Sequence record: MW749003.1
Strand: one strand, 5' to 3'
DNA: 64,000 nucleotides
In this document: positions 1-64,000 of the stretch, in pieces
How positions within the stretch are numbered: position 1 is the stretch's first letter
Layout: each line of letters begins with the position of its first letter
Notes under the pieces: generated by a model
The model's database searches: none
The model's input: only the letters and a program-made list of their open reading frames with translations
What the model was told of the DNA's origin: nothing
Made by a program: the position numbers and the translations under genes

Positions 1-144
1 GCATTCAGCTGTTGATATATTAGAATCCCTATAATAAATTCCTCTAAACCCGACAATACCATAGTTTACTATGCTATGGTATTGTCATTACAAAATCTAA
101 GAATTAACAACATGAAGATGACATCACTTAAGGAGGAATTTATC

Positions 145-594
145 ATGAAGAAAAGATGTAATAATATTCATTGTATTGATAATAGTATTACAGAAACTGA
201 TTTACAAAAATGTTGGTATTGTAATTCTGATCTAACTATGGTTGGTAAACCTATTGATCTAGATATTGGTCAGAAAATTTATGTTAACGAGCAGAATCAT
301 TTCTTAGGGATATCAGAAGGCAATTTAATCGAATGTGAAATTACTAAGATTAATAAATCTGCATTTTATGCTAAAGAAAAAAATAAAGATTATGAATATA
401 GATTTAATCGAAAAACTTTTACAGGAAAAGGTATTCATGTAGGAAGTATGTTAACTGCTTATTTAACAGTAGATCAATTTAATAAAGAAATGGATTACCA
501 AAAAGAAAGAGATGAATTATTGGTTAAAATTAAAAAAAGGTTAGATGAATTAAATTTAGAAACATTAAAGGATGTAAATAATTTTATTAAGTAA
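145..594 (+). CDS. hypothetical protein with N-terminal Cys/His Zn-ribbon
   Basis: SD aaggagg at 130-136 favours ATG 145 over 76; CNNIHC...CWYC. Confidence 0.6.
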   Translation: MKKRCNNIHCIDNSITETDLQKCWYCNSDLTMVGKPIDLDIGQKIYVNEQNHFLGISEGNLIECEITKINKSAFYAKEKNKDYEYRFNRKTFTGKGIHVGSMLTAYLTVDQFNKEMDYQKERDELLVKIKKRLDELNLETLKDVNNFIK

Positions 595-706
595 AAAGGA
601 GATATATTTGAAAATATTTAAAATGTCTCCCTTATATAAGGTTTAAAAAGAAAAATAAATAGATATTATAATAATGAGAAAATAGATATTAAGGGAGAGA
701 GAAACA

Positions 707-1222
707 ATGACAATGACAAAACCACTTAAAGAGAAAACACTAAGTAATATGTTAGGAAAGCTTTTCAATGAAGAATTTGAACTTACTAAAGAGCAACATG
801 CATTATATGAAAGACTTAAAGAGATTGAAGCACGTAAAGAAGAGATTTTAAATGAGAGAGATATCCTTCAAGGATTAGGGGAAAAAGAAGATTTAGACTT
901 TGTTAGTGTGGATACTGAAACTACCACTACAACTAGAGTTACATTTGATAGAGATGAGAAAATTCAATCAGTTGAGATTAAAGAAGAAAAGAAAGAAAAA
1001 CGTACTAGAATGTCTCAATCTGAGAAAATGAAAGCTATTGATACATTAAAAGAGATTATGGAACAATATGGTCGTCCTATGAAGCTAAGTGATATTATTG
1101 AAGAATTAGCTAACCATGGTTATGAATGGAATAAAGTACAATCTGCACGTAAGTTCATTACAGATTCAGGTATTTTAGATTCACCTTGTCGTGGTATGTA
1201 TCAATTAATTAGAAAATTTTAA
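707..1222 (+). CDS. hypothetical protein, N-terminal coiled coil and C-terminal winged-helix-like domain
   Basis: SD aagggag; MKLSDIIEELANHG...RGMYQL resembles a wHTH; early-type motif GATATTAT-N6-G at 662-676. Confidence 0.55.
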   Translation: MTMTKPLKEKTLSNMLGKLFNEEFELTKEQHALYERLKEIEARKEEILNERDILQGLGEKEDLDFVSVDTETTTTTRVTFDRDEKIQSVEIKEEKKEKRTRMSQSEKMKAIDTLKEIMEQYGRPMKLSDIIEELANHGYEWNKVQSARKFITDSGILDSPCRGMYQLIRKF

Positions 1223-1443
1223 TAAGAGATTAATTATTTGGGAATAAAAATCAATCAACCATTATTAGATTCAATAATGGTTGATTAAAATGGATAAAGA
1301 TTTGTTAAAAACATGTTTAGATAAAATTGAACGTCAAAAAAGGGAGTTAATAGCTGAAAATGCAATGATGCAAACCATGTAAGTAGTAGAAGATTAGTCT
1401 TCTACTACTTATACCAACAATAAAAACTAAAATTTTTTATAGG

Positions 1444-2355
1444 GTGATAATTATGCTAATGACAAAATCTTTTAAAAATATACACCTAATTAAATGGGAT
1501 ATCTATACAGTTCTTAAAACACATGATAAAATATTAGATATACTATCAAATAGAGTAAATTATCAGAAAGTACACATTGAAACAATTTATACTGAATCCG
1601 GAATCCAAGTAGTACAAAAATTAACTAATGATACATATAATATATCTAAAAATAGTCTCCCTCTTTTATCTTATGGAGAAGCCAAGTTTAGTAAAGATGC
1701 AATGGATATGATAGTAAATAATTTTATGAATAGTAATAATTTAAAAACTCAAGATGACTATAATAAATATAAAGAAATGCTTTTAAATAATGAGAATAAT
1801 GAAGTTACAGTTGTTATAGATGCATCTAATATCGTGTTACAGACAAATCATATTTCTGATGAAGAAATAGATCGTGCTAAAAAACATCTAATTTCTAATC
1901 ATGATTTTTATGAATCTAAAAAATTATGTGATGTGTGTGGTAAAAGATCTAATAATGTATCTGAAAGAAATGAATTTGGTAGATTTAAGATTCATTATTT
2001 CTGTGATGATCATAGAGTTAAGGAATTATATAAGAATAAAAGTATAATAAATAACCAAATTATATCATATAATGGAAAAAATAAAATTAATCTTGGAGCT
2101 AAACCTACATGTGATGTATGTAAAGGAAGTTTATCCACCTTTATATACACTGATCAATTTTATTTATTATATGATGATACAAAATTATGCAATAATTGTG
2201 TTCATAGCTATATAGGAAGAAATTTATTAAATCAACATGGACATAGATGTGAAAACTGTCGTGGACAAGGATATATTAGGGATTACAAACTCTATAAAGT
2301 AGTTTGTGCTTATTGTCAAGGAACAGGTTGGATTAAGAAGGAGAACAGTAAATGA
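1444..2355 (+). CDS. paralogue family A protein with C-terminal DnaJ-type Zn finger
   Basis: HLIKW motif; CENCRGQG...CAYCQGTGW (CxxCxGxG x2). Confidence 0.6.
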   Translation: MIIMLMTKSFKNIHLIKWDIYTVLKTHDKILDILSNRVNYQKVHIETIYTESGIQVVQKLTNDTYNISKNSLPLLSYGEAKFSKDAMDMIVNNFMNSNNLKTQDDYNKYKEMLLNNENNEVTVVIDASNIVLQTNHISDEEIDRAKKHLISNHDFYESKKLCDVCGKRSNNVSERNEFGRFKIHYFCDDHRVKELYKNKSIINNQIISYNGKNKINLGAKPTCDVCKGSLSTFIYTDQFYLLYDDTKLCNNCVHSYIGRNLLNQHGHRCENCRGQGYIRDYKLYKVVCAYCQGTGWIKKENSK

Positions 2356-3254
2356 GGGATTTACATTTAATTAAATGGTCATTAGCGGGAATGATTAGAT
2401 TTGAGGATTTATGTTTTCCTCAATTTGATAAAACTTATGAAATTATTTTTACTGATGGTTATGTAGAATTAGTTTTTGAACGAAAAAATAATTTTATTAC
2501 ATTTAAAGTACCTGTTGGAATTAAATATGGGAAGCCTTATCTTTCTAATGAATTAAAAAAAGAAATACAAGAAAGAACTATTACTTATTATTATAAATAT
2601 GTTAATTGTCTAAAAAGAGATGAATATTTAGATTATAGGAATAAATATCTACAAAATAAAAATAATAAAGTAGCTATTTTAAGAGATTCTAAAAAGTTAA
2701 AAGTATATGCTAATTACGAAATATCTGAGAAAGAGTTTCTAAATATTAGGCGAGAAAGAGTGAAGATTAAGGATTTTCTCAAGGAGAATATATGTGAAGT
2801 TTGTGGTTCAAGAAACTTATTAACTAGATTCAATAGACACAATTTATGTAATAAACATTCAATACAAGTTGAATTTAAAGAATATCATAGTTTAGATGAT
2901 TTAATAAAGGAAAATAATAAATTAAAATGCCATTGCTGTAATGAAGATATTTTAAAAACTGATCTTTATATGAAACAAGATAAAGAAGCGAAAGAAAATA
3001 TCGCATCGCCAATATTCACTATATTTCATAATACGGATCCACTGGATAAAGATTTATATTATTGTGATCAATGTAAAAGAAAGTTTAATGATAAAATAGT
3101 TGAAAATATTGTTAAACGGTCAGAAATATGCAAATGTAAGGAGTGTAATGGAAAAGGTTACGAAAGAAATTATTATGTAGAAAAAGAATTCTGTGAAAAA
3201 TGTAATGGTAAAGGATGGGTTAAGAAGAAGGGAGTAAATAATGAAGTACAATAA
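2352..3254 (+). CDS. paralogue family A protein with C-terminal DnaJ-type Zn finger
   Basis: HLIKW motif; CKECNGKG...CEKCNGKGW; ATGA overlap with upstream gene. Confidence 0.6.
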   Translation: MRDLHLIKWSLAGMIRFEDLCFPQFDKTYEIIFTDGYVELVFERKNNFITFKVPVGIKYGKPYLSNELKKEIQERTITYYYKYVNCLKRDEYLDYRNKYLQNKNNKVAILRDSKKLKVYANYEISEKEFLNIRRERVKIKDFLKENICEVCGSRNLLTRFNRHNLCNKHSIQVEFKEYHSLDDLIKENNKLKCHCCNEDILKTDLYMKQDKEAKENIASPIFTIFHNTDPLDKDLYYCDQCKRKFNDKIVENIVKRSEICKCKECNGKGYERNYYVEKEFCEKCNGKGWVKKKGVNNEVQ

Positions 3255-3687
3255 TACTTTAGATAGATGGAGACATTTAATTATTTGGGATTTTGAAGAT
3301 GTTATGAAATTTGATTCAAAAATACCAAAGAGTATTAAATATAATCATCAAGACACTGACTTAATAATTCTGTATGAAGTAGTTCTAGCGGAAGAGTATA
3401 TTGAGTTTATCTATAAAACCAATGATAAATTTAGATTATCAAAAATTATTCCACCTATTAAGAATAATAAAATAAAATATACAGAGGATTTCTATGATAG
3501 AATGTTAGCATGTACTCATCCTTTTTATACTGTTCCTAATACTAAAATATTGATCAAAGATGAATATGATAAATATAGATTAGAACTTATGAATAATTTA
3601 AAAAATAAAGTTATATTATTATCATATAACTCAGAAAGGATGAAAGTATATACAAATTATAAACTATCAGGATTGGAGGAGATTTAA
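3241..3687 (+). CDS. paralogue family A protein lacking the Zn-finger half
   Basis: HLIIW and NKVILL...KVYTNY shared with the two upstream genes. Confidence 0.5.
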   Translation: MKYNNTLDRWRHLIIWDFEDVMKFDSKIPKSIKYNHQDTDLIILYEVVLAEEYIEFIYKTNDKFRLSKIIPPIKNNKIKYTEDFYDRMLACTHPFYTVPNTKILIKDEYDKYRLELMNNLKNKVILLSYNSERMKVYTNYKLSGLEEI

Positions 3688-3834
3688 GATCAGTTAGAAA
3701 AATATATAGTTATAATGAAATATAATATCTTAAAACGAATAGATGATGATAAATTAATCATTAGTTATGATATTACACAACTAATGATTAGTGAGAATAA
3801 TCATATTTAAAAATACATGTAAAGGATGATGAAA

Positions 3835-6800
3835 ATGGCAATTATTAAGAAAGATTATGAAACTATTCAAACTGAAAATGCTACAGAATATTATGATGAG
3901 GTTTTAAAGGAACGTGCTATTCCAGATCCTCGTGATGGATTAAAACCTATTCACCGCAGAATTCTATGGGGTATGCATGTACATAAATGGGAATCAAATA
4001 AACCGCATGTTAAGTCAGCAAAAATTACGGGGAGCATTATTGGTAAACAGTAGTTTCATTGCCTATCAATTATGATAGAGTATATAACTTAGCAATGAAA
4101 TTCTTGCCGTCTTAAGTGGTAACATTTAAGATTATTAATGGGGGATTAAGCTGGGAGGGTTTAGTTATCCTGATCAGAGTCCGAAGGATAAATGTAATAA
4201 TTTATTCAGGCGCAACGCATAGATTGCTGAAACTTCACAAGATGAAGAATATAATGTATCCACGAGACCCCATTAACCGTCTATTGTGAAATACATGGTT
4301 AAAAAGATATGCTATGCTGAGTTGGAAATGACCAACTGATGAAAATGAGGGAAACCTCCAGAGCATAGGATAAAAAGCCTATGGTTAATAACTAACAGGA
4401 ATATCATCCCCACGGAAATGCAAGCGTATATGAAGCACTAGTAAAAATGTATCAACCTTGGTATGTCAATAAAAGCCTTATTGATGCTCATGGTAAGTAA
4501 AATCCTTTAATATTATATGAATACCGTCATATAATAGATTAGGCTCGTTAAAGGATATGCCGTTTTGTATGGTAACATACATCATTATTACTGGGGGATT
4601 AAGCTGGGAGGGTATAGCCTATCCTGATCAGAGTCCGAAGGATGGATGTAATAGTCCATTCAGGCGCAACGCATAGATTGCTGAAACTTCACAAGATGAA
4701 GAATATAATGTATCCAAGAGACCCCAGTATCCATCTATTGTGAAATACATGGATAAAAAGATATGCTATACTGGATTGGAAATGACCAATCGATGAAAAT
4801 GAGGGAAACCTCCAGAGCATAGGATAAAAAGCCTATGGTTAATAACTATTAGAACTTTGGAAGTGTGTATGGGGATCCAGCCGCCGCTGAACGTTATAGT
4901 GAAGCTAGAATCCATAAATTTGCAGAAGAGGTTTTACTTTCAAATATTAATAAAAACATTGTTGATTTTGTTCCAAACTTTGATAATACTTTAGAAGAGC
5001 CAAAAGTATTACCTTCTATTCTTCCAATGATATTAGTTAATGGTAGTCTCGGTATTGCCGCTGGTTATGCAACCAACCAACATCCACATAATATTAATGA
5101 AGTTATTGATGAGACTATTAAGTATATTAAAGATAATAACTATCAAATCAAGCTACTACCAGATTACCCAACTGGTGGAGTAATTATTAATAAAAGGCAA
5201 GTAGAAGAAGCATATACTACTGGTAAATCAAAGGCTATTATTAGAGCAAGAATTACCAAAAATGAAAAGAAACATGAATTAGTTATTAGTGAGATTCCAT
5301 ATCTAAAAACATCTGATAAACTAATTGAATCTATTCAAAATGTAGCTAATGATAGAATTGAGAAAGGTAATAAGATTCCTAAGAAGATTGAAGGAATTAA
5401 GAATATTAAAAACCTTTCAGAGAAAGGTAAAATTAATATTATTATTGAAGTAAAGAAAGGTTATGAGCTAGATTTAATTGAAAATCAATTATATAAATAT
5501 ACTAATTGTCAATTTACTCTACCAATGGACTTTAATGGAGTAATAGACAAGAAGTTTATTAACTTTACTAACGTCAACCAAATTGTTGCAGAATGGTTAA
5601 ATTTCCGTATTGTTACTCTTAGACGTTTATTTACAAATGATCTTAAAGATGCTAAGAAGAGAATTCATATTATTGATGGATTACTTACTGCGTTAGGTAC
5701 TAATCTAGATCGTTTGTTAGATATTATCAGAACTAGTAAAAGTAGATCGCAAATGGTTGAAACTATTGTAAAAGAATTTAAAATTGAAGAAGATCAAGCT
5801 GAATATATTGTAAATATGAAATTATATCGTATTAACAATATTGAAATTGATCAATTGAAAAAAGAAAGAAAAGACTTAGAAAAGAAATATAACGATACGG
5901 TATTATACTTTAAAGATGATAATAAGATTAATGAGTATATTATCTCTGAACTTGAAAATGCTAAGAAAAAGTTTGGTTGTGAACGAAAAACAACTGTTCT
6001 AGATTTAAATATAGAAGATATTAATAATAAAGAAAATCTTATTATTGACAGTAACCATACTTTCATTTGTACTAATCGTTATATTAAGAAATTAAATAAT
6101 ACTATCAAAGTTCAAAAACGTGGTGGTAAAGGAAATAGTATTGGTAAGATTAAATCTGATGATAATCCAATTACTATTTTTAATGCAAATAATAAGGATA
6201 ATATTCTTATTTTTACGAATGCAGGAAAAGTTTATTCAAGAAAAGCTTATGAGATTGAAGGTTGTGAAATCCAATCATATGGCTATAATCTAAATAGTAT
6301 TATTAAAGATGAAACTCTAACAAATGTCCTTGCAATGACAGATGATGAGATGAATAATGAAAATATCAAAATTGCAATTGGTACTAGATTGAATAAAATT
6401 AAACTAGTGGATGTAGCAGAATTTAAGAATATTTATCAATCAGGTATTATTGCAACTAAATTAAATGATGGTGATAGTGTTATCTTTGCTCAAAAAGTAG
6501 ATATGAAAGGAAAGAATTCTATTATTGCTTGCACTAATACAGGAGCAACAATTAATATGTCACTTGACTCTATCCCAGTAGTTCTTCGCCCTACATTTGG
6601 TTCTAATATTTTTGATAATTCTATTATTAATAAAGGAGATTATATTGCTGGTATTGATCTAGTAACAGAAGAAGTATCACATGCTTTCTTTATTAGTAAA
6701 AAAGGATTGGGAAAACGAGTTGAAATCTCTGAGTTCCCTGAACAAATCCGTGGTGGTAAAGGTCGAATTGGAATTAGAGCAAAAGAAAATGATGAAATTG

Positions 6801-6967
6801 TGAGAATTGTTTCTGTTAAACCGGATTCTGATTTAACCATTATTAGTAATACTAGTATTATTGGAATGGACATTGATGAAGTAAGTGTATTACTCCGTCC
6901 AGCATTTGGTAACACTATTAAGAAATTAAATAAAGATGAGATTATTTTGGGAGCAACCGCTATTTAA
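3835..6967 (+). CDS. gyrA: DNA gyrase subunit A, spliced (exons 3835-4044, 4399-4494, 4853-6967; about 806 aa)
   Basis: RAIPDPRDGLKPIHRRIL; spliced junctions IIG|EYHPHG and DAHG|NFGS; catalytic AAAERYSEAR; GyrA-box QKRGGKG. Confidence 0.95.
4045..4398 (+). mobile_element. group I intron, no ORF (gyrA intron 1, 354 nt)
   Basis: exon ends GGU; P1 ggt/gcc with U.G pair; terminal G4398; P7-like GCAUA/UAUGC; removal restores frame. Confidence 0.92.
4495..4852 (+). mobile_element. group I intron, no ORF (gyrA intron 2, 358 nt)
   Basis: exon ends GGU; terminal G4852; core nearly identical to intron 1; removal gives HGNFGS. Confidence 0.92.
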
Positions 6968-6969
6968 TT

Positions 6970-6995
6970 AGAGAAGACTATTAGTCTTCTCTTTT
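6970..6995 (+). terminator. intrinsic terminator after gyrA
   Basis: agagaagacta-t-tagtcttctct followed by ttt. Confidence 0.75.
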
Positions 6996-7060
6996 ATTAT
7001 ATTGGAGGGAAATTAATATATGTATATAAGTACGCTTAAAAAAGGTCAAACGAAGGATAA

Positions 7061-7537
7061 ATGGGGGAAACTAAAATGATTCAAAAATTAATTAGTGGAG
7101 ACTTCTTAAATAAAAAATTGGTATCTATCTCAAATATTCAACCGTATAATGTTCTTAATGAATATCTTGATAGAGAGAGCATTTATGACGATTATCCTGT
7201 GGTAAGAAATAAAGGTGAAATTGGTTTTACTGTAAAAGAAAGTGTCACATTTAAATTTGAGAATGATGTATGCTTAAATGTATTTGCCTTTTCAAGTGAT
7301 GATCCAAAAATGGATTATAGTGTAACTGACTATAATGAAAATGATATTAGCATTAATTCACTAATTGGTAAGAAAATTAAGACATTTAGACAAATTGGGG
7401 AACAGGAATTTATTCTTATTTTTGAAGATAAATTAGAGGTTTATGTGGGAATTGATGATGGTATTTTAAATTGGGAAATTACTAAAGATGGTTCTTACTT
7501 TATAGAAAGAGATAAAGATTTGCTTGTTGCTAATTAA
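7061..7537 (+). CDS. hypothetical protein
   Basis: 158-aa ORF with SD-like sequence. Confidence 0.55.
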   Translation: MGETKMIQKLISGDFLNKKLVSISNIQPYNVLNEYLDRESIYDDYPVVRNKGEIGFTVKESVTFKFENDVCLNVFAFSSDDPKMDYSVTDYNENDISINSLIGKKIKTFRQIGEQEFILIFEDKLEVYVGIDDGILNWEITKDGSYFIERDKDLLVAN

Positions 7538-7562
7538 ACGTATTAAAATGATTAACTAAACA

Positions 7563-7577
7563 TATATTATCTTCCTG
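7563..7577 (+). promoter_or_regulatory. phage early promoter TATATTAT-N6-G
   Basis: same motif and spacing at 7821, 19991, 24551, 36039, 40226, 49830, 52630, 54988 (+) and 27328-27335, 63928-63935 (-); resembles the reported AR9 early consensus. Confidence 0.75.
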
Positions 7578-7606
7578 ATATTAACGAAATATTAGGAGGA
7601 TAATAT

Positions 7607-7804
7607 ATGAAAAATTTTGAGAGTTTCTTTGTAAAGATATTACTATTAGTTTCAACATTCTTTTTGTCTATTTTTGCATATTATTATATGGATTCTGGAA
7701 AAGAGCTTATTACAGTATTACTTATATATCTCCCATTTGCTTTTGCAGTTTTATGGTCTGAAATAGTAAATTATTATAAAGATAAAAATAATAAACCGTA
7801 TTAA
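7607..7804 (+). CDS. small two-TM membrane protein
   Basis: SD aggagg; two hydrophobic stretches. Confidence 0.6.
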   Translation: MKNFESFFVKILLLVSTFFLSIFAYYYMDSGKELITVLLIYLPFAFAVLWSEIVNYYKDKNNKPY

Positions 7805-7865
7805 ACTACCTAAGCAAATATATATTATAATCTTGATATAGTTAAAATAAAGGGAGAGATATATA

Positions 7866-8054
7866 ATGATTGAAAGTTTACAGAGAAAATTTAAATGGTT
7901 CAAAATAATAATGACTATTAGTACCATTATTGGACTATTTATAGTATTGGGAATTCTATTTAGATTTGTATTGGCAATATTATTTTCTAAATTATTTTGG
8001 TTGGCTTTGATTATTGGATTCTTAGTATATGTGATTACTAAAAGTAAAAAATAA
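7866..8054 (+). CDS. small membrane protein
   Basis: SD aagggag; long hydrophobic core; early promoter at 7821. Confidence 0.6.
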   Translation: MIESLQRKFKWFKIIMTISTIIGLFIVLGILFRFVLAILFSKLFWLALIIGFLVYVITKSKK

Positions 8055-8071
8055 AAGTTATATAAAGGAGA

Positions 8072-8452
8072 ATGAATAAAATGAACTCAAGTAATTATGC
8101 AGTAGTAAGAGATTTAGAAAAAGAAGAGATTTTGATTGAAGAGAGAAAGACAAAAATTGAAAATTTCTTGAGTAACTTATACAATTATACATTCTTATCA
8201 TTAATTGTAATTACAGTTATTATTTGTTCTTGGAAGATGATTGATAACCATAATATCAATGTGCAATTTAATGATGCAAAGAAAGAAGAGATTATAGTTC
8301 AAAATGGGGAAACATTATGGACAATTGTTGATAAAACTAATTTCCAAAATGATTTAGATAAAGAAACTATTATCAGAAAAATTAGGGAAATAAATAATAT
8401 GTCTACTAGTGATATTGTTGCTGGGGAAACTTTAGTTATTCCAGTTAAATAA
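8072..8452 (+). CDS. TM-LysM protein, YneA-like cell-division inhibitor
   Basis: one TM helix then LysM IIVQNGETLWTIV...N...DIVAGETLVIPVK. Confidence 0.75.
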   Translation: MNKMNSSNYAVVRDLEKEEILIEERKTKIENFLSNLYNYTFLSLIVITVIICSWKMIDNHNINVQFNDAKKEEIIVQNGETLWTIVDKTNFQNDLDKETIIRKIREINNMSTSDIVAGETLVIPVK

Positions 8453-8478
8453 TAAATAAAATATGGGAGTGTTGTACT

Positions 8479-8850
8479 ATGAAGCAAACAATTTTTAACA
8501 TTCAGGGGCATTCAAGTTATATAGATAATGGGGTTAATATTCCTCTTTCCTATGATGGAGATTTTGGAGGAAAGGATTTTAATATTCAGCTATTTGGTAC
8601 AGCTCTCAATATTATATTAAATAAAGATTATAATTTTATACAATACCTAGAATATATTGAACATTTTTCAGATGATATTAGTAAATTCTTTAACTCAAAT
8701 TTATTAAATGATATTAAATCCGTAGAATTTTCTTGGAAGGATAATAAAATTCGATTTGAAGTTTCTTTAGTAGGTGGAAGAGTTTATTATTCAATTGGTT
8801 TAAATGGTGAGTCATATGGTTTAGAGCTAGAAGAAGTAATAACAGGTTAA
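8479..8850 (+). CDS. hypothetical protein
   Basis: SD gggag; 123 aa. Confidence 0.55.
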   Translation: MKQTIFNIQGHSSYIDNGVNIPLSYDGDFGGKDFNIQLFGTALNIILNKDYNFIQYLEYIEHFSDDISKFFNSNLLNDIKSVEFSWKDNKIRFEVSLVGGRVYYSIGLNGESYGLELEEVITG

Positions 8851-8889
8851 TTAGTTAATAATGAGAGCTTATGCTCTCATTATTTTTTT

Positions 8890-10155
8890 TTATAAATTAA
8901 TAATTTGTTCATCACTTGCATTTGACATGATTTTATTTTTAAGATCTCCCAATTTTAAAAATTGATGTACTTTCTTTAAATTTTCTATTTCAAGACTTCC
9001 ACTATTTATCATTTTATTAATTAATTCAAGTTGCTTTTTTATATCTTTTTTCTGTTCAATTGAGATCTCTTTATTACTAGTTAACTCATGTTCCAGTTTT
9101 TTCTTAATTAATAAAATTCTCTTGTAGGTTGTTGGGTGCGGTTCGAAAAAATAAAAAAATAGATCCAATTGCATTTCATATAATGATAAATAGTTAAGGA
9201 ATACTTTATTATTTGCATTTTTATTCTTTTTAAAATCAGTTAATAACGATCCTAATGAAAATCCATATCCATACATAGTAGCAAAGCTATCTGAAAATCT
9301 TTCTTGATCATAATCTTTATCAAGAAAATTAAATGCCAAATTAATAACATTATCTCCGATACTACTATTAAATATATTATTCTTAATATCATTTATTTTT
9401 TCAATATGAGGAAAGAAGTCAGATATTTTTTTATTAATCATAGTTATTTTTGATAAACTCTTATATGTTAGATCATTTACTTTTATCTTTTTTTCTAATG
9501 TTACAGCTTTTTTAGGAGAAATAAGTGAAATTGTAAAGAATAAGACTCTATAAAAATCCCTAATTATAGCAGTGATAATATTTTTTAATATTTTATATTT
9601 AATATCACCACCATCTTTTTTTATTTTGACAATTTTAAAGAGTTGTTTTGTATAATTTAATAATCTATATAGTCCTGAAAGTGGATAAATTGAAGCTCTA
9701 AAATAATTTTTTAGATCTAACATCCTTCTTAGATAAAAAAATTGATGTCCAAATTCATGTAGAATTGCAGAAATAATTTTCTCCTCTGAACTTTCTTTTA
9801 TTAATCTTGATGATAAATGAAGAACTAATTCTTTTTTTACTTTATCCTTAAATTTATATCCCTCTTTTGTCTTTATAACTTCATAATATTCTAAGTCCAT
9901 ATCCTTAAAACTGTTAAAATCAATAAAAGACATAACTCCAGCATATAAATTTTTTTCATCTGGTGTAATAAGAATATTTACATTTTTTATATTAAATAAT
10001 TCTTCAAATAATTTTTCTATTTCTCTTAGTTTATTGCTTTTATTTGGATTTTTTCCTTTCTTCATCATATTCTTTAAATCAGTTAGATATTCTTCACATT
10101 TAATAAGCTTATCATTTTTCCCAAAATATGATTCCAATATTAAAGTCTTAACCAT
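8890..10155 (-). CDS. late zinc-metalloprotease-like (HExxH) protein, probably virion-associated
   Basis: LHEFGH, ERFSDSFATMYGY, HPTTYKRI (M48-like motif order); late promoter AACA-N6-TA at 10184-10195 (-). Confidence 0.65.
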   Translation of the reverse strand: MVKTLILESYFGKNDKLIKCEEYLTDLKNMMKKGKNPNKSNKLREIEKLFEELFNIKNVNILITPDEKNLYAGVMSFIDFNSFKDMDLEYYEVIKTKEGYKFKDKVKKELVLHLSSRLIKESSEEKIISAILHEFGHQFFYLRRMLDLKNYFRASIYPLSGLYRLLNYTKQLFKIVKIKKDGGDIKYKILKNIITAIIRDFYRVLFFTISLISPKKAVTLEKKIKVNDLTYKSLSKITMINKKISDFFPHIEKINDIKNNIFNSSIGDNVINLAFNFLDKDYDQERFSDSFATMYGYGFSLGSLLTDFKKNKNANNKVFLNYLSLYEMQLDLFFYFFEPHPTTYKRILLIKKKLEHELTSNKEISIEQKKDIKKQLELINKMINSGSLEIENLKKVHQFLKLGDLKNKIMSNASDEQIINL

Positions 10156-10212
10156 TTAAAAACCTCCTTAACGTTTAATATCTTATTAAAATGTTTCCTA
10201 ATATACATAGTA

Positions 10213-10224
10213 AACATTTTATTA
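10213..10224 (+). promoter_or_regulatory. phage late promoter AACA-N6-T(A/G)
   Basis: aaca-ttttat-ta; same motif at 11462, 27564, 30005, 34417, 38848, 58920, 60087, 63965 (+) and 10184, 29980, 49800, 52503, 58897 (-); matches the established AR9 nvRNAP consensus. Confidence 0.8.
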
Positions 10225-10251
10225 TAAACTGACAGGAAAGGAAGAAGTTTT

Positions 10252-11412
10252 ATGAATCACACTGTGATAAAAGATAACTTAGAAAAAGCTATTCATGTTG
10301 CTTTATCTGATAAACATAATACTGACAAATTAAATCATATAGTCAAAAAATATATAGATCACAATAACCAAATATTATATGCAAATGCTCCATTACAACG
10401 ACTTTATTTCTCTGATACTGATAGAAATCATATTTTTGAATTAACAGGAGTGAAGAAAAATTATATTGGGGAAATCATAAAGAAAGTTGATATGATTAAA
10501 AGTTCATGGAAAATTGTTAATAATCCATTCAATATTCTAATGGCAATGATTATCAGACAGTATTCTATTGATAAGAAAGAAGAGTCATTAAATAATTCTC
10601 TCCTTTACCTAACTCTTTCGCTTTATAGCTCGCTACATTATAAGTACTTTCAGTATATTCCGAATGAGAATGTTATGAATTATACAATTAATAACTTAAA
10701 TAATAAATTTTTATTTAAACAGTATGGTGTAGTAATTAAAGCACTATTTCATACAGCTAATAAAACGTTAGAAAAATATGAAAAAGATTTAAAAAGAGGT
10801 AATGATGAAGATATAGTTAACTTTTTAATGTTTCTTCAGACACGTTTAAATAACTTAATGAAAAATTTTACTAGCGAATATATGAAGAATTATAAGAGTA
10901 AAAAGTATTTGAATACTGAAAAGGATAATACAGATGAAGATAATTTTTATGAAACTGATAATGTTTCATTAATGATATCTCGTCTAACTAGTCAAACGAC
11001 TAATAAGTTTTATTCAGGAGATTTAAATGATAAGCTAATTAGAGTTTCATCTAAATTTAGTGATGTAAGTCCTATCACACTTAAATATGCTTTAGAAAGT
11101 ATTAAAAAGAATGAGCGAGAAAAAGTTGAAAGCCTTATTCAATCTATCCTACAAGTATATTTGATTGATGGAAAGAATAGTTATGAAAGTATAGCTTCTC
11201 AGAGGTTTATTGCATATTGTATTTCTATATACTCTAAGAGTAATACAAAAGATGTTAACATTCTAAGAATTAAAAAATTACTTGATTATTTCCTTAAGAA
11301 TAATAGTAATAAATATAGTGAAACAGAAAGAGAAGCTACTAGAATCAGTTATAGAAAAGCATTTTATATGTATATTGTATTATTTATCCAGCAAAATCAA
11401 TTAAAACACTAA
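10252..11412 (+). CDS. late hypothetical protein (386 aa)
   Basis: own late promoter and SD; no motif recognised. Confidence 0.6.
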   Translation: MNHTVIKDNLEKAIHVALSDKHNTDKLNHIVKKYIDHNNQILYANAPLQRLYFSDTDRNHIFELTGVKKNYIGEIIKKVDMIKSSWKIVNNPFNILMAMIIRQYSIDKKEESLNNSLLYLTLSLYSSLHYKYFQYIPNENVMNYTINNLNNKFLFKQYGVVIKALFHTANKTLEKYEKDLKRGNDEDIVNFLMFLQTRLNNLMKNFTSEYMKNYKSKKYLNTEKDNTDEDNFYETDNVSLMISRLTSQTTNKFYSGDLNDKLIRVSSKFSDVSPITLKYALESIKKNEREKVESLIQSILQVYLIDGKNSYESIASQRFIAYCISIYSKSNTKDVNILRIKKLLDYFLKNNSNKYSETEREATRISYRKAFYMYIVLFIQQNQLKH

Positions 11413-11489
11413 AAAGTAATTACTGTCAATCTAATTTGACAGTAATTACTTATTTCTCTTGAACATTACTATATAAATTAATAAAGGAG

Positions 11490-11840
11490 TTGAGGAATAT
11501 GCCAAGTAATACAGCTAAGGGATGGGAAGACCAATTATCATGGGATGATTCAACAAGTACAGATGGTGGTTCTTCCTCTATTACAATTGCACCTGAAGAA
11601 CCAGTACAACTTATCAGAGATCCAGAAACAAATCAAGTTACTAAGGTAGTTTATGGAAACATGTCTCGGATGATGGAAGGAGAACCTGTTGTCATGTGGT
11701 CAGAAGAAATTCTTCGTGATGAGGAAACTGGTCAAGTAATTGGTATTAGAACTGTTAGACCTAATGGAACCTCTACAGTTGAAACTATTCTTCGTGATGA
11801 AAATGGCATGTTTCTTGGTACAGAATTGAAATATGAATAG
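11490..11840 (+). CDS. late structural-type protein with three (I/L)RD-x-x-x-x-x-V beta-hairpin repeats
   Basis: LIRDPETNQV, ILRDEETGQV, ILRDENGMF; first gene after late promoter 11462. Confidence 0.55.
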   Translation: MRNMPSNTAKGWEDQLSWDDSTSTDGGSSSITIAPEEPVQLIRDPETNQVTKVVYGNMSRMMEGEPVVMWSEEILRDEETGQVIGIRTVRPNGTSTVETILRDENGMFLGTELKYE

Positions 11841-11852
11841 AGGTGATATAAG

Positions 11853-12554
11853 TTGGGTTTACCAAGTTTAATTATAAACTTTGAAGAGATTAAGGATCCA
11901 ATTATTAGAGCTATTAATGAAGCAGCAATTTCAGTATCAGTTGGTGATGTAACTCTAGATTCTTCTTCTATTACAATTGATACAACTGAAATTGAAAAGT
12001 CTTTAGATGATATCCTATCTAAATTAGGAACTGTTGATAGTAATGTTAGATTAGTTCAGGATGCTAGTAAAAATATTCTTAATAGTTTAATTGCTCATGA
12101 TAATAATCTTAAAAATTCAATGGATCAATTAGGAACTAAACTTGACAATATATTAAGTACAACTACGAGTATGTTTAATATATTAGAAGAAATTAAGAAA
12201 CAATTGGCAACTGAAGGAAATCAAAGAGCTATTGGATACTCACTTGCAGTTCCAAGTGTAGCTGGTAGTTACACAAAAGTTTTTACTAGTGATAAAGATA
12301 CTATTTTAACTGGGATAACTATCTCTCAATCAGCATGGAATAACAATGATAAATGGTCTCTAAAAATTGGTGATTTTATTATGTTTGATAGAATTTATAC
12401 TAAAAATCGTGGAGAACATAAAGAATTAAAGAAATTCTTTCCAGTACCAGCTAATACACCAGTGACCTTTCAGTTTGATAATACTAGTAGTGCCAATAGT
12501 AAATATGTATGGTTTGATATTGACTATATTGAAATTGATAAACCTACAGTTTGA
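11853..12554 (+). CDS. family B (MGLPS..IN) protein 1: coiled coil plus C-terminal beta-sandwich
   Basis: N-terminus MGLPSLIIN; C-terminal NxS...W.DI.Y shared with the next two genes. Confidence 0.6.
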   Translation: MGLPSLIINFEEIKDPIIRAINEAAISVSVGDVTLDSSSITIDTTEIEKSLDDILSKLGTVDSNVRLVQDASKNILNSLIAHDNNLKNSMDQLGTKLDNILSTTTSMFNILEEIKKQLATEGNQRAIGYSLAVPSVAGSYTKVFTSDKDTILTGITISQSAWNNNDKWSLKIGDFIMFDRIYTKNRGEHKELKKFFPVPANTPVTFQFDNTSSANSKYVWFDIDYIEIDKPTV

Positions 12555-12570
12555 TTAGGAGGTAACTTAA

Positions 12571-13263
12571 ATGGGGCTTCCTTCTTATATAATAAACTAT
12601 AATGACTCTGCAAAATATATTCAGGAGGCTATTAGAGATGCTAGATTATCTTTATCCATAAGTGACGTTAATATGGATAAAGTCACTGAAGCTATATTAA
12701 ATACTTCAGTAGTTGAAGGCAAATTAAGCTCGATAGTTGATATAAATGATGTTATTAATCAGACTATTTCTAATTTATCATCCGATATTGAAAATATATC
12801 TGACTTCATTATTACAACAAGTGAAGAAAATAAAGAAATAATAAATCAAATTGAAACTAAATTAAAATCTCAGTTAGATGTTACAAAAAGTATTAAAGAT
12901 ACAGTATCTGGTATAGCTGATAAGCTAAGTCCCCAAGGAGAACAAAGAATTAAAGGTTTTTATGAATATGTTCCTCCTATAAGAGAGGATTTTATATTAG
13001 AGTTTATACAGAATAGGGATATTGAACTAACAGCAATTTCTATGTCCCAAATAGGTTGGAAATATGAAGATACCTATGATTTAATGGTTGGTGAAGATAT
13101 TATATTTAGTAATATCTCTACAAAAGAAGTTGCCCAAAAAAAGAAATTTAATAAAGGACTAAAAGTATCTGCTAATACTTCTATAAAATTTATTCTTCAT
13201 AATAATAGTGGTAATAGTAGACAGATGTGGTTAGATATAGAGTATTTAATAAAGCCACAGTAA
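12571..13263 (+). CDS. family B protein 2
   Basis: MGLPSYIIN...HNNSGNSRQMWLDIEY. Confidence 0.6.
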   Translation: MGLPSYIINYNDSAKYIQEAIRDARLSLSISDVNMDKVTEAILNTSVVEGKLSSIVDINDVINQTISNLSSDIENISDFIITTSEENKEIINQIETKLKSQLDVTKSIKDTVSGIADKLSPQGEQRIKGFYEYVPPIREDFILEFIQNRDIELTAISMSQIGWKYEDTYDLMVGEDIIFSNISTKEVAQKKKFNKGLKVSANTSIKFILHNNSGNSRQMWLDIEYLIKPQ

Positions 13264-13280
13264 GGAGGTTTATTCATTAA

Positions 13281-13967
13281 ATGGGAATGCCTTCTCATAT
13301 TATTAATCGTGAAGATCTAGAACAAATAATTATTCAGGCTCTTAATTCTAACAGTTTAAAAGTCAATTTAACAGGTTTAAAACTTCCAGAGACAGTTATT
13401 TCAGGAAATACAGAAGGTATTGAAACTGGGATGAAATCAATATTAGATGTATTGAATACACAATCCCAGAATGCTCAAGACTTATTTATGTCTGTCAGTA
13501 ACTTATTAGCAAATACTACCATAGTTGAGGACTTATATATTGACAGATTATATGATTTGTCATTATTAGTTTCAAAATTAATTGCTGAAGAATTAGAGAT
13601 AAATGAATTATTAAATAAAATAAAAGATTATTTATCTCTAAAAGGAATTGATAAGTCAGTTAGTATCCGTAAAGATATTCCAAGTATTAATGGAACCTAC
13701 TATTTGAATTGTAAAGTTTCTGAAGAATCAAATATAACTAAAATTACAAGTTTTCAAAATCAATATGATTTTTCAGACTGTTGGGATTTAAGAGTTAATG
13801 GAGTAACTGTGTTTGAAAATGTTTTTTCTAAGGGAATTGAACAAAGAAAATATTTTTCTTCACCTTTAAAAGTTATTCCTACTGATAGAGTTGAATTCTT
13901 ATTTTATAATAATAGTGGAAAACAAAAAACTATATATTATGATATTGATTTTCTCACTATTAGCTAA
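13281..13967 (+). CDS. family B protein 3
   Basis: MGMPSHIIN...YNNSGKQKTIYYDIDF. Confidence 0.6.
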   Translation: MGMPSHIINREDLEQIIIQALNSNSLKVNLTGLKLPETVISGNTEGIETGMKSILDVLNTQSQNAQDLFMSVSNLLANTTIVEDLYIDRLYDLSLLVSKLIAEELEINELLNKIKDYLSLKGIDKSVSIRKDIPSINGTYYLNCKVSEESNITKITSFQNQYDFSDCWDLRVNGVTVFENVFSKGIEQRKYFSSPLKVIPTDRVEFLFYNNSGKQKTIYYDIDFLTIS

Positions 13968-13993
13968 TTTCCTAGCTAAATAATACCCCATTA

Positions 13994-15088
13994 ATGGAAG
14001 GAGGAAGTTACTACTATTATAATAGTAGTAGCAAAAATAATATGGCTTTAGTAGATTACAATCTTAGAAGCAATGATAAGTTCTACTACACAGAGGGTTC
14101 TACTTCTGTCGGTGATCTTATTAAAAATGTAGCCAATGAATTTGTTACAAAAGCTGGAACTGAGTATGCATGGACATTAGAATCACCATCAGCTATTTCT
14201 AATGTCACAAATAAGGTAATCCTATCTACAACAACTTCATTTGGAAAAACTTTCTATTTAAAAATCTTTAGACCAGAGACTACAGATGCAAATAATGTAG
14301 TTTCAGTTCCACTTACTTATGTAAATATGGCTATTGGTACTGAATATAACGCTGAAACTGAAGATTTAGTAGAGGGTAAAGTATCTCCAGTAACTAAATT
14401 ATCTTGGTATAAAGATGATATTGATCCAAGTATTAAATCATGGCTACCAGTATCATACTGGATGAATATTACAAAAGATGCAGTTAACTTAGTATTCCGT
14501 GGAGATCCATCTGCTGATAACTATCCATATAAGAAATTCTTAGTTGGCTATGCATATATTGGCTCAGTTACTCCTTTAGAAGACGGTCAATCACCAGACG
14601 TAGAATACAACTTTGGTATTACTACTTCTTCAGCAACTGAACCAGTATTGAGTAATGCTTATGGTCCAAGAACTGGTACAGGGATTACTGATATCCTAAT
14701 GGTAGCAAATAAAATTGGTATGCCATATCAGCCTCATTATCCTTCATTCTATGGTTCTAACCAATTTATGGATAAAATGAATATTGAAGGCTCACGCTGG
14801 AATAATCAAAAACATCAATTCTCAGATATTACTGTTACTCACTCTATTGACATGGAACGTGGTAAAATGCAGAATATTCTTGTTGGTGATAATTCAGCTC
14901 TTTATGACAATGATAAACTTGTTTATAAAGAAGGTACAACTGAACAGTTAACTTATAAGAAATTCCAGATTTCTGCACCTTATAGCTTCTTAAATAACAG
15001 TTCCAATACACAATATTGTATTGCAATTAGATGCTACAATCCAGATGGTATTTCAAAAGTTGATGATGGAACTACAGCTACTAGCTAA
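13994..15088 (+). CDS. putative abundant virion structural protein (true start may be ATG 14042)
   Basis: codon usage (ggt/act/gct/cgt) resembles the capsid gene; the only strong SD (13998-14004) lies downstream of ATG 13994. Confidence 0.55.
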   Translation: MEGGSYYYYNSSSKNNMALVDYNLRSNDKFYYTEGSTSVGDLIKNVANEFVTKAGTEYAWTLESPSAISNVTNKVILSTTTSFGKTFYLKIFRPETTDANNVVSVPLTYVNMAIGTEYNAETEDLVEGKVSPVTKLSWYKDDIDPSIKSWLPVSYWMNITKDAVNLVFRGDPSADNYPYKKFLVGYAYIGSVTPLEDGQSPDVEYNFGITTSSATEPVLSNAYGPRTGTGITDILMVANKIGMPYQPHYPSFYGSNQFMDKMNIEGSRWNNQKHQFSDITVTHSIDMERGKMQNILVGDNSALYDNDKLVYKEGTTEQLTYKKFQISAPYSFLNNSSNTQYCIAIRCYNPDGISKVDDGTTATS

Positions 15089-15112
15089 TTAATAAGGGAG
15101 AGGATGTAGACT

Positions 15113-17692
15113 ATGTTTTTGCAACGATTCTCATTTAAAACTGGTCTACCTCTATTTGCCCATAGATTTCGTTATACATTTAAGGCTTATATTATAAATG
15201 GCTCATCAGTTTTCTTAAAAATTGATGAGTCTCCTAAAAAAATAGTTAAAAATAAAAATTTATCAATTCTTAAATCAATTCATAATCTCTATTTAAATAA
15301 AAAAGAGTTAGTACTAGATTTTTTTATAAAAGAATTAGATAAATCGTCAAAATCCACTAAAAAATTAATTGCTTTTAATAAATTAATGGATAGGAAAATT
15401 GATAAATATACAGTAGAAATTCTTAATAAAAGGATTTATACTGTAGAAAAAAATAACTTAAATGTATATAAAACGAACTCTTTATTGGACTATATAGAGA
15501 TGGATAAAAATAAGTTAAGAAAAGAATCTCATAATATTAGCACTATTAATAGTATACATATTAATGGTACTACATATGAGATATATATTCCTAATGATAA
15601 TATAAGAGTCTCTTCTAAAATGGAGCAAATTATTTATAATACAATTGACACACTATTATCAACCAAATATAGAGATATTGATAAAAGAGAAGATTATTTT
15701 CAAATTAATAATGAATCCATGAAAAAGTTAGATTATAAGATGGATTTAATTGAACTAGATAAAAGTAATAAAAATATTATTGATATTTATAATTCAATTA
15801 ATACTCTTATAAAAGATAAATATAATATGGATTTTAATTTAAATAATATAGTTCTTGAAAATAATTCCAATAAATATATTAATATAAATAATACTGTCTA
15901 TGATATTTATAAAAATTCACCATATCAAATTAATAGAGATAATCAAGGTCACTATCTAAATACAATTATTATAAAAGATATCAATAAGAACCCTAATAAC
16001 TTTGGTCTGGTTAAAAGGGTTATTAGAAGTGGAAATACTATTAATACTGTTAGTACACTTAAAAAAGATGAAGATAAAAATATTTCTAGTATATTTAATG
16101 GATGGAAATTTATAAGAAAACAACCTACATGGGAAATAAGTAAAGCTGATAGAAGTCTCAATCTAAATAAAAATTTAATTAAAGATATATCTTTATCTAA
16201 TAAAGAATTACACTTTAAGAAAAAAACTATACCCGATATATCATTTAAGTTTCTAATTTATTCATTATCAGATATTTCCAATGTTAATATTGATTATAAT
16301 ACTAAAAACTTATTTCTAAGTGTAATGTCAAGGAAAGACTTATCATTGAATAAAAATAATCATTATTTATATTTGATTGATCGGAGAGATATTTTTATTC
16401 TTCCTTTATATAATTATCTTAAGAAAACTAGTAATCAAAACTTATTTATTGATTCTAATAATAATTTTTTAACAAAAAATAGATTAATATCTATTGAATC
16501 TATGAATGACAATCAATATTTATTTGATGAAACTTTTAATAATATTATTAATAATTTAAATATATCCAAATATTATAGCTCTAATATAGATAAAAATATA
16601 AATAAAATTAATAAATCTTTAGGTTTAATTAAATATCATAAAGATATGAGTGATTCAATCAATAAAGATTTTAATCTAAGAATAAGACAATCAGAAGTTT
16701 TATTTAAATCTTTACCAAGCTATAATATGATTATAAGAAGTGACGATAATTTTATCTTTATTCAAAATGATGAATTCTTAAATAGTCTTGATAATAAAAT
16801 TATTGGTACGAATTATGTTAAGTATGATTTACTTAAAGATAATCCACCAAATATTATTAAGAATTATAATTACTCATCACTTGATAGATTAGCCTATGCT
16901 AATATAGATGCTGTAAAAAATATATTTATTAAAGATATATTAAATCCTAATATTGATATTAATATAGTAAAGAGACAATTGAAATTAATTGAGAATAAAA
17001 AACTCAATAAATTTAATTATGACAATTCAGTTAATTTTCTTACATTAAATAAACGCTGGTGGTTCATAAAACCAACTAATCCAAAGACAAGAATAAATAT
17101 TCCTTCAATTGATTATCCATATGAAACTAAACCAATAATGGAGTTAAAAGAACATCCAATTCAGGCATTTAAAGACTTAGGAACTAATGACATAGATGTA
17201 AGTATTGAAATATTACTTGAGTTAGTTAATATAGTTATGCATTGGTGGCATCATTCTTATAATGAACTTTATAGAGGTTTAGGTGATGAATCTATTGTTG
17301 GTATTATGAATGTTTTACATGAATGGTGGAATTTAGAATCCTCTCAATCTCAAGTTAATGATGATAAAACTAATAAAGAATATGAACGAGTTTTTAGATG
17401 GATTAGATGGGAAGCTGAAAAAGTATACTTTGATTTCAAGAAAGACTACCAAAACAATTTAATATATAACGGTAATCATTATATGGAGATACTTACAAAA
17501 AATCTTTTAGAATATGTAGAATTTCACCATTATATGATTGTACCTCTCTATAAATCTTTAGAACGTATGGATATTATGAGAGCAATTATGGATGATGATC
17601 CACAAGGTGATATTATGGTGGAACTTCCTAATAAAAATAAAGGTGAAAGAGATTATGTTATTGATTCTGAAGATAATAGTTATCTCTTATAA
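15113..17692 (+). CDS. 859-aa Asn/Ile/Lys-rich repetitive protein with Trp-rich C-terminal domain, possible fibre/beta-solenoid
   Basis: low-complexity periodic N/I/K core; C-terminal HWWHH...RWIRWE; lies in the late operon. Confidence 0.45.
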   Translation: MFLQRFSFKTGLPLFAHRFRYTFKAYIINGSSVFLKIDESPKKIVKNKNLSILKSIHNLYLNKKELVLDFFIKELDKSSKSTKKLIAFNKLMDRKIDKYTVEILNKRIYTVEKNNLNVYKTNSLLDYIEMDKNKLRKESHNISTINSIHINGTTYEIYIPNDNIRVSSKMEQIIYNTIDTLLSTKYRDIDKREDYFQINNESMKKLDYKMDLIELDKSNKNIIDIYNSINTLIKDKYNMDFNLNNIVLENNSNKYININNTVYDIYKNSPYQINRDNQGHYLNTIIIKDINKNPNNFGLVKRVIRSGNTINTVSTLKKDEDKNISSIFNGWKFIRKQPTWEISKADRSLNLNKNLIKDISLSNKELHFKKKTIPDISFKFLIYSLSDISNVNIDYNTKNLFLSVMSRKDLSLNKNNHYLYLIDRRDIFILPLYNYLKKTSNQNLFIDSNNNFLTKNRLISIESMNDNQYLFDETFNNIINNLNISKYYSSNIDKNINKINKSLGLIKYHKDMSDSINKDFNLRIRQSEVLFKSLPSYNMIIRSDDNFIFIQNDEFLNSLDNKIIGTNYVKYDLLKDNPPNIIKNYNYSSLDRLAYANIDAVKNIFIKDILNPNIDINIVKRQLKLIENKKLNKFNYDNSVNFLTLNKRWWFIKPTNPKTRINIPSIDYPYETKPIMELKEHPIQAFKDLGTNDIDVSIEILLELVNIVMHWWHHSYNELYRGLGDESIVGIMNVLHEWWNLESSQSQVNDDKTNKEYERVFRWIRWEAEKVYFDFKKDYQNNLIYNGNHYMEILTKNLLEYVEFHHYMIVPLYKSLERMDIMRAIMDDDPQGDIMVELPNKNKGERDYVIDSEDNSYLL

Positions 17693-17709
17693 ATAAGGAG
17701 GAAAAAAAT

Positions 17710-17982
17710 ATGGCAACAACTGGACCAACTTATAAATCAGTAGGAAGTACTAGTTCTTCTTTTAAACAACCTAGACAAAAAATGTGGGGAGTTTTTAGTC
17801 GTCCAAATTCACAAGAAGGGGCAAAATATTGGGAACTTACTATATTAACTAATAGTCTTGAAGAAGCTAAAGAGAAAGTTAATGATTGGTTAAAGAACCC
17901 ACCAACTGGTCAATATGCTCAGGCAGGATTGAATAATATCATTCTCTGTGAAGTTGTTCCTGTTGATATGGAAGTAATTTAA
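17710..17982 (+). CDS. family C protein 1
   Basis: YKS...FKQPRQKMWGVF...VNDWL..P...AG.NNII..EV.P. Confidence 0.65.
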   Translation: MATTGPTYKSVGSTSSSFKQPRQKMWGVFSRPNSQEGAKYWELTILTNSLEEAKEKVNDWLKNPPTGQYAQAGLNNIILCEVVPVDMEVI

Positions 17983-18003
17983 CTTTAATAGGAGGAAATA
18001 ATT

Positions 18004-18603
18004 ATGGGTAGATTTGATCCAGTTACTTATAAATCGCTAGCTAATAATGATAACACTTTTAATAGATTACGACAAAAAACGTGGGGAGTCTTTATTGTTA
18101 GTGAGTATAAAGAATCTATTGGAGAACCAGTTCCAATTAATGCATCATCAATGAAAGATGATTATACATTGTTTGGAATCGAAAGTTCAAACATAGCAAA
18201 AAGAGATTATTCTATTAAAGGATATAAACCAGATGTAGATATTCCTAAAACTGGGCCAGAAGGTGAAGAAATTATATCAATTACTAACGTTTCTATTCTT
18301 AAAGATGGTGCTGTTCAGTTAGGGACTAAAAGAATTCTTAATGGTTCATATTATGTAGATAATAAACCTTATTATGCTGATAGTGATGTATTATATGATA
18401 ATGTAAAAATATACTACTATTATTCTAAGGTTAAAGACTATTCATGGAATCTTGTATTACTAACAAAAAGTCTTCAAGAAGCTAAAGATAAGGTTAATGA
18501 TTGGTTACGTTTACCTGAAATTGGTAGTACTTACCCAATTGCTGGAATTAATAGTGTAATGATTACTGAAATTATACCTTCTGATAGTATAATTGAGTTG
18601 TAG
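18004..18603 (+). CDS. family C protein 2, with an insertion of about 110 aa
   Basis: YKS...RQKTWGVF, insert, then LT.SLQEAKDKVNDWL...AGINSVMITEIIP. Confidence 0.65.
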   Translation: MGRFDPVTYKSLANNDNTFNRLRQKTWGVFIVSEYKESIGEPVPINASSMKDDYTLFGIESSNIAKRDYSIKGYKPDVDIPKTGPEGEEIISITNVSILKDGAVQLGTKRILNGSYYVDNKPYYADSDVLYDNVKIYYYYSKVKDYSWNLVLLTKSLQEAKDKVNDWLRLPEIGSTYPIAGINSVMITEIIPSDSIIEL

Positions 18604-18615
18604 GGAGTGTTATTA

Positions 18616-18885
18616 ATGTCATATTCTACAGTTGAATACAAAGCAGTTTCTACTAGTGAAAGTATTTTTAAACAACCTAGACAGAAAATGTGGGGAGTAT
18701 TTGTTGCTGTTAGTAAATCTGATAATATTAACAAATGGAAGTTAATTTATTTAGATAATGATTTCGAAGGTGCAAAGGACGTATTTAATGATTGGTTGCA
18801 AAACCCACAAGATCCAAAACTTGCAGGCATGGATAATATTATTATGACAGAAGTACTTCCTGCTAATAGTTCTACAAGAAATTAA
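18616..18885 (+). CDS. family C protein 3
   Basis: FKQPRQKMWGVF...FNDWL...AGMDNIIMTEVLP; SD gggag favours ATG 18616. Confidence 0.65.
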   Translation: MSYSTVEYKAVSTSESIFKQPRQKMWGVFVAVSKSDNINKWKLIYLDNDFEGAKDVFNDWLQNPQDPKLAGMDNIIMTEVLPANSSTRN

Positions 18886-18940
18886 AAATGAATGTAATGG
18901 GTGATTATTTCCCATTACATTCATTTTATTAAAGAAAGGG

Positions 18941-19960
18941 ATGTTATTTATGAATCTTCTAAAAATAAAAGATGGAAGATTGGAATTAGATAATTTCTAT
19001 ACAAATAGTAATTTTGCAGATTTTTTAAATAAAGGTGGAACTCATAGAGATTTTGAAGATAATTCTCTTTATATTGATACTAATGAAAAGGTAGAACGAG
19101 TCTTAAATTATAAAAACTTTCTCATTGAAATTAAGAAAGAGAATTGGGAAGAATTAAATGAAGATGAAAAGTTTACATTCTATATTGGTGATTCAGTAAA
19201 TGAGTATGGGATTAGTGAAGATAAAGATGATCCAATTCAAAAACAGTTTCAAAAGATTATTTATTCAGAAGGATATGTTCAATGCTATGTATCAGATGAT
19301 GGAATATCATGGCAGAATTTAGGAGGAGTTAATAATTTAGGGGAAAATATTACTAAACAGGGATTTCAAAAAATAAGTACAAAAAGTCTAAAATTATTAC
19401 ACTATGCAGTTTATACTGATCCATTTTTGACTATTCAGAATTTTCCAGAAGGTTACATTGCTAAGTTATATGATGAGAATAATAATTTAATTAAAGAGAG
19501 ATTATTTGATAAGAATAATGAAGTCAAAATATTCTTAGATTATAATATTACTGGTTATATAGTGATTTATGATTTAGAAAATAATGAAGTAACACGAACA
19601 AATCAAATGGAATTTTCATATGGTAACACCTTTATTGCTTGTGATTATAAATTAGAAATGATTTATAAAGATCAATTGCTTTCAAATGAGGAAGTCACTG
19701 AGATTGATACTTATGGTTCTCCTCAGTTAGTCACATTAAGAAATATTTCAGATAGTCAGACATATAATAATTTAACTATTACAACTGAAACTCTTAGTGA
19801 TGATTTAATTGAATTAAGCTTAGATAATATTACTTTTAGTGAGTCTATTACAATACCTGATATTCTTCCAAATGAGGAAATTGATATTTATATTAGTATT
19901 AATCGGGGAGAAAAGACACCTACATTCTCTTATAGAGAATTTCTATTTAAAGTTCTTTAA
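18941..19960 (+). CDS. beta-rich protein, possible adhesin/receptor-binding accessory
   Basis: last gene of late operon; YVSDDGISWQNLG; beta-strand pattern. Confidence 0.45.
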   Translation: MLFMNLLKIKDGRLELDNFYTNSNFADFLNKGGTHRDFEDNSLYIDTNEKVERVLNYKNFLIEIKKENWEELNEDEKFTFYIGDSVNEYGISEDKDDPIQKQFQKIIYSEGYVQCYVSDDGISWQNLGGVNNLGENITKQGFQKISTKSLKLLHYAVYTDPFLTIQNFPEGYIAKLYDENNNLIKERLFDKNNEVKIFLDYNITGYIVIYDLENNEVTRTNQMEFSYGNTFIACDYKLEMIYKDQLLSNEEVTEIDTYGSPQLVTLRNISDSQTYNNLTITTETLSDDLIELSLDNITFSESITIPDILPNEEIDIYISINRGEKTPTFSYREFLFKVL

Positions 19961-19969
19961 TAATAATAC

Positions 19970-20032
19970 GACTAATATGTTTTTAAAATATATATTATAA
20001 ACTTGATATAGAATATTAAAAACATATTAGTC
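19970..20032 (+). repeat. 17-bp perfect inverted repeat with a 29-nt loop containing an early promoter
   Basis: gactaatatgtttttaa (19970-19986) / ttaaaaacatattagtc (20016-20032); TATATTAT at 19991. Confidence 0.85.
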
Positions 20033-20060
20033 TTTTAAGGAGGTATTTTTTAAAAAAGTT

Positions 20061-20267
20061 ATGAAAAAAGATAACATTTTAAAGGAAAACGAAAAGTTAG
20101 AAATTTGATGTCAGAGATGTGGAAATCTAGGAGCTAAAAGGAGGAGAACTAATACAAATTATATGGAAGAAGATAGGAACTTTGTTATAGAATGTAATAA
20201 TTGTTTTACATTAACTGAAGAGTATTGGGAAGGACAATGGGAGATTTATAACTCACTTAGAGGTTAA
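20061..20267 (+). pseudogene. small Zn-finger protein gene with in-frame TGA
   Basis: MKKDNILKENEKLEI*CQRCG...ECNNCF; TGA at 20106-20108. Confidence 0.55.
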
Positions 20268-20273
20268 AAGGAG

Positions 20274-20906
20274 ATGTTTCATTTGGGAGCAAGAGCAATT
20301 AAAAAAGAAAAATATAATGAGAGCGTTAGAAAATCATTTAGAAGCCATTTAAATAGTTTATTTGAAAGTGGATTTAAAAAAGATCCAGAAAATTTAGAAT
20401 CACTTAAATTTGCAATTCATATTGAGGATTTAATACTAAAGAGTAATTTTTATATTGAGTATTATGTTCCAAATAAGGGTTCTAATAAAGGTCAAATTAT
20501 GAGAGCAGATGACATTTTGAATAAGAAGAAGGGAATGGTACAAGATATTACTATACTTGAAAAATATGGTCATCTTGTTTCAGATGATTTAAGTTTTAAA
20601 AGAATTAATAAATACAATTATGGAAAAATTGCATTTAATACCAATACTTATGATATTGGTATTATTAGAGGATACTATGATGACAACACTAAAACAAGAA
20701 AGCGTTATAAAGTTGATTATTGTAATATTGGGGAAAATTTAACAATTAAAACAAGTGATTGGAACGAAGAATACTGTAAAGTTTATAATAGTAAAGATGA
20801 AATGATTATAGGTGTTGAGGAAGAACTATCAATGCATCCAGAAATTAATAAAGTACTAGAACACTTAGATTTTAAAATGGGAATCTTAAAATATAGAGGA
20901 AAATAA
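20274..20906 (+). CDS. hypothetical protein
   Basis: 210-aa ORF with SD. Confidence 0.55.
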   Translation: MFHLGARAIKKEKYNESVRKSFRSHLNSLFESGFKKDPENLESLKFAIHIEDLILKSNFYIEYYVPNKGSNKGQIMRADDILNKKKGMVQDITILEKYGHLVSDDLSFKRINKYNYGKIAFNTNTYDIGIIRGYYDDNTKTRKRYKVDYCNIGENLTIKTSDWNEEYCKVYNSKDEMIIGVEEELSMHPEINKVLEHLDFKMGILKYRGK

Positions 20907-20916
20907 AAATTAGGAG

Positions 20917-21618
20917 ATGACAACTATGAAAAAACTTCTTATTCTAACAATTCTGATTACATTACTAATTCCATTTAATACTATTGAAGCAAAATCTAAA
21001 GTTAATGCTCCTTTTGCAACAGTTATGGACACTACATTAATATTTAACGATCCAAAAGGAAAATCTAATCAAAGTACAGAATTTGTTTTATATGTAAAGA
21101 ACAAAGGTAAATATGAAGAATATGAATCAATTGAGACATATTATGGGGAATCTTATAATTTTATTAATGTTAGAAGAAACGGTCAGTATGCTATATCTAT
21201 TAGAAAAAATGGCAGAGAAAGTAGTCTGAAAAAATTTAATGTATCTAAATCAAGAGAAAAGGTAAAACTAAGTGGAAATATATTTGATACAAGAAGAGTA
21301 TATTCTCCTTTGCATGTTCTTATTGATAGAAAAGGTAACTTTCAAGTTGGTTTTAATAAAAAAGTATCAAATAAAAAAGTTAAAATTAAAATGTATACAC
21401 TTGAAAAGAATGGAAAAAGAAAATATAGAGGATCTAAAAGTATAAAAGGTAATAAACCTCATAGAATTGATGCTAAATTTAATAAAATTAAGAAGTCAAG
21501 AAATTTTATCTTTACTTATACGATTGGTAAAAAGGAAAGCGAATATACATTCTTAACATTTGATAAAGAAGGGAAGTATATTGATGAAGAATTTGTTTCT
21601 AAAAAAGGAAAGAGATAA
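20917..21618 (+). CDS. secreted, highly basic protein
   Basis: signal peptide MKKLLILTILITLLIPFNTIEA-K; Lys/Arg-rich mature part. Confidence 0.6.
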   Translation: MTTMKKLLILTILITLLIPFNTIEAKSKVNAPFATVMDTTLIFNDPKGKSNQSTEFVLYVKNKGKYEEYESIETYYGESYNFINVRRNGQYAISIRKNGRESSLKKFNVSKSREKVKLSGNIFDTRRVYSPLHVLIDRKGNFQVGFNKKVSNKKVKIKMYTLEKNGKRKYRGSKSIKGNKPHRIDAKFNKIKKSRNFIFTYTIGKKESEYTFLTFDKEGKYIDEEFVSKKGKR

Positions 21619-21837
21619 ATGAGTGCTAATAATAATAATAATACTGTTAAATTTCTCAATAAAATCATGGTTATATTATTAGTGATTGGAGGACTGATTT
21701 TTACGGTACTCTTTATTACTAGCTTTATTAGTGATGAAAGTTATTCATTTGTATCTACCCTCCTTATTGATTGGTTGGGTGTGATTTGTTTAATTGCTAC
21801 ATATAGCACAATCTTTTATTATATCACATTGAAATAA
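21619..21837 (+). CDS. two-TM membrane protein
   Basis: two hydrophobic helices. Confidence 0.55.
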   Translation: MSANNNNNTVKFLNKIMVILLVIGGLIFTVLFITSFISDESYSFVSTLLIDWLGVICLIATYSTIFYYITLK

Positions 21838-21935
21838 TAAAAGAAAAAGTGATTGATAATGGTAGAAAATAACCAAACTTTGAGGTATTAGTAGAGAATT
21901 ACACATTAAGCGCAGGGAGAGAGGGGTGTTTTAGG

Positions 21936-22145
21936 ATGGCATACACATTAATGGGGTACTTTCCTGTACTAAGAAGAAAGATGAATGCAGAATTTAAGCG
22001 GGTAGGGTTCAAGAATATCAAGGAAAAACGTTGGTTTTTCAACAAAGTTCTTGGAAAAACTCCATATTTAAACGACATGACTATTGCGGAGATGGAACAG
22101 GTTATTTTTGAGTTACAAAAGTACAATAACGTAAATGAAATTTAA
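21936..22145 (+). CDS. small hypothetical protein
   Basis: 69-aa ORF, SD agga. Confidence 0.4.
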   Translation: MAYTLMGYFPVLRRKMNAEFKRVGFKNIKEKRWFFNKVLGKTPYLNDMTIAEMEQVIFELQKYNNVNEI

Positions 22146-22208
22146 AGAAGGTCAACAAGTTGTTAAATAAGACTATACCATAAATTGGTATAGTCTTATT
22201 TTTTTTTT

Positions 22209-24470
22209 TTAATAATGAACTTTAACTAAATCATTTTTAATAATTAAAGTAAGATCATCTTTTGTAAATGTATAATTATTCTTTTTATCTAGTTCTAGAT
22301 TTTCCCACCAACTACCAGTAAGAACCTTAGAGATTTTTTGTGTATTTAGATCAATTGTTTGAGACATAATAGATTTTTTAGTGACATCAAGAACATTATT
22401 CAATGATTCCATTTTTTCTTTTTCAGTAATATTATCGTTATTTACAATTGCTTCACAAAATTTAATTGTATTTTTCATAACTTCAGCAGGTGCATTTTTC
22501 TTTTTATCATTTAGAACATCTTCAACTTTTGGAAGAGACGACCATCCTTTAAGTGTAAATTCCAATAAACGGCTCATATAAAAGTCATTAGACTCTACTA
22601 CTTCCCTTCCAATACCCTGATATTCTAATCTAGAGTTTAATCCATGTGCTTCTAATACTTTAATTTGATCAGCATTAAATTTTGCAAACTGTTCCGTTTT
22701 TTTCATGTTATACGATTTATTTTTAAATTCATTGATATAATATTTAATTACTTTTTGTTTAGCTTTAAGAACATTAATATCAAAAACAATATTTAAAATA
22801 ATTTCTGGATCGTTATTATTGGCATACATTCTATTAATAATTGGAAGAGACTCTAAATTGAAAGTAACATCAATACTATTTACTGTTTTTTGCCCATCTT
22901 CTTCATTCCAATTAGCGTCTAAATGTAAAATTAACTTATCAAAGTCAATAACACCTTCTTGATGAAGAGCTAATAGTTTATCATATGTGTCTTTATCAAT
23001 ACGAACAGTAATTTTATTTACATTAAGATTACCATCTTTAATAATAGTTTGAGTTCTATAGATACAAGAATCAATCTCTTTTGGAAGTTTTACACGTTTA
23101 GCTTCTAATGGATTAATAGAAACTTTTCCATTAATTTTATAACGGACACTGATATTTAAGTGTTTAGAATTGAAAATTAATTCATTCATAGGTGCTAGTG
23201 GTTTTTCATCACTTTTCTTAAATACATTAAAGGTATCAGTTACCTTTTTACCAATTCGATTATATTCACTACTATCTAATGGAATGTAATAGTTATTACC
23301 AGATGTTAGTACTTTTAATAAATCCATAACACAAAAAGCATCTTCTTTAGGGAGATAATCCTCTTCAGCCCTTCCATCTTTAAAGCGTGTTTTATTGACA
23401 AAAATAGCTTTATTGAGTTCTTTCATGTATTCTTGACGAGAATCAGCAGTAAAAGCCTCCATGTGTTTATCAATAAAGTACTTATCACCAATACTCATAT
23501 GCATAATGTCAAGTGATTCATCAGCCTTACCAGCATAATACAATTCATATGCTAAAGCATATTTAAAATTAGCTTCAGTAGTAACTGGAATTTTAGATTT
23601 AATCGAATCAATATTAATAACTTCATCATTTACTTTAATTTCTTTAGCATCAGTGATAATAAAGAATTGGTTTTTAATCTTATTCAAGAAATCTAGATGC
23701 ATTCTTGCTTCTTCAGAATACTTAGTATTTTTATTACTTAGGTATAAAATTCTTGAATTTTCATCAGCTTCAATAGTAACCTTCTCAGATACCATATCGC
23801 TTAAAATCTGGTAGTTATGGCTAAAAATATCATCATAGTCATTAATTTTACTAGAGTGAATTAAACGACCAAACATAGTTTGGGCGGACATTTCTTCTAG
23901 TAAAGCTCTATTATAGTAGTTTCCATATCCGATAGTATTCAAAGCCATAATATCATCTTTAATAGAATCAATTCTTTCCCAAATTAATTCATATTCTTTT
24001 CTTTCATTACTTACTACAGGAACACCATCAGTAAAAAAAGTCACATTAAAATTAGGACAGAGGGCTTTTAAGTCATCAATAATTTCTTTAACATGCAATA
24101 GTGATTCAGAAAAACAAGTAGCACCAACAGGTGATTTAAGAGTATCGAGTAAAATATTAATATCTTCAGAATCACGTTTTGATTTACCTTTAAACACTGT
24201 TTTACATTGACCTTCACTAGAGAACCAGATAACTGAAATTAGATCATTATCACTCATTAATCGTAATGTACCTTTAACATTTTCAATTAATTGTGGTAAA
24301 TCAGTATTCATTGACCAAGACCGATCTAATACATGGATATGATGCAATCTATCAACTTCAATACTACTTTCTTTTACTTCTTCTTTAGAGTAATTGATAG
24401 CAATGACAGTTTTTTCAGTATTTCCCAATTTAATTTGACTTTTATATGTTTTCATCATGTTCCTCCTCAA
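22209..24470 (-). CDS. von Willebrand factor A (vWA) domain protein, 753 aa
   Basis: MIDAS motifs VLDRSWSM, GAT, FFTDG. Confidence 0.8.
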   Translation of the reverse strand: MRRNMMKTYKSQIKLGNTEKTVIAINYSKEEVKESSIEVDRLHHIHVLDRSWSMNTDLPQLIENVKGTLRLMSDNDLISVIWFSSEGQCKTVFKGKSKRDSEDINILLDTLKSPVGATCFSESLLHVKEIIDDLKALCPNFNVTFFTDGVPVVSNERKEYELIWERIDSIKDDIMALNTIGYGNYYNRALLEEMSAQTMFGRLIHSSKINDYDDIFSHNYQILSDMVSEKVTIEADENSRILYLSNKNTKYSEEARMHLDFLNKIKNQFFIITDAKEIKVNDEVINIDSIKSKIPVTTEANFKYALAYELYYAGKADESLDIMHMSIGDKYFIDKHMEAFTADSRQEYMKELNKAIFVNKTRFKDGRAEEDYLPKEDAFCVMDLLKVLTSGNNYYIPLDSSEYNRIGKKVTDTFNVFKKSDEKPLAPMNELIFNSKHLNISVRYKINGKVSINPLEAKRVKLPKEIDSCIYRTQTIIKDGNLNVNKITVRIDKDTYDKLLALHQEGVIDFDKLILHLDANWNEEDGQKTVNSIDVTFNLESLPIINRMYANNNDPEIILNIVFDINVLKAKQKVIKYYINEFKNKSYNMKKTEQFAKFNADQIKVLEAHGLNSRLEYQGIGREVVESNDFYMSRLLEFTLKGWSSLPKVEDVLNDKKKNAPAEVMKNTIKFCEAIVNNDNITEKEKMESLNNVLDVTKKSIMSQTIDLNTQKISKVLTGSWWENLELDKKNNYTFTKDDLTLIIKNDLVKVHY

Positions 24471-24604
24471 GATTTTCAGTTTTACAATTGAGTGTTTGAA
24501 CTTCTCATAAAAAGTTAGGAGAAAACCGTATCAAAATTTTTTTATAAATATATATTATAATTGGGATAAATGGTACAATTTATTCGAAAAGGGGAGAAAA
24601 AATT

Positions 24605-25354
24605 ATGGGGAGAATTTTTATGGAGAGTGAACAAGGGATTGTGGAAGTGGAAGAAAAAGGAAATATTTATGAATTAACTGAAATCATGAAGGAAAAAGGT
24701 AGATCAGTGAAACTTAAGAAAACACATTTTATGGAAAGAGAAGAATTAGTGAAGTCTACGAATTTTAATTTAGTATCAAATAGCGTTATCACTAATTTTG
24801 AATTACAATTTCTAATTGGAGACAGTGATATTGTCAATAGGAAAGATAGTGATATAGAATTATTTTTCCACAAAAGATTAAAAGTATTCCTAACAGAGAT
24901 GTTAGTTGAAAAATTAACTAATAATGAAATTAAAGGTGCAACATATTCATTCTTTGGAAATATGGGAAATGAACATTTTGTATCACATATTGATAAAGTT
25001 CAAATTTTTAAAGATGAAAATAAAGTAAATTTTGTTTTCTCAAGTGTATTAGATGGAAAAATTAACAGCCTAGATGTTGATTTACATAAAATGAAAAATG
25101 AATTTCATGTTGATAAATTATTCAATATTATGAATAATATTATTGGTGAAGATGTTCATACTATTAATCTAAATTGTAGTTATAACACGCTTAATAATAG
25201 ACGATTATTTAGTGTAAATATGTTACCTCTACTTATTGGTTATAAAACTAGCACTACACAAACTGAAAATTATCTATGTACCTTCACAGTATTTGACATA
25301 AATCTTTGGAAAGAGCCATTCATGATAGATAAAGAGCTAGGAAGAAATATATAA
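24605..25354 (+). CDS. early hypothetical protein (family D)
   Basis: early promoter 24551; C-terminal ...TVFDINLW similar to the next gene. Confidence 0.5.
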   Translation: MGRIFMESEQGIVEVEEKGNIYELTEIMKEKGRSVKLKKTHFMEREELVKSTNFNLVSNSVITNFELQFLIGDSDIVNRKDSDIELFFHKRLKVFLTEMLVEKLTNNEIKGATYSFFGNMGNEHFVSHIDKVQIFKDENKVNFVFSSVLDGKINSLDVDLHKMKNEFHVDKLFNIMNNIIGEDVHTINLNCSYNTLNNRRLFSVNMLPLLIGYKTSTTQTENYLCTFTVFDINLWKEPFMIDKELGRNI

Positions 25355-25372
25355 ATTATTTAAATATGGGAG

Positions 25373-26173
25373 ATGAGTGAAGAAATGACACCAATGGAGG
25401 AATATAGAGGATTATGTAATAGTGAAAGCGTTCTAAGTATTTTTGATAGAAACTATAAATTTAGCGTTTCTAGAAATATTAAAGGTTTTAGCTTCACTGA
25501 GTCAATTAGAAATCCTTATGGCAACAATAAGATGAACATCGGATCCCTTTCACAAGATAAAGAAGACATCATTAATGTTATAGATTATAGCAGATTAGAT
25601 AAAGAATATAAATTGTCTAATCAAGTGGAATATGAATTCTTTATTAAAGATGTAAGAACTATTAATAAAGATTTTAAACTTTACAAAATATTCTTCTATA
25701 ATGTTATTAAAGAAATGATATGGGAGAGAATAAAGGAAACTCAAACATTTGACGGTTACAAAATCCCAGATAACCTTGAAATTAACTTAGTTGATACAGT
25801 TAATTTCATGAGTATTGACATTCCTTCAAGAATGGTGAATTTTGATGAAATTCATTATAGTTATGGTAGATTTAATGATTCTATTAGTATTGATTTTGAA
25901 TTTGCTAATAAATATATTGATTTAAATAAATTGATTAATTTAGTTAATTCTGGTATTGAAAATAAAGAGCTAATAGAAATAGAAATGTCTCTACATGCAC
26001 ATAGGAACTTTAAAGATAATAGAGATGATTATTTATTTGATCTACCAATATTTATGAATTGCCACTCAGATCCAATAGACCCTAGAGATTCTAAGGAGGA
26101 TTGGATAACAACAATGGCTATATTTAGTAATGAACTATGGGATGGAAATTATGAAAATTTTATAAAAAAATAA
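25373..26173 (+). CDS. early hypothetical protein (family D, probable paralogue)
   Basis: C-terminal ...AIFSNELW; similar size and strand pattern. Confidence 0.5.
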   Translation: MSEEMTPMEEYRGLCNSESVLSIFDRNYKFSVSRNIKGFSFTESIRNPYGNNKMNIGSLSQDKEDIINVIDYSRLDKEYKLSNQVEYEFFIKDVRTINKDFKLYKIFFYNVIKEMIWERIKETQTFDGYKIPDNLEINLVDTVNFMSIDIPSRMVNFDEIHYSYGRFNDSISIDFEFANKYIDLNKLINLVNSGIENKELIEIEMSLHAHRNFKDNRDDYLFDLPIFMNCHSDPIDPRDSKEDWITTMAIFSNELWDGNYENFIKK

Positions 26174-26317
26174 AAGGAGGGAGTGAGTACATACCGTACC
26201 CCACTGTCCTTCTTTTTTTTATTCTGATTTTTCAAATTCAATTAAATCTTTTCCCATTTATTAATCTCGTTTAAACTTCTACCTTAAATATAGTTATTTC
26301 TTAAATATTTCCTATAC

Positions 26318-26533
26318 TTAATGTTTCATTCTTTTATTTAGCTCTTCCACAACTTTTTCAATATCACTTTCAAACTTATATGAGGTTAAGAATGCATTAG
26401 GAGTAATTCTAGATTTTTCATTATATTGAATTAATACTTGGAATAAATTAAGAAGATTATTCTTTTTCATTTCTTCTAGAACAATATTATTCTCTTCAAT
26501 AAAACTAATTTTTTCAACAATATTAACACTCAT
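26318..26533 (-). CDS. small hypothetical protein
   Basis: 71 aa, coupled to upstream gene. Confidence 0.45.
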   Translation of the reverse strand: MSVNIVEKISFIEENNIVLEEMKKNNLLNLFQVLIQYNEKSRITPNAFLTSYKFESDIEKVVEELNKRMKH

Positions 26534-26723
26534 TATTCAAACCTCTCCTTCTGATCTCTTTATTTGTTAAATCTAAAATTGAATTTTGACGTTTGATATA
26601 TTCTTCTACAATATTACCACCAATTGAATGATCAAGAATTCTTCTCTTAGCATCCTCTTGGCAAGCTAAGAGAGATTCATTATCTAGATTCTTAATACTA
26701 TTGATATAAAATGATATATTCAT
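26523..26723 (-). CDS. small hypothetical protein
   Basis: 66 aa, SD gggga. Confidence 0.45.
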   Translation of the reverse strand: MNISFYINSIKNLDNESLLACQEDAKRRILDHSIGGNIVEEYIKRQNSILDLTNKEIRRRGLNNEC

Positions 26724-26732
26724 ATTTTCCCC

Positions 26733-27293
26733 CTAGAGACGATTATATTTAAGTGCCATTAATATTGAAGATTTACTAGCTTTATAGATTTTATTATCCA
26801 CTATTAAATTAAGAGCTTCCTCTTTTGTAAATGCTTTTACCTCTCCAATTTCACCTTTTTGTGGAATAATATCATCAATAGTTGATCTTTTTAATCTAGT
26901 AATAAAAGTAAAATCCCTTTTATACTTAATCTGACCTCTCTTTAAATAAAACTTATCAGTATAATCAACAAGTTCAACTGTATAAGTTTGTATACCTGCC
27001 TTAATTCCAAATTCTTCTTCTAACTCTCTTAAAGCACATCTCATTGGTGATTCTCCTTTTTCAAGACCACCTCCAGGAATAGTCCATTTATATTCTTCTT
27101 CACCATTTGCAATTTTCTCATGTACAAAATCTGGTAAGTCTGTTCTTGTTCCCAAAATAATTCTATCTTTATCATCTAGTAAAATAATACCACAACCAAT
27201 ATCTCTAAAACTACTATTGACCTTCTTGTTAACTGTGATATCTTTTACTTTCTCAAAGATTGAGATATCACTATCTTTTCTTTTTGGAATCAT
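26733..27293 (-). CDS. Nudix hydrolase
   Basis: Nudix box GGGLEKGESPMRCALRELEEEFGI; early promoter 27328-27335 (-). Confidence 0.9.
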   Translation of the reverse strand: MIPKRKDSDISIFEKVKDITVNKKVNSSFRDIGCGIILLDDKDRIILGTRTDLPDFVHEKIANGEEEYKWTIPGGGLEKGESPMRCALRELEEEFGIKAGIQTYTVELVDYTDKFYLKRGQIKYKRDFTFITRLKRSTIDDIIPQKGEIGEVKAFTKEEALNLIVDNKIYKASKSSILMALKYNRL

Positions 27294-27604
27294 AATTATA
27301 TTTCTCCTTTTTAAATTATTCTTTTTAATAATATATATTTAATGACTTATTTAAATAATTCTTTTTCTTCACATTAATTGGTTATGTATTTTTTATAAAT
27401 AATAAAAGATATCATTTTATATAACAACATGTTATATATTTGAATATCTTTTATTATTATTATTATTTTATTAAATAATATTTTTTTTTATTAATCCTTC
27501 CCTAAAAACCCCTATTATTAATTTTGTTTATTTTTTTATTTGCTTAAAAAAATTAGAGAATGGAACATTATATTAAATTTGATGGGAAGGATTGAGATTA
27601 GATC

Positions 27605-28933
27605 ATGAGCAATAAAACTTTTGTCTTAGATACATCAGTACTGTGTCATTACCCTGAATCATTATTTTCTTTTGAGGATAATAAGATTGTAATAACAGAA
27701 ACAGTTATTGAAGAATTAAGTAAGCGTAGAAAATCAAGTGATGAATCAGGAAAAAATGCTCGTGATGCTATTAGATATATTAATGAACTGAGTAAGCAAG
27801 GCAATATTACTGAAGGTATAGATATGGATAATGAGGGTATTATTGTCATTGAAACTAATTATGCTGATATTGAAATGCCAAATGGCTGGAATAAAAATGA
27901 TAATGATAATAAAATGCTTCAAGTCTGTCAATATTTAATAAATCAAGGTGAAGATGTACATTTTGTAACAAAAAGTCCTTTAAGAAGTCTTAAGGCAACT
28001 ATTCTTGAAATTCAAAATGAAGATTTTATTACTGATAGAGTCGAAGATGAATATTCAGGTAGACGAGATATCTTATTAACAGAAGATGATCTAAATTTAT
28101 TCTTCTCTGAAGGCACTATCGATACATTAACAACTGAAATGTATGATATAGACGGTAATATTATTGATCCTAGTATCTTAACAAAGAATGAATATATTAC
28201 TATAATGTCGAATACAGATTTAAATCAAACAGGTTTAGGTTACTATACAAATGGTTATATTAAAAAGTTAATTTTTGGGGAATATAACCCTTATCAAGTA
28301 CAACCTAAAAATGCGGCTCAAAGATTTGCTATTGATGCATTAATGCAAACTCCAAAAGAAACACCATTGGTAATACTAAAAGGTCCAGCAGGAACAGCTA
28401 AAACTTTTCTATCAATTGCTTCAGCACTAGATACAGTAGTTGATAGACAAGAATATAGACGGATTTTAGTTTGTAGACCAAATGTTTTAATGGAAGAAAC
28501 ACTTGGATTCCTTCCGGGAGATGAAAATGAAAAAATAGCACCATTAATGCGCCCTATTATGGATAATTTAGAAGTATTAATTGATGAACAATCAGTAATA
28601 AATAATCTATTTGAAACAGAAACTATCGTTACCCAAGCAGTTGGATACTTACGAGGAAGATCTATTCCTAATACTTTTATTATTATAGATGAAGCACAAA
28701 ATGTTACACCTAAAGCAATGAAAGGTATTCTTTCTCGTGTTGGTTATGGTACAAAAATTGTTATTTGTGGAGATACTGATCAGATTGATCATCCTTATTT
28801 AACTAAAACTGTTAATGGTTTAGCATATGCTTCTGATAAAATGAAAGGTAGTTCACTTTGTAGACAAATCACTTTTAAAACTGAAGAAAATCAAAGATCT
28901 CCTTTAGCTCAAGAAGTAACAGAACGATTATAA
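27605..28933 (+). CDS. phoH: PIN-PhoH (PhoH2/YlaK-like) protein
   Basis: N-terminal PIN FVLDTSVL; GPAGTAKT, LGFLPGD, YLRGRS, IIDEAQN, GDTDQID. Confidence 0.9.
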   Translation: MSNKTFVLDTSVLCHYPESLFSFEDNKIVITETVIEELSKRRKSSDESGKNARDAIRYINELSKQGNITEGIDMDNEGIIVIETNYADIEMPNGWNKNDNDNKMLQVCQYLINQGEDVHFVTKSPLRSLKATILEIQNEDFITDRVEDEYSGRRDILLTEDDLNLFFSEGTIDTLTTEMYDIDGNIIDPSILTKNEYITIMSNTDLNQTGLGYYTNGYIKKLIFGEYNPYQVQPKNAAQRFAIDALMQTPKETPLVILKGPAGTAKTFLSIASALDTVVDRQEYRRILVCRPNVLMEETLGFLPGDENEKIAPLMRPIMDNLEVLIDEQSVINNLFETETIVTQAVGYLRGRSIPNTFIIIDEAQNVTPKAMKGILSRVGYGTKIVICGDTDQIDHPYLTKTVNGLAYASDKMKGSSLCRQITFKTEENQRSPLAQEVTERL

Positions 28934-29050
28934 GAAAAACAAGGATTTGGTGGTTAATTATACCGCTGAATCCTTGTTTTTCCTATTTTTTAACAAAACA
29001 ATGCATTATAGGAATCTACAAATAGAATGTTGATATAAGGGGGATTAAAC

Positions 29051-29485
29051 TTGAGCAGAGAGAAAATTTTAAAGGAGACATTGCTTCTTAATTCATTATT
29101 AGAAGCAAAAGTAATATCAAGGGAAAATGTTTTATTAAAAATCGAAAAAATGGTAAATAGTATGAACCCGCCACCTAAAAAGGTTATTTTTAGAGCAGTA
29201 AAAGATAAACAAGATAATTTAATAGATATAGAAGTTGTTGAACCGCAAAGATATGGAAAAGAGAAAACACTAATGAGCATTCAAAATGTTTTTACAACTG
29301 ATTCAATTGAAAATACTCTAAGTGATATTGAGGCATCTTTTAAACTTGCAAATGAGTTTAAACCTATATTTAAAAAGGCAACTTTAAGAAAAAAGAAAAA
29401 TAATACTGAATTCTATTTTTCATTCCATGATAACAGACGTGTTTACAATCTTGAGACAGAAAAGTGGGAGAAAATGATAATGTAA
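29051..29485 (+). CDS. hypothetical protein
   Basis: TTG start after gggg SD; 144 aa. Confidence 0.5.
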   Translation: MSREKILKETLLLNSLLEAKVISRENVLLKIEKMVNSMNPPPKKVIFRAVKDKQDNLIDIEVVEPQRYGKEKTLMSIQNVFTTDSIENTLSDIEASFKLANEFKPIFKKATLRKKKNNTEFYFSFHDNRRVYNLETEKWEKMIM

Positions 29486-29533
29486 ATGAAATAACAGTTA
29501 AGTGATTTTAAACACTTAACTGTTATTTATTAA

Positions 29534-29956
29534 TTATTTCATTTTACCTTTCATATTTAGGAGTGGTTTAAAATTAACTTTAACTGTTTTAATTTTACCA
29601 TCTTTAGATCTATACAAAGCGTATACAGTTCTCATAGAACCTTTAGCTGTTGGACCTTCTTCTGTAATAACTACTTGACCATTAAAGGTTTTGAAGTTTT
29701 GAGTAGAGATCTTGGTGAGATTTCCTATAGAAAATGTACTTTTCATACTACTTGAAAATACTGCTTTTAGTTCTTCTGAGTCTTTTAATTCATTAACACT
29801 TTTTACTGGTGTTAATCCTTTCTTTTGAGCCTTAGCATTTGTTTCTTTAAGAGCAATTTCAATAGCTTTTTTAAGATCAGGCGCTCCTTTACTTACACGA
29901 ATTGCTTCATTAAACATAAATGAAGACTCAGCTAATTTTAACTGTTTTTCATTCAT
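29534..29956 (-). CDS. late hypothetical protein, probably head-internal
   Basis: late promoter at 29980-29991 (-); SD ggagg; N-terminal KLAES/MFNEA motifs. Confidence 0.55.
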   Translation of the reverse strand: MNEKQLKLAESSFMFNEAIRVSKGAPDLKKAIEIALKETNAKAQKKGLTPVKSVNELKDSEELKAVFSSSMKSTFSIGNLTKISTQNFKTFNGQVVITEEGPTAKGSMRTVYALYRSKDGKIKTVKVNFKPLLNMKGKMK

Positions 29957-30042
29957 ATGAAAACCTCCAATATTTGATATAATATATTGTTTATTGAAGA
30001 AGACAACAATTAATTATAAACTGGATAAGTAGGAGGATTATT

Positions 30043-33000
30043 ATGTCATTTTTTAAAGGTATTCGGAACATAGAAAGAGTTCAATATGATCTAGTGCAAT
30101 ATTGTGACAAGGAATTTGTTCCAAAATTTATAGCAAGTCAAAATATTGATGAAGATAAATTATACGATACTATTGATTTTAGTTTACAGTTAGCTGAAAA
30201 ATTACATTTAGATTATAATATGTGTTTCACTATTGCAGTAATGCATGATTTTGGTTATATTGAGGAAGATGAAAATAATTTTAATACATTAATGAGCATA
30301 AAAGCAGATCAATTTTTATTGAGATATTTTGATGGAAGTCAAATGGAAATTATTGAGTCTGCTTGTAAAGAACACGATGGTACAAGTAGAGAAACAGGAA
30401 TATTTACATCTTTATATTCAAAGGTTATTGCAGATGCAGATAGGATGTCAATATTAAGAATTGAAGCTATGATTCGTCATTATTGGAAATTCTATTCTAG
30501 TCAAAAGGCATTTTCTAATACAGATGAGCGTCCTAATAAACTAACAGATAAAGAAATTTTTGATAAGATGTATAGTTTTCTTAAAAAAGAGTATGGTACA
30601 ATTGTATCAAAAAATAAATTATTGTTAGAAGCATCAAGAGAAATGATGAAAGATGAAATAGAGAATTCTAATAAAGTATTAAGCTCTGAAGAAGACACAA
30701 AAAGAATGGTTCTACATTTAGCTACTTATGGGGAAATCCAAATAAATAATGATGGAACGCTTACCGTAGAAAAAATAACTAAAGAGCCAATCAGTGAATC
30801 AGATCCTTTTGAATTATTTGAAAAAAATATAAAAGAATCAGTAGATGAACAACTACTAGAAGCCGCACCAAAGAATCTATCAAAGAGACAAAAGGTAGAA
30901 GATTTAATATATAAGGTACTTTCAGTTTTAGATGATACTGGAGCTAACTTGAGAAAATATAAAGAGTTCTTTGGTAAAATGAACGATGAACAATTTGATA
31001 GATATATGAAAAAATTCCTAAAAGATGAAGATGAAAATTTTTATCTTGAAATTTTACCTAATAAAAGTGAACCTTCATTAAAGCAAATTAAAAAAGCACT
31101 AGATATCTTAAAAGTACCAACTGATGAATATGTATATCTTCGACATGATGGTCATAAAAATGATCCTATTAGAACTGCATATAAAGTACCTGTTGGTTAT
31201 ATTACAATTAAGCGGGTACAACAGATCCTAAGTAAAAAGAATACTTATTCTCTTGATATTGCACAAAGAAACATGAAATCGGGTTATAATTGGCTCTCCA
31301 TTATAGCAATATAATGGCAAACACTCTCCTTAATTTCTGGGATATCCTAATTTTTAGGACAATCAGAAGCGAATTTGAATAAAAACCTAATATTCAAAAC
31401 GTTCAACGACTATCCGAAAGCAATCATACGATTGTGAGTAGCGGTGAAATTCCGCAATAGGAGTACGGCTCAAGCTATTGGAGTGGGTGAGAATCCCTTA
31501 AATGGAAACAGGAGGTATCCTTAACGGATAAAGATATAGTCTCGTCTCTATGGTAACATAGAGCAGTTCATAAGAGAACGCAGTAGATGTAGCGAGTCTA
31601 CTGGAAGATACGCAAGTTACAGGTAATGACAAAATTGCCAGAATATCTGATATTGAATCATATAGTCTTGTTGCTATAGGAGCTGATAATGCTTTAAAAG
31701 AATTCCTTGGACCACGAGCTAGATTATTGGCTCGTAATTTCCTTAATTGCTGGAAACTCCTTAGAGCTTATTAGACCACAACGTGACTGGTAACAGTGAG
31801 CGTGAAGGTTATAAGAACTAATAAGATTGGACAATCAGCAGCTAAGCTTTTATATAATTCTTTAAAAGAGCTGACAATGCTAAAACAAAAATATATTTAA
31901 ATTTAGTGTTGGAGGTAATTAAATTTTATGCCTAGAAGAAAAAGCAATGAGGAATTTATGAATGAAGTTATAGAGTTAGTAGGGGAAGAATATACATTTT
32001 TAGAGAAGTATGTACGATCACTGACTAAAATAAAGGTAAAGCATAATATTTGTAATAATATATACATGGTTACTCCTAATGATTTCCTAAATGGTGGAAA
32101 AAGATGTCCTAAATGTACTGTTCAAAAAATGGCTGATCGGTCAAGAATGACAAATGAGGAATTCATTAATAGAGTAAAAAAAGTAACTAAAAATGATTAT
32201 ACCTTTCTAGAAAAATATAATGGTACTAATAACAATTTAAAAGTAATTCATAATATTTGTGGATATAAATATTGTGTATCACCTAATAATTTCCTAAATG
32301 GTGGAAAAAGATGTCCTAAATGTGCTAATAATATTAAAAGAACAAATAAGGAATTCGTTAATGAAATTAGCAAATTAGTAGGAGAAGAATATACTTTTTT
32401 AGATGAGTATATAAATACTGATACGCCTATAAAAATTATTCATAATATTTGTGGTCATAAATATAAAACTTCCCCTAAAGAGTTTATTCATAGAAATTCT
32501 CGTTGTCCAAAGTGTAATTTTCTTAATAATGAATCTTTCTTTTCTAAAGTTATAAAAAAGACATTAAATGAATTAAATATTTATTTTATTCAAGAATATT
32601 CTATTAGAGAGTTGGGTAAAGGTAAAAAATTTGATTTTTATATACCTAGTTTAAACCTATTAATAGAGTATGATGGTAGCCAACATTTCTACCAAAAATT
32701 TAATGATAAAAATGGTTTCTTGTCACAGATAAAAAGAGACCAAGAAAAGAATGATTTTATAAAAAATAGTGAATACACTTTGATTAGAATAAGTTACAAA
32801 ATCAATAAAAACCTAGACATAATAATTAAAGAATTAATAAAAGAAAGTTCAACGACTATCGAAAAATATAATCTATTATTAATTAATAAAAATAATGTAG
32901 TAAATTTTAACAAATATTACAAGAATGCTAATATTAATTATTTTGATTATATTAAGTAGAGTACCCTACAAGCTATTGGTAGTATACTTCTGGGATGAAG

Positions 33001-33352
33001 TATAGTATAGAAAATTTTCTATATTGGGAAACAGGAAACTTAGAAGATATAGTCTCAACTTCTATGGAAACATAGAGCAGTTCATTAATACTATTTTAAA
33101 TAGTATTATGAGAACGCAATGAGTGTAGCGAGCTCATTGGAAGATAACTTGGATAACTCTGTAGCAAAGACAGATATGTATAAAAATATTAATTTATATG
33201 GATATACTTATCTAAAAGATTTAGGTCATGATATTACTGAAAATCAAACTCTTAATACCATGTATGTATATCTAATGGGTGCTGGATTAGGGAATGATTT
33301 ATTAAAAGAGGATACTAATTTAGAAGAACTATTAGATAAAAAAGGAAAGTGA
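30043..33352 (+). CDS. HD-domain / virion RNAP beta C-terminal piece fusion, spliced (exons 30043-31284, 31613-31720, 33152-33352; about 516 aa)
   Basis: MHDFG...DADR HD motifs; VGYITIKRVQQ..KK and MKSG|QVTGNDKIARISDIESYSLVAIGADNALKEFLGPRA|DN align with beta C-terminal GQRFGEME..AL.AYGA...L.E.LT.KSDD; late promoter 30005. Confidence 0.8.
31285..31612 (+). mobile_element. group IA2-like intron, no ORF (328 nt)
   Basis: exon ends GGU; ttaatttctggga, aatcagaag, ttcaacgacta, aagatatagtc; terminal G31612. Confidence 0.9.
31721..33151 (+). mobile_element. group IA2-like intron with homing endonuclease (1431 nt)
   Basis: P1 acgagcu/ggcucgu with U.G at splice site; P7 gacta/tagtc; terminal G33151. 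Confidence 0.92.
31928..32959 (+). CDS. intron-encoded homing endonuclease (three Zn-ribbon repeats plus Vsr/DUF559-like nuclease)
   Basis: H.IC...Y...P..F.....RCPKC x3; FDFYIP...IEYDGSQHF. Confidence 0.85.
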   Translation: MPRRKSNEEFMNEVIELVGEEYTFLEKYVRSLTKIKVKHNICNNIYMVTPNDFLNGGKRCPKCTVQKMADRSRMTNEEFINRVKKVTKNDYTFLEKYNGTNNNLKVIHNICGYKYCVSPNNFLNGGKRCPKCANNIKRTNKEFVNEISKLVGEEYTFLDEYINTDTPIKIIHNICGHKYKTSPKEFIHRNSRCPKCNFLNNESFFSKVIKKTLNELNIYFIQEYSIRELGKGKKFDFYIPSLNLLIEYDGSQHFYQKFNDKNGFLSQIKRDQEKNDFIKNSEYTLIRISYKINKNLDIIIKELIKESSTTIEKYNLLLINKNNVVNFNKYYKNANINYFDYIK

Positions 33353-33356
33353 TATT

Positions 33357-34361
33357 ATGGAGAATAAAAGTAAAAACAATCCCCTTGAGATAAAAGGGGA
33401 TTTTGTTTCATTAGCAGAAAATTTAAAATCATTTTTTTCTAAAGAATTAAAGGAAAATATTATTATTGATAAAGATAATATGCTATTAGAATATGATTCA
33501 AATTTTGAGAAAGAATATTCATTCCCCTCAATCAAAATTGTAGAATCCAATAATAAATTAGTTGAAAGTAAATTTAAACAAATAGAATCTAGACTAAAAG
33601 AAAATTATCAATTTACTAATTATGATCTAAATATAGATGAAGATAAATCAAATAATATAAAGTATATTAGTCACCATTACAATTTAAAGGAAAATAAAAA
33701 TGTTATCTTATCTATAAACATGATTAAGGATAATACGAGATATGATAAAATTATTGAGAGTGTTAATATAAGCCTAGTATTTAGTAATCCTGTTATTACT
33801 GAAACTACGCATTTGGGAATCACAAAAACTAATATTTTAGAAGAAGATTTGTTAATGGAATCAGTATTTAAAAGAAATAAATATAATAATGAATTAGAGA
33901 ATATGGATCGAATAATGCGAATTAATAGTATCTCTACTGTTAACTTATTAAATGTTTTTGATAGTAAATTGGTTAGCATGTTAGAAAGAAGATTTGGAAC
34001 TTCTTTAAATGGAAATAAAGAATATTACACTACTTACAAAAAATCTTATGAAAAGGATCTTTTATTAAGACATTTTGTAGGAGAATATAATAAATTAGTA
34101 AACAACAAAGCATTGCCAAAGCATATTAGTTTTGCTTTCTCAGGACTGTTATATAAGGGACAAATGTACCCATTGTTAATTTCTATTAATAATAATATTA
34201 ATAGGGTGATTGGAGTTTACTGTTTCTTATTAAGTCCAGATACTGAAAATGAGGGTGTTTATCAGATAGGAAAAGCTGAATTATACCACTCACCAGTTGA
34301 TTCACTAGCAAGTGATATATTAAAAGTACGTAAAGTTCTTAAGTGTTCATATTTTGGATAA
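33357..34361 (+). CDS. hypothetical protein, possibly head-internal
   Basis: follows the vRNAP gene; DLLMES motif mid-protein. Confidence 0.5.
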   Translation: MENKSKNNPLEIKGDFVSLAENLKSFFSKELKENIIIDKDNMLLEYDSNFEKEYSFPSIKIVESNNKLVESKFKQIESRLKENYQFTNYDLNIDEDKSNNIKYISHHYNLKENKNVILSINMIKDNTRYDKIIESVNISLVFSNPVITETTHLGITKTNILEEDLLMESVFKRNKYNNELENMDRIMRINSISTVNLLNVFDSKLVSMLERRFGTSLNGNKEYYTTYKKSYEKDLLLRHFVGEYNKLVNNKALPKHISFAFSGLLYKGQMYPLLISINNNINRVIGVYCFLLSPDTENEGVYQIGKAELYHSPVDSLASDILKVRKVLKCSYFG

Positions 34362-34471
34362 ATAAATAATGGAATATCATACGGTTTAACAGCCAAATAT
34401 GATATTCCATTTATTAAACAAATAATTAATTTCCACTAAACTATTATTATGAAAGGGGTAGAACATGAGAA

Positions 34472-35422
34472 ATGAAGAACAAGAGAGCAAAAAGAACTCT
34501 AAATGTGTTCTCTGTTCTAGTATTTGCATTTTTATTATTACTCCTAATGGGAAGTAATTATGTCATCAATCTAGCTAATACTAGTTCTGAGAAAATAAGC
34601 TCTGCTATAGAAAATCAGAACCGACAGCATGCTAGGAGTAATCTCTTATATTTTAATGATAAATTAACAAGGGATTACGAGAACGGTAAATTAGATGTTA
34701 CCAATCCAAAACAACTAGAGAAATGGGCTACTGATAATTTAAGAACAGTAAAATCAGATTCAACATTTAATAATTTTGCTGTAATTGAAGTTGAATATAG
34801 CAAAGCAAGTAAAGAGTATATTGGTAATTATATTTGGCGTGCATCTCCACAAAATATTGATAATGGTCTAGGATATATGACTACCTATGATATCATTATT
34901 AATCAAGAGAAAGCCAGAGTCTTCTTTTCCAATAATAAAGATATTGGTGGGAAATATCCATTTATTTCTTATAATTTAATTAAGAATTCCTATAAAGGAA
35001 AGATCAGCGACTTAATTAAAGAAGAAATCATTAGATATAAAAATCCAGATGAAGTCCAAGATACCTTAAATGCTATGTATGAAGGATCAGTAAGTGGCAA
35101 CAATGATAATTACACTTGGAAATATAATAATGGTAAAGAAAGCTTTATTGAATGGACAACAGTTCCTTTAGAATCTACTATTGGACTGAATGATGAACCA
35201 AAAAATAAACGTGGATTAATAAATCCTAATTATAAAAGAATTATTATAGCATGTTCAGTTGATAAAGATTATGTTAACCAACCATTTAAGAAACAAATAA
35301 CAGATCTAGAACACTTTAAAGAGTGCGTTTTAATAGGAGTTAGTTTGTTTGTATTTCTCTCTATTGGTTTAATTCTCTATTTTACTTGGCTGATTTGCTA
35401 CAATAATAACCACAAAAAATAA
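34472..35422 (+). CDS. two-TM protein with a large extracytoplasmic domain
   Basis: TM helix at each end, about 250-aa soluble middle; late promoter 34417. Confidence 0.6.
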   Translation: MKNKRAKRTLNVFSVLVFAFLLLLLMGSNYVINLANTSSEKISSAIENQNRQHARSNLLYFNDKLTRDYENGKLDVTNPKQLEKWATDNLRTVKSDSTFNNFAVIEVEYSKASKEYIGNYIWRASPQNIDNGLGYMTTYDIIINQEKARVFFSNNKDIGGKYPFISYNLIKNSYKGKISDLIKEEIIRYKNPDEVQDTLNAMYEGSVSGNNDNYTWKYNNGKESFIEWTTVPLESTIGLNDEPKNKRGLINPNYKRIIIACSVDKDYVNQPFKKQITDLEHFKECVLIGVSLFVFLSIGLILYFTWLICYNNNHKK

Positions 35423-35444
35423 AAGAAAAGGAGCATTGATAACC

Positions 35445-35846
35445 ATGCCTAACCATACTGATGACACAATTGTCAGAATCTTATGGGTGGTAGTGATTAG
35501 CTTCTTTTCCGCATTCGCCAAGGAACTTAATGATCGTGCCAAAAACCCTAAAGAAACGTTTCTCTTATTTCTGAGTGAGGTTCTTCTAAACGGTGTTTGT
35601 GGTGCGATCACTGGAGTTCTAGCATTTAACCTCACGGATAATATCTATACAATATCTGCTATTTCCGCAATCGGAGGATTAATGGGAATGAACCTCATCA
35701 AATACATTACTAAGCTTGGCATTGTTTATGTTGCGGCATTGAGAAATATAAACGTAGATGATCTTAGTAAAATTAATTTAGATGATGAAAAGCCTAGCGA
35801 AGAAGAAAAGAAAGAGAACACTACAGAAGAAAAAAGGGAATCCTAA
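35445..35846 (+). CDS. putative holin (three TM helices, charged C-terminal tail)
   Basis: three hydrophobic helices, G..G..G.MG motif, EEEKKE tail; SD aaaggag favours ATG 35445. Confidence 0.6.
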   Translation: MPNHTDDTIVRILWVVVISFFSAFAKELNDRAKNPKETFLLFLSEVLLNGVCGAITGVLAFNLTDNIYTISAISAIGGLMGMNLIKYITKLGIVYVAALRNINVDDLSKINLDDEKPSEEEKKENTTEEKRES

Positions 35847-36078
35847 GATAATTAAAGAAGAATAGTCTAATAACTCACTGTTCTTCTTTGAATTATCATG
35901 GCATGAGTTATAATGCTTCTTTTATGTTTTAATTTTATTACTTTTGAGTTATTATTTTAATATAAGAATAAAATTATACTGTACAGTATAATTTTTCAAT
36001 TGCATTTAATTGTCATTACCTTAAATGAAATATAAGAATATATTATTAATTTGTATATTTTATTAAGGAGGATATTAA

Positions 36079-37654
36079 ATGTCATATATTGAAATCGATA
36101 AAGAATTTTTTATTAATAATATTCAGCCAGAGTTTGAAACTGATTCAGAAATTAATATTCAGGGTAGATCTAAACTTAGATATGGTGCATCAATGTTAGA
36201 ATTAAATCCAAATTCACTAGAATGGGATGACTTAGAAAAAATATATGACATTGCTCAGAATAAAGGCAATAGGTCTGTTATGATGCAAGTTTCAGCGATC
36301 AAGAATTTAATCTCTGACTTTGAAGGAGCTAAGATAGCTAATTTAAAAGCACTTGCAGTTGCACTACCTTCATACTTTAGTGATAATTTAATTGACGGAT
36401 GGATTTATTCTTTGGATAGAAAAAATAATCCAGTCACAGTTGATCCATACTTAATTACAGATATTCGCTACTATCCTCCTAAAAAGGATGATCCAGCGTC
36501 TGTTTCTATTAGATTAGTTGCTAATTCACCTCGTCAAAGTAGCCGCGATAAACGTTATACACGTAGTATCTATTTTGATAGTAGTGATATCAGAGGGAAA
36601 ACAATTCCTCAAATACTGGCAAAAGAGAATCTGTTTCATGAAACAGAGGAACTAAAAAATATCTATCTAGAACAATTAGAATTATTTAATAAATATCAAC
36701 CTCAAAAAACGAAGCAATGGTTATATAGACATAGCAACTAAAAATAGATTTATCAATGATGAAGGAATAATTAAACGAGTTTTTAATGAAGAGTATGATC
36801 CTTATTACTGGAGAAACGAAGCAGGAGTGGACAAAAAATTTGATAGAATTCCACAACATTGCTATATTTTTGGTTTTAACTTAGATACACATAAATATAC
36901 ATGGGTACATGCTACTAATATGAAACCATATGAATACGACACTGGTCTAAGAGATAAGCTAATACTCCCTCAACGACATAAGGATTTAATTGACATTCTA
37001 GTAAGTGATCTTGATATTCTTAAAGAAGATATAATTGAAGGTAAATCTGGTGGAACTACTATATTAGCTACAGGCAAACCGGGACTTGGTAAGACTCTTT
37101 CAGCAGAAATTTATTCTGAAGCAATTGAAAAACCACTATATAAAGTTCATTCAGGGCAATTAGGATTGAGCTCAAAAGATGTTCAAGAAAATCTAGAAGT
37201 AATATTAAAGAGAGCTTCACGTTGGGGAGCAATTGTATTATTAGATGAAGCTGATGTTTTTATTAGAGAAAGAGGAAATGATTTGCAACAAAATGCTGTC
37301 GTTGCAAGCTTCTTAAGAACACTGGAATACTTTGATGGTATTTTATTTATGACAACTAACAGGGAATTTGATGTAGATGATGCTATTAAATCAAGATGTA
37401 TTGCTGTTATTAGATATGAAACACCTTCTGAAGAAGATGCTAAAAAAATATGGAAAGTATTATCTACTCAATTAGAAGTAAACCTTAGTGATGAATTAAT
37501 TGATCAGTTAGTGCTTAAGTTCCCAGAAGCATCAGGACGTGATATTAAAGAACTATTAAAACTTACATCAAGATTTGCCAAAGGAAAAAATGAAGAAATC
37601 TCATTAGAACTGTTTAGACAGTGTGCTCAATTTAGAGCTATTAAAATCAAATAG
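36079..37654 (+). pseudogene. AAA+ ATPase gene split by a +1 frameshift (ORFs 36079-36741 and 36827-37654)
   Basis: +1 frame open from 36680; GKPGLGKT, LLDEAD, MTTNR, SRC; second ORF lacks a well-spaced SD. Confidence 0.6.
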
Positions 37655-37662
37655 AAGGAGTT

Positions 37663-38001
37663 ATGATAATGGGTAATATTCTTACTGAAATAAAAGCATT
37701 TGATACTAATTATATACAAAAAGGTGATGCTATTAAAATTATTTCACCTGAAATTTTCTCTAAATTAGGTGTTAATAATAGGAATGCGATAATTTCCGAA
37801 ATTAAAGATAATGGTCAGGAGCTGGTGTGCTTTTTTGTATCTGATACGTATGTAAATACTTCTCCTTTTGGTGTTATCTTTAATGGTGATAATTACAAAA
37901 TTTTATCAATTAGAATAAATGTTAAAGATGTAGTCAATAATATGATTATGGTTGAAAAATTAATTCCTGAAGAAGTTTCACAATCAAGTGAGATTTTATA
38001 A
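37663..38001 (+). CDS. hypothetical protein
   Basis: SD aaggag; 112 aa. Confidence 0.5.
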   Translation: MIMGNILTEIKAFDTNYIQKGDAIKIISPEIFSKLGVNNRNAIISEIKDNGQELVCFFVSDTYVNTSPFGVIFNGDNYKILSIRINVKDVVNNMIMVEKLIPEEVSQSSEIL

Positions 38002-38069
38002 TATAAATAAAGAATGAAATAGCTAATAATGCTATTTCATTCTTTAAATAACTTTAAAGGAGTAACATA

Positions 38070-38528
38070 ATGGAAAATTTATGGGAAATGAATGATGAAA
38101 TAGAAACTTTAAAAGATTCAGATAATAATGAATATCTCTATCATATTACTGATAAAAACAATTTAGAAAAAATAATGAAAGATGGGCTTGATCCAACATC
38201 TAAAAAAGTAACAATAAATGAACAGAATCTAATTTATCTTACATCAGACTATAATTTTATAATCGAAAATGATGATGAATTTTGGAGGAATAATTTAGTA
38301 TTATTAAAAGTAATTATTAATGGAATTAAAGATAATTTAGAACCAGATTATGAGTATGATGTAGGTTTAGACATTAATGGTAATCCCCACCCAATTAAAG
38401 CTGTAACTTATGATAAAAAGATTGATTCTAAGAGAATTTCAATTATTGGGGAACTTGAATTATACCCATTAGAAAATGTACCTTTTCCTATGTATCATGG
38501 AAAAATCAAAAATAAAGGGGATATGTAA
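38070..38528 (+). CDS. ADP-ribosyltransferase-fold protein (Tpt1/KptA- or DarT-like)
   Basis: YLYHITDKNNLEKIMKDGL.P...IYLT. Confidence 0.55.
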   Translation: MENLWEMNDEIETLKDSDNNEYLYHITDKNNLEKIMKDGLDPTSKKVTINEQNLIYLTSDYNFIIENDDEFWRNNLVLLKVIINGIKDNLEPDYEYDVGLDINGNPHPIKAVTYDKKIDSKRISIIGELELYPLENVPFPMYHGKIKNKGDM

Positions 38529-38529
38529 A

Positions 38530-38784
38530 ATGGCAAATAACTACACAGGTTACACAAGTGAATTTGGTTTGTTATTATATTCAAATAAAAAATATAATAG
38601 AAAAAATGTATTTAAAAGATTAAGATGTAAACATGATGTAATTACAAAAGATAGATGGGTAGAAGCAGGTTTCTACCCAACAGATTATAGTATTTATTAT
38701 TGTGAAAAATGTGGAAAAATCAAAAATATTAAAAAATGGAGTGGTGAAAAGAGAAAATTAAAATTTGGTAGAATAAGAAGATAA
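38530..38784 (+). CDS. small Zn-binding hypothetical protein
   Basis: CKH...YCEKCG; ATG 38530 after gggga. Confidence 0.45.
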   Translation: MANNYTGYTSEFGLLLYSNKKYNRKNVFKRLRCKHDVITKDRWVEAGFYPTDYSIYYCEKCGKIKNIKKWSGEKRKLKFGRIRR

Positions 38785-38893
38785 AATAAAATATATTTCT
38801 CCTTCTTATGTATTCTCTTTTTAATAGAAAAAATTTAGAGAATTCCTAACAAGTAATTGAAAATCTTGTTATACATGAGAGGGGAAATTCTTA

Positions 38894-40159
38894 ATGTCAA
38901 TCTTAACTGAAACAATGCGTAAAATTATTAGTAAAGAAAAAATTGGTGAAGAAAATACTTATACTCCTTCCTATAGGACTGGAATTGATCTTTTTGACTA
39001 TCGTAATGGTCGTAGAGAGAGTGGAACTAAAAAAATTGGTGTTGACGGTGGAAAGGTTCTTACAGTTGTAGGTAAATCAGGTACAGGTAAATCAACTCTT
39101 GCTATTGAATTTGCTAGTAGTATTGTTGAACCATATAAAGAAGGTCAAGTCTATCATTTAGATTTTGAACGAGCATCGACTCTGTCTCGTATTCAAACTA
39201 TCACTGGTTGGTCAGATGAGAAGATTAAAGAAAAATGGATTCTATTGAATCGTGGTATTTATAGTGAAAGTTTATATCAATTGGTTAAATCACTATCTAA
39301 AATTAAACTTGAAAAATTTGAAGAATTAGCTTTGGATACAAATGAAGTTGATTTGCATGGTAATGATGTAAGAGTTCTTCCTCCAACAGTTATTCTTCTT
39401 GATTCTTGGGCTACTCAGATGCCTCAAAGTATTTCTGAAGAAGAAAAACTATCAGGTTCCATGTCAGCAACATCTATTGCTAAGACAAATAATGCTATTA
39501 TTAAACGTATTATGGGTGATCTTGAACAAGCAAATATTATCCTGATTATTATTAACCATATTACTCAAAAAATTGAAATTAACCCAATGGCTAAAACACA
39601 AGCTCAAGTTAACTATTTCAAACAAGATGAATCTATTCCAGGGGGAACTTCTTGTATCTATCTTGCTAATACTCTTTTAAAACTTGTTTCTTCAAGTAAA
39701 CTAGAGCCAGATAAAGAGTTTGGAATTAAAGGATTTAAAGTAAATGGTGAGTTAATTAAATCACGCTCTAATAGTGCTGGAAATAAATTTGAGATGGTAT
39801 TTGACCAAGAAAAAGGTTTTGATAATGTTCTTACTAACTATTTACTACTAAAATCTAATGGTGTTATTGGTGGCGCAGGTAGAGGATTCTATCTCAATAC
39901 TCTTCCAGATGTAAAGTTTTCTCAAAAAACAGTTAAAGAAAAGTATGAAACTTTACCAGAATTTAAAGCTGAATTTGATCGTTTAGTTGAAGAGATTATG
40001 GATGAATTCCTATCCGGTATTGATCTCTCAGAAGATAATGATAATCTTACATTGGAAGAAAACATTGAAGGTAACATTTGGAGAGCTAGTGACGGTCAAT
40101 ATTATAAATTTGATGATGAAACTGAGGAAGTTGAATTAATTGAAAATTATGGAAAATAA
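38894..40159 (+). CDS. recA: RecA/UvsX recombinase
   Basis: GKSGTGKST, YHLDFERA, ILLDSW, IIINHIT, PGG, IKSR. Confidence 0.88.
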   Translation: MSILTETMRKIISKEKIGEENTYTPSYRTGIDLFDYRNGRRESGTKKIGVDGGKVLTVVGKSGTGKSTLAIEFASSIVEPYKEGQVYHLDFERASTLSRIQTITGWSDEKIKEKWILLNRGIYSESLYQLVKSLSKIKLEKFEELALDTNEVDLHGNDVRVLPPTVILLDSWATQMPQSISEEEKLSGSMSATSIAKTNNAIIKRIMGDLEQANIILIIINHITQKIEINPMAKTQAQVNYFKQDESIPGGTSCIYLANTLLKLVSSSKLEPDKEFGIKGFKVNGELIKSRSNSAGNKFEMVFDQEKGFDNVLTNYLLLKSNGVIGGAGRGFYLNTLPDVKFSQKTVKEKYETLPEFKAEFDRLVEEIMDEFLSGIDLSEDNDNLTLEENIEGNIWRASDGQYYKFDDETEEVELIENYGK

Positions 40160-40291
40160 TCTCAAGATGAGAATAGTGTAATTTACACTATTCTCATTAT
40201 CTTTTTCCAATTTATTTTTTAGATATATATTATAAAAAAGAATTCCCATTGTCTAAAGGGAATGAAAAGTCTATATCAGACAAATAAAAAT

Positions 40292-40320
40292 TTGCTTTTT
40301 GTTGGAAAATATGTTATAAT
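40292..40320 (+). promoter_or_regulatory. host sigma-A-type promoter
   Basis: TTGCTT-17 nt-TATAAT with an extended -10 TG. Confidence 0.55.
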
Positions 40321-40338
40321 AAAAGGAGGAAAACTTAA

Positions 40339-40732
40339 ATGAAAGTTGTAAAAAGTATAGTGAATGTAGCAATTCAACCAGAAAGTGTAGATTATATGAA
40401 TAATTTATTTTCTTGTTATACAGAAGAAAATGATGTTCCACATCGTTTAACTATTAATAATCCAGTTATTCATATGTATCCAAAAGAAGATACATATGGT
40501 GAAGATGGAAAATTATATGGTTTTATTGATGCATTGAGATTCACAGCAGATATCTATGACCCCAGAGAAGAAAATAGTTTATAGGGATAATCGGTTAAGA
40601 GATGTTATCAAAACAAATGATAGTAAAATTAAAAATATTTCTTACTTCAAAGATCTTAGTACTATGATATCCTTTGATGGTAAACATATATTGCTTCCAA
40701 ATTATATAGAATTATTGGTGGAAAAAATATAA
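40339..40732 (+). pseudogene. hypothetical gene with a +1 frameshift in a C4 run (40560-40563)
   Basis: removing one C gives IYD-PEKKIVYRDNRLRD...LLVEKI* (about 130 aa). Confidence 0.5.
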
Positions 40733-40899
40733 ACATAGGAGATATTTATCATGTTAATACAACCAGTTAGTCCAATCATACCTATTTATAATAATAACTT
40801 AAAAGATAAATTCTTAAAAAATAAAAAAAATGAGAAACAAAAGAATGATTTAATATTTAAAGATATCTTAGAGAAATATATTAAAAAAGGGGTATTATT

Positions 40900-41352
40900 A
40901 TGAAACTAGAAAAATTTAAAATACCAAGAGTTGGAATGTTATATGAATATGCAAGATTTGATAGAAATAATAGTAATAAAAAATATAGTGAGATAAAATT
41001 AGTTAATACTTTATATAAAACAGATAATGAAATTTTAAAGGATATACCTTTTGAAGAGCTAGGTTTTAAAGGTAGTTATTATAATTGCGAGATTGCTGAG
41101 TATTTAGACTCTTATGATTTTTCTATGTTTAAAAATATATTTAATTATGATGAAGAGACAGTTAATTATATTAAAGAAGTTGGAAAAGGATATAATGAAT
41201 TTATTGTAATAAATGATTTAAGAGATGAGTTTATTTTTGTTAAATATTGTGAAGTTCTTATAGTAGGTGACTGCGCTTATCCACTTCCTACAGACAATTG
41301 TTATTGGTTAGGTGGCGCTAAAGTAGTAGATTGTCCTTCAGAGGACTATTAA
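40900..41352 (+). CDS. hypothetical protein
   Basis: 150-aa ORF with SD. Confidence 0.5.
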   Translation: MKLEKFKIPRVGMLYEYARFDRNNSNKKYSEIKLVNTLYKTDNEILKDIPFEELGFKGSYYNCEIAEYLDSYDFSMFKNIFNYDEETVNYIKEVGKGYNEFIVINDLRDEFIFVKYCEVLIVGDCAYPLPTDNCYWLGGAKVVDCPSEDY

Positions 41353-41381
41353 TTAGATACATACAACTAGGAGGAATATAA

Positions 41382-44300
41382 ATGGATGACATCAGTGTAA
41401 TTAAGAATGAAGATTATGAAGGTTCACATAGATTTTTAGCAGAGGAATTACTAATGCCTAATGCAAATAAAACAGATGGTAATAGATCTACAATGTTCTG
41501 CTCTCACTTAGCACAGGCAGTAACTCTACAAAAGGCTGAACCGCCATTAGTCTATACTAACTTTGAGAATCAAGTTGGAAAGTATTCAACTGCAGGTTAT
41601 AGAAAGGCTAATAGTAATTATAAGGTTATTGAAAAAATTTATAAGAATGATTATAATTATGTACTTATTGTACAAGATCAGGAAACTGGGGAATATACAC
41701 TATTTGAAAGAGCTGAATGTGAGTTTTTAACTGAACATTATGGTTTTCAATGGGATAATGATAAAATTGATTCATTAAAGAAAGATGATACAATTGAAAA
41801 AGATACTGTATTATATAAGAATACCTGTTATGATGAAAATATGAATTTTGGTTATGGTGTTAATTTAAATGCTGCATATTTTAGTTATAAGAATGAAACA
41901 TTAGAGGATGCTATTGTAATCTCTGAAAGTGCCGCTAAAAAGCTAGGAACATATAGTGTTAACAAAGTAAAAGTATCTGTCAATACAAATGATATCTTGC
42001 TTAACCTATATGGTGATAATGAGAACTATAAAGGATTCCCAGATATTGGAGAACATATTAAAAATCAGATTATTGCTAGCCGTAGAAGATTTGATTATAA
42101 CACTGCATTATATGAATTAAAGAATCTAAATGAAATGAGAGATTCAGATACTCCATTCTTTGCTGATGGTAAGATTGTAGATATTGAAATTTTCTCTAAT
42201 GTACCTGAAGAAGAATTAAAAGTACAGAAGTATAATGAACAAGTTCTATACTATATTAATAAACAAAAAGAATTTTCTAATAATGTTTATCAAAAACTTA
42301 AAAAGATTGTAGAAGATAAAGATAGTAACATTTCAGACAAGCTATTGCACTTCTATAATAATTGTAAAATGAGAATTGATGAAAATATTTCTTACACTTA
42401 TCAGAATAGTAAGTTTAGTGGTTTTATTATGGAATTCACAATTTTAGAGGAAGAACCATTAAATAAAGGAAGTAAGATTACAGGTAGATATGGTAATAAA
42501 GGTGTAATTAGTAAAATACTCCCTGATGATCAAATGCCTACTGTGGCTGAAGGACGTTTTAAAGGACTCAAGGCAGACATTTGTCTTAATCCTCTTGGTG
42601 TATTTAATCGTTTAAATTTAGGCGATTTAAAACTCTCTTAATTGCTGGAAACTCCTTAGAGCTTATTAGACCACAACGTAATCGGTGACGATAAGCGTGA
42701 AGGTTTGAAAACTAATAAGATTGGACAATCAGCAGTTATTAGGCTTAATTTTTAAAAATCCTCCACAATTAAATGAACAAATAAATATGAATTATTCATT
42801 TTAGGGGGGATTTTATGAAAAGAAAAATTTATAATGAGGATATTATTTCTAAAGAAGTTAGTATAATTAATCCTGAATATGAATATGTTAAATTAATAAA
42901 ACTAAAAGGTGTTCATTCAAAAATATTGATCAATCATAAAACATGTGGTAGAAATATTGAAATTATTTTCAATAACTTTAAAAATGGTAGAATCTGTAAA
43001 TATTGTAGTAAGAATTGTATAGATGAGAAATCTTTTAGAGAATTAGTCAAAGAAGATACCGACTATATTTTTGAATCATTTATTTCAATGAATAAAAAAA
43101 TGACTGTAACACATAAAAAATGCAGATATGTCTATGAAGTAAGACCATCAGATTTTGTCTATAATAAACATAGGTGTCCAAATTGTTCCAATCGTATAGC
43201 ATATACTGAAAAAACTTTAAGTAAAAAAATAAAAAGCATTGATTCAGAATATGAGATGATAGAAACAATTGATGGCTCTGGAGTAAGATCAAAAATAAAA
43301 TTAAATCATAAGAAATGCAATAAATCCTTTCAACTTATTGCAAGAAACTTTTTGATTAATAATCAAAGATGTCCATATTGTTATAGTAAAAGGATGTTTA
43401 ATCCGTCATTTGATTCTAAAGGAATTAAAAAGATAAAAGAATGGCTGGATAAAGAAGGATTTAAATATGAAACTGAAAAAACTTATGATGATTTGATTTC
43501 TCCATTCTCAAATAAGAAATTAAGATTTGATATTTTTCTACCACATTTAAATACACTGATTGAATTTGATGGAAAATTCCATTTCAAGTATAGTAACTCT
43601 AGTAAAATATTCTCCAAAGAAAATTTAGAAAAAACTAAAATTAGAGATGAAGTCAAGAATCAATATTGTAAAGAAAATAATATAACACTTTTAAGGATTA
43701 GTTATACTGATAATATTCATTATAAATTAGATAAACATTTTAAGTCTAATAATTCAACGACTATCGAAACCACTCTAGCAGATCATAGTTAGAAGGAAGG
43801 GAGTAGAGTACAGCCAAGCGGTAGAGGTATTCCGTAATAAGGTTATAATTCCTCTTTAAATGGAAACAGAGAGTTAATGAAGATATAGTCTCATCTCTAT
43901 AGAGATATAGAGCAGTTCATAAGAGAACGGCATGAAAGTAGCGACTTCATGTGAAGACAATGTGAATCCAAGTCAGTTAATAGAACAAGAATTAAACTGG
44001 ATTGCTAAATTCATTAGAAAAGATATGGAAGAAGCAGGAAGTAATGAAGAAAAAGTTAGCATCTTACTTGATTTCTTAAATAGAGTGAATAAAGAAGAAA
44101 CTGAATTAATGGAAGAATTCATTAATAGTCTAAATAAAACAGAATTAGAAGAGTTTCTAAATGATATTATTGAAAATGGAATTCCTATCTGTCAAAAGCC
44201 ATTCTTCGGTAATATTGGTTTAGATGAACTTTGGGAATTATATGATCATTATAACCATATTGATTACTTTAAATGTGAGGGAATTAGTACTCCTTTAATT

Positions 44301-44729
44301 ATTGGAGAAATTTATATGGTTAGATTAAAACATGAGCCACATTCTAAATTTAGTGCTCGTAGTACATCATTTATGAACCTAAGAGGTCTACCAGCTAAAT
44401 CTAAGAATTTTAAAGAGCATAAAGATTTATATTCAAAAACACCTGTACGTATTGGTAATATGGAGATTTCTAACTTAAGTCTTACTAATGAAATGGGTTC
44501 TATTATGGATATGCTAAATTCATACTCTAATAATGAGACTAATAGAAGAGAACTTATTATGCAATTATTAACTGGAAATCCATTTGATACCAATATTGAT
44601 CTTTCAGATGTAGAGTCAGGTACAAGTAAGATTCTTAAATCTTTATTCACATGTCTCGGTCTTTCTATTGATGATGTAGAAGAAGAATGGGAAAATAAAC
44701 TAAATGGAAAAGTAGAGGATGAAAAATAA
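41382..44729 (+). CDS. non-virion RNAP beta C-terminal subunit (AR9 gp089-like), spliced (exons 41382-42612, 43963-44729; 665 aa)
   Basis: LEDAIVISES, GSKITGRYGNKG, splice gives FNR-L(t|tg)-NPSQ, MVRLKH, RIGNME. Confidence 0.93.
42613..43962 (+). mobile_element. group IA2-like intron with homing endonuclease (1350 nt)
   Basis: P1 aatcgtt/ggcgatt with U42612.G42621; P7 gacta/tagtc; terminal G43962; phase-1 insertion. Confidence 0.92.
42815..43792 (+). CDS. intron-encoded homing endonuclease (three Zn-ribbon repeats plus Vsr/DUF559-like nuclease)
   Basis: HK.C...RCP.C repeats; RFDIFLP...IEFDGKFH. Confidence 0.85.
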   Translation: MKRKIYNEDIISKEVSIINPEYEYVKLIKLKGVHSKILINHKTCGRNIEIIFNNFKNGRICKYCSKNCIDEKSFRELVKEDTDYIFESFISMNKKMTVTHKKCRYVYEVRPSDFVYNKHRCPNCSNRIAYTEKTLSKKIKSIDSEYEMIETIDGSGVRSKIKLNHKKCNKSFQLIARNFLINNQRCPYCYSKRMFNPSFDSKGIKKIKEWLDKEGFKYETEKTYDDLISPFSNKKLRFDIFLPHLNTLIEFDGKFHFKYSNSSKIFSKENLEKTKIRDEVKNQYCKENNITLLRISYTDNIHYKLDKHFKSNNSTTIETTLADHS

Positions 44730-44902
44730 TGGGAGTGAATGAAATAGAAAAAGAAATTAGATGGGTTGCTGATAATACTATCTTTACCCATTTTACTTTT
44801 GGTATTCGTAATTTTAAGAAGATTCTAGAAGCTGTTTTAATTAAGTTAGATGGTCAATATGACACAAAATTAGTTCAAAATATAACTAGAGAAATTTCAT
44901 AA
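44729..44902 (+). CDS. 57-aa hypothetical protein (not in ORF track)
   Basis: TAATG coupling to the nvRNAP stop codon. Confidence 0.45.
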   Translation: MGVNEIEKEIRWVADNTIFTHFTFGIRNFKKILEAVLIKLDGQYDTKLVQNITREIS

Positions 44903-45031
44903 TAAGAGACGTATAATAGATGTGTGCCAGTTTCACATCTATTATACGCTATTAAAATTACAGGAGGACATTATTAATATGTTTATTTCCTGTAATAAAA
45001 AAGACACAATTTTGAGAGGAAGAGATATTTT

Positions 45032-45439
45032 ATGGGGAATGTAGTAGAATTTAAAAGAAAAACAGAAAATGAAGAAGTAACCGTAGAAGAAATTCAATTA
45101 GAATATGTTAAAAAGAAAATTTTAGATACATATGAATTAAAAGAAGAAGATATTATGGAAGTCGATGAAATGGTTAAAGTATATTTAGAACATCTAGAGA
45201 AAGGAGAGGTAATGGTCTTCTCAAGTAGTGAAGATGCTTTATCATTTGCTAATATTGTAATTAATCATCCAGAATTTAAAGATATTTCACATTTTAAAGT
45301 TACTCCTAATATTTCACGACTTTCAATGTTTTATGAACTAGAACCTGTAATGAAGAATTCTAATAAAAAGTATATCTTTCCATCAGAAGATAAATTTGTT
45401 CCATCTATTCACTATAGAAATATCAATGAAATTTTATAA
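45032..45439 (+). CDS. hypothetical protein
   Basis: SD gagagga; 135 aa. Confidence 0.55.
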   Translation: MGNVVEFKRKTENEEVTVEEIQLEYVKKKILDTYELKEEDIMEVDEMVKVYLEHLEKGEVMVFSSSEDALSFANIVINHPEFKDISHFKVTPNISRLSMFYELEPVMKNSNKKYIFPSEDKFVPSIHYRNINEIL

Positions 45440-45651
45440 TATTACATGAACTAGGAAGGGTTCACATTAATATTTATTAGAAATCATTACACTTATATTC
45501 TTTAAAATAGGAGGAAGAAAAATGTTGAGAAAGAAGGTATCCTTTATATGCTGTACAAAGATTATTTCATTATGAAGAAATAATTGAAAGACGAGATAAT
45601 ACTATTAAAGAACTAAAATTAAAAATTAAGAGATTAGAGGAGAATTAAATT

Positions 45652-45888
45652 ATGGGAAAAGAAGTAACATTTGAGATAGTAAAAGAATTAGGAGTACTTT
45701 CAGAAGGTAAAAATGGTTGGACAAAGCAGGTTAATATTATTAAATGGAATAATGGAAAACCTAAATTAGATATTCGGGATTGGAATGAAGACCGAAGCAA
45801 GATGGGTAAAGGAATTACATTAAATTATGATGATGTTCAATTATTATTTGACATTTTAGAAGATTGTAAAGATGATATTGATATCTAA
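45652..45888 (+). CDS. PC4/YdbC-family ssDNA-binding protein
   Basis: FEIVKELGVLSE..NGW.K.VN...WN...KLDIRDW...KMGKGITL. Confidence 0.85.
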   Translation: MGKEVTFEIVKELGVLSEGKNGWTKQVNIIKWNNGKPKLDIRDWNEDRSKMGKGITLNYDDVQLLFDILEDCKDDIDI

Positions 45889-45933
45889 TTGATATCAATA
45901 TCTCTTATTACAAAATTAGGAGGATAATTTAAA

Positions 45934-46215
45934 ATGGAAAAACAATATTTTTTAGAATTCGTTCACAACACTATTAAAGAAAATCCTGATTGGTTGGGAG
46001 AGACAGTTCTTTATATGCAGGATGGTCTTAAAAGATCATTAGAAGAAGAAAGACAAAAAAGAAATGATGCTGAATATGCATTAGTAATGGCATATGATAT
46101 GTTAAGCGAGAAAAAATTAAATAGCCGCCCAGCCAATCATATTGCTATTAAGAAAGTATTAAAAAATAGTTCTGCTTTTCAAGGTACTGCTTTTGTAGAA
46201 GAATTAGATGTATAA
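45934..46215 (+). CDS. hypothetical protein
   Basis: SD aggagg. Confidence 0.55.
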   Translation: MEKQYFLEFVHNTIKENPDWLGETVLYMQDGLKRSLEEERQKRNDAEYALVMAYDMLSEKKLNSRPANHIAIKKVLKNSSAFQGTAFVEELDV

Positions 46216-46279
46216 TATAGGAAATAATTTCAATATAAATGAAATATAGCAACAAAAAATTTTAAAGGAGGAATCAACA

Positions 46280-48923
46280 TTGGATAAACTTAAAATTCAG
46301 AAATTCATTATAAGTCTTAAACAAAAGAAAAATTTGAGTGCAGAAAAATTAGAAGAGGTCAAATCATTTCTAGATAAGGCTTCAGAAGCCTATTATAACA
46401 CTGGGCAAGAAATCTTATCTGATGATGAATTTGATGCCATTGCCAGAGAATTTAAACGTTTAGGTGGTAAATTAGATGTAGGTGCTAATCCACCTAAAGG
46501 AAAAGGAACAGTAGATGTATCTCATACATTTGCTGAGTTAGTTGGTACATTAGATAAAACAAATTTTATTTATGAAAAGAACGTTGATGATCCAAGCAAG
46601 AAGAGTGTAGAAGAATGGCTAAACAATATTATCAAAAAGTTAGGGAATGATAAAGAATTTAGTCTAGGTATCAGTTTTAAATTTGATGGTAATTCGGTTG
46701 TTATTGAATATAAAGATGGAAAAGTAGTTAGAGCATTAACAAGAGGTAGAAATGGTCTAGGAATGGATTTAACTCATGTCTTTAAAGATCATAATATTAA
46801 AAGAAAAGATCATGTAGGAATCAAATATGAAATCATTATTCCTTGGAAACGTTATGAAGACTTAATGAAAGATACTGGTGTATCATATGCTAATCCTAGA
46901 TCATTAGTATCTGGTAAATTAGGTGACGATAATGCTTATGAGTATTATAAATATATGGAATTAGTTCCATTATGGGTAAAACCTTACAATTCAACAATGG
47001 AAAGAACTGAACAGCTAGAATTTATTGAAGAAGCATTTGGGGAAGATAATAGTTTATTCAGTGATTATAGATTGATTGAAGGAGTAACAGGAAATAATTT
47101 AACTCCTTTTATGGAAGAATTAGAAGATATGTATGAAAAATATAATATTGAAAGATATAATCTTCCATTTATGATAGATGGTTTAGTTATTGAAGTATTA
47201 GAGGAAGATATTAGAAATACATTAGGGTATGTAAATGATGAACCTAACTGGGCGACTGCTTTAAAATTCCCTTATATGGAAAAAACTACTACTGTAACTG
47301 ATTTTGATTTTACATTAGGTGACTCAGGAATTATTACTGCAAGAGTCTGGTATGAACCAGTAACTTTTAATGGAACTGAACACCGAAAACAATCTCTTCA
47401 GAACTATAAGAGATTTAAAGAGTTGGGTTTAGGAATTGGTAGTCAAATCTTGGTTCAATATCGTAAATAAATTGCGATTCATATCAGTAATGATATGTCT
47501 AAACTCTCTTAATTGCTGGGACACCCTTAGAGCCTATTAAACTAAAACGTAACTGGTAACGGTAAGCGTGAATGTTTTAAAAATTAATAGGATTGGGCAA
47601 TCAGCAGCTGTCAAACATTAATGGACGAAATTTTTTATTGGAATATGACGGACATTATCATAAAACTGGTTGGAAAGGAAATCCTAAAAGTAAAGAAATA
47701 GTAGAAAAACATGATATGACCAAAAATATTTTCTGTCTAAAGAATAATATTTTTCTTTATCGAATTCAATCAGACAAAGAAACAAATGAACAAAAAATAC
47801 TTAATGAGTTAAATTTAATGTTTGGTAGTTCAACGACTATCGAAAATCTTAAAAAAGATGAGTAGAGTACCCCACAAGCGATTGGTGGCATAATTCTGGA
47901 ATGAATTATGGTATGGAATACTCCATATTGGGAAACAGAGAGTACCCTAAGAAGAATTATTAATTAAATTATTAGGGTATTGATATAGTCTCAACTTTAG
48001 GGAAACCTAAAGCAGTTCAAAAAGAACGGTATGAATCTAGCGAATTCATATGAAGTATATTGAATGATTGTCTTACCTATGTTGTTCCAATTTTAAATGA
48101 ACACAATAAAAATATCGCTCCTCACCCTTATACTGATAAATGTCCAGTATGTGATGGTGAAGTTGGGATTACTAAAACTGGTGCTTTCGCCTATTGTAAG
48201 AATGAAACATGTGAAGGTAAAACAGTAGGTAAAATTCAGAACTATTTAACTAAGATGGATATTAAAGGGATTAAAGAATCAACTATTGTCAAACTTCATA
48301 ATGCAGGATTAGTAAAAAGTATCACTGATCTTTATACAATGGATTATGGAAAGATTGCTGAAGTAGACGGTTTAGGAGCAATTGCTTCAATTAATATTAG
48401 TGGTGCTATCAATAGTAAAATTCCATATGACTATGAAATTATTGGTGCATTAGGTATTAGTAGTTTTTCTACATCCAAAGCTAAAGAACTTTGTAAAGTA
48501 TTTTCTGTTCAAGAAATGCTTGATATACTTGAGTGTTACTATCCTGAAAATCTAATTAACAGTATTACTCAACAAGAAGGATTTTCTGATATTACCGCTA
48601 ACTATATTGTGGAAGGCTTACAAAAGAATAAAGAAACTATTGAATTTTTATTAAAAAGAGAACACAAAGTCTTTAAAACAGAATATGAAAAAATGGCTGG
48701 AGTACAAGCTATGAAAATTGTTTTTACTAACTTCCGTGATGAAGCAATGCAAATTCAATTAGAGATGGCTGGTCATAAAATTACAAGTGCAGTCTCAAGA
48801 AAAACTAATATTGTCGTAACCCCTAATCCAAACGGAAATACAGTTAAATTAAAGAAAGCAAGAGAATATGGAATTCGAATTGTAAGTGTAGATGAGTTTA
48901 AAGAAGAAATGGGAATTAGCTAA
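46280..48923 (+). CDS. ligA: NAD+-dependent DNA ligase, spliced (exons 46280-47464, 48063-48923; about 681 aa)
   Basis: AYY...LSDDEFD, KFDG, LTRG.G..G, NPR, DGLVI, WATALKF; Zn finger CPVC; HhH motifs; BRCT. Confidence 0.92.
47465..48062 (+). mobile_element. group IA2-like intron with decayed endonuclease (598 nt)
   Basis: P1 atcgu/gcgau; P7 gacta/tagtc; terminal G48062; spliced junction YR|NDCLTY. Confidence 0.88.
47593..47865 (+). pseudogene. homing-endonuclease remnant (nuclease domain only)
   Basis: FLLEYDGHYH...D..KN.FC..NNI.L.RI; no Zn repeats, SD or promoter. Confidence 0.75.
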
Positions 48924-48964
48924 TATAAAATAAAGAGATTCTATTATAGAATCTCTTTATTTTT

Positions 48965-49771
48965 TTAATTTACCATGGATATAATAGCACCATTAATGGA
49001 TGATACAACCTTAGATAGAGATGCTAGTATTTTAGAATTAAGTTTAATTAATTCTGAGTGAACATGAATGGAACTTGATCCAATGAGATAACTTAATTCA
49101 TAGTTATCCATTCTTGAAATTCTTTCTTTAATTACAGAAAGATTATCTTTTAATTCTTTCATTGTTCCTTCCACTTCAGCAATATTTTTATAAGATAATT
49201 TTAAGAATGTTAATAGTTTATCAATATCTTTTGTAGTATAAGATGAACTACTCTTATTATCAAGTTTTTCACCAATTGATCGACTTAAACCATCTAAAGA
49301 TACGTCCATAGATGTTTTAAGAATACTAAATTGAGAAGGATCAGTAATGGTGGACATTCGATTATGACTATCCATTAGTTTTTTATAATAAGGATCATCT
49401 GAAAATGAACTAATAGTTTTTAATATTTTATCTGGATCAATTTCAATTGTAACTTTCTTCCCACTTGTAAAGTCACTTTCATGAATCTTCTTTTCCAATT
49501 CTGATGTCTTTTTGGCTAATTTAGAAGCAAATTTCTTAAGCTGTGTATTAATCCATTCTTTTATCCTCTGGATCAGTTCAGACAATTTTTTGATGATCTT
49601 TTTTAATCCATTAGATAAACCTTCATTAAGTAATTCGGTATTCTCATTAATTAAGTTATTATGATGCTTGATAATTAAATTTTTTTCGTCAAGATTCATT
49701 TCATTAATTAAGTTCATTAAGAAAATGTTCTCTTCATTTAGACTAATAAGAAAGTCGGTTGTTAAGTCCAT
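48965..49771 (-). CDS. late helical protein, probably head-internal
   Basis: late promoter 49800-49811 (-); ISLNEE/ELLNEG motifs before a coiled coil. Confidence 0.55.
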   Translation of the reverse strand: MDLTTDFLISLNEENIFLMNLINEMNLDEKNLIIKHHNNLINENTELLNEGLSNGLKKIIKKLSELIQRIKEWINTQLKKFASKLAKKTSELEKKIHESDFTSGKKVTIEIDPDKILKTISSFSDDPYYKKLMDSHNRMSTITDPSQFSILKTSMDVSLDGLSRSIGEKLDNKSSSSYTTKDIDKLLTFLKLSYKNIAEVEGTMKELKDNLSVIKERISRMDNYELSYLIGSSSIHVHSELIKLNSKILASLSKVVSSINGAIISMVN

Positions 49772-49870
49772 AACTATAAACCTCCAATTTTATACTTTTT
49801 ATTAAATTGTTCTAATAGAAATATAAATATATATTATTATACTGATCAAATTGTAAAGGAGAGAATTTTA

Positions 49871-50074
49871 ATGAGTTTATCTGATTCTATTGGAGCTGGA
49901 AGAGTAACAAAATTGGATAAGGATGAATTAAGAAGAGAACTTGAAAAATTCTATAATACTTCTAATCATCCCAAAAGAGAAAAATTATTTGAACTTGCTT
50001 GGGAATATGGTCATGCTCATGGCAGTCGTGAAGTGGATTTTTACTATGATGATTTAATTGATCTTATTCGATAA
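49871..50074 (+). CDS. small early hypothetical protein
   Basis: early promoter 49830; SD aaagga. Confidence 0.55.
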   Translation: MSLSDSIGAGRVTKLDKDELRRELEKFYNTSNHPKREKLFELAWEYGHAHGSREVDFYYDDLIDLIR

Positions 50075-50089
50075 AAAGGAGAGAATAAA

Positions 50090-50236
50090 GTGAAAGAAAA
50101 AATCGGTATACTTTTAGAGAAGATTAAAGATATGAACATTAATTTTAATCATGGCGGAGTAAATCTAGTTATTAACGAAGAAGGATTTAAATTAAATGTT
50201 GCTAAGAAGGAACAAAAGAAATTAGAGAATAAATAA
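50090..50236 (+). CDS. 48-aa hypothetical protein (not in ORF track)
   Basis: SD aaggag, GTG start. Confidence 0.4.
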   Translation: MKEKIGILLEKIKDMNINFNHGGVNLVINEEGFKLNVAKKEQKKLENK

Positions 50237-50309
50237 TTGGGAAATGAAAAATTAGGGAAGAATATTCTTCCCTAATTTGTTTATACTAATATAAAAAGGA
50301 GGTTAATGT

Positions 50310-50849
50310 ATGTCTATTAAAAGACAAGATGTAATTGACCAACTATGGGAAAGAAGATCAAATGATTATGTACTTAAAGATGATAAAGAAGAATTTGAGC
50401 TTGATGAAATAGTAAAAGTAACACACCGTCATCAAATTTTTGAAAAAGATCTTCATGATGTTGAATTTAAGTTACAGCATCTACTTGAAAGAAGTATTAC
50501 ATGTCCTATATGTCAGCCTAACACTCAGCATGAAGCTGGTGTAAAAGTCTTAAGAGATTATTTTAAGAATAAACTTCAATTGGCAGATGAAGAAATTCAG
50601 GAAAAGGCTATTGAAACCGATAAAGGACATGTATTCGATTTTCTAATATTTGATCGTTTAGTAATACATTATTTTGACCCATCTTATTATATAAACTTTA
50701 CAAGAGAATCAGATGAAATGGTAGATTTAATGGCAGAATTTGTTGATTCAGATGATTATGATTTACTCCCAGTAAACTATGCTAATATTACCAATATCTT
50801 AGCAGGGGGAGATTTAGATTTAAATCCAGATGAAGATGATGAAGAATAA
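50310..50849 (+). CDS. hypothetical protein with CxxC and an acidic tail
   Basis: CPIC; C-terminal DEDDEE. Confidence 0.55.
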   Translation: MSIKRQDVIDQLWERRSNDYVLKDDKEEFELDEIVKVTHRHQIFEKDLHDVEFKLQHLLERSITCPICQPNTQHEAGVKVLRDYFKNKLQLADEEIQEKAIETDKGHVFDFLIFDRLVIHYFDPSYYINFTRESDEMVDLMAEFVDSDDYDLLPVNYANITNILAGGDLDLNPDEDDEE

Positions 50850-50902
50850 CAGAAGGTTTATTTGAACCTTCTGTTATATTTATTTAAAGGAGAGAGGATT
50901 AG

Positions 50903-51706
50903 ATGATTACTAAGAGACAGATTGAAAGAGTATTCAAAGTTGCTCTACAGGAACAAGGAAAGAAAAATGATTACATAAGAGAAATTGCAAGAAGTTATAA
51001 AGGACATTTTAAGACATTTAACTTTTCTGATTTTGAAAATTTTGCAAAAAATTTGGATGATAAAATGTATGAGAGAGCATTCAGAAAATTTAAAAAGAAC
51101 TTTAAGGATGATACACTAGAGTTATATCTTCCTTTTGATAATATGGAAATTATATTTAATAATGGAGATGGTTTAGTTCCGCTAGGTAAGAAAGAAAGAT
51201 ATGAGATTATTAGAATTTTCATTACAAAAATTAAAGGAACTATTTATATTACTTCACATATTCTTGATAATGAAGAAAAGAAATTATACAATAATTATAT
51301 TACTTTAGAAAATGGTATTCTTGGAGGGATTCATGGTGAAGGAATGTTATCTGATAATTTAGCATCATTTGATTTATTTGTAAATTTAATGGTATGGTTA
51401 GATTATATCAATGGAAGTTACAGTGTAAAAATTATTGACAATAAGAGTCTTCCAAGAGAAGAGAGAAGACGTGTTAAAAGGGAATATCAAAAGACAAGTG
51501 GCACTATTAATTTAAACTCAAAAGAATTAATTAAAAGATATATTAGGGAAAAAGAATCAAATAAAAGAGGTAATAAAATCACCAAGCAATTTGAAGTCAG
51601 AGGTCATTGGGTACACCGTAAAGATGGAACTAAATATTGGAGAAGAGGTTATGTAAAGGGTAAACATTTAGAAGAAAAAACAAATAAAGATTATAATATT
51701 AACTAG
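50903..51706 (+). CDS. phage hypothetical protein with basic VRGHW C-terminal motif
   Basis: FEVRGHWVHRKDGTKYWRRGYVKG. Confidence 0.55.
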   Translation: MITKRQIERVFKVALQEQGKKNDYIREIARSYKGHFKTFNFSDFENFAKNLDDKMYERAFRKFKKNFKDDTLELYLPFDNMEIIFNNGDGLVPLGKKERYEIIRIFITKIKGTIYITSHILDNEEKKLYNNYITLENGILGGIHGEGMLSDNLASFDLFVNLMVWLDYINGSYSVKIIDNKSLPREERRRVKREYQKTSGTINLNSKELIKRYIREKESNKRGNKITKQFEVRGHWVHRKDGTKYWRRGYVKGKHLEEKTNKDYNIN

Positions 51707-51806
51707 GAGGATTAATATTTGTTAATCAATAGTTATGTATTATTTAGAGATATCATTTTAGGAATGCAATCTGGTTATAATGTAGTAGAAATAATTATAA
51801 ATTATA

Positions 51807-52067
51807 TTGCGGGAGAAAAATATGGAAAAACCAATTTTGGTACTTCTAGAAGGTGAGTATCACCGTAGAAAGAATATATTAGTAACTACTAATGTAAGAA
51901 AAGTTGCAAGAGAATATATAAATTTATTATTAGAAGATGATTGGTTAAATTATCCACATGTAGAAATATGGAAAAACGGAGAAGAAATAAAATATTTTGA
52001 TGAAAGAATTAAAGACGAAAAAAAGTTAGTAAAGATATTAAGTAAATATGCATATAACGATGCATAG
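51807..52067 (+). CDS. hypothetical protein
   Basis: 86-aa ORF; start probably at the internal ATG. Confidence 0.45.
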   Translation: MREKNMEKPILVLLEGEYHRRKNILVTTNVRKVAREYINLLLEDDWLNYPHVEIWKNGEEIKYFDERIKDEKKLVKILSKYAYNDA

Positions 52068-52122
52068 AGTTAAAAAGTAATCATAGTAGATATAAGTCTA
52101 CTATGATTACTTTATTTTAAAT

Positions 52123-52419
52123 TTATTTTTTTAAAGGTTCTTGAAGGTGCTTTTTAAGTGTATCAAAAGTTTTAAATGAAGCTCGGCGTGAAGCAGGAAT
52201 TGTCATAGGTTCACGAGTACTAGGGTTATGTCCTTCATAAGATTCACGATAAGTTACAGTGAATTTACCAAGTTTAGGAATAGAAACAGTTGTTTCTTGT
52301 TCTTTGTTAACTTCTTTGTAGATCAATCCTACAAAAGCATTAAACATTTCCTCAGCTTGTTTTTTAGTAACTCCCGATACTTCTTCTTTAATATGTTGTG
52401 CGATTTGATTGACATTCAT
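52123..52419 (-). CDS. HU/IHF-family DNA-binding protein
   Basis: VSIPKLGKF...GHNPSTRE.MTIPA....FK; late promoter 52503-52514 (-). Confidence 0.92.
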   Translation of the reverse strand: MNVNQIAQHIKEEVSGVTKKQAEEMFNAFVGLIYKEVNKEQETTVSIPKLGKFTVTYRESYEGHNPSTREPMTIPASRRASFKTFDTLKKHLQEPLKK

Positions 52420-52764
52420 TATAATGTCCTCCTTAGAATTTATAATTTTTATTTTATCCTAAATCAATATCTTCTAAACAAGATTCTGATTAAGAATTTT
52501 TCTATAAATTTGTTCTAGAACCCACATATATTTTTTAATTTTTTCGAAAAATATATAGGGGAGAACTATAGAAATTTATTTATATATTTGTTACATGCAA
52601 ATTATAATATTTAAAAAGTTATGAAAATATATATTATTTATAAGATAAAATAAGTAATTAAAGGAGGTGTTTAAAATGTAAATTATATTAAAATCGGTAT
52701 AATAGAAAGAGAGAATTTAAATTGGGAATATACAAGTAATACAAAAATTAGGAGGAATTTCAAC

Positions 52765-53019
52765 ATGACAAATTTATCTGACATCATTAAAAAAGAAACA
52801 GGAAAAGAATTAGTAATTCAAGAATCAATTTTAATGACACCTGAAGAAATAGAGGAAGTAATTGGGAATAAGCCAGAAAGTGATATTTTAGTTCATACTG
52901 CTTATGATGAAAGCACAGATGAAAATGTAATGCTATTAACTTCAGATGCTCCAGAATATAAACCTTGGGCTTTAGTAATTCAGAATAATAATGGAGAAAA
53001 TAAAATTAAAATGCTATAA
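52765..53019 (+). CDS. small hypothetical protein
   Basis: SD aggagg; early promoter 52630. Confidence 0.55.
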   Translation: MTNLSDIIKKETGKELVIQESILMTPEEIEEVIGNKPESDILVHTAYDESTDENVMLLTSDAPEYKPWALVIQNNNGENKIKML

Positions 53020-53271
53020 GTATAAATATTAGTATATAGGAATATTCCTATATACTAATATTTCTTTAATAAAAAAATCTATTTTTATTTCCATTTTATT
53101 GGATTTTATGTTATAATAAATAGAGAACCAAAAAACTATTTTCCTAACTTTTTATGTGAACTCATAAAAATATAATATAGGTTTTGATAGGTAATAATAT
53201 AAAATTAATATTATTATATATTAATTTTTAATAAAATAATTATATAATAATATTATAGGAGGAAAACATTT

Positions 53272-54762
53272 GTGATCAGTAATTTTAGAAAGTTTCATGG
53301 TAATAAGAATCAAGAAAAATTTAATGAAAATCTTATTCTTAATAAGGAAAATGAAAGTATTTTAAATTATTTAGATCCTATTTGTAAAACATTAGAGATT
53401 ATTCCAGAGATTACATATCTTGGATCATCTGTAGAACCAATTAATAAAGTATATAAGTTTAATAAAGAAGAAAAGACTTCTGATATTGAACGCTCAGAAC
53501 TACAATTAATTAAAATGTCCTTCCTTATTGAAAAAGATGATAAGAAAGAAGAAATAAATAAATTTATTTACTTTCCAAAATTAATTGATTCACAGTACTT
53601 TATTATTAACGGCAATAGATATTATCCAATCTATCAATTACTTGATAGTGGTACTTATCGTACTAATAAGGCTCTCACACTTAAAACATTACTTATGCCA
53701 ATTGTTCTAAGAGAAAAGAAAGAGACATTTGATGATATTAACGGTGAAACACATACAATGTTAAATGTTGATCTTGATTTATTTAAGAGTAAAGTTCCAT
53801 TCTTAATATATTTCTTCTCTAAATTTGGATTTGAAGGAACTCTTGAATATTTTGGTTTACAAGATTTAATTCATGTCTTAATGAAAGAAGATTTAGATCA
53901 ATTGGATGAAGATGAACTTAATGATAATGTAATTTTTATGATTACTAAAAATATTTCCTTAGTTGTTGATAAGAATTTCTTTAGTAATAAAAATAATCAG
54001 ATTATTATTGCCACATTACTTAACTGCTTTAATACTAGAATTAAAATTGATAAGATTTATGAAAAAGATTATTGGGTGAAGAAACTCGGTGGTTACTTTA
54101 CTACTAATAATAGTAATAAGCAAGAAAAAGGAGAAGGAATTATTCTTTCATTTGAACGTATTCTTGATGAATGGACTAAGAAAATTTTGCGTACAGAGGA
54201 AAAGAATAAGGAAGATATTTATTCAGTAGTTAGATGGATGATTAATAATTATCTTGCTTTAGTAAAACAAGATAACATGAACTTGGCTAATAAGAGAATC
54301 AGACTATATGAGTATCTCTTACATCCATTACTAATCAAATTCAGTAAAGGTACTTATCGTGTTTTAAATAATCGTAATTCTAATAAGTTTGAGAAGATTA
54401 AAACGATTTTTAGTAACATCCAAGAAGGTTTCCTAGTAAAGAAAATTATCAATAATGAATTATTACGTTATGATAATAGTGTAAATAGCATTAGTCTTTT
54501 CACACTAATTCTAAGATATACACAATCTGGTCCACAGAGTCCTTTTAGCTCTAATAGTACAAACAATAAACTTAGAGGACTTCATCCATCTTACTTAGGG
54601 AGATTAGGTTTAACTTCTACTTCTGCTGGTGATCCAGGAGCCAGTGGTTCTTTGACTCCTTTCTTAGAACTTCCTGAGAATAGTTATATGCATTTTACAG
54701 AAGAACCAGAAATTAATTTGAATATTGATGATATCTCAATTGATGAAGTTATTGAATCTTAA
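53272..54762 (+). CDS. non-virion RNAP beta N-terminal subunit (AR9 gp105-like)
   Basis: FPKLIDSQYFIINGNRYYPIYQL; RGLHPSYLGRL...TS...PGASGSL; recalled near-identity to AR9 gp105. Confidence 0.9.
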   Translation: MISNFRKFHGNKNQEKFNENLILNKENESILNYLDPICKTLEIIPEITYLGSSVEPINKVYKFNKEEKTSDIERSELQLIKMSFLIEKDDKKEEINKFIYFPKLIDSQYFIINGNRYYPIYQLLDSGTYRTNKALTLKTLLMPIVLREKKETFDDINGETHTMLNVDLDLFKSKVPFLIYFFSKFGFEGTLEYFGLQDLIHVLMKEDLDQLDEDELNDNVIFMITKNISLVVDKNFFSNKNNQIIIATLLNCFNTRIKIDKIYEKDYWVKKLGGYFTTNNSNKQEKGEGIILSFERILDEWTKKILRTEEKNKEDIYSVVRWMINNYLALVKQDNMNLANKRIRLYEYLLHPLLIKFSKGTYRVLNNRNSNKFEKIKTIFSNIQEGFLVKKIINNELLRYDNSVNSISLFTLILRYTQSGPQSPFSSNSTNNKLRGLHPSYLGRLGLTSTSAGDPGASGSLTPFLELPENSYMHFTEEPEINLNIDDISIDEVIES

Positions 54763-55039
54763 TTATAATACTTGGGAGGAAAAATTACAAAAAGCCATAC
54801 TAATTAGTATGGCTTTATTTTTTTTTTTAAAAAAAAAGGAGAGCATTAAAATGGTTCAGAAATTCTTTTAATAATTAATAGTGATGTTACTATTAGTATT
54901 CTTAAATAACCTATTTGAAAAAATATTAGAAATTCAAGAAAAAATTAATGAATAGTTATTTACCGTATTAAAAATATTTTTCAAGCATATATTATATTCC
55001 TGTAATATCAGACTATTTAAAAGAGGAGGAATATAATGT

Positions 55040-55384
55040 ATGCCTAACACCAAATCAGTACTGACAGAATTCAAAGATCCTCTACTGGTTACGAATCATT
55101 TCACAAAAGAAAAACGAATTTTTCTAAGAAAGACGCTTGGTGAAGATTATAGTATCCTAAGTAGCTCTGAATTTATTAATGAAATTGATAATGATCCATT
55201 AGAATTTCTTGATAGAAAGGGGGTTAATAAATACGATTTGGTAATATTTGATACTGGTAGTAATATAAATGAAAAAATTCTAGACTCAGTTTCCTCAAAA
55301 CCACTAACTCTTCAAAGAACCACAAAAACTACTCCATCATTCAAGCTTCTAGAATTTCATAATGATAAATTTAATATAATTTAA
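55040..55384 (+). CDS. early hypothetical protein
   Basis: early promoter 54988; SD gaggagg. Confidence 0.55.
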   Translation: MPNTKSVLTEFKDPLLVTNHFTKEKRIFLRKTLGEDYSILSSSEFINEIDNDPLEFLDRKGVNKYDLVIFDTGSNINEKILDSVSSKPLTLQRTTKTTPSFKLLEFHNDKFNII

Positions 55385-55451
55385 AATAAAAGGATAATCT
55401 TAGTGATTATCCTTTTTACATATTCAAAGATTTTAATGGGGGAATATTGGA

Positions 55452-55778
55452 ATGGATATTAATGGTAGAGTAATATTAGCCGCAATTGCGGTTATTGTGG
55501 GAGGTACAGTATTAATTAGTATAATACCTTTCTCAAGCTTTATAATTATTGCATGTATAATAGGAGCTGTAATACCTTGGATTCTTCCTAGAAGGAATGA
55601 ACAAATTCAACAATACAACCAAGAACAAGAGTATTATATAAAATTAGAAGAAGAGAATTTAAAACTTAGAGAACAGTTAAACCTAGAAGAAGAAAACCTA
55701 AGATTAAAAGAAAGATTAAAACTAGAGGAAGAAAATCTAAAACTAAGAGAAGAATTAGAAAAATTAAAGGAGAAATAA
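55452..55778 (+). CDS. membrane-anchored coiled-coil protein
   Basis: two N-terminal TM helices; 13-aa repeat x3. Confidence 0.6.
   Translation: MDINGRVILAAIAVIVGGTVLISIIPFSSFIIIACIIGAVIPWILPRRNEQIQQYNQEQEYYIKLEEENLKLREQLNLEEENLRLKERLKLEEENLKLREELEKLKEK
55641..55757 (+). repeat. 3 x 39-nt imperfect coding tandem repeat
   Basis: KLEEENLKLREQL / NLEEENLRLKERL / KLEEENLKLREEL. Confidence 0.8.
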
Positions 55779-55780
55779 AA

Positions 55781-56497
55781 ATGAAATTAACAGAAATTAA
55801 AAAAGAAGATAAAATTATATTGGTTGAAAAATGCAAAGAATTACTTAATCTAAAAGATGCTAAACTCCCAGATGAGTATTATTATTCCAGTCTTGCTTTA
55901 TGTGTAATTGACTCTATCTTTTCTATTAATTCCAATTATACAAGTGTGAAAAATGTAATTAAGCGTTATTGCACTTATTTTAATATTAACCCATTAAGAG
56001 AAAGTAGTTCATTCCCTAGTACATCTAATCAGTTATCTGTAAAAAGTTTTATTGATTCTTATGAAAAAATAGGGGTAGATTTTTACACTCAAAAAATCTT
56101 TAATAATAGACAACGAACTTCAGCAGTTAATGGAATATTAAAATCTGAAGCTGTTTATGAGTTTTGTAAAGTTCTAAATAAGTATAATATTAATTATTTT
56201 CAAGATGTAAAAAACATATATGGTAATAAGGAATTTGAAAAAGATATTAGAAGTATTAAGGGTCAAGGAAAAGGAGTTTCGTTATTATACTTCCTTATGC
56301 TTTCTGGTGAAGAAGATAAAATAAAACCAGATAGAATGATAATTCGCTTTCTTGAAGAGATCCTTCAAAGAAAGATTAATATAAATGAATCACAGATATT
56401 ACTTAAAGAGGCATCATTAATACTATCAAAAGAATATCCAAATTTGAGTCCAAGATTATTGGATTATACAATTTGGGAATATGCTAGGGGAAATTAA
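55781..56497 (+). CDS. HhH-GPD-superfamily (DNA glycosylase-fold) protein
   Basis: CVIDSIFS, IKGQGKGVS..YF.ML.G....KPDRMI.RF, LDY.IW. Confidence 0.55.
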   Translation: MKLTEIKKEDKIILVEKCKELLNLKDAKLPDEYYYSSLALCVIDSIFSINSNYTSVKNVIKRYCTYFNINPLRESSSFPSTSNQLSVKSFIDSYEKIGVDFYTQKIFNNRQRTSAVNGILKSEAVYEFCKVLNKYNINYFQDVKNIYGNKEFEKDIRSIKGQGKGVSLLYFLMLSGEEDKIKPDRMIIRFLEEILQRKININESQILLKEASLILSKEYPNLSPRLLDYTIWEYARGN

Positions 56498-56699
56498 AAA
56501 CCATAATTTCACTATGGTTTTTAATATAAATTTTTAAAAATAATTACTATGATTTCTTAAAAGACAGTGATGATTATGAAAAATTTCAATTAATTAATTT
56601 GGTTTAACCTTTATAGATGATTCAACATCAAATTCTATCACGGTCTCTTGGCAATAAATTAAAAGACATTATAAGGGAATTCCCTTATAATGTCTTTTC

Positions 56700-57392
56700 C
56701 TAATAGATATATAATTTTTTTCTATTTGCTTGTTTTGCTACATTCTGTCTCCACTTATCTAATAACTCTTGTTTTCTATCTGTTGCTTCTTGTAATTCAT
56801 CTACGAATAATTCAATATTACCAAATGCAGTTTGGAGGTTTGCAAACCGTTTTCTAATTTGATATAATACTTCTTTCGTATCATATAATGCTAATTTTAG
56901 AAATTCAGTTTGAAGGTTAGTTGGAATTGTACCAAAATGATCTGGATGGACAACATTTAATAAAAGTTTTGTTTTTCTAATAGTATATAAAGCAGGGGTT
57001 ATAGTAATAATATTTGGATAAGTAAATTGGTAAGTCATTGGGTTTCTATTCATTGATGATAGATCAGCTTGTATTTGTCTACTCACAGGATCAATCATAT
57101 TATTACTATAAGGTACTAATTCTGCACCAAAGTATCTAGTTGTATTATCATACATTCTTGCTACGTTTAATATATTATAATTAGTATTAATATAATATTG
57201 GTTTCCAGTTCCTTCAACTTTATCTTCATTTGATATAATAGCTTCAACTTGATAAGGGAAAAAATTACTAAATGTAACTAATGTTTCTTCTTTAATATTA
57301 TCAATAATTTCATCTGGATCCATTTCAAGTTCATTAAACTTATAACCTAATTTTTTTTCTATGAACCGAAGGATATAGGTACTAGATAACAT
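56700..57392 (-). CDS. neck/head-completion protein (T4 gp13-like)
   Basis: IEKKLG.....LEMDPDEIID resembles gp13 LRRLGAP...VELTPDQI.D; adjacent to the protease gene. Confidence 0.55.
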   Translation of the reverse strand: MLSSTYILRFIEKKLGYKFNELEMDPDEIIDNIKEETLVTFSNFFPYQVEAIISNEDKVEGTGNQYYINTNYNILNVARMYDNTTRYFGAELVPYSNNMIDPVSRQIQADLSSMNRNPMTYQFTYPNIITITPALYTIRKTKLLLNVVHPDHFGTIPTNLQTEFLKLALYDTKEVLYQIRKRFANLQTAFGNIELFVDELQEATDRKQELLDKWRQNVAKQANRKKLYIY

Positions 57393-57412
57393 ATTATCAA
57401 CCCTCTCTATTA

Positions 57413-57655
57413 TTAACTGGTAGAACTAATAAAGTCTACATCCTTCTTAGGAATATCTTCAATTTTTGAATAACGTTTACTCATAGCTCTATGAGTATAG
57501 CAATAATATTCTCCATCTTTATTTTTGGCAAAACTACATTCGGTTTTCCCAAATTTATTTTCAATATATTCTTTTTCTTTTGGAGTTAAGGGAATATGCT
57601 GAATTGCTTCACTTAATAACAAACTTTCATTAATCATTTTAAATTTTTTATTCAT
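57413..57655 (-). CDS. small late protein
   Basis: SD aggagg; LLLSEA motif. Confidence 0.5.
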   Translation of the reverse strand: MNKKFKMINESLLLSEAIQHIPLTPKEKEYIENKFGKTECSFAKNKDGEYYCYTHRAMSKRYSKIEDIPKKDVDFISSTS

Positions 57656-57709
57656 AATATCCTCCTGTAATTTAATATGGTTACTCTAATTATAGAGTAA
57701 CCATTTATT

Positions 57710-58859
57710 TTAAAATTGAATTAAAAGGAAATTATCAATTTCTTTTTTAATTTCATCTTCAATAAATAAAACAGCTTTACCGTCTTCAGTATTAAAACTA
57801 ACTGTTTTACCATCTTCACCTAATTTGGCAGTTCTTTCATCTAAACCAAGATGATCAACTGTTGTTTTAATATTTTGACTCTCTTCCTTAATGTAATTAA
57901 GGATTTCATCTTGAGCCACTGACACCATTAGACCTTCATTAAGAATTCTCTTATTCATAGGATGAATAGCATCTTCTTTAATAATATTTGTCTGATAAGC
58001 ATTAGAATGAGAAGGGAAGATTACCCAATCCCAAGTAACAATGTGAAGAGGTTTTTCAACTCGTGTTAGTCCATTCACTTTACGAGTAACACCACCAAGA
58101 CCTCTCATTGAAAATGCTACTTCAGTACCTTGTCTAATTAAACCTTCCATATCTTTACCAACAGCAGTGTTAGTAGTTGCTACCACACCTTTTAGTAATT
58201 TTTGTTCCCACCATAATTTCTCAATAACATGAGACATTCTAGTTTGATCAATGTATGTCTGTCTTTCCATTTTATCCGAAAGAGGGTGCAAATATCTTCA
58301 TATGGATTCGCTACTTCCATACCGTTCTCTTATGAACTGCTCTAAGTTTCCCTAGAGTTGAGACTATATCAAGTTCTTCAGCATTACTGTTAAGAACCTC
58401 TCTATTTCCACTATGCTTATAGTGTACTCCCATTTGGGATAGTCGTTGAACTCCATTGGTAAATATTTGTACATATATTTTACCAATAAAGCTGCTGATT
58501 GTCCAATCTTATTAGTTCTTATAACCTTCACGCTCACTGTTACCAGTCACGTTGTGGTCTAATAAGCTCTAAGGAGTTTCCAGCAATTAAGAGAGTTTAG
58601 ACATAGTATTTCTACTATGAATGGCAACCCTACCAGCCTCTCCGAACAATGATTTACGTCTTAACTTTTCTTGAATTTGAGGAGAACGAATAGCACCATC
58701 TAATGCTTCAAATGCATATTCCCTTCTATTTCTATTACCAGCTTCTGCCTCTTGAAGAATAGCTTCAATTACAACATTATCTTTATTATGCTCAATAATA
58801 TTAGGTTTAACTGGTTCTGATGTAGATTCAATAATTAGAAAACCACAATTTTGATCCAT
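57710..58859 (-). CDS. prohead maturation protease (T4 gp21-like), spliced (exons 58859-58632, 58288-57710; about 268 aa)
   Basis: NRNRR.Y; spliced GEAG|HP; FSMRG; TWDWV..PS. Confidence 0.88.
58289..58631 (-). mobile_element. group IA2-like intron, no ORF (343 nt)
   Basis: P1 tggu/gcca; core ttaattgctgg...aatcagcag...ttcaacgacta...atatagtc; terminal G at 58289. Confidence 0.92.
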
Positions 58860-58967
58860 TATTTAGCCGCCTTTCTAATAACTTAATTAAATTTATTAAT
58901 TATATGTTTTCTAATAAAAAACATATAATTAAGTTAAATCATAATATTTAAAAGGAGGTACATCAAA

Positions 58968-59426
58968 ATGTTATCCAAATATGAGTCATTGTTATTAATT
59001 GAACATGAAGAATTTGATTCATATAGAGAAGAATATTTTTTATTAAAAGAAGGTTTAGCAACTGATGTTGATAAAACTACTAAAGGTATATTTAATATAA
59101 TTAAAAAACTCCATTCCTCTAGTGATGATAGATTAATTGAAAATATGCCAGATTTTTCTAGACTATTAACACGTTGTATCATTATTGGAAGTATTGCCGT
59201 TATCAGTCCTGTTATCGGTCTTATTACTTTATATACTAGTTCAGCCATTAGAAGACGTAATGATGCTAATAGAAGAGAAAAATTAATTCATCTTTATTCA
59301 AGTAAATTAGAATATATTGAAGATCGATTAACTAGAGAATCAGATGAAAAGAAAAGACAAAATATGATTAAAATGAAAAATAAATTAAAGAGTGACTTAG
59401 ATAAACTAAAAGTCATTAAAGATTAA
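58968..59426 (+). CDS. late head-associated protein
   Basis: late promoter 58920; FLLKEG motif; hydrophobic segment. Confidence 0.5.
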   Translation: MLSKYESLLLIEHEEFDSYREEYFLLKEGLATDVDKTTKGIFNIIKKLHSSSDDRLIENMPDFSRLLTRCIIIGSIAVISPVIGLITLYTSSAIRRRNDANRREKLIHLYSSKLEYIEDRLTRESDEKKRQNMIKMKNKLKSDLDKLKVIKD

Positions 59427-59445
59427 ATGAAGGGAGTGTATATAT

Positions 59446-60084
59446 GTGACAGATTTTGATACCCTTCTAATTGATTTTAATAAAAAATTAATGGAAGATA
59501 TAAAACATAATAATAATTTTTTCCTTAAAGAAGATGAAGACGATGATGTAGGTATGGATAGTCTTGAAGACTTATCTGTTGGACATTCTAATGATCCTGC
59601 TCATCCAGAAGATGAAACAGATAGTAAATCTGATGAAACTACTGATGATAATCCACCAGAATCTTTGGATGGAGGAGATGATAGTTCAAATCCTTCAGAT
59701 GGAGATACTGATGGTTCAGACGATCAGGGGGATGATGGCTCAGGAGGTTTGGATAGTGAGCAAGATACCAGTCCTACTGACAATGATAAGAAATTACAAT
59801 TGTATAAGTCATACAAGTCAATCTACACATCTATCGATACCTTTTTAGATAAAGTTTCATCTTATAAGGAATATTTAGATACAGAAGAAAATAAAAGTAA
59901 GAATTATGAACTTGTTGAATATATCGAAGATAAATTATATAATCTAAAAGATAGTACCAAAATTATGTTAACTGACAAAATTAAGACAATGGATTATGAA
60001 AAAGTAAAAACTGTTTTCGTATATACAAAAAGTGAAATTAACTTACTGGTCAACCTATTTAACAAATTTTCTTCTTCCAAGTAA
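59446..60084 (+). CDS. acidic scaffold/prohead-core-like protein
   Basis: D/G/S-rich disordered stretch after FFLKED; directly upstream of the capsid gene. Confidence 0.5.
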   Translation: MTDFDTLLIDFNKKLMEDIKHNNNFFLKEDEDDDVGMDSLEDLSVGHSNDPAHPEDETDSKSDETTDDNPPESLDGGDDSSNPSDGDTDGSDDQGDDGSGGLDSEQDTSPTDNDKKLQLYKSYKSIYTSIDTFLDKVSSYKEYLDTEENKSKNYELVEYIEDKLYNLKDSTKIMLTDKIKTMDYEKVKTVFVYTKSEINLLVNLFNKFSSSK

Positions 60085-60195
60085 TAAACAATTTAATAGT
60101 AAAAAAATTATAAATCAATTTATTAGATTTTATATTAGAGAGATCTAAACAAAAAATTATTAAAATCTAATAATTAAGAAAAGGAGTAATGATCA

Positions 60196-61791
60196 ATGTC
60201 CGTAGAATATCGTACTAATCATTCAACTGGAACAACTGATGAATTCAGTCAAACATTAAAAGAAAGTCATCAATATTTCTTACAAACTCAACAAGTAAAC
60301 ATCCTTGGAGAAGGCTTCAGTGATGTTCTTTCTGAAGCATCCACTTTTAGTGCTTATGTAGATAAATTAGTAGAAGGCTTAGATGCAACTGAAGAAGCAG
60401 ATATGCGTCAATTACTTGCGAACAACCGTCAAGCAATCCTTCAAGAGTCCGTAGTTGCAGGTATCCCTCCAATTGCGTCTCTATCTATGCCAACTATTCG
60501 TAAAATGTGGGCTAAGATTGCATTGAAATATGCTATTCCTACTGAACCTGTTAAAACACCTGCTTTCTCTGTATCATTCTCTAAACCTTATATCATTGAT
60601 TCAGTATCAGGTGAAAAACATTATCTTCCAGAATCTCTTCGTTCTTTAGATAATGGACTTGCTGAAAAAACAAAACTTTCTTCTCAAGCTTATGAGCTAC
60701 CTTTGGATAACAAAGATCTTCTTGCTGATGTAGGTGCTTCTGCACAAGCTGGAGATGCAATTGATCGCCGTTTCCATATTGTTGAAGTTGAAGTTTCTGC
60801 GGCAAGTGCGACTGGAACAGCTGAGACTGCTGAAACAGTTAAAGTAAAAGTTAACTCTAAAATTGATATTAATAACAAACTATATGCTGAAGTTAAAGCT
60901 AAACACTCTGATGGTACTGTAACTTCTGACGTACTTATGGGTGCTGTTGATCCAGAAAAAGGTACTGTTAGCTTAGTATCTCTTCGTCAAGCAGTTAAAA
61001 AAGTTGTATTCCTTGGTTATGTATCTTCTGAGGCTCATAACAGAGCAACTAACGTATCTTTCGATATTGAACGTAGAGATATCACTATCGGAACTGGCGA
61101 ACACTTAGAGGCTTCTCTACCACTTGAAATGCTAACTGATACTATGGCACTTTATCAAATTGATGGTGCTAATGAAGTGGTAGACACAATGTCTAACGTT
61201 ACAGCCCAAAAAGTTGACCAAGAAATTTATAACTTTATTGATGCGGCTTTCCAATCTAACCCTACTTATATGGGTAAATTTAACGTTCATCCTGCACCTC
61301 AGTTTGCTGGAAATCCTAGAGACTGGTTGGATGGTATCAAACGAGTAATTGATTACTTTGCTCAAAAAATTAAATCTGAAACTTACTACTACCAAGGTTA
61401 CTTTGTAATTGTTGGGAACCCACTTGATACTGCTTTGATTCCAAATGTTACTTGGACATTTAACCGAGTATCAGATGCTCAAAATGGTATTGAAGTAGAT
61501 TACAGTATTGGAGCTGTTTCTGGTGCAAGCCGTTACACAATTGTTTCTTCTGACTTGATTCCTCAAGGAGAATTGACAATGTTCATGGTTCCACTTACTA
61601 ATAAATTTATGACGTTCAAGTACTATCCGTACACTTTCAATGTTGTACACAACTACCTGAACACTCGTAATCCTAATATTCCATCCATTATGATGACTAA
61701 ACGTCATACCCTTGAAGAGTTCCTTCCAATGGTATGCAAAATCAAAATTGAGAACAATGATGGTACTCTTGTTTCTCAGTATAATGGATAA
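60196..61791 (+). CDS. major capsid protein precursor (T4 gp23-like)
   Basis: highly expressed codon usage; ILQES propeptide; MPTIRKMWAK...PTEPVKTP; late promoter 60087; position after protease and scaffold. Confidence 0.75.
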   Translation: MSVEYRTNHSTGTTDEFSQTLKESHQYFLQTQQVNILGEGFSDVLSEASTFSAYVDKLVEGLDATEEADMRQLLANNRQAILQESVVAGIPPIASLSMPTIRKMWAKIALKYAIPTEPVKTPAFSVSFSKPYIIDSVSGEKHYLPESLRSLDNGLAEKTKLSSQAYELPLDNKDLLADVGASAQAGDAIDRRFHIVEVEVSAASATGTAETAETVKVKVNSKIDINNKLYAEVKAKHSDGTVTSDVLMGAVDPEKGTVSLVSLRQAVKKVVFLGYVSSEAHNRATNVSFDIERRDITIGTGEHLEASLPLEMLTDTMALYQIDGANEVVDTMSNVTAQKVDQEIYNFIDAAFQSNPTYMGKFNVHPAPQFAGNPRDWLDGIKRVIDYFAQKIKSETYYYQGYFVIVGNPLDTALIPNVTWTFNRVSDAQNGIEVDYSIGAVSGASRYTIVSSDLIPQGELTMFMVPLTNKFMTFKYYPYTFNVVHNYLNTRNPNIPSIMMTKRHTLEEFLPMVCKIKIENNDGTLVSQYNG

Positions 61792-61857
61792 TAAATAAAA
61801 ATATCAGTTGTGACCATAACGGTTACAACTGATATTTATTTTAAGAGGTGTAGATGT

Positions 61858-62829
61858 ATGGTAGATACTATTTTACTAGAAAAAATTTATCATAGAACAG
61901 AATTGGATCAATTAGATGAATGCTTTGAAGAAATACTTAATCTACTACCATCAAAAAATTTTAAAGATGCTGGTTTTAAAAGAAATATATCAAAAATAGA
62001 AAAACTCTTGAAGAGTACTTTTAATATAGATTGTAAAATTTTTCTTCATCCAACATTAAGTAATAAAGTAAGTTATGGTATGAGAATTTTCCCTTCTTAT
62101 GAAGAAATGAAAGGACAATATTTAGAAGCCATTGAATCTAAGAAAAAAGGTTATCAGTTAATTGATTGTCATAATGTATCAATTGAAATTGAAGGATCTC
62201 TTTTAAACCTATTTAAAAGAGAAGGAGCAACATCTAGAATGCTAACTGCAATTTTAATTCATGAAATTGGACATAAAGTATATGTTAAAGTTCAAAATGC
62301 TCTTAGGGATGAAGAAAATTCTAAGAATATGGCTAATATTGGTTATGGCATGGGATTAGCTATGGCAGTACTCTCTATGACCGTTAGAATGGGTAAGAGA
62401 ACTTTATCAGTTCCATTAACTGTAATGAGTCCAATTATAGGTTTTGTAGGTTTGGTTATGATTGTAATGGGCACAAGTTCTCTTATGGATTTTGTTGCAA
62501 ATAAATATTATTCAGAGAGAGAAATATATAGTGATAGTTTAGCAGTTAAATATGGTTATGCTGATGAGATGTATCAAACTCTTTCAATGCTTCAAAATCA
62601 CACTAACTCAACCCATAAAATTAGCACGAATGTATTTATCAATTGGATAAGGAAAAATTTAAACTTCTATTATTTAAGAAGAAAAGGAGTTATTGATGTT
62701 CTTAAAAAAGAATATCAGACTGCTGAAACCGAATTAGAGAAAGAATTGATTAAGAAAGTACTAATTGATTTAAATAATAAACAGAATAAAGATTTTGGTG
62801 AGGATAATACTCTTTTACTAAAAAAATAA
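61858..62829 (+). CDS. zinc-metalloprotease-like (HExxH) protein, paralogue of 8890-10155
   Basis: ILIHEIGH, EIYSDSLAVKYGY; SD gaggtg favours ATG 61858. Confidence 0.6.
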   Translation: MVDTILLEKIYHRTELDQLDECFEEILNLLPSKNFKDAGFKRNISKIEKLLKSTFNIDCKIFLHPTLSNKVSYGMRIFPSYEEMKGQYLEAIESKKKGYQLIDCHNVSIEIEGSLLNLFKREGATSRMLTAILIHEIGHKVYVKVQNALRDEENSKNMANIGYGMGLAMAVLSMTVRMGKRTLSVPLTVMSPIIGFVGLVMIVMGTSSLMDFVANKYYSEREIYSDSLAVKYGYADEMYQTLSMLQNHTNSTHKISTNVFINWIRKNLNFYYLRRKGVIDVLKKEYQTAETELEKELIKKVLIDLNNKQNKDFGEDNTLLLKK

Positions 62830-62863
62830 AGAAGGGCAAAGTAGCTGTCCTTCTTTATTATAA

Positions 62864-63052
62864 TTACTCAGTTATTAATTGTCCAAGATTATCAACTACA
62901 CTATTAGCAAATGGTCCAATATCATACAAGTCATCTTCCATATCATTTAGTTCTCCAATAAATTCACTATTACTATCATCATCTAGTTCTACAAAATCAA
63001 AGCTAATTTCATCAATACCATCAAGTAGTTCTTTGACCTCCGCTTTACTCAT
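62864..63052 (-). CDS. small acidic protein
   Basis: SD aaggagg; D/E-rich. Confidence 0.5.
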   Translation of the reverse strand: MSKAEVKELLDGIDEISFDFVELDDDSNSEFIGELNDMEDDLYDIGPFANSVVDNLGQLITE

Positions 63053-63182
63053 TTCAAATTCCTCCTTGAGTGAGAGTGGTATTTCTAGTTGTTTTTATTT
63101 TAACCAGAAAACTTCATCTTGAAACTCAAAAAGAAAAAAAATTCACCTGAACTAGTTTATACAGGTGAATCTCTAAGATGTT

Positions 63183-63896
63183 TTATGTTAGTTTAGTTAA
63201 TAGGATTCTAAATCCATTTACACTAACAGGAGAATATTGAATACTAGTTATATTTTTATCTGGAAATTGGTTTCTTATATAATTTTCAGTTTCTTCATTT
63301 TCAGGTATAGCAAAATAATCCAAAATGGAGTTATCACTATTTTCAAATGTTATAAAAGCACCATATAATTTGTACTCAAATCCTTCTATTCCATGAGTTT
63401 TCTTATATTCAGTAATTATCTTATCAGATATTCCCATAGTTTCTAAAGCAGTTAATATCATTTTTTCAGAAAGATCACCAAGTTTGTCAATACTCTTTAA
63501 TCTTTTCTTACTCATATAATCTATTAATTTACTTAGATTATCTAAACCATTCCGTCTTAATAAGTTAAACGTTCTTAAGTCTAGTAAATCTTTATCAATT
63601 TGATATGTTAAATTTTTCTTTCTTTTACCTTCTTGTATTTCTTCATTTTTACATTTTTCAAATGCTGTCCATACTAACTGATTTACTCTTGCTGATGATA
63701 GATTTACGATCTGTCCTACTTCTTCATTAGAAAGTATTCTATCTCCACCAAATTTTATAATTACTGTCTGTAATTCATTATTCGTAATCACATCTTTGTT
63801 TCTTTTAAAGAATTTAATTACATCCTCTAATTCATAATTAATTCCAAAGTATTCTATTATTTCCTTGTCAATATTTCTTCTCTCTTTTCGTACCAA
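63183..63896 (-). CDS. sigma-70 region 4 HTH / RNAP alpha-CTD-like fusion
   Basis: LSNEEVGQIVNLSSARVNQL..TAFEKCK; DLRTFNLLRRNGL..L..L......L..IDKLGDLSEKMI; early promoter 63928-63935 (-). Confidence 0.65.
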   Translation of the reverse strand: MVRKERRNIDKEIIEYFGINYELEDVIKFFKRNKDVITNNELQTVIIKFGGDRILSNEEVGQIVNLSSARVNQLVWTAFEKCKNEEIQEGKRKKNLTYQIDKDLLDLRTFNLLRRNGLDNLSKLIDYMSKKRLKSIDKLGDLSEKMILTALETMGISDKIITEYKKTHGIEGFEYKLYGAFITFENSDNSILDYFAIPENEETENYIRNQFPDKNITSIQYSPVSVNGFRILLTKLT

Positions 63897-64000
63897 TGAC
63901 TTTCTCTCCTTTCACTCTTTCTCATATATAATATATACTTAGTTTTATATTTTAATACGGTACAAACATTTTATTAATATATCATAATAGGAGGTTGATT

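Follow-up and report, generated by a model that had tools for sequence, protein, structure and literature searches.

The gyrA gene of Internexus, the phage of the window analysed here (64,000 nucleotides of sequence record MW749003.1), is split by two closely related group I introns, which we call A and B. Internexus is an AR9/PBS1-like Bacillus jumbo phage. We consider it highly probable that both introns are removed by group I splicing, in the steps set out below, and that both are what remains of homing introns with a LAGLIDADG endonuclease gene, since lost. For this we determined the intron boundaries, the fold, the colinearity of the exons, the distribution of the introns in relatives, and the mosaic pattern of the introns.

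A gyrA gene in three exons

Internexus is 99.3% identical to AR9 over positions 3826-5400, and exon 1 starts where AR9_g044 starts. We assign the gene as follows.

3826..4044, + strand: gyrA exon 1; 73 codons, ending ...ATT GGT; PF00521 positions 1-42
4045..4398, + strand: intron A; 354 nt, ORF-less group I intron with 3' end AACAG and terminal G at 4398
4399..4494, + strand: gyrA exon 2 (micro-exon); 96 nt, 32 amino acids, EYHPHGNASVYE...DAHG; PF00521 positions 44-75
4495..4852, + strand: intron B; 358 nt, ORF-less group I intron with 3' end ATTAG and terminal G at 4852
4853..6967, + strand: gyrA exon 3; 704 codons plus stop, beginning NFGSVYGDPAAAERY; PF00521 positions 76-432, and PF03989

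The joined exons are colinear with the Pfam family PF00521 and have the C-terminal repeats of PF03989, as expected of GyrA. Removing both introns gives the joins GGU|GAA and GGU|AAC and an 809-amino-acid GyrA, in which the catalytic-tyrosine motif (AAERY) and the C-terminal beta-propeller are both encoded by exon 3. Exon 2 aligns to residues 76-107 of 875-residue GyrA chains (such as 6rks), which we take to be E. coli numbering. By this alignment, exon 2 corresponds to the GyrA helix in the quinolone-resistance region, as a sequence-only reading of the window had proposed. That reading was right that there is a micro-exon, but its exact limits had to be corrected to 4399-4494, with intron B beginning at 4495. 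It had also noted that skipping exon 2 would preserve the reading frame, which follows from the exon's length of 32 codons; a protein made from the skipped transcript would be missing the HPHG motif and the DNA-gate helix. gyrA is an early gene.

The two-intron, three-exon gyrA is already annotated and published for AR9, so the locus itself is not new. In the AR9 record (KU878088), g044 is a three-piece join whose outer coordinates equal those in Internexus; between the two phages the core of intron A and that of intron B each show 99.7% identity, and we see no difference of substance. A passage of Korn et al. (bioRxiv 10.1101/2020.12.14.422802) states that two introns disrupt AR9 gyrA, and the same source, where it discusses this, points to experimentally determined mature mRNAs of AR9, citing Lavysh et al. 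2016; for splicing in AR9 we rely on this literature. The earlier impression that group I introns in a phage gyrA are not well described was thus mistaken. The comparison with AR9 that had been proposed as a check shows that relatives do carry the same two annotated introns, which removes the novelty and leaves the call standing. As a discovery the locus is therefore minor: the GenBank record of AR9 has shown the two-intron gyrA since 2016, and later papers cite it. The record of Internexus annotates neither the introns nor the micro-exon. The gene is annotated as fragments in Internexus, in two PBS1 records, and in Goe21, BpSp, and the Yersinia phage phiR1-37, and the junctions given here could mend the annotation of gyrA in such records.

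Fold and group I identity of the introns

Introns A and B are, by their modelled fold, group I introns of the phage IA type, and self-splicing is predicted from this fold. The call made from the sequence alone is upheld by the fold, by covariation, and by the boundary rules. The helices of intron A (+ strand) are listed here with P1 of intron B.

4041-4044 (exon) / 4106-4109 (internal guide sequence): P1 of intron A, with an extension at 4054-4062 / 4092-4100
4110-4118 / 4123-4131: P2, with a GUAA loop
4136-4143 / 4268-4275: P3
4151-4154 / 4174-4177: P4
4156-4160 / 4167-4171: P5
4181-4182 / 4209-4210: P6
4186-4193 / 4200-4207: P6a
4217-4221 / 4308-4312: P7
4222-4227 / 4256-4260: P7.1
4233-4237 / 4243-4247: P7.2
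4276-4284 / 4291-4299: P8
4315-4316 / 4396-4397: P9.0
4320-4325 / 4332-4337: P9
4347-4350 / 4355-4358: P9.1, with a GAAA loop
4364-4369 / 4378-4383: P9.2
4491-4494 (exon) / 4559-4562 (guide sequence): P1 of intron B, with an extension at 4502-4510 / 4548-4556

Intron B has the same architecture, shifted by about 453-454 nt, and a 10-bp hairpin lies inside its P1 loop. A minimum-free-energy fold regains most of the helices of intron A (z = -4.26). As had been claimed, both introns in the Internexus genome are ORF-less: neither contains an ORF of at least 60 amino acids, and stops interrupt every frame of both.

The two introns are about 91% identical over their full alignment and 90.5% identical over a 294-nt core. 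A repeat search pairs copies of 229 nt (93% identity) and 60 nt (83%), and two blocks, 4204-4262 (59 nt) and 4338-4394 (57 nt), are identical in A and B; both shared blocks had been noticed before. Most of the 28 differences in the core belong to nine fully compensatory pairs and three G-U/A-U switches. Compensatory changes occur in P3, P6a, P9, P2 (two pairs), P8, and P9.0, and the three examples quoted in the sequence-only reading are those in P3, P6a, and P9. Its idea that the A/B pair is itself a source of covariation evidence holds.

More than 100 phage loci form a covarying family that supports the group I fold. In an alignment of 17 members, 87.9% of cells are paired, as compared to 36-45% if the partners are slid, and both sides change in 52 of 74 pairs (15 helices, 17 members); none of 500 shuffles matched the observed values. 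P7 covaries over the family (47/51, 20/20, and 11/11), and of 70 loci, 59 have a compatible 2-bp P9.0 (27 ± 3 for shuffles). The long extension of P1 is maintained by compensatory changes in A, B, phiR1-37, BpSp, and the family loci L053 and L058. Covariation thus supports the P3/P7 pseudoknot and the P4-P6 domain that make up a group I core. We considered two further pairings and rejected them: a helix of UUAUUAA (between P2 and P3) with UUAAUAA (near the 3' end) is broken without compensation in loci L040 and L057, and a long-range GGAU/AUCC pairing was dropped for the local, covarying P6a helix.

The assignment to subgroup IA is based on the P7.1/P7.2 arm between P7 and the 3' strand of P3, on P9.1 and P9.2, and on the lack of P5abc; within IA the architecture is presumably IA2 of the Michel-Westhof scheme. 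By eye, in the alignment of relatives, P7.1 is formed by at least five distinct pairs of complementary sequences, and P7.2 is either covarying or cleanly deleted (in three members). The automatic pair count, from an alignment in which these arms are misaligned, scores P7.1 and P7.2 lower.

At the boundaries, TGGT precedes both insertion sites. The exonic UGGU, which ends in the GGU codon that precedes both introns, pairs with the guide core GCCG common to A and B, with a U-G wobble at the 5' splice site; for intron A this U is the last base of exon 1. Both introns end in G (G4398 and G4852), and short complementary stretches, judged by eye, could form a P10 in each. In the predicted mechanism, the U of the glycine codon GGU would wobble with a G of the guide UGCCG in P1; free guanosine would attack the 5' splice site; and the freed exon would then attack behind the terminal G, which would be held by the 2-bp P9.0.

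Rfam's model RF00028 does not match A or B, whether the gathering score is applied or E-values up to 10 are allowed, and scans of the whole window gave no group I match. The introns annotated in AR9 g078 do not match it either. Because the introns of T4 td (40.3 bits) and nrdB (35.7 bits) also fall below the threshold of 50, we treat the negative result for A and B as uninformative. Phage variants of such introns may escape generic models (PMC11878797). RF00028 misses this family of more than 100 phage introns, recognised by an exact 19-nt P9.1 motif, which is a potential seed for a better model.

The window contains other introns as well, which have the classical element AAGAUAUAGUC (exact copies at 31531, 33044, and 43880). 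We could detect no relation between these introns and the gyrA pair, and nhmmer profiles identify A and B as the only family members within the window. The two had indeed been described as a lineage apart, with a P7 correctly read as GCAUA/UAUGC. However, the sequence of P7 does not mark a lineage: among loci with the exact 19-nt P9.1 motif, a single family holds GCAUA/UAUGC, GCGUA/UACGC, and GACUA/UAGUC, each with its matching partner.

Could the inserts be something other than introns, with gyrA a pseudogene interrupted by repeated junk DNA, or with inteins or frameshift sites? The Internexus and PBS1 records do list separate CDS and small "hypothetical proteins," and there is no Rfam match. 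But each insert has stops in every frame, which excludes inteins; the three coding pieces follow PF00521 in exact order, with no loss of profile positions; at the boundaries a U precedes the 5' site and the 3' end is a G, as the rule demands; and structural covariation is strong. Furthermore, site B is empty in Goe21 and BpSp, whose exons are continuous exactly at the predicted junction, and mature AR9 mRNAs are reported in the passage cited above. We give this explanation next to no chance; it is effectively refuted already.

Origins of introns A and B

We propose that A and B are orphaned leftovers of homing introns whose LAGLIDADG gene formerly lay in the P1 loop; the order of events we infer from the relatives. 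Intron A would have been resident at G|(E/K/R)YHPHG, and its endonuclease gene would have been deleted in the AR9-type lineage, leaving a scar. Intron B would belong to a related lineage that targets HG|N(F/N)G, 32 codons downstream of site A. DNA-level recombination would have brought it into the AR9/PBS1 lineage, or spread it there, together with a short stretch of foreign exon, and its endonuclease gene would have been lost as well.

Orthologues of intron A are found at the same gyrA junction in Goe21, BpSp, and phiR1-37. The Goe21 intron contains a 335-amino-acid LAGLIDADG ORF (Goe21_00560; positions 2715-3722 of locus L002; Pfam LAGLIDADG_3) between the same P1 flanks, and phiR1-37 carries a 38%-identical endonuclease (E = 2e-64). 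The BpSp intron has no ORF. Across the core, intron A of the window is 77% identical to the BpSp orthologue and 72% identical to that of phiR1-37. A search of AR9, PBS1, and Internexus with tblastn (E ≤ 1e-8) found no homologue of the endonuclease. Same-site orthologues thus bear a LAGLIDADG gene, and presence and absence vary among relatives, as expected for a mobile intron. A and B contain no intact endonuclease gene, and all that is left of coding sequence is a C-terminal remnant in A.

4063..4109, + strand: putative deletion scar in the P1 loop of intron A, left by a lost LAGLIDADG endonuclease gene; from comparison with Goe21

Within this scar, a short hairpin (4063-4068 / 4073-4078) occupies the place of the Goe21 ORF. 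On its 3' side are about 12 terminal codons of the ORF, which span the 3' strand of P1 and the guide sequence, and the TAA stop of the remnant lies within P2 (4113-4115). On these comparisons intron A is an old resident, and its copy in the window bears what we read as a deletion scar.

Intron B was seen in AR9, PBS1, and Internexus only. In a metagenomic locus (L053), precisely site B is occupied by an intron whose LAGLIDADG gene is a pseudogene, interrupted by an early stop; its product shares 33% identity with the Goe21 enzyme (E = 9e-31). This single locus is our sample of the site-B lineage: searching IMG/VR with two degenerate patterns gave chance matches, an AR9-like contig, and L053, and no further site-B introns. 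(The 3' end ATTAG was considered as a marker for site B and rejected, as introns in unrelated genes end in the same way; it is half of the covarying P9.0 pair.) By hand count, the first 20 nt of intron B and the flank formed by its P1 3' strand and guide are about 75-86% identical to L053 and about 30-58% identical to A. The segment from the guide to P2 is 62% identical to A, which is level with unrelated family members. In contrast, the P3-P8 core of B is 89-94% identical to A and 61-70% identical to L053.

The exon next to intron B is unusual as well.

4853..4865, + strand: 13 exon bases directly 3' of intron B; candidate co-conversion tract

Eight of the 32 exon differences from Goe21 fall within 14 nt at junction B (position 4494 and 4853-4865), and there are none in the 134 nt before this cluster. 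The AR9-type flank reads AAC TTT GGA AGT GTG, while the flank in BpSp is of the Goe21 type (AAT TTC GGx TCA). Since the outgroup BpSp, which lacks intron B, has the Goe21-type flank, the AR9-type flank is derived and travels with the intron. This cluster of differences may be a co-conversion tract.

The sequence-only reading had suggested a duplication or transposition into the second site without an endonuclease of its own: that is, B would have arisen recently by copying of A, itself ORF-less, to a place 96 nt downstream, for instance by reverse splicing into mRNA at the second UGGU followed by reverse transcription and recombination. The cores of A and B are far more similar to each other (90.5%) than A is to its orthologues in BpSp or phiR1-37, TGGT precedes both sites, the guide core GCCG is shared, and AR9-type genomes have no endonuclease homologue. 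Nevertheless, we find such a copy improbable. Reverse splicing copies the entire intron, yet about 60 nt at the start of B and its P1 3' strand are unlike A, and its P1 region is nearer to that of the endonuclease-bearing L053; the ORF-deletion junctions of A and B also differ. Reverse splicing would leave the flanking exon unchanged, yet the eight exon differences cluster at junction B. Outside the P7.1/P7.2 arm, moreover, B is no nearer to A of the window (28 differences) than to A of Goe21 (27, both read off a table). Taken with the LAGLIDADG genes in orthologues of A, these observations speak against the suggestion, and by sequence comparison B has the look of a decayed homing intron, not of an endonuclease-free copy of A.

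Because B is equidistant from the two A introns, it predates the split between AR9 and Goe21. This age is also compatible with another explanation: that the ancestor of the AR9/Goe21 group already had B, and that Goe21 lost it by a precise recombination with a cDNA or an allele without the intron. The difference cluster at junction B does indicate recombination there, and does not by itself give the direction. But BpSp, without B, has the Goe21-type flank, which makes the AR9-type flank the derived one, and we regard ancestral presence with loss as unlikely. (Within the P7.1/P7.2 arm, A and B are identical and Goe21 intron A departs at 12 positions. We considered recent gene conversion between A and B on this basis and downgraded it, because the Goe21 arm may itself have been replaced.)

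Returning to B as a decayed homing intron, its core is like that of A and its P1 module is not, so either A and B recombined or they share a more recent ancestor of the core. We tentatively raise the idea, without favoring it, that B is a natural chimera, in which the P1/guide module would come from the lineage homing to HG|N(F/N)G (represented by L053) and the core would have been homogenised with A. If this were true, concerted evolution of tandem group I introns would leave their targeting modules distinct.

Comparison with other phage introns

The split gyrase A of phiR1-37 (g327, g328, and g329) has the same codon junction as intron A and a LAGLIDADG ORF in the same P1-loop position. Unlike Internexus, phiR1-37 has an intact 311-amino-acid endonuclease ORF and no intron at site B. 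(Its record gives three separate CDS and no intron feature.) One intron/LAGLIDADG family has a hotspot in phage gyrA, where it hits three or more neighbouring codon junctions within the most conserved part of the gene.

The introns of T4 td and nrdB, which are the IA2 archetypes, are likewise phage group I introns in genes for nucleotide or DNA metabolism, with endonucleases that have decayed to varying degrees. In T4, the intron endonuclease genes lie in loops other than P1, and the enzymes are of the GIY-YIG and HNH types, whereas the gyrA-type enzyme is a LAGLIDADG protein encoded in the P1 loop, and its gene is fully deleted in Internexus. Neither nhmmer nor BLAST found sequence similarity between the td or nrdB introns and the gyrA introns. 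The endonuclease of the nrdB intron, I-TevIII, is defunct and is mobilised in trans by mobE (PMC2790892).

Staphylococcus phage Twort resembles the gyrA pair in having several related group I introns in one phage gene, separated by short exons, but the gene and the host are different. The Twort introns are ORF-less. Where PMC3073962 discusses Twort, it describes three similar group I introns in one ORF (citing Landthaler and Shub 1999) and transcripts that lack one exon, which is a precedent for the idea that the gyrA micro-exon could be skipped.

In another jumbo phage, PhiPA3, the intron-encoded endonuclease gp210 interferes with co-infecting PhiKZ (PMC11620839). As in the homing that we propose, the target of gp210 is a related phage's allele without the intron. 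Its type (HNH nickase, against LAGLIDADG in the gyrA family) and its host gene (an RNA polymerase gene) are different. One possibility, by analogy, is that the orphaned introns are kept because an occupied site would be immune to the LAGLIDADG enzymes of co-infecting relatives such as Goe21. Goe21 (with the endonuclease and without B) and AR9-type phages (without the endonuclease and with B) form a test pair in B. subtilis 168 that is suited to questions of homing, site immunity, and exon skipping.

The split gyrA gene

The gyrA gene of Bacillus phage vB_BspM_Internexus (Internexus) is divided into three exons by two inserts, introns A and B, whose insertion junctions we call sites A and B. 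Boundaries were taken from the sequence.

Pieces of gyrA in the window
3826-4044: gyrA exon 1, 3' end GGT
4045-4398: intron A, 354 nt, last base G
4399-4494: gyrA exon 2, 96 nt
4495-4852: intron B, 358 nt, last base G
4853-6967: gyrA exon 3

The introns align at 91% identity, with repeat pairs of 229 nt (93%) and 60 nt (83%), and neither contains an ORF of at least 60 amino acids: all frames are closed. The three exon pieces cover positions 1-42, 44-75, and 76-432 of the Pfam profile PF00521, so nothing is lost at the gyrA junctions. The boundaries, the alignment, the closed frames, and the colinearity with PF00521 confirm the sequence-only reading, which described twin ORF-less inserts around a 96-nt gyrA exon. 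The two identical blocks that it noticed are also present, with lengths of 59 nt and 57 nt (4204-4262 and 4338-4394 in intron A). Exon 2 aligns with residues 76-107 of GyrA chains with 875 residues (e.g., 6rks), which we take to be in E. coli numbering and to span the helix of the quinolone-resistance region.

The same reading considered introns in a phage gyrA to be little described, but this group I intron pair is already known from the close relative AR9. AR9 and PBS1 (genus Takahashivirus) are 99.3% identical to the window over 3826-5400, and Internexus is 100% identical. The annotation of AR9 g044 (gyrA) joins three pieces, and its outer coordinates match ours. Korn et al. (bioRxiv 10.1101/2020.12.14.422802) describe AR9 gyrA as disrupted by two introns and cite the mature mRNAs of AR9 as experimentally determined. 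The Internexus record instead has two separate gyrA coding sequences and omits the micro-exon, and gyrA is similarly fragmented in the records for PBS1, Goe21, BpSp, and Yersinia phage phiR1-37.

Group I fold and intron family

Both inserts are phage IA-type group I introns. We built a fold model by hand, with an extended P1, P2, P3, P4, P5, P6/P6a, P7, P7.1/P7.2, P8, P9.0, P9, P9.1, and P9.2. The P7.1/P7.2 arm and the P9.1/P9.2 helices are present and P5abc is absent, which we take to be the phage IA (IA2-like) architecture of the Michel-Westhof scheme. The exact 19-nt P9.1 motif GAAAATGAGGGAAACCTCC occurs at more than 109 IMG/VR loci, and these loci form a large phage intron family. Across 17 full-length members of this family (alignment A2), 87.9% of cells pair as modeled, versus 36-45% if the partners are slid by 1-3 columns; 52 of the 74 pairs have changes on both sides, and none of 500 shuffles reached the observed values. 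In the wider family, P7 covaries (UAUGC with GCAUA at 47/51 loci, UACGC with GCGUA at 20/20, and UAGUC with GACUA at 11/11), and a 2-bp P9.0 directly before the terminal G is compatible at 59 of 70 loci, versus 27 ± 3 when shuffled. For intron A alone, the minimum-free-energy fold recovers most of the model helices (z = -4.26). The claim that the two introns provide their own covariation proof was right, and understated: among the 28 positions that differ in the 294-nt core are 9 pairs with full compensation (two each in P2, P6a, and P9, and one each in P3, P8, and P9.0).

The Rfam model RF00028 does not match introns A or B, even at E ≤ 10, and this miss says little. In a control, the td and nrdB introns of phage T4 fell short of the 50-bit threshold, at 40 and 36 bits; the annotated AR9 g078 introns in the same window were not matched by Rfam either; and the same weakness of such models was reported for phage introns in 2025 (PMC11878797).

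The fold is most plastic in the P7.1/P7.2 arm. About 36 nt are inserted into this arm in intron A of BpSp (L114:3640-3690), and family members L083, L088, and L029 lack P7.2. Another locus (L080:4466-4759; IMG/VR UViG_2558309133_000003) combines a P3 5' strand of the L005/L024 type with a 3' strand of the L067 type, and these two cannot form P3. This locus may be a recombinant of two neighboring family members, or the combination may be an artefact introduced when the nhmmer hit was joined.

Origins of the two introns

Intron A is a long-standing occupant of its site. In Goe21, it carries a 335-aa ORF (a match to Pfam LAGLIDADG_3) between the strands of the P1 extension. Intron A in the window retains the flanks of this ORF and its last dozen codons, the scar of a deletion. 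BpSp carries intron A at this junction without the ORF. In phiR1-37, an intron at the identical junction shows 72% identity in the core and carries a LAGLIDADG ORF with 38% identity to the Goe21 enzyme (E = 2e-64). Goe21 also has three extra small ORFs just upstream of gyrA (Goe21_00520 to 00540; L002:1235-2485) that are absent from AR9 and Internexus; the 208-aa ORF here has no Pfam match.

Only AR9, PBS1, and Internexus have intron B; the exons of Goe21 and BpSp continue across site B. On the metagenomic phage contig L053, site A is empty and an intron lies precisely at site B (..IDWHG|NNGN..). The LAGLIDADG gene in that intron shares 33% identity with the Goe21 enzyme (E = 9e-31) and is broken early by an in-frame stop, 12 codons in (minus strand; 4259-4297 on the reverse complement). 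This gene is probably in decay, as one would expect midway between homing and loss in the cycle of such introns. By hand count, the first 20 nt of intron B and the 3' strand of P1 with the flank of the internal guide sequence are about 75-86% identical to the L053 intron and about 30-58% identical to intron A. From the guide to P2, intron B is 62% identical to intron A, no better than unrelated family members, while from P3 to P8 it is 89-94% identical to intron A and 61-70% identical to L053. Intron B is thus a mosaic. Outside of P7.1/P7.2, intron B has 28 differences from intron A of the window and 27 from intron A of Goe21, and these two copies of intron A differ at 10 positions; this near-equal distance implies that intron B branched off earlier than the divergence of AR9 from Goe21.

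How did intron B arrive? The sequence-only reading proposed duplication or transposition into a second site without an endonuclease, and no homologue of the LAGLIDADG endonuclease remains anywhere in the AR9-type genomes (AR9, PBS1, and Internexus) at E ≤ 1e-8. However, the L053-like P1 region argues otherwise, as do the exons. The exons of Internexus and Goe21 have 32 differences over 863 nt; 8 of these crowd into a 14-nt stretch at junction B, with none in the 134 nt before this cluster. Since BpSp has the Goe21-type flank, the AR9-type flank is derived and moves with intron B. The cluster looks like a co-conversion tract from DNA-level homing. It is more likely that intron B arrived by homing of its DNA, driven by a LAGLIDADG endonuclease whose gene would later have been lost, and that the neighboring introns A and B then recombined.

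Gyrase hotspot and other introns in the window

At HPHG|DSSVY, a third junction located four codons downstream from site A, introns of the same family also interrupt phage gyrase/topoisomerase IV A genes (L060 and L090, and by eye a similar junction in L103). This region of phage gyrase is an intron hotspot. Exon skipping is on record for phage Twort (PMC3073962), whereas for the gyrA introns it is only a proposal. A product without exon 2 would be missing both the HPHG motif and the DNA-gate helix, so we would expect it to be inactive.

Profiles of the gyrA intron family matched only introns A and B in the window. The other introns have the classical AAGAUAUAGUC element and no sequence-level relation to the gyrA pair, so the proposed separation of the pair holds, but P7, on which it had been based, is insufficient alone as a lineage marker: three P7 types occur within one family. 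Exact copies of AAGATATAGTC at 31531 and 33044 lie inside the homologue of AR9_g078, a gene that is joined from three pieces and comes with the homing endonuclease g079; these positions fit the two annotated g078 introns. This classical group I "S element" also occurs exactly at 43880, after the end of an ORF and within the stretch annotated in AR9 as a tiny hypothetical gene (g090), which directly follows the non-virion RNA polymerase beta gene (g089). The region 43780-43960 looks like part of a group I intron that lacks annotation, either its 3' half or a remnant.

Follow-up and report, generated by a model that had tools for sequence, protein, structure and literature searches.

The open reading frame that starts at position 30,043 of the DNA analysed here (one stretch of 64 kb, the window) joins what looks like an HD-type hydrolase to what looks like a piece of a virion RNA polymerase, and it raises the question of what such a domain does on a polymerase subunit, and whether it stays there once the phage head has been assembled.

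The window corresponds to the last 64 kb of the record of Bacillus phage vB_BspM_Internexus, which belongs to the PBS1/AR9 group, and the 5-kb region around the gene is 100% identical to Internexus, 99% identical to PBS1 and 96% identical to AR9. The Internexus annotation calls the ORF at 30043-31314 a 'putative hydrolase' and nothing more. In the AR9 GenBank record g078 is a CDS joined from three pieces, and its note speaks of a 'proteolysed protein', of 'only RNAP domain' in virions, and of an 'HD family phosphohydrolase'. The product, gp078, is one of the five polypeptides of the AR9 virion RNA polymerase (vRNAP), and it is listed among the late genes (PMC5312081). The exon 1 protein is 99.5% identical to AR9 gp078, the whole linker included, and the genes for AR9 gp078 and PBS1 gp269 are the same gene as the Internexus one, with three exons laid out alike and with PhoH, the virion protein g077 and g080 as shared neighbours. 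On sequence grounds, ORF 30043-31284 is the precursor of a PBS1/AR9-type jumbo-phage virion RNAP subunit, the orthologue of AR9 g078, and the fusion of an HD domain to a virion RNAP beta piece, proposed in an earlier reading of this DNA from its sequence only, is real and is found in the same form in AR9 g078.

Since the AR9 GenBank note and the literature record it, the core of this finding was already known: the HD-RNAP fusion and its proteolysis are on record for AR9 and have been treated in reviews. According to PMC7598289, the fusion is confined to three Bacillus jumbo phages (AR9, PBS1 and BpSp) and has an unknown role, and a survey (Iyer et al. 2021) speaks of an 'active HD phosphohydrolase' (PMC7824862). 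Because neither the fusion nor its proteolysis is new, our analysis is a confirmation with incremental detail and no discovery; the increments are a conserved motif at the junction, the decay of the catalytic site at residue level, and the recurrent fusion of diverse modules at this N-terminus. In the papers covered here, the exact bond that is cut is nowhere stated.

Table 1. Features of the virion RNAP subunit gene and of the head protein genes, in window coordinates.
Feature	Coordinates	Strand	Remarks
AR9 late-promoter consensus match, AACA-N6-TA	30005..30016	+	start site expected at 30016; consensus from PMC5312081
Strong ribosome-binding site, AGGAGG	30031..30036	+	6 nt ahead of the ATG at 30043
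Exon 1, virion RNAP beta-C precursor	30043..31284	+	414 aa; T is the last exon base
Degenerate HD-superfamily fold (predicted)	30043..30726	+	aa 1-228; H68/D69 at 30244-30249; Lys39 at 30157-30159
Acidic, predicted-disordered linker	30727..30861	+	aa 229-273
Proposed maturation site L271-L272-E273/A274	30853..30864	+	cut between nt 30861 and 30862
Mature beta C-terminal subunit (predicted), first 141 residues	30862..31284	+
Intron 1	31285..31612	+	328 nt, without ORF, final base G
Exon 2	31613..31720	+	36 aa; conserved beta C-terminal motif
Intron 2	31721..33151	+	1431 nt, final base G; homing-endonuclease ORF inside
Homing endonuclease ORF in intron 2	31928..32959	+	343 aa; repeated treble-clef zinc fingers and Vsr/DUF559-like nuclease domain
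Exon 3	33152..33352	+	66 aa and stop
Prohead protease 3' exon, T4 gp21-type	57710..58291	-	Peptidase_S77 profile positions 95-190
Prohead protease 5' exon	58587..58859	-	Peptidase_S77 profile positions 41-89; N-terminus FLIIE/S
Major capsid protein precursor, Gp23 family	60196..61791	+	TLKE/S at nt 60253-60267

The exon map (Table 1) was obtained by aligning the intron-less homologue from Staphylococcus phage SA1 to the window and then reading the junctions; we relied on a protein alignment because Rfam recognised no intron family, with no match, Intron_gpI included, at the gathering threshold or at E<=1 in the whole window or in 31100-33500. Exons 1 and 2 end in T and both introns end in G, and the exons join in frame when compared with the SA1 homologue. 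The final nine codons of the open frame 30043-31314 are intronic, the coding part stopping at 31284, where the earlier reading had put its end. The two introns have core sequence blocks in common, and intron 1 has a stable fold (z = -3.9). AR9 GenBank annotates the corresponding introns as group I, and both introns of the window appear to be group-I-like. Within the AR9/PBS1 group the intron content varies by strain: the intron 1 endonuclease of PBS1 is absent from Internexus, and the intron-2 endonuclease has 1032 nt in Internexus versus 825 nt in AR9. The spliced precursor has 516 aa (59.9 kDa). A mature protein that starts at A274, as predicted, would have 243 aa (27.9 kDa), which is the size of free-standing homologues (236-255 aa).

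The segment that follows the linker had been read as the C-terminal part of RNAP beta, and our searches bear this out, with the addition that the segment continues through the two introns. It matches PHROG 3233 ('RNA polymerase beta subunit') with E=4e-20. A profile built from the extension-less homologues matches E. coli beta residues 1222-1311 (E=2e-3), and the family profile matches only the C-terminus of bacterial beta, in >30 PDB sequences. When the beta-C piece by itself was compared with the PDB, it gave matches to alpha-Rep repeats, which we rejected as spurious; it took the family profile to reach RNAP beta.

The N-terminal part was recognised by a longer route. Scored directly against Pfam HD (PF01966), the phage domain reaches 18.8-20.1 bits, below the cut-off of 22. 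A phmmer search of 1.84 billion proteins yielded 165 relatives, most of them standalone proteins of ~210 aa, and these score 38-42 bits with Pfam HD, above threshold; the phage domain matches such standalone HD proteins with phmmer E=1e-17 to 1e-10, which makes its homology to PF01966 a transitive one. The closest standalone relatives show a weak match to NCBIfam PRK10119 (YedJ-type phosphohydrolases). An AF2 model of aa 1-274, for which the phmmer relatives served as the input alignment of the HD part, has a pLDDT of 86.7 and a pTM of 0.81 and is confidently all-alpha for residues 1-228. Foldseek comparison of the model with the PDB gave HD-superfamily hydrolases for all of the best ten matches, the best being B. 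subtilis YpgQ (probability 1.00, target TM 0.69), and by sequence the HD part gave nothing but noise in the PDB. As modelled, aa 1-228 is an HD-hydrolase fold, the fold that the sequence-only reading had assigned to about 270 N-terminal residues; the same reading would have been abandoned had the N-terminal part not modelled as HD, and it does. The phage domain has the same fold as the small HD phosphohydrolases of the YpgQ/YedJ-like type, but three of the seven His/Asp residues that are near-invariant in that family are missing from it, and it is joined to a polymerase subunit.

These seven residues of the standalone family are H35, H39, H68, D69, H78, H111 and D133, and at these positions the Internexus domain has Ile, Lys, His, Asp, Asn, His and Asp. 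The complete metal-binding H...HD...D set is thus not present, with Ile35, Lys39 and Asn78 standing instead of His. The earlier reading was correct in noting that HD and DADR survive and the first His does not: Lys39 takes the place of the first metal-binding His. The Internexus/AR9/PBS1 subgroup retains H68, D69, H111, D131 and D133. None of the 15 AR9-like homologues with the fusion has H35 or H78, and H39, D69, H111 and D133 are variable (D69 is changed to Glu or Gln, H111 to Asn or Phe, and D133 to Val, Ile or Asn). All HD motifs are gone in BpSp, and the full HD set, fused to beta-C, is retained in one protein only, the distant P0011 (886 aa). Identity among relatives is 40-50% in the HD part versus 80-84% in the RNAP part. 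This is the pattern of a fold retained for a non-catalytic purpose, with catalysis presumably lost, a reading that differs from the one published description of the domain as active (PMC7824862).

The strongest rival explanation takes that description at its word: the HD domain would be an active phosphohydrolase working on nucleotides, ppGpp or cyclic nucleotides, either in the late cell or co-injected after its release in the head. We consider this unlikely. Its supporters could point to the well-preserved fold, as judged by the AF2 model and its PDB matches, and to the five site residues kept in Internexus, AR9 and PBS1, and since Iyer et al. 2021 also describe the domain as active, some residual HD activity in these three phages is possible. 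Catalytic modules do seem to occur at the N-terminus of beta-C, because the full HD site of P0011 and the P-loop kinase and GNAT modules of other homologues look intact. Against this, other residues stand in the domain itself where the H..HD..D tetrad has its first His and at two more near-invariant His positions, and because these three of the seven site residues are lost and the others vary among close relatives, a pro-domain is favoured over an injected enzyme. A co-injected hydrolase is further disfavoured because AR9 virions are recorded as having the RNAP domain alone, with the HD part reported absent, because BpSp is without any of the motifs, and because other related phages have unrelated modules or none at this place. 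Nor does the known PBS1 enzyme help, as the dTMP phosphatase belongs to a different protein family. We had considered whether the HD domain could itself be the classical PBS2/PBS1 dTMP phosphohydrolase and rejected this, because that enzyme is a PF06941 deoxyribonucleotidase and g078 is a late gene.

If the domain is not there as an enzyme, it may be there to be removed, and the linker is where removal would take place. Residues 229-273 (45 aa) include 12 acidic and 4 basic residues and are predicted to be disordered (pLDDT 31-42 when the whole of exon 1 is modelled), and the proposed cut site falls in a segment with pLDDT <50. The sequence EQLLE-AAPK occupies residues 269-277, at nt 30847-30873; the acidic linker ending in this sequence had been placed at about these positions, and the coordinates proved exact. 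Three hydrophobic-x-Glu-(Ala/Ser) motifs lie in the linker within 25 residues (ISE252/S, IKE265/S and LLE273/A). Alternative or extra candidates for cutting in the precursor are IKE265/S, ISE252/S and LLLE196/A; the last of these, an internal one, was rejected as a conserved site, as it is not kept in relatives.

Comparison with homologues singles out the junction. For the RNAP piece we gathered a non-redundant set of 42 homologues with N-terminal extensions of 23 to about 630 aa, and in 41 of them a hydrophobic-x-Glu motif is found in the 16 residues before a conserved KRxK (background 0.34), the junction motif sitting 6-10 residues ahead of KRxK. The more stringent hydrophobic-hydrophobic-x-Glu is present in 37/42 against a background of 0.12 (binomial 6e-29, a figure that overstates independence because the homologues are phylogenetically related), and the motif counts as a whole are inflated by common ancestry and by Glu-rich linkers. 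The residue that follows the four-residue motif is Ala in most cases (29/37). Hydrophobic-x-Glu is 2.7-fold denser in the 30 residues upstream of the junction than in the rest of the extensions. At P4, Internexus and AR9 have Gln, most relatives Ile, Val or Leu. The homologues that have no extension (n=7, phiR1-37 g203 among them) place their Met start at the junction position. The N-termini of AR9 g125 and g145 were searched as well, and the junction-type motif is absent from both. A four-residue motif that is conserved amid extensions that cannot be aligned with one another is hard to explain otherwise than as a processing site.

T4 gp21 cleaves after Glu in Leu/Ile-x-Glu, and the window has a candidate enzyme of this type: the two protease exons match adjoining parts of the Peptidase_S77 profile (E=5.7e-6 and 2.8e-3). 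The sequence-only reading had likened LLE/A to an L-x-E pattern in the capsid and protease propeptides, and this holds in part. It stands for FLIIE/S in the protease and for TLKE/S in the capsid protein (aa 20-24), where Glu23 is invariant together with Leu21 and Thr/Ala/Ser24 in 120 homologues. It does not stand for capsid VLSE/A (aa 44-48), which we rejected as a match to the junction motif, as it is not conserved and most homologues have Asp there. An annotation of phiR1-37 sp24, 'mature N terminus is Asp56', disagreed with the translated sequence, and it was left out of the definition of specificity because Asp56 did not fit the translation.

Cleavage by the prohead protease at LLE/A, as first proposed from the sequence, appears to us the best-supported reading, given the AR9 virion note, the motif shared by ~40 homologues, the Met starts of the extension-less forms and the S77 protease encoded in the window. 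That the bond broken is exactly the one after Glu273 is a reasonable prediction, and we infer that the protease responsible is the T4 gp21-type enzyme of the phage.

It is improbable, and more so than an active hydrolase, that the precursor is processed with the decisive cut elsewhere in the linker or by some other protease, so that LLE/A would not give the mature N-terminus. The three similar motifs within 25 residues leave room for this, as do the two zincin proteases in the window (homologues of AR9 g051 and g118) and the atypical Gln at P4. At the same time, LLE/A is the motif that falls, in the alignment, on the site conserved in all relatives and on the point where the extension-less homologues begin with Met, and it is of the type that T4-type head proteases are generally known to target, the motifs of the giant phages likewise ending in Glu. 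That the fusion stays uncleaved in Internexus, with the HD domain working within the injected polymerase and kept on it, like the long N-terminal part of SPN3US beta-N, is highly improbable, for although the processing of vRNAP subunits differs among giant phages and SPN3US beta-N is unprocessed (PMC5694885), the 99.5%-identical AR9 protein with the same linker is recorded as proteolysed and the junction site is conserved in nearly all homologues.

The explanation that we favour, and consider probable as a whole, is that a decayed HD pro-domain is removed by the head protease from a virion RNAP piece. Late in infection, the gene would be transcribed from the late promoter and two group-I-type introns would be spliced out, giving a precursor made of a 228-residue decayed HD domain of YedJ/YpgQ-like descent, a 45-residue acidic and flexible linker, and a 243-residue RNAP piece. 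Inside the prohead, the T4 gp21-type serine protease would cut QLLE/AAPK after Glu273, with cuts at the two similar upstream motifs also probable, and only the 27.9-kDa RNAP piece would remain in the virion. Because only this piece stays, the N-terminal domain would be a removable pro-domain, and an injected enzyme is disfavoured. The sequence-only reading had left two options for the released domain, a packaging tag or a co-injected nucleotide or second-messenger hydrolase; the former, in the shape of a removable pro-domain, fits better, and the latter fares worse, with the HD site decayed. Such a pro-domain may serve as a handle for entry into the prohead, as an assembly chaperone, or to keep the polymerase inactive until packaging.

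Giant phages offer the nearest precedent. The vRNAP beta subunit of 201phi2-1 has an N-terminal propeptide that is removed at TFE-275, and multiple cuts have been seen in giant-phage propeptides, with phiKZ-type motifs of the form A/S/G-x-E (PMC5694885). As is proposed for Internexus, long N-terminal propeptides are cut off after Glu by a gp21-like protease from vRNAP beta in 201phi2-1 and from head proteins in SPN3US and phiKZ, and extra copies of the motif occur in the propeptide, likewise in the Internexus linker. The two systems differ in that the propeptide sits on the beta-C piece in Internexus and on beta-N in 201phi2-1, in that the Internexus propeptide is a recognisable enzyme-derived fold, unlike those of the giant phages, and in P3, which is Leu, Ile or Phe (T4-like) in the Internexus type versus Ala, Ser or Gly in phiKZ and SPN3US. 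Another likeness is to the capsid targeting sequence (CTS) of T4 internal proteins and Alt, an N-terminal segment that targets them to the prohead core and that gp21 then removes by cutting after Glu. The T4 CTS has 10-20 residues, as against 273 residues with a folded domain in the Internexus pro-part; by this analogy, the pro-domain may have a targeting role.

The fusion is also found in other jumbo-phage orthologues, a point that the earlier reading had wished to see checked: 15 AR9-like homologues are fused in this way, and others have an unrelated module at this place or are without one. By sequence, at least five families with no relation to one another can be told apart among the extensions, besides singletons and short peptides. 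The families are HD; HD with a P-loop kinase; HD-like with P-loop and GNAT; transglutaminase-like with HD; and, in Staphylococcus phages, a zinc-ribbon with an unknown part. The extension of Listeria phage LPJP1 is a singleton, matching no other extension. Going by these alignments, the N-terminus of beta-C appears to be a recurrent point of fusion for diverse modules. A bolder idea is that jumbo phages with Gram-positive hosts generally use it as a dock for cleavable cargo, each lineage having placed its own module in front of one and the same protease site, and that some of the modules are injected host-takeover enzymes; this we hold to be quite unlikely, only a little less so than a cut elsewhere or by another protease. 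The modules that such a cargo would comprise are an intact HD hydrolase, a P-loop kinase, a GNAT acetyltransferase, a transglutaminase-like domain and a zinc-ribbon protein. If true, this would make of the subunit a modular effector-delivery device whose modules enter the prohead on the polymerase and are released there, and those injected need not include the decayed HD domain of the AR9 type.

The literature has so far stated that the role of the HD domain is unknown (PMC7598289), with one survey assuming it active (PMC7824862), and the conserved bond makes the question directly testable in B. subtilis phages, which are harmless to work with. The catalytic site decays while the junction motif stays constant across unrelated N-terminal modules. 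The analysis also points to a possible way of recruiting a five-piece polymerase into the capsid.

The virion RNAP beta-C gene of Internexus is interrupted by two introns of self-splicing type (see table below), which are paralogous, with 5' and 3' core blocks common to both, and both of which follow the U/G boundary rule; none of the Rfam models matched either one, even at E ≤ 1. In PBS1, a homing endonuclease lies inside intron 1, while the Internexus intron 1 carries no ORF. The AAA ATPase, a single 1647-nt gene in AR9 (g083), is given in the Internexus annotation as a pair of ORFs (INTERNEXUS_260 and 261); an intron, a frameshift or an error in sequencing could account for this. In phiR1-37, the beta-C gene without an N-terminal module (g203) begins 2 nt downstream of the stop codon of g204, which codes for a structural protein.

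Coordinates of the features discussed (window positions, or positions in loci of other phages)
Feature	Location	Strand	Remark
beta-C gene, intron 1	31285-31612		self-splicing-type
beta-C gene, intron 2	31721-33151		self-splicing-type
AAA ATPase	about 36079-37654		annotated as two ORFs
Prohead protease gene, intervening sequence	58292-58586	minus	about 295 nt; gene span 57710-58859
Capsid protein, L-x-E motif	60253-60267		aa 20-24
Staphylococcus jumbo phages, beta-C with N-terminal extension	L013:1229-2548; L004:2220-3554
phiR1-37 g204	L006:963-2480		505 aa

The N-terminus of the prohead protease, whose gene is also split, contains FLIIE|S, which may be a site of self-cleavage. In the capsid protein, L21-x-E23-[T/A/S] is invariant across 120 homologues, which suggests a short propeptide of 23 residues, far below the 65 of T4 gp23. 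The beta-C linker in Staphylococcus phages has four consecutive hydrophobic-x-Glu motifs upstream of the conserved site; the N-terminal extension in these proteins is 440 residues long, begins with a CxxC...CxxC zinc ribbon and gave no family match.

The degenerate phage-type HD domain is also found standing alone, with the RNAP part absent, in the 223-aa protein P0004 (40% identical, with HE replacing HD). This copy may reflect a gene that has been split, an exon mistaken for a whole gene, or a fragmentary contig. Among metagenome beta-C homologues (P0005, P0158, P0011, P0171 and P0181), the added modules are highly diverse: N-terminal ones comprise a P-loop kinase, a GNAT acetyltransferase, a transglutaminase-like domain and an intact HD domain, and some metagenome homologues carry C-terminal extensions of 110-290 residues, for example DUF6582.

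Follow-up and report, generated by a model that had tools for sequence, protein, structure and literature searches.

We wanted to establish what kind of element interrupts an RNA polymerase gene of Bacillus phage vB_BspM_Internexus, and how the endonuclease encoded within it could be switched on. The DNA analysed (the window) comprises 64,000 nucleotides of record MW749003.1 and comes from a relative of AR9 and PBS1 that belongs to their genus. The interrupted gene, the homologue of AR9 g089, specifies the beta subunit of the non-virion RNA polymerase (nvRNAP), namely its C-terminal half. GenBank annotates two 'RNA polymerase beta' fragments (CDS 270 and 272) and a hypothetical protein. When the exons were compared with AR9 g089 by blastn, one exon at a time, they were colinear with this uninterrupted gene and together made exactly 1998 nt. 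Removal of the intervening element restores the host frame, and the junction 42612|43963 gives the AR9 residues NRLNPSQ. The coordinates of the features discussed below are collected in Table 1.

Table 1. Features of the interrupted nvRNAP beta gene and its surroundings, with the basis of each assignment (positions are those of the window).
Feature	Position	Strand	Basis
Early-promoter-like element (TATATTAT + N6 + G)	40226..40240	+	Identical to AR9 P087 (AR9 early promoter table)
Late-promoter motif	40836..40847	+	Orthologous to mapped AR9 late promoter P088 (AR9 TSS 72685)
Exon 1, nvRNAP beta C-half gene	41382..42612	+	blastn vs AR9 g089 nt 1-1226, 97.7% identity
Group I intron, 1350 nt	42613..43962	+	P1, P10, omega-G, exon colinearity, partial RF00028 matches
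P6 5' strand	42735..42748	+	Covariation of P6 across eight paralogous introns
Outer stem 5' arm (anti-SD-like CCUCC)	42749..42764	+	Folding; upstream of predicted TSS
Inner stem 5' arm	42770..42776	+	Pairs with 42796-42802; present in MFE fold
Candidate AR9-type late promoter AACA-N6-TA	42776..42787	+	AACA 42776-79, N6, TA 42786-87; consensus match
SD (AGGGGGG, 42803-09) + spacer + start codon (42815-17) = outer stem 3' arm	42803..42821	+	Folding
Predicted homing endonuclease ORF, 325 aa	42815..43792	+	Zinc-ribbon repeats, then Vsr-like (EDxHD-type) nuclease domain
J6/7 + P7 5' strand (UUCAACGACUAU)	43753..43764	+	Within endonuclease ORF
J8/7 + P7 3' (AGAUAUAGUC) + P9 hairpin	43881..43912	+	RF00028 partial match
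Exon 2, nvRNAP beta C-half gene	43963..44729	+	blastn vs AR9 g089 nt 1234-1998, 98.2% identity

Judged from its sequence, the element between the exons is a group I intron of an IA-like subgroup. P1 is formed by 42606-42612 paired with 42621-42627, with U42612-G42621 at the 5' splice site, and P10 (5 bp) by 42616-42620 paired with 43963-43967. The terminal base of the intron is omega-G (G43962), and P7 pairs 43759-43764 with 43885-43890. The Rfam search with the whole intron or the whole window gave no group I match; matches to RF00028 were obtained with slices and with an ORF-less homologue alone. Both non-coding parts of the intron stayed below the threshold of 50 bits: the 3' one scored 32.6 bits (E = 6.6e-7 for this slice) and the 5' one 15.8. 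The ORF-less homologue, which lies elsewhere in the window and is 83-89% identical, scored 70.3 bits (E = 8e-18). Neither the intron nor its endonuclease occurs in AR9 or PBS1.

These observations bear on another reading of the locus, in which there is no intron and a free-standing endonuclease has divided the polymerase gene, each of whose two pieces is translated on its own. Aeh1 nrdA is reportedly such a 'genes in pieces' case. The frame of exon 1 does stay open as far as a stop codon at 42641, exon 2 is preceded by an in-frame ATG (43932), and GenBank lists two CDSs. However, P1, P10, omega-G and canonical J6/7-P7 and J8/7-P7' are all there, the partial RF00028 matches are accompanied by the full match on a close homologue, both exons follow AR9 g089 in exact colinearity, and we did not find a convincing SD before 43932. 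We regard a split gene as extremely improbable. The GenBank fragments are, on this sequence evidence, better annotated as one intron-split nvRNAP beta gene and an endonuclease.

The endonuclease ORF is located in the P6 loop of the intron, and its final ~50 nt also encode the 3' strand of P6, J6/7 and the 5' strand of P7. In 7/8 introns examined, the ORF extends 25-117 nt beyond the start of J6/7. Neither the group I intron nor the passage of the ORF through P6 3', J6/7 and P7 5' had been noticed in the earlier note on this DNA.

The protein is predicted to be a Vsr-like homing endonuclease. Three zinc-ribbon repeats make up its N-terminal part, and D239, E250, D252, H256 and D278 are invariant among 7 paralogues. 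A structure model, built from a two-sequence, window-only alignment and of low confidence (pLDDT 62), has a C-terminal domain of alpha-beta-beta-beta-alpha-beta topology. With this model, Foldseek listed E. coli Vsr and I-Bth0305I (EDxHD/Vsr-like, PDB 3R3P) among the top matches (1vsr, prob 1.00; 3r3p, prob 0.99; both E > 1e-3). The zinc-ribbon repeats distinguish the Internexus protein from I-Bth0305I, and phmmer detects no similarity between the two. The protein matched PHROG 559 (E = 3e-57), which carries the name 'HNH endonuclease'. The Pfam search gave weak zinc-ribbon matches and no others, and phmmer against PDB sequences gave no relevant match. In the phage collection there was no orthologue above 37% identity, the closest paralogue being ~36% identical. 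Close orthologues of this endonuclease or of the hairpin described below, in which the hairpin might show covariation, were not found in IMG/VR, nor by exact pattern in metagenome contigs.

A hairpin at the beginning of the ORF is predicted to sequester its SD and its start codon in RNAs that read through from upstream. Every feature that the earlier note describes here was found at the position it gives. The earlier note had proposed an outer stem covering the SD, in which aaaatcctcc (42755-42764) pairs with gggggatttt (42805-42814), and an inner stem aaatgaa/ttcattt (42770-42776 / 42796-42802). Both are part of the MFE fold, the former with 10 bp including one U-G pair. The MFE fold lengthens the outer stem to 42749-42764 / 42805-42821 with A42815 bulged, so that the SD and the UG of AUG are both paired. 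The MFE of the hairpin (42749-42821) was -16.9 kcal/mol (z = -2.53), and 4/200 dinucleotide shuffles were as stable. The RBS keeps the 5' arm as its MFE partner in contexts of 119, 288 and 501 nt. The predicted cost of opening the RBS was 9.7-14.4 kcal/mol in long RNAs vs 3.2 in the late RNA. The straddling energy was -15.9 kcal/mol and the pairing of the RBS to the upstream arm was 0.79; among the mapped non-endonuclease late promoters of AR9, 1/59 was equally extreme on either measure.

The loop of this hairpin contains a candidate late promoter. The AR9 late consensus is AACA-(6N)-T-A/G with the TSS at the last base, as given in PMC5312081; consensus and mutational data are found there and in PMC5449584. 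The motif at 42776-42787 fits with AACA at -11 to -8, U/T at -1 and A/G at +1. Late promoters of AR9 nvRNAP are expected to carry uracil instead of thymine at -11 and -10 of the template (dU genome). The core is identical to that of two late promoters mapped in AR9, those of g281 and g237 (secondary), and the description of AACA-aataaa-TA in the earlier note as an AR9-type late promoter agrees with the published consensus. Its proposal that the promoter is placed to give a transcript without the 5' arm is consistent with the predicted TSS at A42787, downstream of both arms. The resulting leader would be 28 nt long, without either 5' arm, and of a length typical among AR9 late leaders.

We estimated how easily such a motif would arise by chance. 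It occurs approximately once per 1376 nt per strand, so that a random match would place its TSS 15-45 nt ahead of any particular start codon with a probability of ~2%. On both strands of the window the motif was depleted (93 observed vs 120 +/- 10 in shuffles). The AR9 late consensus has low information, and a minority of motif matches in AR9 are mapped TSSs. In the public runs searched for 42500-44100, at most 11% of the sampled words were present, presumably from shared exon parts, and the intron was in none of the runs. On the sequence match, AACA-N6-TA at 42776-42787 would be an active late promoter with a predicted start at 42787.

Transcription is also expected to reach the endonuclease from further upstream. 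The P087-like early element lies upstream of the polymerase operon, with a predicted early TSS at ~40240, and the P088-like late promoter lies upstream of the host gene, so that a late read-through pre-mRNA is predicted. The endonuclease ORF sits inside the transcription unit of these early and late promoters, both of which have conserved, mapped counterparts in AR9. Expression of the AR9 host gene g089 is continuous (PMC5312081).

It might be argued that the hairpin is a terminator, an attenuator or an RNA-processing or stability element for upstream transcription, with no block of translation. The free-standing g188 of AR9 does have a 15-bp stem just past the g189 stop codon, with a U-rich tract behind it. 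At our locus, however, the U-run of the hairpin belongs to the stem. Terminator-like sites were absent from 42300-44300 and from the region between the upstream promoters and the endonuclease ORF, and a terminator within the intron would be detrimental, the polymerase gene being essential. This makes such a role very improbable.

Briefly, we propose that in RNAs started upstream (pre-mRNA of the polymerase operon, both early and late) 42749-42764 would pair with the SD, the spacer and the AUG (42805-42821), and the inner stem would strengthen this pairing. The closed RBS would keep ribosomes off, and hence from traversing the ORF's 3' end (P6 3', J6/7, P7 5'). Since the ORF 3' end supplies nucleotides of the ribozyme core, translation would disturb splicing, here as in the T4 I-TevI class, and exclusion of ribosomes would protect it. 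Keeping ribosomes out of the ribozyme core is the likely purpose of the layout. From the hairpin loop, nvRNAP would read AACA-N6-TA and begin an RNA at A42787. This short RNA, missing both 5' arms and unable to splice, would have an open RBS and serve as the endonuclease mRNA. The polymerase reading the promoter would be the one whose own gene is interrupted by the intron, and synthesis of the endonuclease would thus need earlier successful splicing. We infer promoter activity at 42787, translational repression and the splicing-protection rationale from these arrangements.

According to the earlier note, the endonuclease would be silent in the polymerase pre-mRNA and on only late. The predicted closure of the RBS in read-through RNA agrees with the first part. 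The second part has to be modified, as early and late promoters upstream of the host gene mean that pre-mRNA containing the hairpin should exist late too. The switch probably sorts transcripts by origin (own promoter or read-through) and not by time alone, the host gene probably having a late promoter of its own.

We wanted to see whether the layout recurs in related endonuclease genes. The comparison set consisted of 15 non-redundant endonuclease genes from five Takahashivirus genomes, and the controls were 59 other mapped AR9 late promoters (non-endonuclease genes). Of ~20 distinct endonuclease genes, 15 carried the promoter motif at a position that puts the TSS 19-39 nt upstream of the start. 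In this set, selected partly by the promoter motif, the hairpins were much stronger than in the controls: the median ddE was -11.1, vs -3.4 in the controls (p = 5e-7), and the pairing to the upstream arm was 0.62 vs 0.28 (p = 2.5e-4). For the AR9 endonucleases alone (n = 5), occlusion of the RBS was not significantly greater than in the controls (p = 0.12). The AU-rich sequence gives a high background of pairing. Several non-endonuclease late genes are similarly occluded, and the layout is therefore not specific to endonucleases; the AR9 late genes g121, g145, g128 and g214 may use the same device. The bias in stability between sense and antisense strands is weak support for a function in RNA, because the controls show it as well.

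The arm sequences are unrelated among the paralogues, while the layout is common to all 15, with the TSS downstream of the 5' arm in every gene (15/15). The 3' arm abuts the SD without covering it in g188, g079 and Internexus 54597. Mapped late TSSs lie inside equivalent hairpins in AR9 g079, g146, g147, g188 and g265; dRNA-seq placed these promoters, and that of g190, at a distance of 24-39 nt upstream of the respective start codons (PMC5312081, with the late TSSs in its Table S3). In the passages of this paper that were consulted we found no mention of the hairpin layout. Together with g190, these five genes share with our locus the genus, the intron family and a hairpin that straddles the TSS, and all except g190 encode endonucleases of a family paralogous to that of the Internexus intron. 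The appeal of the earlier note to the logic of T4 I-TevI is upheld by the sequence and by these paralogues. Its emphasis on late expression fits the late-type promoter here and does not extend to the layout as such, as early promoters occupy equivalent loops in AR9 g190 and g265 (mapped early TSSs) and in Internexus 168190 (predicted). The early promoter of g190 lies inside the intron of the late gene g189, as described in PMC5312081, and the hairpin-promoter layout occurs in AR9 inside late host genes as well.

The 5' arm of the hairpin begins directly after the 5' strand of P6. Given this position and the shortness of the promoter consensus, the hairpin could be a peripheral P6a-type extension closing the P6 loop, with the SD overlap and the motif coincidental and translation proceeding from the pre-mRNA or the excised intron. 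We consider this quite unlikely. The sequence after P4/P6 is unconserved among homologous introns and the hairpin-promoter layout is kept; the free-standing endonucleases g188, g265 and Internexus 125644 share it; in five paralogues a TSS has been mapped at the corresponding site; and a motif at the correct distance has the low chance estimated above.

The inverted repeat could also act on DNA, with or without the RNA switch, by a cruciform or easier melting that exposes the template-strand promoter to nvRNAP. This enzyme recognises the template strand (3'-UUGU-5') and transcribes specifically from single-stranded DNA (PMC5449584). The hairpin loop in g188 and g079 corresponds almost exactly to the promoter, and several arms are perfect inverted repeats. 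On the other hand, AACA or the full core lies in a stem in 5/15 genes (Internexus 125644 and 77456; BpSp 138118 and 110629; AR9 g146), the rule that the TSS follows the 5' arm holds in all 15, and the equivalent layout occurs with early (virion polymerase) promoters. A role in DNA would leave the placement of the 3' arm at the SD and AUG unexplained. G-U pairs are frequent, and the two substitutions between the g079 orthologues of AR9 and Internexus turn Watson-Crick pairs into G-U pairs. Such a role is distinctly unlikely.

Taken as a whole, the reading that we favour, an intron endonuclease under an I-TevI-like promoter-in-hairpin switch, is fairly likely on the evidence of sequence and comparison. 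In T4 I-TevI (td intron), I-TevII, I-TevIII and segB and in Aeh1 mobE, an RBS hairpin is combined with a late promoter that gives a late RNA without the 5' arm (PMC2988022). As in the I-TevI class, the endonuclease lies in a group I intron loop (P6 region) of a host gene transcribed from upstream, the SD and AUG are predicted to be sequestered in read-through RNA, and an internal late promoter is predicted to yield RNA without the inhibitory arm. The T4 promoters are read by host RNAP with gp55; here the reader would be the phage's own multisubunit polymerase, sigma-less and uracil-dependent, which recognises the template strand. The bacterial host is Gram-positive, unlike that of T4, and the endonuclease is Vsr-like, whereas those of the T4 class are GIY-YIG or HNH. 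Unlike in T4, the host gene of the intron encodes a subunit of the polymerase that would read the promoter, and is probably late-promoted too, which would mean separation by transcript rather than by time.

I-TevI also represses its own synthesis through a homing-site-like operator overlapping its promoter, an accessory and not a defining feature. We did not observe such an operator here: when the homing site was aligned locally with 42745-42820, the best result had 15/23 identities, and 29% of shuffles scored equally. The T4 late genes soc, e, 49, 25 and 26 likewise have RBS hairpins that repress translation on early polycistronic RNAs (PMC2988022). There, too, the position of the promoter determines whether the inhibitory arm is present in the RNA; unlike our locus, these genes involve no mobile elements.

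A wider combination, in which the layout is a portable cassette for either phage polymerase, the endonuclease, its promoter being read by nvRNAP alone, is licensed by splicing and the promoter is possibly exposed at the DNA level, seems unlikely to us, though conceivable. If it were true, one inverted repeat would have two functions, as an RNA switch and in single-stranded exposure of the template-strand promoter for nvRNAP, and the cassette would travel with the homing endonucleases of Takahashivirus.

In summary, the locus is probably a convergent new case of a known mechanism. To our knowledge, the rule that ribosomes are excluded from an intron before its endonuclease gains a separate transcript had until now been documented in T-even phages, which have Gram-negative hosts and use host RNAP. 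The design appears here rebuilt with promoters of a sigma-less uracil-dependent polymerase, in about 15 genes and with unrelated arms, which argues for a convergent and probably necessary solution. The analysis also provides an improved annotation of the gene and predicted start sites for AR9-like phages, and the pair of long and short leaders would offer a simple test system for translational control in uracil-DNA jumbo phages.

Internexus (Bacillus phage vB_BspM_Internexus) belongs to the genus Takahashivirus and is a relative of PBS1 and AR9; the window is the final 64 kb of its record, MW749003.1. We compared 41300-44800 with AR9, PBS1 and Goe21, and the flanks alone matched. AR9 g089 is a single uninterrupted gene of 1998 nt, whose product is the C-terminal half of the beta subunit of the non-virion RNA polymerase (nvRNAP). 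Colinearity with g089 was assessed separately for each exon: 41382-42607 corresponded to nt 1-1226 and 43965-44729 to nt 1234-1998 (97.7-98.2% identity). The 7 nt absent from these alignments are filled by 42608-42612 and 43963-43964, therefore the insertion is exactly 42613-43962 (1350 nt). Its removal regained the AR9 residues NRLNPSQ. In GenBank MW749003 the polymerase gene (41382-44729) is presented as two 'putative RNA polymerase beta subunit' CDSs, INTERNEXUS_270 and INTERNEXUS_272, with a 'hypothetical protein', INTERNEXUS_271, between them. The annotated start of INTERNEXUS_272 is an in-frame ATG at 43932, within the intron, and the group I intron is unannotated.

Judged from its sequence, the insertion is a group I intron (see table). 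The two classical P7 elements form a perfect helix of 6 bp, and the presence of group I features argues against a 'genes in pieces' split of the polymerase gene. The whole intron gave no match in Rfam. With RF00028 we obtained 32.6 bits on its 3' non-coding part (E = 6.6e-7 in that slice) and 15.8 bits on its 5' part. An ORF-less homologue, with a core 83-89% identical to this intron, was observed in the prohead protease gene (58340-58644, minus strand) and scored 70.3 bits (E = 8e-18) when scanned with RF00028 as a 600-nt slice. Scanning the whole window with RF00028 at the gathering threshold reported nothing despite this homologue, therefore blanks from the fast filter are unreliable in this AU-rich genome. 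We mapped the RF00028 alignment of the homologue onto our intron to place P3 5', P4 and P5. Further, a hairpin with a GUGA cap (42681-92) differs from its counterpart in the paralogous intron at 75.9 kb of the record by two compensatory pair changes, and the P6 strands vary in sequence yet keep their pairing in all eight paralogous introns. Within the DNA ligase gene lies the 5' core of a homologous group I intron (47501-47853, 83% identical to that of our intron). The short ORF behind it matches the C-terminal part of the endonuclease only and is probably a decayed copy.

Elements of the group I intron at 42613-43962 and hairpin arms of paralogous leaders
Feature	Position	Detail
P1	42606-12 / 42621-27	7 bp; last base of 5' exon, U42612, pairs with G42621
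P3 5'	42633-39	mapped from 58340-58644 alignment
P4	42643-48 / 42729-34	mapped from 58340-58644 alignment
P5	42652-56 / 42721-25	mapped from 58340-58644 alignment
P6	42735-48 / 43740-53	long-range helix, 14 bp
J6/7-P7, classical element	43753-64	UUCAACGACUAU
J8/7-P7', classical element	43882-91	AGAUAUAGUC
Intron terminal base	G43962	
P10	42616-20 / 43963-67	5 bp
Arms, homologous intron	76 kb	UCAUCCC/GGGAUGA
Arms	125.6 kb	CCUAACAUUAG/CUAAUGUUAGG
Arms	PBS1	AACCUAAC/GUUAGGUU

The intron ORF (42815-43792) encodes 325 aa, with zinc-ribbon repeats followed by a C-terminal nuclease domain. It matched PHROG 559 (E = 3e-57). The family is widespread among Firmicutes phages (446 records) and has many paralogues in Takahashivirus genomes, annotated in AR9 as group I intron 'VSR' or 'Hef-like' homing endonucleases. 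D239, E250, D252, H256 and D278 were invariant in seven paralogues. In a low-confidence model (pLDDT 62) the C-terminal domain is alpha-beta-beta-beta-alpha-beta, and the nearest structures were E. coli Vsr (probability 1.00) and the catalytic domain of I-Bth0305I (0.99), with E-values >1e-3. The ORF sits within the P6 loop and its final codons traverse P6 3', J6/7 and P7 5'. By alignment, the C-terminal 'S(S/T)TTIE' ('STTIE'), common to most paralogues, is translated from the conserved ribozyme J6/7-P7 (43753-43770), so these nucleotides are constrained as RNA and as coding sequence alike.

The earlier note had proposed a late promoter inside a hairpin covering the ribosome binding site of this ORF, and all the stems, SD and promoter motif it described are present. 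In the MFE fold of 42745-42830 (-16.9 kcal/mol, z = -2.5) an outer stem (42749-64 / 42805-21) pairs the SD AGGGGGG, the spacer and the UG of AUG, and an inner stem joins 42770-76 to 42796-42802. The 5' arm starts immediately after P6, and the ribosome site keeps the same MFE partner in contexts up to 501 nt. Opening of 42803-42817 is predicted to cost 9.7-14.4 kcal/mol in long RNAs, compared with 3.2 kcal/mol when the RNA starts at 42787. That the hairpin is a terminator is unlikely; a search of 42300-44300 found no terminator-like site.

Late promoters of AR9 are described as AACA-(6N)-T-A/G, with the final base as TSS (Lavysh et al., PMC5312081); AACA and +1 are needed in vitro (Sokolova et al., PMC5449584). 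The site at 42776-42787 conforms to this consensus. With its flank, the core reads gaacaaataaatA, exactly as in the late promoter mapped for AR9 g281; the 12-nt core also agrees with the secondary promoter of g237. The predicted leader is 28 nt long, and mapped late leaders in AR9 are mostly 20-35 nt. AACA-N6-T-R is depleted in the window (93 matches vs 120 +/- 10 in shuffles, with at least 93 in 99 of 100), as would be expected if spurious nvRNAP start sites were selected against. Three matches lie on the plus strand of 40100-42830, one being the orthologue of mapped P088, a late promoter upstream of the host gene. The predicted late RNA begins with a five-codon mini-ORF, AUG AAU UAU UCA UUU UAG (42787-42804), whose stop overlaps the first SD bases; it may be a coincidence or could be a leaderless mini-ORF.

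We found no orthologue of this intron in the collections searched, therefore paralogues were used for the comparative test. Late TSSs are mapped in all five AR9 Vsr-like/Hef-like endonuclease genes g079, g146, g147, g188 and g265, 24-39 nt before the start codon. They lie within the loop of an inverted repeat or at the 3' edge of its 5' arm, and the 3' arm is in the leader, beside or over the SD. We pooled 15 non-redundant endonuclease 5' regions (AR9, PBS1, Internexus, Goe21, BpSp), partly picked by motif presence and mostly with predicted TSSs, and compared them with 59 mapped AR9 late promoters of non-endonuclease genes. The straddling energy, by which folding improves once the sequences on the two sides of the TSS are joined, had a median of -11.1 vs -3.4 kcal/mol (p = 5e-7). 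The median probability that the ribosome site pairs upstream of the TSS was 0.62 vs 0.28 (p = 2.5e-4), background pairing being high in AU-rich sequence. The candidate reached -15.9 kcal/mol and 0.79; one of the 59 controls was equally extreme on either measure. A purely structural hairpin does not fit, as the layout is conserved though the arm sequences are unrelated among paralogues, and free-standing endonucleases have it too. In the window, a second intron endonuclease (31884-32959, the g079 orthologue, in a virion polymerase subunit gene) also has the promoter-in-hairpin layout. Ribosome sites of AR9 g121, g145, g128 and g214 (terminase, virion polymerase beta', portal and structural protein) were predicted to pair upstream of their mapped late TSS (0.72-0.79); leader-dependent translation, as in T4 soc, e and 49, may be used more widely in AR9-like phages.

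Since nvRNAP reads single-stranded template DNA (PMC5449584), the inverted repeat might function at the DNA level. As its sole role this is opposed by AACA lying within the stem in 5 of 15 cases, by early promoters in the same design, by 3' arms anchored at SD or AUG, and by frequent G-U pairs. In the g079 5' arm, C-to-U and A-to-G changes between AR9 and Internexus/PBS1 convert two Watson-Crick pairs to G-U, which is tolerated by RNA and not by DNA. Sense hairpins were more stable than antisense in 13/15 endonucleases, which is weak evidence because 40/59 controls have the same bias.

The earlier note further held that the endonuclease would be on only late, as in an I-TevI-type switch. The hairpin over the ribosome site and the own-promoter RNA devoid of the 5' arm are retained as predicted features; the late restriction is not. 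The AR9 host gene is described as 'continuously expressed' (PMC5312081) and the window retains both upstream promoters, early and late, so hairpin-bearing pre-mRNA is expected late too. AR9 g079 and g146/g147 lie inside late genes for virion polymerase subunits, each with its own late promoter in a hairpin. The HNH endonuclease gene g190 has a mapped early TSS and a promoter in the loop (straddling energy -14.6), and g265 has early and late mapped TSSs 11 nt apart. The exact early consensus aaatatatattataat occurs in the loop of an SD-covering hairpin in g190 (AR9 152015-152090) and in Internexus (record 168100-168200), where the early TSS of the endonuclease at 168190 is a predicted one and a 9-bp arm covers its SD. 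Therefore the layout is independent of polymerase class, and the common denominator, as read from these sequences, is translation solely from the transcript of the own promoter.

For I-TevI, ribosomes are held off the unspliced pre-mRNA, allowing the intron to fold (PMC2988022). Since the ORFs extend into the ribozyme core, this rationale is the most economical here: the hairpin would bar ribosomes from unspliced pre-mRNA and leave the intron free to fold. We detected no I-TevI-like operator at the candidate. The 42758-42780 segment recalls one, agreeing at 15 of 23 bases with the intron-less homing site of g089 on its 3'-exon side, but in this AU-rich sequence the likeness is non-significant, as 29% of shuffles equal it. 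The polymerase that would read the candidate promoter has the intron in its own beta subunit gene, so endonuclease synthesis would be contingent on earlier successful splicing.

In summary, we consider it fairly probable that the candidate functions as a switch. The proposed mechanism is the same as that already known for T4 I-TevI, and the Internexus case is a convergent newcomer; a literature search, which did not extend to the 2016 AR9 genome paper, found no published account of it in AR9-like phages. The main point of interest is its recurrence across the family, with mapped start sites.
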